DNA from: an archaeon | GTDB taxonomy: Archaea; Asgardarchaeota; Heimdallarchaeia; Heimdallarchaeales; Kariarchaeaceae | Direction: 5' to 3' | NCBI GenBank assembly: GCA_024280435.1 | Contig: JAJRQD010000151.1 | Span: 1-12,082 of the forward strand | Length of the DNA stretch: 12,082 bases | In this document: positions 1 to 12,082 of the stretch, one piece after another | Numbering within the stretch: position 1 is the stretch's first letter | How the letters are laid out: every line of letters starts with the position of its first letter | Made by a program: the position numbers and the translations under genes | The notes under the pieces: model-generated | Databases searched by the model: none | What the model saw: only the letters and a program-made list of their open reading frames with translations | Told to the model about the DNA's origin: nothing

Positions 1-144
1 GTGGTTTATGATCAGGCTGGAGCTATTGGAAAGAGATATGCAAGAAATGATGAGGTTGGGATACTCTATGCCGTCACAGTGGATTACGATACATTAGAAT
101 CTGAGACTGTGACACTGAGAGATAGAGATACCACTGAACAGTAA
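1..144 (+). CDS. glyS: Glycine--tRNA ligase (eukaryote/archaeal alpha2-type), C-terminal anticodon-binding domain; 5'-partial, continues upstream of the window
   Basis: Frame 1 translates to [47 protein letters not shown], with the stop at 142-144. This matches the conserved GlyRS C-terminal 'IGRRYARTDEIG...TVDFDT...T(L/V)RDRDS' signature. The ORF runs off the 5' edge. Confidence 0.7.
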
Positions 145-306
145 GACTTCACAAGGAGGCACTACCCACAATTCTTCAGGAATTGATCATGCAGGTATCT
201 AATTGGAATGATATCAAAGAGGAATTTGGATTAATTCAGGATAATAAACCAGCTAAATCAAAAACCAAGAAAAAAGGTAACAGTAAATAGTGAATTTAGA
301 AAGCCT

Positions 307-358
307 AGAGGTGTAACCTCTTATAATATATAATTTAAAGTGAATTTATAAAAACAAA
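307..358 (-). terminator. Possible terminator region after TatD: an oligo-T tract plus a 6-bp-stem hairpin, potentially bidirectional with the + strand glyS transcript
   Basis: On the - strand, immediately after the TatD stop (359-361), comes 'TTTGTTTTTATAAATTCAC...'. Archaeal termination is typically at oligo-dT runs. A hairpin 'agaggt-gta-acctct' lies at 307-321. Confidence 0.3.
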
Positions 359-1123
359 TTATATTCTGTAGAAGTTTTTGGTATTATTAGTGGTTATTCT
401 GGCAAGCTCTTCCAATTCCACCTCGAATATACTCGCTAATTTTTCAGCTACAATAGGAATGGTTGAGGGTGTATTTGGTCTGATATCATCTGCTGGTGCA
501 CAGTATGGACTATCCGTCTCGAGTAATATATTCTCGATACCTGCGCGAACAGCTACTTTTCTTCTATTTCTTCTGATAACCACATTTGTGGGCACTGTAA
601 TCTTGTATTCCAGTTCTTTGGCAAATTCAACTGCTTTTAGATTCCCCTCAAATGAATGTAGAAGTACAGGTACTTGTGCATGTTTTGATAGAATTTCAAG
701 TGCATCCATCTCTGCCTTTCTTGAGTGAATAACCAATGGTATCTGTTGTTCATTGGCCAATTCAATACAATCAATAAACAATACTTTCTGTCTATCTCTC
801 AGGTTCTCATCTTTTATCCAGTGATAATCTAGGCCTACCTCTCCTATTGCACGGATATTTTTTGATAATGGATTATCACTCAGTTCTCGTATAGGATCTG
901 CATTGATTATTCTATCTGCAAGAGTTGGCTGTAATCCAATTGATATCTCGATTTCATCGAATTTAGAGGTTTCTAGACAATTATTGAATTGAGAAGGATC
1001 ACTGGCACAATTAACTATTTTGATTACATCTTTTGATAAAGCATCTGTGATAACATTTTTTACCTCATTTAATTTGAAAAAAGGTTCTAATATATGTGCA
1101 TGTGCATCTATATACCTGATCAA
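359..1123 (-). CDS. tatD: TatD-family metal-dependent hydrolase / DNase
   Basis: 254 aa. The hallmark TatD motifs are present: N-terminal 'IDAHAHI' (HxH metal site), 'IGEVGLDYH', 'PLVIHSRKA', 'LLHSFEG' and 'LETDSPYCAP'. The start codon on the - strand is TTG (1123-1121), 10 bp after the GTPase stop. Confidence 0.85.
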   Translation of the reverse strand: MIRYIDAHAHILEPFFKLNEVKNVITDALSKDVIKIVNCASDPSQFNNCLETSKFDEIEISIGLQPTLADRIINADPIRELSDNPLSKNIRAIGEVGLDYHWIKDENLRDRQKVLFIDCIELANEQQIPLVIHSRKAEMDALEILSKHAQVPVLLHSFEGNLKAVEFAKELEYKITVPTNVVIRRNRRKVAVRAGIENILLETDSPYCAPADDIRPNTPSTIPIVAEKLASIFEVELEELARITTNNTKNFYRI

Positions 1124-1132
1124 TTTAAAAAC

Positions 1133-1756
1133 CTAAACATCTAGCCATTTCAGGATCTCATTTCCAAGTGATTCAAAAGCCATCTCTATATTCAATCCTG
1201 TAAGTGCTGAAGTATTGTAATAATGTATTTTGAATCGATTATCTCCATACTTCTCTCTTAATATATCGAGTTTTCTCTCTATCTCCTCATCATTCACAAC
1301 TAGATCTGCACCTTCTACAAGATCAAATTTATTACCAAGCAGAATTATTGGAACAATACCTTTTCCAGAATATTTTTTCAATTCCTCTAACCAGTTATCA
1401 ATATTTTCAAAAGAAGTGGGTCTTGTTTTGTCAAAAACAACAACTCCTCCAAAACAACCTTTGTAATACATGGAGCGTACATTATGGAAACTATCCTGTC
1501 CAGCTAGATCCCATATCTGCCATGTGATCTTGTAATCTTTCTCATCAATCTTTATGGATGCATCATGTGCTGCGAAATCAGCTCCAATAGTCATTAAATG
1601 GTCACCGGTAAATCCCTGACCCATATAATTTCTACGAATAGATGTCTTGCCCACTGCACCATCGCCTAATAGTGCAATTTTAAGAAAATATGAATTATTT
1701 GTGATCTTAGGTTTGATTTTTGGCTTACTTTTTGATTGCTTTTTCTTCCAAAACAT
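1133..1756 (-). CDS. Ras-superfamily small GTPase, Rab-like, with an N-terminal polybasic extension
   Basis: 207 aa. G1 'GDGAVGKTS', switch I 'TIGADF' (Rab-like TIGxDF), G3 'WDLAGQD', 'YYKGCFGGVVVFD' (Rab YYRGA-like), G4 'GNKFDL' (NKxD) and G5 'TSALTG' are all present. The N-terminal 23 aa 'MFWKKKQSKSKPKIKPKITNN' is polybasic. There is no C-terminal Cys/CaaX. ATG start at 1756-1754. Confidence 0.85.
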   Translation of the reverse strand: MFWKKKQSKSKPKIKPKITNNSYFLKIALLGDGAVGKTSIRRNYMGQGFTGDHLMTIGADFAAHDASIKIDEKDYKITWQIWDLAGQDSFHNVRSMYYKGCFGGVVVFDKTRPTSFENIDNWLEELKKYSGKGIVPIILLGNKFDLVEGADLVVNDEEIERKLDILREKYGDNRFKIHYYNTSALTGLNIEMAFESLGNEILKWLDV

Positions 1757-1860
1757 TCTATATTCATAACAATCCCTTAATATAATATAAATTATGTGGT
1801 TTGATTTGTTAAAGATAAGAATAATTTGGAATTTCTACATTTATAATTCTAACATTATCC

Positions 1861-1894
1861 ATATAGAAAATATGTATATAGAAAATATGTATAG
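1861..1894. repeat. 15-bp tandem direct repeat (x2.3) in the promoter-proximal intergenic region upstream of the GTPase-TatD operon
   Basis: 'atatagaaaatatgt' at 1861-1875 and 1876-1890, then 'atag'. It lies about 105-140 bp upstream of the - strand GTPase ATG at 1756. Confidence 0.7.
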
Positions 1895-1980
1895 ACTGAT
1901 TCTCGTATAGTGAAGATATATCATTCACATTTCAGATATTATATAATTGCATTATTTTGCACAGGAAAAGTAAGATTGAT

Positions 1981-2445
1981 TTAAGTGTGATCAGTCACTA
2001 TATACTTCAATACATTATTAATAGCGCTATCAAAAGTTGGATCTATCTGCAGTGCTTTTTCAAAATAAATTCTAGCAGTATCTATCTCTTTTTTATCCAC
2101 TGAAATCAATCCTAGCTGATTGAATACAAATTTATTCACCACAGGATGATTTTTTATCTTATCAAATTCATTTATTGCTTTTTCTAGATTATTTGTTAAT
2201 TTGTAAATCAAAGCTTTATCATATAGTGCATAGATATACTCTGGATTGATACTCAGTACCTCATCAAGTGCAATGATCGCAAGATCATATTGTTCAATTT
2301 TTCTCAGAATAAATGCCTTACCATAAATCATATCTATATTTTCAGGATATATTCCAAGGGCTTCCCTATACAACTTCAATGCCTCATCTATCTTCCCATT
2401 CATGATAAGTTTTGCACTCTCATTGATATAATCCTGTTCATTCAT
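1981..2445 (-). CDS. Tetratricopeptide-repeat (TPR) protein
   Basis: 154 aa. It contains tandem ~34-aa repeats with the TPR-like pattern of small/aromatic residues (e.g. 'ALKLYREALGIYPENIDMIYGKAFIL', 'AIIALDEVLSINPEYIYALYDKALIY', 'ARIYFEKALQIDPTFDSAINN'). ATG start at 2445. Confidence 0.75.
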   Translation of the reverse strand: MNEQDYINESAKLIMNGKIDEALKLYREALGIYPENIDMIYGKAFILRKIEQYDLAIIALDEVLSINPEYIYALYDKALIYKLTNNLEKAINEFDKIKNHPVVNKFVFNQLGLISVDKKEIDTARIYFEKALQIDPTFDSAINNVLKYIVTDHT

Positions 2446-2667
2446 GATTTATTAAATCATTGTGCTTAAGATAAATATTTATTTGAGAACAAGTTATAAG
2501 GTGCGAATAAGATATATTTTATACCAATATATATTGATTAATTCACAAAAAATCAATTTCTTTATTTTTTAGTTTAAGAAATTAGGATAAATAACAAGAA
2601 TAATAAAGTCCATACTCAATATTTAATAATATCATAGAATACAAAAAGATAAGGTTATTTCTAAATT

Positions 2668-3357
2668 ATGAAGTGTGAGAATTGCAATGCGGTATTTGTC
2701 CGTTCTCCTTGCCCTGATTGTGGTTGGGAAGTCAAGAAAGAAAGCTCAGAACAGCGTGAAGAGGTAATGGTCAAACCATCTATGCTCAAGGGTGGATCTG
2801 CTGTGAACCCACAGAAATTTCAGGATGAGAAAGAGGAGGAAGAGAGGCTTAGAAAACCATCTGAAATGTTCAAAAAAGAGGTAACTGATGAGGCAGAACA
2901 TCTGGTCAAACCATCTCAACTCAAAGCCAAAAATGAGGCAAGTATGAAGAAGACAGATAAGGAAATATCTTCTGAGACAGATAATAATGAGGAGAGTTTA
3001 CGAAAACCCTCTGAGATGTTCAAAAAAGAGGTAAATGATGAGACAGAACATCTGGTCAAACCATCTCAGATCGGAGATACAATCAATACAAGAAAGATTG
3101 AAAGAAAAATAGAGAAACCAAAACCTGTTATCTCGGGAGATCATGGAGAGAAGTTATTACGTCCGTCTGAACTATCTGGTACTTCAGGTAGAAATAAAAT
3201 ATCTCATAGGGATAAAGTGATGGTAAGCACTGTTAAATCAGGTCTTAATTCTCTTGATAAAAAGATAAGTCATTCTGAGGATACAGAGTTCAAATCAAAT
3301 GTCAAGGATACATTACTAGAAGTAATATCACTACTTGAGAAACTAATTGAAGAATAG
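2668..3357 (+). CDS. Zinc-ribbon protein with a charged, repetitive, probably disordered body carrying six 'h-h-K/R-P-S-x-h' motifs; function unknown
   Basis: 229 aa. The N-terminus 'CENC...CPDC' is a C4 zinc ribbon. The body is K/E-rich and includes an exact 50-aa internal duplication (LRKPSEMFKKEV[TN]DE[AT]EHLVKPSQ) that is visible as a ~70-bp DNA direct repeat. The motif variants are VMVKPSML, RLRKPSEMF, HLVKPSQL, SLRKPSEMF, HLVKPSQI and KLLRPSEL. ATG start at 2668. Confidence 0.7.
   Translation: MKCENCNAVFVRSPCPDCGWEVKKESSEQREEVMVKPSMLKGGSAVNPQKFQDEKEEEERLRKPSEMFKKEVTDEAEHLVKPSQLKAKNEASMKKTDKEISSETDNNEESLRKPSEMFKKEVNDETEHLVKPSQIGDTINTRKIERKIEKPKPVISGDHGEKLLRPSELSGTSGRNKISHRDKVMVSTVKSGLNSLDKKISHSEDTEFKSNVKDTLLEVISLLEKLIEE
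2851..3070 (+). repeat. Two copies of a ~70-bp direct repeat spaced 150 bp apart inside a CDS (50-aa protein duplication)
   Basis: Positions 2851-2920 and 3001-3070 are near-identical ('agaaaaccatctgaaatgttcaaaaaagaggtaactgatgaggcagaacatctggtcaaaccatctcaac' versus 'cgaaaaccctctgagatgttcaaaaaagaggtaaatgatgagacagaacatctggtcaaaccatctcaga'). Confidence 0.85.
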
Positions 3358-3459
3358 CTTATTTTACAAATAGTAATTTACTTTATACTTTCTAGAAAAT
3401 TGATTTACAAATTATTTTAATATACAATAAATTAAAAATATATTTTTTTTATTCGCAGT

Positions 3460-4140
3460 ATGCGAAAAGAATACATCGGTGCAATCATTATTTCAATTGT
3501 AATTATTGCATTCGTGGTATATCAGAGCTCAGATGAAGACGATACAATTAATGAGACATTTACACTACTGAATGGTCAAACTGCAACCCTATCTGATTAT
3601 GAAGGTAAGGGTTTATTGATAGATGCTATGGCATCTTGGTGTGAGCCTTGTAAAATAGAGATGGTGCATTTATATGATATATATCAAGAACTTGGTGATC
3701 AGATAGAGATACTATCAATAAGCGTTAGCCCTTCTACTGATGATGCCCAGACAATCAATGATTTCAAATCAGAAGTTGAACAGGATAATAATCTGATATT
3801 TACATGGGATTTCGCAATTGATAACAATCTGTATATTCAGGAAAAATACTCAATATCAACAATTCCTACGCTGATCTATCTTGATAGCAATGGCACAGAG
3901 GTAAAATCATGGGTGGGTGTTGTGGAAGCATCAGAGATAATCAATACAATCAATTCAAATTATACATCTGGTGAATCAGTTGATAATAATAATATTCTAA
4001 TAGATAGTTTAATCAAAAATCCTGCATTTCAACTATTTATCGGTGCTTTTGTCATTTTTATTATCTATTCAAAATTAGTACCGAAAAAACGATCAGAGAT
4101 AGAACAATCAGAGATAGAACAATCAGAGATGAATGAATAA
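3460..4140 (+). CDS. Membrane-anchored thioredoxin-fold thiol-disulfide oxidoreductase (TlpA/ResA-like), with N- and C-terminal TM segments
   Basis: 226 aa. The N-terminal TM is 'IGAIIISIVIIAFVVY'. The catalytic motif 'WCEPC' sits in a thioredoxin-like context ('LIDAMASWCEPCKIEM'). A C-terminal hydrophobic segment 'FQLFIGAFVIFIIYSKLV' is followed by 'PKKR' and a (SEIEQ)x2.5 tail. Confidence 0.7.
   Translation: MRKEYIGAIIISIVIIAFVVYQSSDEDDTINETFTLLNGQTATLSDYEGKGLLIDAMASWCEPCKIEMVHLYDIYQELGDQIEILSISVSPSTDDAQTINDFKSEVEQDNNLIFTWDFAIDNNLYIQEKYSISTIPTLIYLDSNGTEVKSWVGVVEASEIINTINSNYTSGESVDNNNILIDSLIKNPAFQLFIGAFVIFIIYSKLVPKKRSEIEQSEIEQSEMNE
4093..4131 (+). repeat. 15-bp in-frame tandem repeat (x2.6) encoding SEIEQ at the C-terminus of the thioredoxin-like protein
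   Basis: 'tcagagatagaacaa' at 4093-4107 and 4108-4122, then 'tcagagatg'. Confidence 0.85.
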
Positions 4141-4245
4141 TTGTAGAATAATCAAAGAACAATCATGAAGAATAGTTATAATTGTACTAAATTTAGCTAT
4201 TTTTTCATTCAATTTAATCTGAATTGTGAATTATATAATGTCTAT

Positions 4246-4257
4246 ACTTATAATATT
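4246..4257 (+). promoter_or_regulatory. Candidate TATA box for the SPFH gene (short-leader or leaderless transcript)
   Basis: 'acttataatatt' lies 23-34 nt upstream of the ATG at 4280, preceded by an A-rich BRE-like stretch. Confidence 0.3.
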
Positions 4258-4279
4258 GATTGTATCTTAGAAAATTAAC

Positions 4280-5053
4280 ATGGCATTGAATGAATTTATT
4301 TCAATTGGATTTGCCCTTCTTTTTATCATACTTATCCTCGGATTCAGGAAAGTCAATGAGTATGAAAGGGCGATAAATTTTAGACTAGGACGATTCACAT
4401 CCATAAAAGGGCCTAGAGTTTTCTGGATAATTCCTTTTATAGACAAAATTGTAGTTGTAGATCTGCGTGTTCAGGTAATCGATATTCCTAAACAAGAAGC
4501 TATCACCAAAGATAACGTACCGGCATTCATCAATGCAGTAGTATTCTACTCAATTGTTGATCCTGCCAAAGCAATTATTAAAGTACAGAACTATAGGTTT
4601 GCGATCATGCAACTGGCCCAAACCACACTAAGATCTGCAGTGGGTGAAGTAGAGTTAGATGAGCTATTATCAAACAGGGAAAAAGTAAACACTCACATAT
4701 TGGAAGTACTTGATGAGGCAACCGATGCATGGGGTATCGACTGCAAAAGGGTAGAGATCAAGGATCTTGAATTACCAGAGAATATGAAACGTGCTATGGC
4801 TAAGCAGGCTGAAAGTGAACGTGAGCGAAGATCAAGAATAATTCTTGCAGAGGGTGAGATGCAGGCATCATCTAAGTTGGCTGAGGCTTCGAAGATCATG
4901 GCTGAATCAGGTGGAATTTATTTGAGATTGCTTCAGACAATCCAGGAGATCTCTCAAGAGAATACATCAACTGTGATTTTACCATTCCCCGCAGATTTAA
5001 CCGGCTTATCTGGTAATATGATTGAGTCTATAAAGAGCAGTATGAAAAAATAG
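4280..5053 (+). CDS. SPFH/band-7 family protein (stomatin/prohibitin-like)
   Basis: 257 aa. It has an N-terminal TM ('ISIGFALLFIILILGF') and then the characteristic 'EYERAINFRLGRF...GPRVFWIIPFIDKIVVVDLRVQVIDIP...ITKDNVPAFINAVVFY' SPFH core. The C-terminal coiled-coil-like segment is E/R-rich ('AKQAESERERRSRIILAEGE'). Confidence 0.85.
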   Translation: MALNEFISIGFALLFIILILGFRKVNEYERAINFRLGRFTSIKGPRVFWIIPFIDKIVVVDLRVQVIDIPKQEAITKDNVPAFINAVVFYSIVDPAKAIIKVQNYRFAIMQLAQTTLRSAVGEVELDELLSNREKVNTHILEVLDEATDAWGIDCKRVEIKDLELPENMKRAMAKQAESERERRSRIILAEGEMQASSKLAEASKIMAESGGIYLRLLQTIQEISQENTSTVILPFPADLTGLSGNMIESIKSSMKK

Positions 5054-5172
5054 AATTGATTAGTAACAATCGTCAATTTCATCAAATGTATTAATCAATA
5101 TCAGTGCAAAAAAATTGAGATAATATTACATAAGTAAAAAATATAATCAAAGTTTTGTATAGTTCGGAATGA

Positions 5173-5182
5173 ATTTTTATAC
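5173..5182 (+). promoter_or_regulatory. Candidate TATA box for the zinc-ribbon/TM2 gene
   Basis: 'atttttatac' lies 23-32 nt upstream of the ATG at 5205. Confidence 0.3.
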
Positions 5183-5204
5183 TTAAAATTTCAATAATGA
5201 TTTA

Positions 5205-5756
5205 ATGACAAATGTCTATTGTTCAGAATGTGGGACTTCAAATGATGAGAATGCAGGTTTCTGTGGAAATTGTGGTACTAAAATTGAAGCACCAAAGACT
5301 CAGATAAATTCTACTGTACCTGCTAAAGCACCATCTAAGCAGGGTTATCAGCAACCACAGGGTTATCAGCAACCACAGGGTTATCAGCAACCACAGCAGG
5401 GTTATCAGCAACCACAGCAGGGTTATCAACAACCACAGCAGGGTTATCAACAACCACAGCAGGGTTATGTGCAACCTGGTTATGTACAACCAGGATTTCA
5501 ACAACCTATGGGTAGACCTGGAATACCGGGATATCAGATACCAAGGAAAGATCCCTCAGTTGGCTATATTGGGGCACTATTTATCCCTGGATTTGCACAT
5601 TTTTATACTGATAATGTTGGCACTGGAATTGTCTTATTATTGATAACTATTTTCACATATGCGATTGTAATTGGATTGATTATTCATTTTGTTCAATTTT
5701 TAATGGCCGGAGATCGAGTAAAATATTACAATAGATTGAATGGCTATCCACAATAA
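5205..5756 (+). CDS. Zinc-ribbon / Q-Y-P-rich low-complexity linker / C-terminal TM2-domain (two-TM) protein
   Basis: 183 aa. The N-terminus 'CSECG...CGNCG' is a C4 zinc ribbon. The middle is (QGYQQPQ)n with about 9 repeats. The C-terminus 'GALFIPGFAHFYTDNVGTGIVLLLITIF...IVIGLIIHFVQFLMAGDRV' matches the TM2-domain pattern (G-x-H-x-FY...G-I-L-LL, a second TM helix, then a conserved D). Confidence 0.65.
   Translation: MTNVYCSECGTSNDENAGFCGNCGTKIEAPKTQINSTVPAKAPSKQGYQQPQGYQQPQGYQQPQQGYQQPQQGYQQPQQGYQQPQQGYVQPGYVQPGFQQPMGRPGIPGYQIPRKDPSVGYIGALFIPGFAHFYTDNVGTGIVLLLITIFTYAIVIGLIIHFVQFLMAGDRVKYYNRLNGYPQ
5341..5505 (+). repeat. In-frame 18/21-bp coding tandem repeat encoding (Q)QGYQQP
   Basis: 'cagggttatcagcaacca' occurs 3 times, then 'cagcagggttatca(g/a)caacca' 4 times, followed by degenerate 'ggttatgt(g/a)caacc' units. 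The - strand ORF at 5238-5504 ('LLITLLWLL...') is the mirror artifact of this repeat. Confidence 0.9.
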
Positions 5757-5825
5757 TTAAATATTAATAGAAAATTATTAAATTGCCTACTGAATGCATA
5801 ATTATACTAAAGTCAAATAGAATTA

Positions 5826-6476
5826 TTAGACATTATTAATAAAATACCTCATCTGTCTGATACTTGTTGGAAATAGTCTGCCTACATTTCTCTGATATTC
5901 CTTATATGTATCAAAAAACTCAGCTAATTTCTTTTCCTCATAGTATGTACCAATGAGAAAATAACCACCTGCTCCAATTATCCATGATAATGAATTTTCA
6001 GAGACCTCTACAAATAATGTGGCTATAAATATAATTATTGCTCCGAGATATACTGGATGTCTTGAGAAAGAATATATGCCAGAGGTATTCAGTGGTTCCT
6101 CTTCTTTGGTTATGCCAATAAATCCAAGTAAATCCCATTTCAATAATCCCAATATTGCAATAATAGTGCCTATTACTAGCCCTGTTAAGAAAAATATCAG
6201 ATATATTCCCTCTAATCTCAGTCCTTTTACTATCAGATCTCCAATCCCCGGTACATTGTAAGAGGTTACCATGAATGTAATTATTGCAATAATATTGTAT
6301 AAAACTCTGTATGTTTTCGCTCCAATCGGGATTCTATTCTTTATTGAAATAGATGTGGTGAGTGAATGAATGATACCAAAAAAGCCCCACCATAAAATAT
6401 ACATGATCAATAATGCCCAGTTCATATATATTAGATCAAAGATAAAAACATAAAGTTTGTTATGATTGAAATTCAA
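5826..6476 (-). CDS. Isoprenylcysteine carboxyl methyltransferase (ICMT)/phospholipid methyltransferase-family integral membrane methyltransferase
   Basis: The C-terminal signature is 'SRHPVYLGAIIIF...GTYYEEKKLAEFFDTYKEYQRNVGRLFP', matching the ICMT-family RHPxY...EE..L..FG..Y..Y...V.R..P motif, within a 5-6 TM helix protein. The ORF-track start at 6476 is TTG. The more likely true start is the in-frame ATG at 6425 ('MNWALLIMYILWW...', about 199 aa). Confidence 0.75.
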   Translation of the reverse strand: MNFNHNKLYVFIFDLIYMNWALLIMYILWWGFFGIIHSLTTSISIKNRIPIGAKTYRVLYNIIAIITFMVTSYNVPGIGDLIVKGLRLEGIYLIFFLTGLVIGTIIAILGLLKWDLLGFIGITKEEEPLNTSGIYSFSRHPVYLGAIIIFIATLFVEVSENSLSWIIGAGGYFLIGTYYEEKKLAEFFDTYKEYQRNVGRLFPTSIRQMRYFINNV

Positions 6477-6686
6477 ATATTATAAGAGGTGGTATTTTGA
6501 TTATTATCTGTACGTATTTTAAGTTGTGAAATTAATTTCATGCTCCGGTTATTGAATGTGTTTTAATATTCTGGGGCTACTATTCCCATTAATATATTTA
6601 TCTCCACAGCTATTGCACCTGTATAATCCTCTGTTTACCTTTATTATAGGTCCACAGTATGTATGTGAGGCGTAGCTCACATCTTA

Positions 6687-7793
6687 TTACTCTTTAAATG
6701 CTTCAATAATTGATTTGAGATAATACAAAGAGCCATAGGCAATCATCAGGAAATTAATAGTCAAATATATCAGTGAAGATAGTATGAGAATACCTGATAG
6801 CATTACTGGTAGTATAATCATTGCAATCAGATAATATTTGATCATATTGAGATCATAATACTCTTTATTTGCCTTTGTGACATTCCTGTACACATAGTTA
6901 GATCTGTGAAATGCATAAATTGTCAGTCCATATATGGTAAATACAATGATATATGGTAAAGCAATGTTTGGAAGTAATGATGCTTTGTTTAAGAAAAGAC
7001 CAATAAGATAGTATATAACCAATAGAACAGTCAATATTTTGAAATTTCTATCTGAAAGTTTGAGATCATAGATGGATAGTTTTGTCTTATTATCAATACT
7101 TTTTCGATTTATAATACTGATCAGTATCAATATGATCAACCAATTTGCCATGATTGCAATTACTGCACTCAGTATCTGTGTACCAAGAATGACTCCAAGA
7201 ACTGCAGAGGGCCACAGTACCACAAATAAGAACAAAATCACTGTTTTTAGACTATCTTTCTCGAAGTACTTTATATGATTTGGCAGGATTGTGTTAATAT
7301 CTTTTGACATTGTATATGCATAAATTTCTACGATCATTATTGGTAAAATAAAAGAGAATACTGGATGAAAGAAGAATACAAGTGTCAAAGTCTCAAAAAT
7401 AGCAATTCCACCTATTTTTCCCCAGAATACATCTGAAGAGTATCCATTGAATACAACTTTTGTTATCCATGCCTCGTATAAACCGAAAAGTACACCTAAT
7501 AGGTACAAATGCTTGAAATCTGTTTTTTTGTATCTCAGAGCAATATTAATGAAAAATAAAGATTGTAGTATGAAGTTTGGAAAAGAAAATAATATATCGC
7601 CGATATTCAAAAACCAGAGAGGCGATGCATATGTCATCACCTGTCCAAAATACATGGATATAGTTCCAAATAACAGTAAAATCAATATTATCAGTGAATT
7701 ATTCTTATTTTTATCAGTCATATTTCTTTCAAGAATTAATAGAATATTATTCTTATTCATTTTGAAAAAAAAAATTGGAAAGCAATTTAACAA
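6687..7793 (-). CDS. Polytopic integral membrane protein (about 10 TM helices), family unknown; immediately downstream of the ABC exporter genes
   Basis: 368-aa ORF that is extremely hydrophobic, with about 10 predicted TM segments and no motif I recognise. The ORF-track start at 7793 is TTG. In-frame ATGs at 7760 and 7721 are alternative starts. There is a 65-bp gap to the upstream ABC gene on the same strand, so it may be co-transcribed. The strongly AT-skewed composition means shadow ORFs appear on the + strand. Confidence 0.55.
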   Translation of the reverse strand: MLNCFPIFFFKMNKNNILLILERNMTDKNKNNSLIILILLLFGTISMYFGQVMTYASPLWFLNIGDILFSFPNFILQSLFFINIALRYKKTDFKHLYLLGVLFGLYEAWITKVVFNGYSSDVFWGKIGGIAIFETLTLVFFFHPVFSFILPIMIVEIYAYTMSKDINTILPNHIKYFEKDSLKTVILFLFVVLWPSAVLGVILGTQILSAVIAIMANWLIILILISIINRKSIDNKTKLSIYDLKLSDRNFKILTVLLVIYYLIGLFLNKASLLPNIALPYIIVFTIYGLTIYAFHRSNYVYRNVTKANKEYYDLNMIKYYLIAMIILPVMLSGILILSSLIYLTINFLMIAYGSLYYLKSIIEAFKE

Positions 7794-7858
7794 TTAAATG
7801 CGAATACAATAATTCTGTACTTCAAATTTTTACCTCTATGATTTTGTATTACAAATTT

Positions 7859-9880
7859 TTAATTTTTTATATCTGAGATGCCTTGATGTGCATAATAAGT
7901 ATTGTACAGTTCAAAATACTTACCTTTTAATCTCATCAATTCATCATGAGTGCCCTGTTCTACAATTGAGCCATCATCCATCACAATTATCTGATCTACA
8001 TCTCTAATAGTGGATAATCTGTGTGCAATAATCACAGTAGTTCTGCCCTCAAATAATTTATTCTGGGCTTCCTGTACAAGGCTCTCCGTGAATGCATCCA
8101 ACCTGCTTGTGGCCTCATCTAGAATAAGTATCTTGGGATCACGTATCATAGTTCTTGCAATAGTTATCATCTGCCTCTGACCTGCCGATAATGATTTACC
8201 CGATTCTATCAATTTAGTCTCATATCCATCTGGTAGTGCCTCTATAAACTGATCTGCACCAAGCATCTCACATATTTTGTATACCTGCTCATCAGATACA
8301 TCTTGATTACCATATTTGATATTATCAACCACAGAGCCAACAAAAAGATAAGGTTCCTGCGATACAAGGCTAATTGTATCATACAGTGATTCAAGTGTTA
8401 TTTCTCTCAAATCCTGCCCATCAATCATGATGGAGCCATCCTTTGGATCATAGAAACGTAATAATAGTTTTGTGATGGTGGTTTTACCTGCTCCTGTATG
8501 TCCAACTATGGCTGTCTTTTTTCCTGCAGGAATAGTGAATGATACATTTTTCAATACAATCGTTTCATTTCTATCTTCAGAATTACCCATCATCCTAGCT
8601 TTCATATTAGCTTTCATCTTAGCTTGCATCTCTGCTTGCATCTTAGCTTTCATCTCTGCTTTCATCTTAGCGTCCATATCAGGCTTCATATTAGCTTTCA
8701 TCTTAGCTTGCATCTCTGCTTGCATCTTAGCATTCATCTTACCCCTCATATCAGGCTTCACTGCACCATTCATTCTCTTTTTACCACTATAAGCAAATGA
8801 TATATTATCCACCTGTATCTCTCCTTCTGAGAATCCAAGAGGCCTTGCATCAGGACTATTTTTCACAGAGGGCCGAGATTCAAGTACATCTGTAACTCTA
8901 TCAAGAGCTGCCAATGATGCCTGGAAATTAGTTATATTATTTGATAATGCCATTATTGGAGATAAGAACCTTCTAACCATAATTGTACCCAGATAAATTG
9001 CACCCAATGTGATTATCCCCGCCTCATTAAGATAACCACCTACAAGTAATACACCCATTATCATGAGCATACTCACAAGCGTAATTGATGGAAAAATCAT
9101 AGTGAACAGAAAGCCCAATTGTTTGAAATAGCCAAAAGTTTCATCATTCAGCTTTCTGATCTCCTCACTGGTTCTATCTTCTTGATTGAATGATTTGGCA
9201 ATTGCCACCCCATTAAGATTCTCTGCTAACTTACCCGATACCTTGCCCATAGATGATCTTACCTCCAACATCTTCTGTTTACCTCTAGATGCAATTATCT
9301 TTGTAATTCCAAATGCAGTTGGCAATGCTAACAATGAGATCAAGCCAAACCATATGGAGATAGAAAATAATACTATCAATGTAGTCAGAGCAACCAATAG
9401 ATTCGTCAGCGTAGTGGTAAACACTGCAAGCCCATTGGTAATCTCCTGTGTATCACCAATCACTCTTGAAGTAACATCTCCTGATTGATTTGTGGCATGA
9501 TAATTCATATCTGCTTTTACTAGTCCCTCAAAAGTGGCTGTTCTTAATGAATGCACCAGCCTATTGGATACAATACTCATAAACCACGTATTTGCTGATT
9601 GAGCCATCCATGATAATATAGATAGTGCAAAATATATGATTACAAGTGTTGTTATCGCATCAAATTTATCTCCAACTAGTAACTGATCTATTGCTTTCTC
9701 AACTATCAATGGCTGTGCTGTAACTGCTGCTGTGTAGAACAGAGTTAACAATGCAATCAGAATAAGATAGCCTGTAAATGGCTTCAAGTATTGCCATAGT
9801 ATTTTTAACAGTATTTTGAAAGACCGGGTACGTTTATTATCCGAAAGCATACTGGAATGTCTGCTACCAGGTCTACTCAT
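7859..9880 (-). CDS. ABC exporter half-transporter (TMD-NBD, type IV/ABCB-like) with a canonical ATPase site, carrying a Met/Lys-rich repeat insertion in the NBD
   Basis: 673 aa with an N-terminal 6-TM domain. Walker A 'GHTGAGKTT', Q-loop 'SQEP', Walker B+E 'ILILDEATSRLD' and H-loop 'IIAHRLSTI' are canonical. The signature is divergent ('LSAGQRQMITIARTM'). About 65 extra residues lie between NBD strands beta1 and beta2, including (KAKM)-type tetrapeptide repeats. The ATG start overlaps the stop of the upstream ABC gene (ATGA at 9877-9880), and a GGAGGA Shine-Dalgarno sits 8 nt upstream. Confidence 0.85.
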   Translation of the reverse strand: MSRPGSRHSSMLSDNKRTRSFKILLKILWQYLKPFTGYLILIALLTLFYTAAVTAQPLIVEKAIDQLLVGDKFDAITTLVIIYFALSILSWMAQSANTWFMSIVSNRLVHSLRTATFEGLVKADMNYHATNQSGDVTSRVIGDTQEITNGLAVFTTTLTNLLVALTTLIVLFSISIWFGLISLLALPTAFGITKIIASRGKQKMLEVRSSMGKVSGKLAENLNGVAIAKSFNQEDRTSEEIRKLNDETFGYFKQLGFLFTMIFPSITLVSMLMIMGVLLVGGYLNEAGIITLGAIYLGTIMVRRFLSPIMALSNNITNFQASLAALDRVTDVLESRPSVKNSPDARPLGFSEGEIQVDNISFAYSGKKRMNGAVKPDMRGKMNAKMQAEMQAKMKANMKPDMDAKMKAEMKAKMQAEMQAKMKANMKARMMGNSEDRNETIVLKNVSFTIPAGKKTAIVGHTGAGKTTITKLLLRFYDPKDGSIMIDGQDLREITLESLYDTISLVSQEPYLFVGSVVDNIKYGNQDVSDEQVYKICEMLGADQFIEALPDGYETKLIESGKSLSAGQRQMITIARTMIRDPKILILDEATSRLDAFTESLVQEAQNKLFEGRTTVIIAHRLSTIRDVDQIIVMDDGSIVEQGTHDELMRLKGKYFELYNTYYAHQGISDIKN
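8575..8770 (-). repeat. In-frame 12-bp coding minisatellite (14 units, + strand 'cat-ytt-agc-ttt' = KAKM on the coding strand), with an 84-bp higher-order duplication
   Basis: Read on the + strand, the units are 'catcctagcttt catattagcttt catcttagcttg catctctgcttg catcttagcttt catctctgcttt catcttagcgtc catatcaggctt catattagcttt catcttagcttg catctctgcttg catcttagcatt catcttacccct catatcaggctt'. Units 2-4 equal units 9-11 exactly. The encoded peptide is 'MRGKMNAKMQAEMQAKMKANMKPDMDAKMKAEMKAKMQAEMQAKMKANMKARMM'. Confidence 0.9.
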
Positions 9881-11664
9881 TGTTCGATTCCTCCTGCAAT
9901 GATCTGCTCAGATTCAGGTAATAACTCGAATATCTTTCTATAAGATTGGCACCTTGCAAGTAGTTCTTTATGTGTGCCATGATCAAGTATCTCTCCTTTG
10001 TGCAATAATATAACCATATCCGCCTTTACCAGTGTATTCAATCTCTGAGTAACTGTGATTGTCAATCTATCCCTGCTCAGATTATCTAATGCAAGCCTTA
10101 ACAATGCTTCAGTCTTGGAATCAAGAGCAGATGCGCTATCATCAAGTAATAATATCTTTGGATCTGCAAGAATTGCTCTGGCAATTGCCAATCTCTGTTT
10201 CTGGCCACCAGATATATCCACTCCTCGCTCTCCTATCACAGTATGTATACCATTGGGTAATTTCTCAATGAACTCAAATGCCTGTGCAGCTTTTGCAGCC
10301 TCAATTATCTCCTCATCTGTTGCCTCTACTTTTGCGAAGCCAATATTATCCCTGATTTTTCCAGAGAATAGAAATATTTCCTGCTCGACACGTGATACAT
10401 TCTTTCTCACCTCTCTCGCAGATATATCCTTATAGTTGATACCTGATATTTTTATTGCACCCTCAGTGCTCAGATACAGCTGTAATAATAGCTTCAAAAA
10501 TGTGGACTTACCCGATCCTGGACCACCAATCAGGGCGATTTTACTATTTGCAGGTATGGTCAGATTGATATTCTTCAATGCAGGTCTCTTATCACTGCCA
10601 TAATTGAATGTTACATTATCAAATACAATATCGCCTTCCCAATTCACTTCTGGCTCATTCTCAATTATTTTATCCGGCACAGGATCTATCCAGTTCATCT
10701 TCTCCCATATTCTGTTGGCATTAGTCAGTGCCGCATTAATCATAAGAAACATATTGGGAAGCATCAGGCTGGATAACTGAATTGTCAATAACAGCCCAAT
10801 TACCTGTAGCATAGCTCCTAGACTGATTGTACCATTTGTTACATCAATTAGTGTGAGTGCGAATAATACAGCTGTAAGTACCAGCATGATTAGATTTGGC
10901 ATATAGAAAGCCGACATTTGTCCTTCAGTTTTTGCCAATTCTGCATATTCAGAACTAGTTTTTCTGAATTTTTGCACCTCTCTTCTGGTGGATTTTAGTG
11001 ATCTGACCACTTCGATTCCCTGGAATATCTCCTGCGATTCCTCAGTCAATGATCCTACTGTATTTGCAAGCTTTTCTCTGATAGGAATAATCTTCTTGGA
11101 TTGCCATATGGCTATAATGTAGTATAAAATAAATCCTGATAGTGCAATTACAGTTTTATACAGATCTGTTGCTCTGTAGATGAAGAATAATGCAAATGCA
11201 AGTTGGAATATATTCTGGAAAATACCTCTGGCAGCAGGCATAATTCCTGTACGTAGTTGGCTGATCTCAGTCATTCCTGTTGCCAACAATTTAGATGAGT
11301 TATTCTCATCATGAAATGTCAGGCTGTGTTTCTGTATTCTATCAAAATATTCTTGCCTAATATCTCGTTCGTATGAGAATGCCAGCGTCATATAGGTGTA
11401 GAATGCATAGAATGTGACAATATAGTACAGTACTCCAACGGCAAGTATTTTCAGTGTTTCTGATATGAATGCCTGCCCTAATCCCTCTTCTCTCAGAATA
11501 TCTATGGAACTTCCCACAAAAATAGCAGGAAGTAGCATTCCAAGTGATGAGATCAGCATTGCAATCACACTGATGAATAATTTTAGTCGGCTTCTTTTTA
11601 TGAATGAAAAAAATAAAGCGTTGCCTGAGCTGTAAAGTTTTTTATTGTTATCCAATTGAATCAC
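9877..11664 (-). CDS. ABC exporter half-transporter (TMD-NBD) with a degenerate, non-catalytic-type NBD; heterodimer partner of the downstream subunit
   Basis: 595 aa with 6 TM helices. Walker A 'GGPGSGKST' and signature 'ISGGQKQRLAIARA' are canonical. The Walker B catalytic Glu is replaced by Asp ('ILLLDDSASALD', codon at 10138-10140). The H-loop His is replaced by Gln ('TITVTQRLNT', codon at 10045-10047). The start codon is GTG at 11664-11662. Confidence 0.85.
   Translation of the reverse strand: MIQLDNNKKLYSSGNALFFSFIKRSRLKLFISVIAMLISSLGMLLPAIFVGSSIDILREEGLGQAFISETLKILAVGVLYYIVTFYAFYTYMTLAFSYERDIRQEYFDRIQKHSLTFHDENNSSKLLATGMTEISQLRTGIMPAARGIFQNIFQLAFALFFIYRATDLYKTVIALSGFILYYIIAIWQSKKIIPIREKLANTVGSLTEESQEIFQGIEVVRSLKSTRREVQKFRKTSSEYAELAKTEGQMSAFYMPNLIMLVLTAVLFALTLIDVTNGTISLGAMLQVIGLLLTIQLSSLMLPNMFLMINAALTNANRIWEKMNWIDPVPDKIIENEPEVNWEGDIVFDNVTFNYGSDKRPALKNINLTIPANSKIALIGGPGSGKSTFLKLLLQLYLSTEGAIKISGINYKDISAREVRKNVSRVEQEIFLFSGKIRDNIGFAKVEATDEEIIEAAKAAQAFEFIEKLPNGIHTVIGERGVDISGGQKQRLAIARAILADPKILLLDDSASALDSKTEALLRLALDNLSRDRLTITVTQRLNTLVKADMVILLHKGEILDHGTHKELLARCQSYRKIFELLPESEQIIAGGIEQ
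9889..9894 (-). promoter_or_regulatory. Shine-Dalgarno (GGAGGA) for the second ABC gene, consistent with translational coupling inside the operon
   Basis: The + strand 'tcctcc' at 9889-9894 reads GGAGGA on the - strand, 8 nt upstream of the ATG at 9880. The upstream gene's TGA overlaps that ATG. Confidence 0.5.
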
Positions 11665-11693
11665 TTCTCAATATTTGAAGTAAATGATTTTTG

Positions 11694-11710
11694 TTTTTTA
11701 AATATATTTA
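11694..11710 (-). promoter_or_regulatory. Candidate archaeal TATA/BRE region for the ABC operon
   Basis: The + strand 'ttttttaaatatattta' reads 'TAAATATATTTAAAAAA' on the - strand, about 30-46 nt upstream of the GTG start at 11664. The placement fits a short-leader or leaderless archaeal promoter. It is sequence-only and unverified. Confidence 0.3.
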
Positions 11711-12065
11711 ATTAGGATATTACTGTAATGCTGTTAAGATTGATATCTAATACACGAATTTCACTATTCTCTCTTATCAAAATTTAGTTGTACTTGTCTA
11801 TTATACTTGTCTATTATACTTGCCTATTATATTATAATTATATTTAATTAGGATACTACTGTAATGCTGTTAAGATTGATATCTAATACACGAATTCCAC
11901 TATTCTCTCTTATCAAAATTTAGTTGTACTTGTCTATTATACTTGTCTATTATATTCTAATTATATTTAATTAGGATACTACTGTAATGCTGTTAAGATT
12001 GATATCTAATACACGAATTCCACTATTCTCTCTTATCAAAATTTAGTTGGACTTGCCTATTATAT
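11705..12065. repeat. Noncoding tandem array: 3 copies of a 123-136-bp unit with a nested 13-bp sub-repeat present in 3, 2 and about 1 copies
   Basis: Units begin at 11705, 11841 and 11964 ('tatttaattaggata(t/c)tactgtaatgctgttaagattgatatctaatacacgaatt(t/c)cactattctctcttatcaaaatttagttgtacttgtctattat...'). The unit length difference (136 versus 123) equals one extra copy of 'acttgtctattat'. The third copy degenerates into unique flank ('...ttggacttgcctattatatgctaaaaaaatgcatca'). Each unit carries a TATA-like 'ttatatttaatt'. Confidence 0.9.
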
Positions 12066-12082
12066 GCTAAAAAAATGCATCA

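Follow-up and report, generated by a model that had tools for sequence, protein, structure and literature searches.

The window analysed here, a 12,082-nt stretch of DNA from a Kariarchaeaceae archaeon, carries on its minus strand a gene for a Rab-like small GTPase that is directly followed by a gene for a TatD-type hydrolase. On balance, we read this pair as a housekeeping operon of an archaeon of the Kariarchaeales (Heimdall group, Asgard), specific to that lineage and inherited vertically, and not as a defence module. The literature searched gave no description of a GTPase/TatD pairing; the preliminary description of this DNA had likewise known of none. Both open reading frames were recovered exactly as they had been delimited there.

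The GTPase and TatD proteins

The upstream gene (positions 1133–1756, minus strand) starts with ATG and encodes a 207-aa protein that was assigned to the Rab-like small GTPases by its match to Pfam Ras (9.3e-38, 129.8 bits; cutoff 21.6), its motifs and its predicted fold. The protein carries the signature residues of the Ras superfamily, namely GDGAVGKT at 31–38 in the P-loop (G1), T56 in switch I, D83 to Q87 in G3, N142-K143-x-D145 in G4 and T182-S183-A184 in G5. All Rab-like motifs quoted in the preliminary description are present (TIGADF, residues 56–61; WDLAGQD, 82–88; YYKG, 97–100; NKFD, 142–145; TSA, 182–184) and conserved in the 32 orthologues that we aligned, among which the G1–G5 motifs are invariant or nearly so; IGADF, QIWDLAGQ and YYKG are RabF-like. 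The best sequence match in the PDB was a Thorarchaeota Rab (7ezb; 6e-31), followed by Rab11, Rab1 and Rab7. Foldseek searches with the AF2 model (pLDDT 81.9; below 50 for residues 1–18) gave Rab27, Rab1 and Rab8 as best matches, and all 50 of the top 50 hits were Rab/Ypt-family GTPases (TM to target 0.68–0.82).

The N-terminal extension, polybasic as previously noted, is real: it is disordered, spans ~20 residues and begins MFWKKKQSKSKPKIKPK, with the opening residues MFWKKK conserved among orthologues. The C-terminus reads ...GNEILKWLDV, and a C-terminal cysteine (CC, CxC or CAAX) was found in none of the 32 aligned orthologues. Because it lacks a prenylatable C-terminal cysteine, we refer to the protein as Rab-like and not as a bona fide Rab. 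With the Asgard Rab-like GTPases described so far (Thorarchaeota Rab, 7EZB; Commun Biol 2024, PMC10933270) it shares the Rab-type fold, intact G1–G5 motifs, RabF-like motifs and membership of a family that has expanded into many paralogues in Asgard genomes, whereas the conserved MFWKKK extension and the missing cysteine set its orthogroup apart. Such a GTP switch would probably be tethered to a membrane via this aromatic/polybasic N-terminus rather than by C-terminal prenylation.

The downstream gene (359–1123, minus strand) encodes a 254-aa metal-dependent hydrolase of the class II (HxH) TatD/YcfH/TATDN3 type, as judged from Pfam, PDB matches and predicted fold. It had been described as a complete TatD with a TTG start, and this holds: the match to Pfam TatD_DNase (4.7e-53, 180.6 bits) covers profile positions 1–252 of 253, and the TTG, the first start codon past the upstream stop, is the only usable one because the next methionine lies well beyond the essential HxH motif. 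The catalytic set comprises H8xH10, E95, H133, H156 and D204; across 31 orthologues, H8 and H10 are conserved in at least 90% and the other four residues are invariant. The protein thus carries the ligands of class II TatDs (HxH plus Glu, His, His and Asp; class definitions in PMC10085689).

Sequence matches of the TatD in the PDB were YcfH and TATDN3. Its AF2 model (pLDDT 97.3) consists of a TIM barrel alone, to which no further domain is added, and reached TM scores of 0.88–0.91 to TATDN3 (2y1h), 0.89 to E. coli YcfH (1yix) and 0.87 to S. aureus 6l25. Known class II TatDs (E. coli YcfH/YjjV, S. aureus SAV0491, human TATDN3; PMC10085689, PMC7201278) have this HxH motif, complete set of metal ligands and bare barrel as well, but sequence identity to these is only about 25–28%. 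Scores remained under the NCBIfam cutoffs (TIGR00010, 169.8 versus 206; YcfH equivalog, 97.2 versus 438); by sequence comparison, the window TatD belongs to the Pfam family but matches no named bacterial enzyme at equivalog level. Similarity to it declines along the taxonomy, from Kariarchaeaceae to Hodarchaeales and then to Hermod, Odin, Prometh and Thor lineages, and inheritance across Asgard lineages looks vertical. With regard to whether the TatD of the clade might be a lineage-specific paralogue, one 'Kariarchaeaceae' TatD with 37% identity (P0197) fell outside the clade in a neighbour-joining (NJ) tree.

Signals at the GTPase–TatD junction

The TAG stop of the GTPase gene and the TTG start of the TatD gene are separated by a 9-nt spacer, GTTTTTAAA (1124–1132, minus strand). 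The tight same-strand pairing reported earlier therefore stands, whereas the '10 bp' given for its spacing does not. A TATA-box-like element, TTTATATT (1784–1791, minus strand), lies 28–35 nt upstream of the GTPase ATG and is a candidate archaeal promoter of the operon; its distance from the ATG would imply a near-leaderless transcript. The 40 nt preceding the TatD start contain no TATA-like element.

On the other side of the pair, the window begins with the 3′ end of a gene for glycyl-tRNA synthetase (GlyRS; 1–290, plus strand), convergent with TatD. It contains an apparent 1-nt frameshift near 141–144, where frame 1 ends and frame 3 continues, and the frame 3 continuation matches the C-terminus of GlyRS in the related locus L001. 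A convergent intergenic region (291–358) separates the end of TatD from the corrected end of GlyRS. An oligo-T tract (TTTGTTTTTAT; 358–348, minus strand) sits there directly past the TatD stop and may serve as an archaeal oligo-T terminator; the region also holds a 6-bp hairpin (AGAGGT-GTA-ACCTCT, 307–321). Bacterial models, poorly suited to an archaeon, returned fewer promoter-like sites than in shuffled sequences (sigma-70) and no terminators (terminator scan).

Orthologous junctions are similarly compact: 0 nt in L001 (TAA then GTG), ATGA overlaps in L007 and L014, 7 nt in L172 and 24 nt in L174, with gaps of -4 to +64 nt in all eight other loci in which TatD directly follows the GTPase on the same strand (the TatD start of L012 being uncertain). 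The pair thus combines a common strand, a short or overlapping junction and recurrence in other genomes, the usual marks of an operon. Together with the ATGA and TAA-GTG junctions of the orthologues, the short spacer of 9 nt and the absence of a TATA-like box ahead of TatD point to co-transcription and possibly to coupled translation; the latter, previously suggested from the TTG start, is possible on the strength of the spacing and of these junctions. A single transcript would start from the TATA-like box, which lies about 30 nt ahead of the GTPase ATG, and end at the oligo-T tract just past TatD, with the hydrolase made from its weak TTG by re-initiation or coupling, as the spacing suggests.

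A read-through fusion was considered as well. In the window, both open reading frames share one frame, interrupted by a single TAG, and read-through would create a linker of 4 residues. The same frame is used in L001, L012 and L174 but not in L007, L008, L014, L171 or L172. As chance alone would give a shared frame in 1/3 of cases, which fits this frequency, we rejected the candidate. No GTPase–TatD fusion occurred among the 240 homologues listed, all of which are 156–312 aa long.

A hydrolase gene at the end of a mixed housekeeping operon has a parallel in E. coli, where ycfH is the last gene of mltG-tmk-holB-ycfH and lies 10 nt downstream of holB. The partner differs: for a class II TatD in an operon with a Rab-like GTPase, a precedent was not found.

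Gene order within and beyond Kariarchaeales

We compared 17 related loci, all from metagenome-assembled genomes of one order (Kariarchaeales) and not phylogenetically independent. The GTPase gene immediately precedes TatD on the same strand in 9 of the 17, with an ATGA overlap in two; besides the window, these are L001, L007, L008, L012, L014, L171, L172 and L174. Six further loci have the two genes linked in other orientations—divergent (L002-4, L011), convergent (L173), in the order TatD->C3->GTPase (L009, L010) or separated by GlyRS (L005/6)—and two have them unlinked. Linkage within about 3 kb hence extends to 15 of the 17 loci, and both genes are retained in the rearranged ones. This answers the question, raised in the preliminary description, of whether the pairing is conserved across genomes; it is not unique to the source genome.

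Two further genes travel with the pair. GlyRS is linked to TatD at most clade loci, and continues downstream on the same strand in L007, L008, L174 and, with one gene inserted, L014; GlyRS identity in the clade is about 56–70%. The second gene, C3 (2668–3357, plus strand), encodes a protein with an N-terminal zinc ribbon, repeated [LV][KR]PS[EQ][LMIV] motifs and a conserved C-terminal helix; it has no Pfam match. Relatives of C3 are found beside the GTPase or close to it in 12 loci of the clade and in 0 paralogue loci. The repeats of C3 are LVKPSEL-type motifs.

The remaining neighbours vary. A TPR-repeat gene (1981–2445, minus strand; Pfam TPR families) sits between C3 and the GTPase; none of the related loci has an orthologue at this position, and the gene is specific to the window and outside the conserved cluster. 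Elsewhere, the window encodes thioredoxin-like, SPFH and ABC exporter proteins, while related loci carry SUI1, M24 peptidase and RPAB4-type zinc-ribbon genes. Leaving aside L001 (and a thioredoxin-like gene shared with L002), no window genes other than those for GlyRS, TatD, the GTPase and C3 recur together. The likely ancestral order in Kariarchaeales is C3 <-|-> GTPase -> TatD -> GlyRS: in an NJ tree of TatD rooted on Hodarchaeales, L014 is the earliest branch, and both L014 and a crown group have GTPase->TatD, which makes this arrangement likely ancestral.

Outside the clade, the association was absent from the loci surveyed. Within about 8 kb of GTPase relatives of at most 50% identity, none of 65 loci had a TatD; among the metagenome matches listed, none of 80 loci of distant TatDs (at most 40% identity), probably mostly non-Asgard and used as a negative control, had a Ras-like neighbour; in all, the GTPase–TatD pairing was found at 0 of 84 other TatD loci among the matches listed. 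TatD genes of Hodarchaeales, Heimdall and Promethearchaeota instead adjoin a gene for an FAD-dependent oxidoreductase (Pfam DAO). The likely orthologous GTPases of Hodarchaeales, which have a polybasic N-terminus, have no TatD, C3 or C4 nearby. GlyRS was not adjacent to TatD in the annotated Asgard loci examined beyond Kariarchaeales.

What may hold the genes together

Under the operon reading that we favour, the GTPase would be an independent membrane switch, and its linkage to TatD would reflect shared transcription inherited by descent and not a sensor-effector mechanism. An obligate sensor-effector pair is indeed hard to reconcile with a GTPase->TatD order that is broken in about half the clade.

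That same rearrangement can be read differently. Across five or more permutations, GTPase, TatD and C3 remain no more than about 3 kb apart, with GTPase and TatD directly adjacent in three relative orientations and, all told, in 11 of the 17 loci; the surrounding genes are not conserved at equal divergence. Remaining together despite rearrangement is a classic sign that genes are coupled functionally or physically, so pure bystander co-transcription may be too modest an account. A functional module, in which the Rab-like GTPase, probably with C3, recruits or gates TatD (for example at a membrane) and the interaction of the products keeps the genes together, is therefore a serious though tentative alternative, to which we give a minority share of our belief. 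C3 lies beside TatD where the GTPase has moved (L005), beside the GTPase where TatD has moved (L013) and 8 nt upstream of TatD in L011, and ATGA overlaps suggest coupled, stoichiometric translation. Asgard small GTPases have otherwise been reported not to form operons with partners (PMC10933270), against which a conserved operon stands out, and this too counts for a module.

Set against this, conservation is confined to a single order, and the likely orthologous Hodarchaeales GTPases, as well as the DAO-paired TatD genes of other Asgard lineages, do without the arrangement. The genome of L013 keeps both genes but unlinked, with the GTPase next to C3 and TatD near GlyRS (L087). The TatD has no accessory domain, and fusion proteins are missing among the homologues listed. 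The most specific version of the idea, that C3, a membrane-tethered GTPase and TatD interact physically as a GTP-switched nucleic-acid-hydrolase module restricted to Kariarchaeales, appears rather improbable to us.

In other systems, a Ras-superfamily switch likewise stands beside a conserved partner gene (MglA/MglB, Asgard Rag-like pairs, roadblock/longin fusions; PMC10933270). Relative to MglA/MglB and the Rag-like pairs, the partners here are of another kind, namely the TatD enzyme, an aminoacyl-tRNA synthetase and a disordered zinc-ribbon repeat protein. Pfam searches of the gene neighbourhood found no roadblock, longin, TBC or other recognisable GAP/GEF gene near the window GTPase. The window orthogroup also departs from the GTPases of MK-D1 in having a conserved operon or neighbourhood (PMC10933270).

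The recurrence of GlyRS invites a further interpretation, which we hold to be doubtful: TatD may be primarily linked to translation, as a YcfH/DTD3-like D-aminoacyl-tRNA deacylase or RNA 3′-end hydrolase, with GlyRS as its true partner and the GTPase merely heading the transcript. Linkage of TatD to GlyRS is at least as conserved as that to the GTPase. The two are adjacent and co-directional in L002-4, L005/6, L007, L008 and L174, linked via enolase in L173, and linked at L087, in the very genome whose GTPase lies elsewhere. The SUI1 gene and the M24 peptidase gene (of the methionine-aminopeptidase family) occur nearby in relatives, and the class II (HxH) TatD is closest to YcfH and TATDN3. 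On the other hand, GlyRS is not found beside Asgard TatD outside Kariarchaeales, and glycine is achiral, which weakens the D-aminoacyl rationale for GlyRS specifically. PMC10711561, citing Wydau et al. 2009, reports that Synechocystis dtd3 and YcfH hydrolyse D-aminoacyl-tRNA and that E. coli TatD does not; these deacylases belong to the same class II subfamily as the window TatD, whose gene is linked to one for a tRNA synthetase. YcfH and TATDN3 are, moreover, also robust 3′-exonuclease and AP-endonuclease enzymes (PMC10085689). Within the housekeeping operon, TatD would most likely perform ordinary class II work, that is, 3′–5′ exonuclease plus AP-endonuclease activity in repair or nucleic-acid turnover, or possibly, given its GlyRS partner, YcfH/DTD3-like aminoacyl-tRNA hydrolysis.

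The preliminary description had likened the pair to defence or programmed-DNA-degradation systems, in which the GTPase would sense infection or stress and unleash TatD as an effector nuclease; our data leave very little room for this. Defence systems often combine an NTPase with a nuclease. In QatABCD (PMC13434339), a nuclease of the TatD family has been recruited for defence, and the window TatD, likewise an HxH TIM barrel, shows weak similarity to the QatD profile. This match is, however, far below the equivalog cutoff (NF041926, 80.2 versus 230 bits), and a PADLOC scan of the 11 window proteins detected neither the QatA ATPase nor QatB nor the QueC-like QatC. Neither the window nor the related loci whose annotated gene tables were examined contained a defence gene; as to whether the pair might reside in defence islands, a question raised earlier, it is surrounded by housekeeping or membrane genes in all annotated locus tables that we examined. 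It appears to have been passed on vertically throughout the lineage, in a setting of conserved housekeeping synteny and with a distribution that is neither patchy nor island-like; GC content is uniform (28–40%), and judging from gene order TatD would be co-transcribed with an essential aminoacyl-tRNA synthetase in several genomes. PADLOC also matched mad3 and mad8 to the two ABC exporters of the window, which we attribute to generic ABC-ATPase domain similarity and not to defence. The fallback offered in the preliminary description, a housekeeping nuclease under regulation, is neither established nor contradicted by our observations.

A single Asgard genome encodes dozens of Rab/Ras-like GTPases, and we know of none with an established cellular role or effector. 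Gene layout has been of nearly no help in matching Asgard GTPases to partners (PMC10933270), so a GTPase orthogroup with set neighbours—C3, TatD and GlyRS—across one order offers a rare and cheap handle. Its neighbourhood names two candidate partners for the GTPase. Should the link be only transcriptional, this would be an ordinary lineage-specific operon, and the main value of the analysis would lie in correcting the defence-system reading. A 'TatD DNase' encoded beside an aminoacyl-tRNA synthetase may, for its part, not act as a DNase. And if C3, GTPase and TatD did prove to interact as a module, an Asgard Rab-like GTPase would for the first time have an identifiable adaptor and enzymatic effector.

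The GTPase, the hydrolase and their junction

The preliminary description had proposed a two-gene operon of a Rab-like GTPase and a TatD nuclease, resembling a defence sensor coupled to its effector. Both open reading frames are real and both lie on the minus strand. The GTPase (207 aa, ATG start; 1756..1133, minus strand) matches Pfam Ras (9.3e-38) and Roc (1.9e-29), carries all of the Rab-like motifs originally quoted, and has G1-G5 residues that are invariant across its aligned orthologues (n = 32). Its nearest solved structure by sequence is a Thorarchaeota Rab (7ezb; 6e-31), with Rab11, Rab1 and Rab7 next, and the top PDB matches of its AF2 model (pLDDT 81.9, with low confidence at residues 1-18 and switch I) were Rab/Ypt-family GTPases throughout (Foldseek). 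The polybasic N-terminus, at first thought unusual, is indeed present but not peculiar to this genome, as MFWKKK opens most orthologues. Because a C-terminal cysteine was found in none of the 32 aligned orthologues, the protein is, judged from its sequence, Rab-like without the membrane anchor that defines eukaryotic Rabs; we infer its aromatic and polybasic N-terminus to stand in as a membrane tether. The genome harboring this GTPase without a prenylatable cysteine also encodes an ICMT/PEMT-family membrane methyltransferase (isoprenylcysteine carboxyl methyltransferase-like; 5826-6476, minus strand).

The TatD-family hydrolase (254 aa; 1123..359, minus strand) is complete (Pfam TatD_DNase 4.7e-53, profile positions 1-252 of 253). 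Its TTG start, already recognized in the preliminary description, is forced, being the first start codon past the upstream stop, with the next methionine far 3' of the HxH motif. This class II motif and the full metal-ligand set are invariant or almost so among 31 orthologues. AF2 models the protein as a bare TIM barrel (pLDDT 97.3), which has TM-scores of 0.87-0.91 to structures of the nearest solved relatives, S. aureus and E. coli YcfH and human TATDN3.

The junction is as tight as first described, with a spacer of 9 nt rather than 10 (TAG-GTTTTTAAA-TTG). A TTTATATT element lies 28-35 nt 5' of the GTPase ATG, nothing comparable was found upstream of TatD, and the TatD stop is followed by an oligo-T tract and a 6-bp hairpin; both genes would thus be carried on one near-leaderless transcript. 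A bacterial-type signal scan was uninformative for this archaeal window. The two frames coincide, only TAG and three codons intervening (1123-1756, minus strand), probably by chance; a read-through fusion of 465 aa via TAG suppression was rejected, given that the frame relation is not kept across orthologous loci. Farther upstream, in an AT-rich region 105-137 nt 5' of the GTPase start, a 15-nt unit (ATATAGAAAATATGT) is perfectly repeated in tandem (2.2 copies; 1861-1893) and may serve as a regulator-binding site.

Gene order within the clade

A neighbourhood survey, as suggested in the preliminary description, covered 17 distinct loci with GTPase orthologues (53-72% identity) and revealed the pairing to recur beyond the window genome, TatD directly following the GTPase on the same strand at 9 of the 17. 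Besides the window (9 nt), these are the related loci L001 (0 nt; TAA, then GTG), L172 (7 nt), L174 (24 nt), L008 (41 nt), L171 (64 nt), L007 and L014 (each with an ATGA overlap), and L012 (start uncertain). Elsewhere the genes are divergent (L002-L004, as well as L011 with the zinc-ribbon repeat gene C3 in between), ordered TatD→C3→GTPase (L009, L010), convergent neighbours (L173), separated by the glycyl-tRNA synthetase gene GlyRS (L005/6) or unlinked (L013, L015); the L015 GTPase may not be an orthologue but a paralogue. GlyRS is next in line on the same strand in L007, L008 and L174, and, with one gene inserted, in L014. In the L013 genome, TatD still lies near GlyRS (L087) and the GTPase still adjoins C3.

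In a neighbour-joining tree of TatD rooted on Hodarchaeales, L014 forms the earliest branch. As it and a crown group both show adjacency, parsimony would place GTPase→TatD→GlyRS as the ancestral state, with modest support since the tree is distance-based. The best-supported reading, towards which we lean, is that of a housekeeping operon, specific to the lineage and inherited by descent. A class II TatD ending a mixed housekeeping operon has its precedent in E. coli, with ycfH 10 nt after holB in mltG-tmk-holB-ycfH.

Because the linkage of TatD to GlyRS is at least as conserved as that to the GTPase, the label 'nuclease' should be held loosely. Class II TatDs are 3'-exonucleases and AP endonucleases in oxidative-damage repair (PMC10085689), and D-aminoacyl-tRNA hydrolysis has also been reported for YcfH and the cyanobacterial dtd3 product (cited in PMC10711561). 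Such a GlyRS-linked activity in place of a nuclease would fit the linkage, and we regard it as rather unlikely.

C3 (2668-3357, plus strand; no Pfam match) has a zinc ribbon at its N-terminus (MKCxxCxxxFVRxPCPxCG), a short motif of the [ER]L[VLR][KR]PSE[MLVI] type in about 2 to 10 copies within a stretch that is probably disordered, and a C-terminal helix that is conserved (YKxRVKDTLxEVISLLEKLIE). Relatives occur at 12 of the 17 loci (L001, L005, L007, L009-L011, L013, L014/L031, L171, L172 and L174), mostly divergent from the GTPase, to which C3 is linked as tightly as TatD is; C3 is a candidate adaptor or effector. The serious rival to the housekeeping operon is that C3, GTPase and TatD form a functional module, which we consider possible but doubtful. 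These three remain close to one another in at least five permutations, against a background of decaying synteny, and operons with partners are otherwise reported to be lacking for small GTPases of Asgard archaea (PMC10933270); against this stand the shallow phylogenetic depth, one genome with GTPase and TatD unlinked, and the absence of a docking domain. Only GlyRS, TatD, GTPase and C3 recur together, except in the closest relative (L001) and for a thioredoxin-like gene in L002; all remaining window genes are shuffled away at related loci.

Another recurrent GTPase neighbour, often immediately downstream, is C4, a ~480-aa EutA-like ASKHA-fold ATPase with a weak MreB_Mbl match (L002-L006, L009-L011, L013, L174), which is absent from the 12-kb window. 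Extra Ras-like paralogues lie a few kb from the pair in L001 (12465-), L007 (11298-11942), L014 (3441-3980), L031 (4053-4592) and L173 (2999-3481); such genes are dense in the clade, so that adjacency in a single genome could easily arise by chance.

Other window genes and the defence proposal

The closest listed homologues of GTPase and TatD are annotated as Heimdallarchaeota, Kariarchaeaceae or Kariarchaeum pelagius. Kariarchaeaceae belong, in NCBI taxonomy, to the order Kariarchaeales within the Asgard kingdom. The GC content of the window is uniform (28-40%). Besides C3, the window encodes TPR, thioredoxin-like, SPFH and membrane proteins, the methyltransferase, and two ABC exporters identified from defence-profile (PADLOC) matches and an annotated homologue in a related locus. 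One exporter (7859-9880, minus strand) has an unusual Lys/Met/Ala-rich periodic insert, KMNAKMQAEMQAKMKANMKPDMDAKMKAEMKAKMQ, at residues ~365-430, just before the nucleotide-binding domain. In a zinc-ribbon protein (5205-5756, plus strand), a transmembrane segment comes after a long Q/P/Y-rich repeat in which QGYQQPQ recurs many times. The GlyRS 3' end (1-290, plus strand) is broken near 139-145, where frame 1 stops and frame 3 continues, matching orthologous C-termini; this 1-nt indel either arose in assembly or is a real frameshift in an essential gene. GlyRS of L007 (6062-7633, low-coverage MAG contig) is likewise interrupted by a stop in frame (TGAI*KRYARN); assemblies of this kind commonly contain indel and stop errors.

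The proposed defence role found no support. PADLOC returned for the window a sub-threshold QatD-like match for TatD, generic ABC-ATPase similarity for the exporters and nothing more, and TatD scored 80 bits against the NCBIfam QatD equivalog (cutoff 230). Neighbours were housekeeping or metabolic in every annotated locus table examined (GlyRS, SUI1, M24 peptidase, RPAB4-type zinc ribbons, enolase), and TatD similarity follows taxonomy, the pattern expected of a vertically inherited core gene. A defence reading would also put the supposed effector in one transcript with an essential aminoacyl-tRNA synthetase in several genomes.

Extent and meaning of the association

Outside the clade, no TatD lay within about 8 kb, and no C3 or C4 nearby, at any of 65 loci whose GTPases are relatives at ≤50% identity (Hodarchaeales, Heimdallarchaeum, Hermod, Thor and others, some sharing a basic N-terminal extension). 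No Ras-like gene appeared at 80 distant metagenomic TatD loci, among the matches listed, and no GTPase-TatD fusion protein among 240 homologues listed. A different conserved TatD operon is found in a Hodarchaeales MAG, a 4.9-Mb Heimdall chromosome and a Promethearchaeota MAG (L088-L090), where TatD lies directly 5' of a gene for an FAD-dependent oxidoreductase (Pfam DAO + DAO_C; gap within ~15-25 nt), with neither GTPase nor GlyRS near TatD. The wider block there, with ribosomal S25e, an HD-domain YfbR-like gene and S17e, is also conserved.

GTPase and TatD are each ordinary members of known families. The searched literature does not mention TatD together with Asgard GTPases, in keeping with the initial impression of novelty, and, as judged from gene order, the two form an undescribed neighbourhood at the level of an order. 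A hydrolase module switched by GTP, with a repeat-motif protein as adaptor, seems to us improbable; if this proved true, an Asgard Rab-like GTPase would for the first time have an effector.

Follow-up and report, generated by a model that had tools for sequence, protein, structure and literature searches.

A minisatellite-encoded, methionine-rich insertion at the β1-β2 hairpin of the nucleotide-binding domain of an Asgard archaeal ABC exporter

Insertions between strands β1 and β2 of the nucleotide-binding domain (NBD) of ABC transporters have so far been discussed mainly for CFTR. In CFTR NBD1, a regulatory insertion (residues 404-435) is situated between β1 and β2, and residues 639-670, the regulatory extension, form a C-terminal segment (PMC2217481). 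The insertion is mobile and non-conserved and modulates how stable the open burst and the dimerised state are; in the isolated domain both segments are found near the NBD dimer interface, and they are dispensable for core function (PMC2217481). Here we describe an insert at this position in an exporter of an Asgard archaeon (family Kariarchaeaceae). The window, by which we mean the whole stretch of DNA analysed, comprises 12,082 nt (positions 1 to 12,082 of contig JAJRQD010000151.1, assembly GCA_024280435.1). A first-pass annotation of this sequence had reported an in-frame minisatellite insertion in the β1-β2 hairpin of an ABC exporter NBD, and the open reading frame, the alignment and TRF all confirm it: the insert is real, keeps the reading frame, derives from a minisatellite and sits as an appendage on the hairpin tip.

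The appendage belongs to a TM287/288-type heterodimeric type IV ABC exporter, which is encoded by two adjacent, co-oriented genes:
7859-9880, minus strand: ABC half-transporter gene with the insert (673 aa, transmembrane domain plus NBD, TM288-like; ORF list, translation, Pfam, phmmer, Foldseek)
9877-11664, minus strand: partner half-transporter gene (595 aa, TM287-like)
The stop of the partner gene and the start of the insert-bearing gene overlap by 4 nt, and the same co-oriented two-gene layout is present at loci L081, L082, L088 and L169-L171. Both reading frames match PF00664 (ABC_membrane) and PF00005 (ABC_tran) in Pfam, with values of 2.5e-30 and 8.9e-33, respectively, for the insert-bearing subunit. 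A phmmer search of the PDB with the exporter pair returned TM_0288 for the insert-bearing subunit (3qf4_B, 5e-101), besides 3qf4_A (2e-71). The best Foldseek matches of this subunit are TmrA and TM288 (5mkk_A, E=3e-41), its predicted fold matching solved exporters with a TMt of 0.70-0.78 (0.78 for 4q4h_B). The insert-bearing subunit has a consensus Walker B motif (ILILDEA) and the H-loop IAHRL; the partner has a degenerate Walker B motif (ILLLDDS) and the H-loop VTQRL. In all six loci compared, one ATP site is degenerate and the other consensus. No NCBIfam model reaches its cut-off for the exporter pair so as to point to a substrate; no metal-transporter family was matched either, and Rfam and tRNA scans of the window were both empty.

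The insert comes right behind the A-loop tyrosine, in the subunit with consensus Walker A, Walker B and H-loop:
8789-8818, minus strand: β1 of the NBD, IQVDNISFAY (translation; AlphaFold strand E355-364)
8561-8785, minus strand: the insert, 75 residues (aa 366-440), at the β1-β2 hairpin tip (PDB alignment, translation, AlphaFold)
8531-8560, minus strand: β2 of the NBD, IVLKNVSFTI, from which the sequence is again homologous to other ABC NBDs
8480-8503, minus strand: Walker A of the consensus ATP site, GHTGAGKT (motif, translation)
Tyr-364, the A-loop aromatic residue at the end of β1, is invariant across the family alignment, and Walker A lies 19 residues downstream of the start of β2. In the PDB sequence alignment, residues 368-436 are without counterpart in the ABCB1/ABCB4 structures, the flanks being YSGK and RNETIVL. 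Homologues were counted among the 118 Asgard proteins in the 120 matches listed, out of 1,755 in the orthogroup, and the β1-β2 loop has 3-4 residues in the 101 of them that carry no insert. The unusual length given in the first-pass annotation stands, although its figure of about 65 extra residues has to be raised to 75. The insert contains 16 Met and 15 Lys (21% and 20%), compared with 3.2% and 5.2% elsewhere in the 673-aa protein. Met occupies every fourth position from residue 378 to 430, with Met-431 and Met-370 in addition; the earlier count of 15 Met in 54 aa is true of residues 378-431, and the MxxxM spacing recurs 13-14 times. The net charge is +10, His and Cys are absent, and the array has neither Ser nor Thr, with Ser-434 and Thr-440 only at its edge.

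At the DNA level the methionine ladder is written by a tandem array:
8591-8758, minus strand: core array, 14 units of 12 nt joined head to tail, consensus AAAGCTAAGATG, read K-A-K-M, aa 375-430 (TRF, repeat search, unit table)
8685-8731, minus strand: upstream copy (gene sense) of a 47-nt perfect higher-order duplicate
8601-8647, minus strand: downstream copy (gene sense) of the same duplicate
8675-8686, minus strand: second KPDM unit, with Pro-Asp at the predicted break between two helices
TRF reports period 12, 12.7 copies and 77% matches for this array of 168 nt, which cannot be a product of chance. Its description as (KAKM)14 is right in the number of units, but KAKM merely names the consensus: the 14 units are of 10 distinct kinds, and a single one reads KAKM itself. 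The 84-bp higher-order duplication noted earlier is real, as the 47-nt perfect copies are offset by 84 nt, or seven units. A KPDM unit identical to the second one is found at 8747-8758, 72 nt away. ATG closes all 14 units, and none of its 42 positions varies, compared with 27 differences from consensus at the other 126 positions (P about 0.006-0.03), which suggests that the Met codon is under constraint. From this anatomy we infer that slipped-strand or unequal-recombination expansion of the 12-nt unit would have come first, an 84-nt (seven-unit) duplication next, and divergence at all codon positions save ATG last. An antisense reading frame (8472-8792, plus strand) was set aside as a by-product of the repeat, and the ATGs of the array were rejected as alternative starts, for a product begun within the array would lack β1 and the A-loop.

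AlphaFold2 predicts two helices in the insert (residues 377-397 and 404-431) at a pLDDT of 73-86, a confidence that carries little weight where a low-complexity helix lacks covariation, and joins them to the domain by tethers (368-375 and 432-437) with a pLDDT below 50. The helical appendage proposed from the first reading is thus borne out as a prediction, while its amphipathic character is not: the hydrophobic moment of the insert as an α-helix is near zero (0.1-0.2 at 100 degrees). A membrane-binding amphipathic helix was rejected on this moment and on the shortness of the tethers. The composition (A, M, K, E, Q) and an excess of opposite over same i/i+4 charge pairs (10 vs 6) recall a single α-helix (SAH), but the charge of +10 and the Pro-Asp helix break do not. 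Scanning 1.84 billion representatives with the insert, HMMER found only generic helical repeats of period 4 or 8, made of Ala, Glu, Lys and Arg, in unrelated proteins (for example EARLKAEE, KAELKAEM, GANMRAYM). They share with it the four-residue periodicity, the helix-forming composition and the i/i+4 charge pairs, but none belongs to an ABC transporter and their periodic position is mostly Leu, Val or Ile; these matches reflect composition rather than homology. A word-indexed search returned one weak repeat protein for the insert and none for a C-terminal tail (see below), and with these low-complexity queries it also missed the source proteins, so that its negatives carry little weight.

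Inserts at the same site have a history in the relatives of this protein. All 16 members of the monophyletic clade of this gene (P0001-P0016) carry an insert of 29-96 aa between β1 and β2, as does P0018 of the sister group. Neither a loop insert nor a C-terminal tail is present in three sister lineages (P0017, P0019 and P0026), which presumably function without either appendage; orthologues lacking the insert, a point raised in the first-pass annotation, thus exist in these and other proteins. The inserts of the clade evolve fast in length and sequence and are always basic and often Met-rich. They cannot be aligned below about 83% core identity, as expected of weakly constrained sequence, and none of the 17 insert-bearing proteins has gone back to the short loop despite frequent indels. 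Several loops are Met-poor (0% Met in P0009, P0010 and P0012, 3% in P0013 and 1% in P0016), so Met is dispensable in the clade. The insert of P0008 is Met/Lys-rich through its own 24-nt and 21-nt repeats and that of P0018 shows 15-nt and 9-nt repeat traces; these expansions are independent of the array in the window. As a background we measured loop lengths, anchored on motifs, in 198 exporter NBDs, making use of 80 loci picked by generic ABC motifs, mostly of unrelated bacteria. Inserts of at least 59 aa are confined to this Asgard clade among the 198 NBDs sampled, and unrelated bacterial exporters in the same sample have inserts of 12-37 aa at the same hairpin tip, which marks the tip as generally permissive. 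On these comparisons, the array in the window may be the latest remodelling of an appendage that the clade has kept at one site.

Elsewhere in the orthogroup it is the C-terminus that is rich in methionine. A Met-rich C-terminal tail is present in 85 of the 118 listed Asgard homologues, with 11.4% Met in the tails and 3.0% in the cores (about four-fold), and the bearers are labelled Heimdall-, Hod-, Thor-, Odin-, Hermod- and Promethearchaeota. The tails are rich in K, R and E and are built of units of about 14 residues punctuated by Pro and Gly (for example G-x-x-P-E-x-M-x-A-M-M-K-E-R). At 79-93% core identity they are 37-83% identical, more conserved than the loops. For the tail of P0058, structure prediction gives a disordered linker and four short helices. 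In the six loci compared, the appendage, be it loop or tail, is always on the consensus-site subunit and is the most Met-dense segment of the locus. Loop insert and tail occur together in none of the 118 listed homologues. Tails and insert are thus alike in orthogroup, subunit, Met enrichment and predicted helices, and in never being combined; they differ in that the tails are C-terminal, consist of Pro/Gly units, have no tandem repeat at the DNA level and are better conserved. Most other Asgard orthologues would seem to bear the appendage as Met-rich short-helix repeats at the C-terminus of the same subunit. The exclusivity of loop and tail reflects one or two evolutionary events only. In Pfam, nothing above cut-off came up for the insert, for the inserts of two orthologues or for seven C-terminal extensions, save one match, a short 2-oxogl_dehyd_N hit on one tail. 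A resemblance of the tails to STI1/DP repeats was not confirmed by Pfam and was dropped.

We tentatively propose, as a reading with a good but less than even claim, that the insert arose by slippage, has been retained by selection and forms a helix-prone, Met-rich arm by which the catalytic NBD is modulated or decorated. A Met-studded, positively charged arm of this kind, held next to the catalytic ATP site by short, flexible tethers, could make pliable contacts of low specificity, be it with the interface of the NBD dimer or with a ligand or partner, and such contacts could tune NBD closure and ATPase activity. In archaea it would correspond to the two non-conserved segments of CFTR NBD1, the insertion and the extension, and selection would act on its presence, length and composition and not on its sequence. 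That the insert is kept in all 16 clade members and in P0018 despite rapid turnover speaks for retention, and the constraint on the Met codon and the independent expansions in P0008 and P0018 count on the same side. So do the Met-rich tails across the family, the placement on the consensus-site subunit, the predicted helices and the CFTR precedent. A wider proposal, which we regard as rather doubtful, is that an Asgard-specific family of heterodimeric ABCB-like exporters shares Met-rich appendages as a conserved functional module, placed on the catalytic NBD at its C-terminus or, in the clade of this gene, re-invented at the hairpin by minisatellite expansion. The module would be a tethered regulatory element or a sensor of a ligand or partner (e.g. 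redox, metal or client), again a counterpart of the CFTR insertion and extension, with (xAxM)14 as its youngest form.

A serious rival, although on balance an unlikely one in our view, is that slippage in a permissive surface hairpin has left neutral, tolerated junk, whose composition is that of whichever unit happened to be amplified. The inserts at the hairpin tip of unrelated exporters fit this explanation and count against a functional arm; so do the very fast turnover of loop sequence and length, the Met-poor loops of some clade members and the close relatives that have no appendage at all. Furthermore, the insert matches no known domain and our searches found no homologous module elsewhere. 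The small number of events behind the loop-tail exclusivity weakens the case for the arm as well, as does the finding that CFTR without most of its insertion is regulated largely normally (PMC2217481). Neutrality does not readily account for the 17 insert-bearing proteins of which none has reverted, for an ATG that stays invariant while the other codons diverge, for Met/Lys-rich expansions that arose independently from different unit lengths, or for Met-rich tails on the same subunit across Asgard lineages, with the conservation given above.

Could the appendage capture clients or substrates, binding hydrophobic peptides or lipidic cargo and feeding them to the exporter? The model for such an arm would be the “methionine bristles” known from the M-domain of SRP54 or from Get3, and Met-dense, flexible, helix-prone modules occur here in loops and tails. 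PadR regulators adjoin some orthologues and recall drug pumps of the LmrR/LmrCD type, which would fit hydrophobic substrates. We nevertheless consider capture improbable, given that the predicted helices have no hydrophobic face and a net charge of +10, that the tethers measure only about 6-8 residues, that the NBD of type IV exporters is far from the substrate entry site in the known structures and that some loops of the clade are poor in Met.

Still less probable is the suggestion that the Met motif binds Cu(I) or Ag(I), the MxxxM ladder chelating soft metal ions in order to sense them or hand them over to the exporter. The copper Met motifs of Ctr1 (MxxxM), the Mets motifs and those of CueO, PcoC and CopC lie outside the cytoplasm or in a membrane pore, usually together with His. 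The insert shares with them clustered Met and 13-14 consecutive MxxxM spacings, and some orthologue tails have Met/His/Gly-rich stretches, which we take to resemble segments of periplasmic copper proteins. By ABC exporter topology, however, the NBD is cytosolic, and the insert has neither His nor Cys. Genes for copA, copZ, csoR or a multicopper oxidase were found neither in the window nor in the five related loci L081, L082 and L169-L171; nor was a metal-transporter family matched. Met/His copper carriers and chaperones such as CusF, CopC and CueO are periplasmic (PMC7558416). Of the metal-binding idea in the first-pass annotation, the spacing therefore holds up, while residues, location and gene neighbourhood speak against it.

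The same annotation had foreseen length variation between strains, and a contingency locus, in which the number of units shifts between strains and diversifies the protein, could be served by recombination between the 47-nt perfect duplicates inside the array. A second assembly, GCA_024278115.1, to which the near-identical cluster member P0121 led, shows 99.77% identity across 5,255 nt, with 12 SNPs and no gaps; in the two genomes compared, the array is the same base for base, and the insert-bearing proteins match in 672 of 673 residues. In the sister-species population P0002-P0007 the protein has a constant 658 aa, with 18 contigs for P0002 alone, and a scan of metagenome contigs found no further close relatives for a strain comparison. 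Moreover, the units are only 77% alike, with 10 distinct ones among 14, far from near-perfect, and a 12-nt unit, being a multiple of 3, permits no switching of frame; the contingency claim thus becomes highly improbable. That the array is an artefact, mis-assembled or collapsed as can happen to repeats in short-read MAG contigs, is scarcely credible, since an independent assembly reproduces all 168 nt with zero gaps, the array can be assembled because it is imperfect and shorter than typical read pairs, the frame is kept and the same site carries inserts in orthologues.

Should the arm prove functional, it would be the first regulatory-type insertion at the β1-β2 hairpin of an ABC NBD in a prokaryote and would belong to an undescribed Met-rich module that spans the lineage of Asgard exporters, and it would show minisatellite slippage rebuilding, at a new site, a protein appendage that had been lost. 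If it is neutral, the locus offers a clean case of hairpin-tip permissiveness that would be useful for the engineering of tags in ABC NBDs.

Compared with known exporters, the pair resembles TM287/288 and TmrAB (3qf4, 5mkk) in its two adjacent genes, its degenerate and consensus sites and its predicted fold. It differs in that residues 368-436 are unmatched, TM288 resuming at β2 (residue 441 of our protein). For the appendage itself, CFTR NBD1's insertion and extension appear to be the closest known analogue. Both systems have an extra segment exactly between β1 and β2 and use the C-terminus as a second site, but in CFTR the two segments are found together, while in Asgard archaea loop and tail are in different orthologues. 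The CFTR insertion has about 32 aa, is non-repetitive and not Met-rich, contains a PKA site and is carried by the NBD with a share in the degenerate site; the insert described here has 75 aa, is encoded by a minisatellite, consists of 21% Met and 20% Lys and belongs to the consensus-site NBD. Because it shares no sequence similarity with the CFTR insertion and no phosphorylation residue in its array, which is without Ser and Thr, we regard it as an analogue and not a member of the CFTR type. A description of the Met-rich tails was not found in the literature searched.

The 673-residue product of the ORF at 7859..9880 (-) carries the Pfam domains ABC_membrane (PF00664, 2.5e-30) and ABC_tran (PF00005, 8.9e-33), and its nucleotide-binding domain (NBD) contains a long insert between strands β1 and β2.

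Insert and repeat array in the insert-bearing subunit
Insert: residues 366-440, nt 8561-8785, minus strand; 75 residues separating 'IQVDNISFAYS' from 'IVLKNVSFTI'; sequence GKKRMNGAVKPDMRGKMNAKMQAEMQAKMKANMKPDMDAKMKAEMKAKMQAEMQAKMKANMKARMMGNSEDRNET
Core array: nt 8591-8758, minus strand; 14 consecutive 12-nt units, ATG closing every unit

The first-pass annotation had put the insert at about 65 extra residues, which is too low. Nothing in the solved ABCB1 and ABCB4 structures corresponds to residues 368-436 (69 aa), and in insert-free homologues the β1-β2 loop consists of 3-4 residues. Because ATG ends all 14 units, methionine recurs at every fourth residue from 378 to 430, the periodicity originally described. 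Together with Met-370 and Met-431 this makes 16 methionines (21%, compared to 3.2% in the rest of the protein), alongside 15 lysines (20%, compared to 5.2%). Tandem Repeats Finder describes the array as period 12 with 12.7 copies and 77% matches, and the consensus unit AAAGCTAAGATG encodes K-A-K-M. The earlier formula (KAKM)14 therefore gave the right number of 12-nt units but not their sequence, since KAKM is only the consensus: there are 10 distinct units, and a single one reads literally KAKM. The 84-bp higher-order duplication reported at the same time was found again as a perfect 47-nt duplicate at an offset of 84 nt (8685-8731 = 8601-8647). As the two KPDM units lie 72 nt apart, one unit has been gained or lost since that duplication. 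Judging from this anatomy, a 12-nt unit would first have expanded by strand slippage, and a block of 7 units would then have been duplicated to give the present array. An antisense ORF across the repeat (8472..8792 (+), 106 aa) was rejected as a by-product of the periodic sequence and is no sign of a gene.

Upstream lies the gene of the partner half-transporter (9877..11664 (-), 595 aa), which shares a 4-nt overlap with the insert-bearing gene. In the window and five related loci the partner invariably shows the motifs GGPGSGKS, LLLDDS and VTQRL, with Asp in place of the catalytic Glu and Gln in place of the H-loop His, while the insert-bearing subunit invariably shows GHTGAGKT, LDEA, IAHRL and the signature LSAGQ or LSSGQ. 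Among solved structures the insert-bearing subunit is closest by sequence to TM_0288 (5e-101) and the partner to TM287 (2e-71); the top structural matches of the AlphaFold model are TmrA and TM288. The pair is therefore a heterodimeric exporter of the TM287/288 type, and the insert follows directly after the invariant A-loop tyrosine Tyr-364, on the subunit that supplies the hydrolytic site. Partner subunits of related loci (579-614 aa) have no appendage. No NCBIfam model reached its cut-off, so that none assigns a substrate. The host is an Asgard archaeon: with a single exception, labelled Methanobacteriota, the named homologues among the best 120 carry the labels Heimdall-, Hod-, Kari-, Thor-, Odin-, Hermod- or Promethearchaeota, and the closest named locus, L169 from Heimdallarchaeota, is syntenic with the window.

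Appendages in the 118 homologues parsed among the best 120
Loop insert: 17 proteins; loop 29-96 aa; no C-terminal tail of at least 25 aa
C-terminal tail: 85 proteins; loop 3-4 aa; tail of at least 25 aa
Neither: 16 proteins; loop 3-4 aa; tail under 25 aa
Both loop insert and tail: 0 proteins

Orthologues lacking the insert, which the first-pass annotation had proposed to look for, thus make up the tail and neither classes. Met accounts for 9.0% of the loop inserts (with 24% Lys+Arg) and 11.4% of the tails (with 8% Pro and 12% Glu), compared to 3.0% of the cores; motifs in the tails include MPEEMRKK, G-x-x-PE-x-MHAMMKER and GMGGGGM. Across 86 ORFs in six loci, the 40-residue segment densest in Met is the appendage in every locus. 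Met-richness is frequent but not universal, as the loops of P0009, P0010, P0012, P0013 and P0016 contain 0-3% Met. Methionine-rich NBD appendages pervade this Asgard exporter family, and in the literature we found no earlier description of them, either on ABC NBDs or in Asgard proteins. Seven Kariarchaeaceae-type homologues (P0020, P0022, P0025, P0030, P0033, P0043 and P0049) have an additional C-terminal domain of ~160 aa that appears folded, with a loop rich in Met, His and Gly (e.g. ARMKKMQGHGGPHGGSQGGPHGHM); it has no Pfam match, and a suspected likeness to a GHKL ATPase was not confirmed.

Neighbour-joining of the cores places P0001-P0016 in a single clade whose members all have an insert, and P0018, with a 72-aa insert, clusters with the insert-free P0017, P0019 and P0026. 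The appendages change much faster than the cores: loop identity is 58-66% where core identity is 88-96%, loops become unalignable under ~83% core identity, and tail identity is 37-83% where core identity is 79-93%. The P0008 insert has 24-nt and 21-nt tandem repeats of its own (KGKQMAGM, MTEMKSR), and the P0018 insert retains traces of 15-nt and 9-nt repeats; these different units indicate that Met/Lys-rich sequence expanded more than once at the β1-β2 hairpin. No tandem repeats were found in P0002 or in the tails of P0058 and P0084. The array of the window is the youngest such expansion.

Among 198 distinct exporter NBDs from the loci gathered here, 177 have loops of 3-9 residues. Inserts of 12-37 aa occur at the β1-β2 tip of some unrelated bacterial exporters (L048, L025, L003, L095/L096 and L047), so that the hairpin tip is generally permissive and the insert of the window the extreme case; inserts of at least 59 aa are confined to the Asgard clade. 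The bacterial inserts of 25-37 aa are Pro/Ala/Arg- or Ser/Glu-rich, not Met-rich, and their hosts include Solirubrobacterales and Dormibacteraeota MAGs. No homologous module was found elsewhere: Pfam gave nothing significant in the insert or tails, and a full HMMER search with the insert against 1.84 billion representatives returned 77 matches, all generic period-4/8 Ala/Glu/Lys/Arg repeats in unrelated proteins, with no ABC transporter among the 10 checked.

In an AlphaFold2 model of the protein (53-sequence alignment, mean pLDDT 83.7), the insert is predicted as two helices, 377-397 and 404-431 (pLDDT 73-86), with a break at K399-P-D and flanks (368-375 and 432-437) below pLDDT 50. This agrees with the helical appendage initially suggested, and the residues that make up the insert (Ala, Met, Lys, Glu and Gln) rank among the strongest helix formers. 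The amphipathic character suggested with it did not hold up: taken as α-helices, the segments have a hydrophobic moment of 0.1-0.2 at 100 degrees. At 180 degrees it reaches 2.6-2.7 because polar and apolar residues strictly alternate. At i/i+4 there are 10 opposite and 6 same charge pairs, and the net charge is +10. In the tail-bearing P0058 the model predicts a disordered linker of 37 residues leading into four helices of 10 residues each.

What could such an appendage do? We infer, tentatively and short of thinking it probable, that the insert is an arm kept by selection: basic, prone to form helix, studded with Met and held on short tethers next to the catalytic ATP site. Such an arm may tune how the NBDs close or bring in a partner, and its function would be equivalent to that of the Met-rich C-tails found on other Asgard orthologues. 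None of the 42 ATG positions of the array varies, compared to 27 differences from consensus, mostly non-synonymous, at the other nine unit positions (P ~0.006-0.03 when only distinct units or distinct variants are counted). That all of P0001-P0016 have kept an insert of 29 aa or more through fast indel turnover is a further argument for selective retention. Weighing against selection are the existence of appendage-free relatives, the Met-poor loops, and the exclusivity of loop and tail, which represents only one or two evolutionary events. The main rival, a neutral expansion that is simply tolerated, we consider less likely. Ranked under it, capture of hydrophobic clients is possible but not favoured, since the helices as predicted lack a hydrophobic face. 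Copper or silver binding, also ranked lower, has the MxxxM spacing as its sole point; the insert contains neither His nor Cys, the domain is cytosolic, there are no copper genes nearby, and Met/His copper carriers and chaperones are periplasmic according to a review (PMC7558416).

Two further explanations, an assembly artefact and a contingency locus, are contradicted by a second genome, found through P0121, the other member of the insert protein's 90%-identity cluster. Its contig (JAJRTV010000355.1, assembly GCA_024278115.1) aligns with the window without gaps across 5,255 nt at 99.77% identity; all 12 mismatches lie outside the array, which is therefore reproducible, and 672 of 673 residues of the insert-bearing protein match. 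The array is thus the same in both genomes that could be compared (n=2), and P0002-P0007 of the sister species are all 658 aa, P0002 alone on 18 contigs from many sequencing runs, contrary to the strain length variation first envisaged. A scan of metagenome contigs gave no additional close relatives.

Other repeats occur in the window. Upstream of the ABC operon, the stretch between the contig end and the partner gene start (11722-12064) is filled by ~2.7 direct copies, 97% identical, of a 123-nt unit with 2-3 copies of the 13-nt sub-repeat TACTTGTCTATTA (+ strand) per copy; they are kept in the second assembly (L088 1-280), have no Rfam match, and may represent either a small mobile element or repeats of an operator or promoter. 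A zinc-ribbon membrane protein (ORF 5205..5756 (+)) contains (Q)QGYQQP repeats that come from a second in-frame minisatellite (5338-5476, 21 nt, 6.9 copies, 93% matches); in the sister species (L082), too, a zinc-ribbon gene flanks the ABC pair. A third in-frame repeat, of 15 nt (4088-4130, 2.9 copies), gives rise to the SEIEQ repeats that end a thioredoxin-like protein anchored in the membrane (ORF 3460..4140 (+), CEPC motif) with a weak, sub-threshold SCO1/SenC match. This gene, a Band_7 gene, the ABC genes and a Ras/Arf-family small GTPase (1133..1756 (-); L169 194-790), whose N-terminus is rich in Lys and whose C-terminus lacks a CAAX box, are in conserved synteny with L169. The next gene downstream of the insert-bearing one, in the same orientation (6687..7793 (-)), encodes a 368-aa polytopic membrane protein that neither Pfam nor NCBIfam matches; the second assembly has it too, and no similar-sized protein is called there in other orthologous loci.

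PadR-family regulators lie directly upstream of tail-bearing orthologous ABC pairs (L170 5445-6044; L171 5623-6159, in the same orientation as the first ABC gene and overlapping it), and the window contig ends short of the equivalent position; the arrangement resembles LmrR/LmrCD of drug efflux pumps. In three lineages (window 5826..6476 (-), L169 10079-10684, L170 13059-13682) the region downstream of the ABC pair encodes an ICMT/PEMT-like membrane methyltransferase, with weak NCBIfam matches to methanethiol S-methyltransferase MddA and isoprenylcysteine O-methyltransferase. By analogy, this may recall the yeast pairing of Ste14 (ICMT) with Ste6 (ABCB exporter).

The insert itself is best filed as an NBD β1-β2 insertion combined with a low-complexity repeat appendage, both of kinds already known. 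The best-known precedent for the former is CFTR NBD1, which has a mobile insertion between β1 and β2 (residues 404-435) and a C-terminal extension (residues 639-670), both of which, in the isolated domain, sat where they would impede dimerisation of the NBDs; removal of most of the insertion left regulation largely intact and shortened open bursts (PMC2217481). CFTR NBD1 and the Asgard family thus bear appendages at the same two locations, the β1-β2 hairpin and the C-terminus.

Follow-up and report, generated by a model that had tools for sequence, protein, structure and literature searches.

The repeat array that lies directly upstream of an ABC exporter operon in this archaeal contig is probably a non-coding, species-specific minisatellite of young age, in which the promoter region of that operon, a segment of ~110 nt, has been triplicated in tandem. 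The window analyzed here is an entire contig of 12,082 nt, and the array, which consists of three head-to-tail units, stops 12 nt short of the contig end. The array is real and not an artefact, and two of the interpretations that had been offered in the original prediction, iterated promoter modules and a satellite, survive the analysis. A regulatory effect of the array is plausible, if hypothetical.

The three units are 136, 123, and 110 nt long, and each of them is composed of a 90-nt body, a variable number of copies of a 13-mer, and a 7-nt linker. The units differ mainly by their 13-mer count, with every step in unit length being exactly one 13-mer. Unit A, which is proximal to the ABC operon (11702–11837, 136 nt), contains three 13-mers at 11792–11830 (two copies of ACTTGTCTATTAT, followed by ACTTGCCTATTAT) and the linker attataa. 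Unit B (11838–11960, 123 nt) contains two 13-mers at 11928–11953 and the linker attctaa, and the distal unit C (11961–12070, 110 nt) contains a lone 13-mer, ACTTGCCTATTAT, at 12051–12063 and the linker atgctaa. On the strand that is sense for the ABC genes, the 13-mer reads TATAATAGRCAAG and consists of 54% A, and the array as a whole has a GC content of 24% with 45% A on that strand. Partial repeats adjoin the 13-mer tract on its flanks. One substitution separates the bodies of units B and C, and two separate those of A and B; the longest exact stretches that the units share are 92 bp for B/C and 57 bp for A/B.

The three tandem copies that had been noticed upstream of the operon were recovered by TRF as well as by a gap-free repeat finder, and their boundaries could be refined to 11702–12070. 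TRF detected an array with a period of 123 at 11804–12064 (97% matches, score 494) and, nested within the long units, 13-nt arrays at 11791–11831 (3.2 copies) and 11927–11954 (2.2 copies), and the gap-free repeat finder returned three 128-nt copies whose starts lie 136 and 123 nt from one another and two of which match the reference copy at 95% and 86% identity, together with the 13-mer region in six copies. The window contains exactly three occurrences of a 31-mer taken from the core of the unit, and none of 200 dinucleotide shuffles contained any match to it. The 13-mer ACTTGYCTATTAT has six copies in the window where 0.12 are expected, and all of them lie within the array, distributed as 3 + 2 + 1; the exact occurrence count thus agrees with the nested copy numbers that had been proposed, although the 3-2-1 order is by itself not significant, as three distinct values are monotonic in two of their six possible orders. 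These are high-identity head-to-tail units of at least 10 nt that exceed chance expectation, as expected of a minisatellite. Two further claims on the content of the units held in part. A GATATC palindrome is indeed found once per unit, but the window count of 7 against an expected 6.7 makes it noteworthy only through the repetition of the unit, and the TATA-like string ttatatttaatt, said to be present in each unit, is exact in B and C but carries one mismatch in A. Several further short tandem repeats were seen by TRF in coding as well as non-coding parts of the window.

The operon next to the array encodes a heterodimeric ABC exporter on the minus strand. Subunit 1 (9877..11655, minus strand; 592 aa, TTG start), which is 100% identical to protein P0001, has the Pfam domains ABC_membrane and ABC_tran, i.e., fused transmembrane and ATPase domains, and its NCBIfam matches are generic MsbA-like only and fall below curated cut-offs. 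Subunit 2 (7859..9880, minus strand; 673 aa) is likewise an ABC exporter with fused domains, and since the two genes overlap by 4 nt, they form an operon. The position directly upstream of this operon that had been assigned to the array proved correct, with the array edge being 46 nt upstream of the TTG start codon. The intergenic region that holds the array is at least 427 nt long, and the other intergenic regions of the window range from 9 to 224 nt; the same region without the two extra units would measure ~168 nt, which is within that range. The other genes of the window, which has a GC content of ~33%, code for a Ras-family small GTPase, a TPR protein, a thioredoxin-like protein, an SPFH protein, a zinc-ribbon protein, and an ICMT-like methyltransferase. 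The closest named relatives of the ABC protein come from Kariarchaeaceae, Hodarchaeales, and Heimdallarchaeota MAGs at 50–56% identity, and the host is therefore an uncultured Asgard archaeon of the Heimdall group (Heimdall/Hodarchaeales-like). Window genes such as the Ras-like GTPase, the SPFH protein, and the ABC exporters have chromosomal Asgard orthologues, and there is thus no sign of an extrachromosomal element.

In archaeal promoters, the TATA box is centred ~26 nt upstream of the transcription start, and leaders are short. As the array comes within 46 nt of the start codon, the only room for the core promoter is in the proximal unit. The element that most readily suggests itself as the TATA box of the operon is TAATTAAATATATTT (minus strand, read from 11714 to 11700), which extends across the proximal array edge and has its centre ~52 nt upstream of the start codon. 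By archaeal promoter geometry, the proximal transcription start is predicted near 11681, which would result in a leader of ~26 nt that carries a Shine-Dalgarno-like sequence, GAAGTGAT (11660..11667, minus strand). This sequence matches GAGGTGAT, the core of archaeal Shine-Dalgarno sequences, at 7 of 8 positions and lies 4 nt upstream of the TTG, which supports the gene model of 592 aa. The TATA-like element recurs at the proximal edges of units B and C, i.e., at the A/B junction (11836..11850, minus strand) and at the B/C junction (11959..11973, minus strand), and the duplicated segment therefore appears to include the core promoter. The start sites predicted from these two duplicates, near 11816 and 11939, would fall within the 13-mer tracts of unit A and unit B, respectively. 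These upstream copies, which are followed by other sequence than the proximal one, are possibly inactive. Every gene of this AT-rich window has TATA-like strings frequently in its upstream DNA, and a literature search for Asgard promoter or start-site data yielded nothing usable. Among the candidates of the original prediction, putative iterated promoter modules fit the array geometry best. The TATA element is also near-palindromic, and transcription on the plus strand, toward sequence past the contig end, is equally possible. In the last nucleotides of the contig, an ATG at 12075 on the plus strand could open a divergent gene, or the TGA and T7 tract there could close a co-directional gene upstream of the operon.

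A second strain is represented by contig JAJRTV010000355.1 of GCA_024278115.1 (L004), an independently deposited MAG contig that is colinear with positions 11976–6722 of the window at 99.77% identity over 5255 nt, with 12 mismatches and no indels. Its exporter subunit, P0121, matches P0001 at 591 of 592 residues and is the sole other member of the 90% cluster of P0001. The contig carries unit A with three 13-mers (140–275 of L004), unit B with two (17–139), and both junctions, and the tandem structure is therefore no one-off assembly artefact. Only the first 16 nt of unit C are reached before the contig ends, so that the number of long units is not comparable between the strains. Two of the 12 mismatches are located in the array, one at 11946, where an A and a G variant of the 13-mer in unit B are interchanged, and one at 11834 in the linker of unit A at the A/B junction; in L004, every unit starts with a G-variant 13-mer, followed by zero, one, or two A-variant copies. 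The two strains, which are 0.2% apart (n = 2), have the same numbers of 13-mers in units A and B, and this argues against rapid ongoing slippage. The earlier suggestion that slippage is ongoing was thus not borne out.

We compared the orthologous ABC operons of relatives at 73%, 66%, ~63–64%, and 56% protein identity, and in none of these relatives was a unit-like sequence or a long-period array present. For three of the orthologous operons, the k-mers that their upstream DNA shares with the array did not exceed shuffled expectation. The upstream neighbour of the operon differs in every relative, being a 777-aa protein, GrpB, SAM synthetase, or others, and synteny therefore gives no prediction of the missing flank. 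The upstream intergenic spacers of the relatives measure ~45 to 276 nt, and two window proteins, the 368-aa and the ICMT-like one, showed no homology to the neighbours in the relative at 73%. A GTDB scan with the ABC protein returned one distant Asgard locus and unrelated bacteria. The bodies of the units are only one or two substitutions apart, and there is no trace of them in relatives at 56–73% amino acid identity, which together point to a recent origin within the lineage; from these sequence comparisons, we take the array to have been added recently, in this lineage only, at a junction that is poorly conserved. In three relatives, the intergenic DNA beside the ABC operon contains unrelated 13–19-bp tandem repeats, and the genomes of this set seem to be generally prone to tandem duplication. 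An 11-mer, ATCAAAATTTA, that the array has in common with the 19-bp repeat of one locus (L033) is at chance level and in opposite orientation.

The probable triplication can be given a simple, conditional history. On the ABC-sense strand, each unit is preceded by the linker ttagaa or ttataa, and the unique distal flank is ttagca; as the linkers resemble this flank, the boundary of the duplication is identifiable. Each unit begins with tataata and ends with aaatata. The ancestral single copy may have been ttagca + TATAATAGGCAAG + the 90-nt body + TAATTAAATATA, in an ordinary upstream region of ~168 nt. Short TATA-rich microhomologies would then have allowed a tandem duplication into C, B, and A, by unequal recombination or by replication slippage, in the simplest history with A + B arising first and B + C later, and slipped-strand mispairing could have added one extra 13-mer in B and two in A. 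The outcome would be one proximal operon promoter and two upstream promoter copies, whose transcription starts in the 13-mer tracts would extend the leader by 136 and 259 nt, and the net effect may be neutral or a modest shift in the expression of the exporter.

It is unlikely that the array instead is a regulator-binding array, in which the 13-mers or another motif of the unit serve as transcription factor sites (operators or activator sites) that tune, through their number and spacing, the ABC operon or a divergent gene past the contig end, either in a selected number or as a phase-variable switch. Several observations would suit such a function, namely that the 13-mers of the window are confined to the array (6 versus 0.12 expected), that their counts are kept between the two strains, and that they sit where transcription from the upstream promoter copies is predicted to start, which would be a typical position for an archaeal repressor. 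Promoter repeats of similar size are also known to raise the expression of drug-related genes elsewhere, as exemplified by the 126-bp element of Penicillium digitatum cyp51 (PMC4336317). However, the 13-mer is not palindromic, its 13-bp period is off helical phasing, and the proximal promoter, which alone is certain to be relevant, has no 13-mer downstream of it. Furthermore, the orthologous upstream regions share no motif with the array beyond chance, no regulator gene is visible in the window, and the equal copy number of the two strains speaks against phase variation at a fast rate.

The location of the array at a contig end bears on the rather unlikely explanation that the unit belongs to a repeat family, or that the array is far longer than the visible part, and that a satellite, a MITE-like element, or the edge of a mobile element abuts the ABC operon. 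Since the array lies only 12 nt from the contig end, three units are a lower bound, and the exact 92-bp stretch of B and C means that further identical units have possibly been collapsed or cut off in assembly. The array is likely one reason why assemblies break at this locus. Both contigs that reach the array end in it or 12 nt after it, the 92-bp stretch would confuse short-read assemblers, and the gene order upstream of the ABC operon, different in every relative, would fit a rearrangement-prone site. Yet the other ends of both contigs fall within unique genes, so that a contig end is weak evidence. No array copy was found outside the locus in the 12-kb window, on L004, or in 30 related or fetched loci. 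Exact 23–26-mers from the array had no match in GTDB species representatives, in JGI metagenomes (two patterns), or in IMG/VR (two patterns), and blastn in its 'distant' mode with the array gave no match in phage and plasmid collections. As to whether the units are dispersed or unique, a question that came with the initial description, no other copy was thus found in the window, the sister contig, the related loci, and these five collections. MITE families are characterized by dispersed copies, terminal inverted repeats, and target-site duplications, and the repeat finder detected neither terminal inverted repeats nor target-site duplications around a unit. Whatever the true extent of the array, its copy number is not to be trusted without long reads, and its main practical value is cautionary.

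A more far-reaching idea, which we regard as quite improbable, is an expandable promoter cassette, in which recombination between units and slippage of the 13-mers would alter the number of TATA- or operator-like sites before a multidrug-type exporter. If such a cassette existed, it would generate heritable, reversible expression variants within populations of an Asgard archaeon and would be an archaeal counterpart of contingency loci and of fungal drug resistance by promoter repeats.

Very improbable is also a set of three small non-coding RNA genes on the plus strand with TATA promoters of their own, or a leader or non-coding RNA that is long and contains repeats, as proposed for the intergenic tandem repeats of Borg extrachromosomal elements. 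The TATA-like element precedes each unit in plus orientation too, and the A-rich sense strand (45%; 54% in the 13-mer) with its flanking partial repeats resembles what is described for the Borg intergenic repeats (PMC9879509). Nevertheless, the proposal of a small-RNA cluster is not supported by the folding analysis, in which the three units gave z values of −0.76 to +1.79 on both strands and thus folded no better than shuffled sequences. With Rfam, there was no match in the whole window at gathering thresholds, and a permissive scan gave chance-level matches only, none of them at E < 0.6 and none within the array at E < 5 (the single match there had E = 5.5). Inspection of the array revealed no C/D-box or H/ACA features, no oligo-T terminator is present at the unit ends on the plus strand, the sequence is conserved in no relative examined, and ARAGORN detected no tRNA or tmRNA genes. 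RNA covariation is uninformative here, as the copies are nearly identical.

Finally, it is extremely improbable that strain alleles of differing 13-mer number were concatenated at the contig end by the assembly, as might be suspected from the location of the array at a MAG contig end and from units that differ mainly in 13-mer count, since the unit-to-unit junction sequences must be present in reads, there are two junction variants (attataa and attctaa), and the independent assembly with its 12 substitutions and no indel reproduces A, B, and both junctions.

Other identities are at odds with the structure of the array. CRISPR arrays have repeats of ~24–48 bp that are separated by unique spacers of similar length, whereas the units described here are 110–136 nt long, directly adjacent, and without unique spacers, in line with the initial judgement that this is no CRISPR array; the sole CRISPR-DR match in Rfam lies outside the array and scores 22 bits against a cut-off of 50. 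Coding function is contradicted by stops in each of the six frames, where open runs reach 35 codons at most, and two of the unit lengths, 136 and 110 nt, are not divisible by 3. The only ORFs are TTG-start frames of 22 aa, one per unit, which we judged to be spurious as small proteins. Archaeal origins combine an adjacent orc1/cdc6 gene with inverted ORB repeats on both sides of an AT-rich unwinding element. The long repeats of the array are all direct, neither inverted ORB-like pairs nor G-rich boxes are present, and inverted matches in the array only reflect the near-palindromic AATTAAATATAATT string, so that the idea of an origin-like repeat set finds no support; no orc1/cdc6 is found among the window genes, with the far side of the array being off the contig. 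Iterons, i.e., direct repeats of 17–22 bp beside a rep gene on a mobile replicon, were considered as well, but there is no rep gene in the window, and the array resembles no sequence of the phage and plasmid collections or of IMG/VR. A 10-nt complementarity of each unit with the ABC coding region (11554–11563) was judged to be a chance match rather than antisense pairing.

In conclusion, the triplicated promoter region would, if we are right, be a small and clean case of promoter evolution by local duplication in the archaeal lineage that is closest to eukaryotes, and three TATA copies with a nested repeat before an efflux operon would constitute a convenient natural test of promoter dosage and spacing, given an expression system or a transcriptome for these organisms. 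Nothing points to a new class of element.

Among known systems, bacterial contingency loci are similar in that a short tandem tract lies in a promoter region, where copy-number change would alter promoter geometry. Contingency tracts usually have units of 1–8 nt and vary between close isolates, whereas the tract described here has 13-nt units and identical counts in two strains. The Borg intergenic repeats share with the array an archaeal host, an intergenic position, an A-rich sense strand, flanking partial repeats, and a lineage-specific, recent character, but the Borg repeats are perfect and have units of ~20 nt in the examples given, and the units of the array are 110–136 nt long and substituted (95% and 86% identity) (PMC9879509). 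The nearest functional analogue is found in promoter tandem duplications. In the cyp51 promoter of P. digitatum, a 126-bp element is tandemly duplicated, with a demonstrated expression and resistance phenotype (PMC4336317). The likeness extends to the unit size of ~123–126 bp, to the location directly upstream of the gene, and to the drug- or efflux-related nature of the genes, but the known cases are duplications of eukaryotic enhancers with a phenotype, and the array is archaeal, appears to include the core TATA element, and is known from sequence alone; the resemblance lies in the possible way of working and not in ancestry. The closest category overall are the prokaryotic non-coding minisatellites or VNTRs, which are also head-to-tail, non-coding, species-specific, and short, and which probably result from local replication or recombination errors (PMC6749651). 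The array adds to these a nested level of repeats and an overlap with the putative core promoter, and its non-coding unit of more than 100 nt is unusual among them, as a survey of prokaryote satellites that included 142 archaeal genomes found units of more than 30 nt in only 17.5% of the archaeal satellites, most of which were coding (PMC6749651). A non-coding unit of this size is therefore uncommon, but it is not new in kind.

All repeats taken together, tandem duplications are notably abundant in this 12-kb contig, and they are found both between and within genes. Two short arrays have a 15-nt unit, one with 2.2 copies at 100% identity (window 1861-1893) and one with 2.9 copies at 96% identity (window 4088-4130). 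One of the two occupies an intergenic region, and the 3' end of the thioredoxin-like gene contains the other. A coding repeat with a 21-nt unit and 6.9 copies (window 5338-5491) was found in the plus-strand gene of a zinc-ribbon protein (5205-5756). In the orthologue from the relative at 73% protein identity, a related 21-nt unit is repeated only 2.4 times (L005 8204-8254), and the copy number thus differs between the species.

Direct tandem repeats also adjoin the orthologous ABC operons in loci of relatives, where they are intergenic and have units of 13 bp (L002 8819-8885), 19 bp (L033 2810-2849), or 15 bp (L031 6736-6814). These repeats comprise 2-3 copies, and their sequences are unrelated. 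These Asgard genomes may generally tend to form such repeats; alternatively, the repeats may be regulator sites.

Both in the window species (window 4280-11655) and in the 73% relative (L005/L008), the SPFH and zinc-ribbon genes share a neighbourhood with the ABC operon, and the order and orientation of the three differ between the two species. For two other window genes, which encode the 368-aa and the ICMT-like protein, no counterpart was found at these loci of the 73% relative. The upstream junction of the ABC operon is a rearrangement breakpoint. As to what lies further upstream, the plus strand ends with ...atgctaaaaaaATGcatca (window 12064-12082), and a divergent gene could begin here. 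Read on the minus strand, these positions give TGA followed by T7, and a co-directional upstream gene could alternatively have its stop codon and oligo-T terminator here; the contig stops at these bases, which fit either reading.

At the other side of the window, a minus-strand gene encodes a small GTPase of the Ras/Roc family (1133-1756; Pfam Ras, E = 9e-38), and it is adjoined by the gene of a TPR protein (1981-2445). The GTPase gene belongs to the 'eukaryotic signature' genes typical of Asgard archaea, and it supports the taxonomic placement.

Within the ABC operon itself, the minus-strand gene of exporter subunit 2 (7859-9880) contains a coding tandem repeat with a 12-nt unit and 12.7 copies (window 8590-8749), and the sister strain shares this repeat (L004 3236-3387). 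The repeat gives rise to a K/M/A/E/Q-rich insert of about 50 residues (…KMNAKMQAEMQAKMKANMKPDMDAKMKAEMKAKMQAEMQAKMKANMKARM…) that is placed immediately N-terminal to the ATPase domain, and an insert of such type is uncommon for an ABCB-type exporter.
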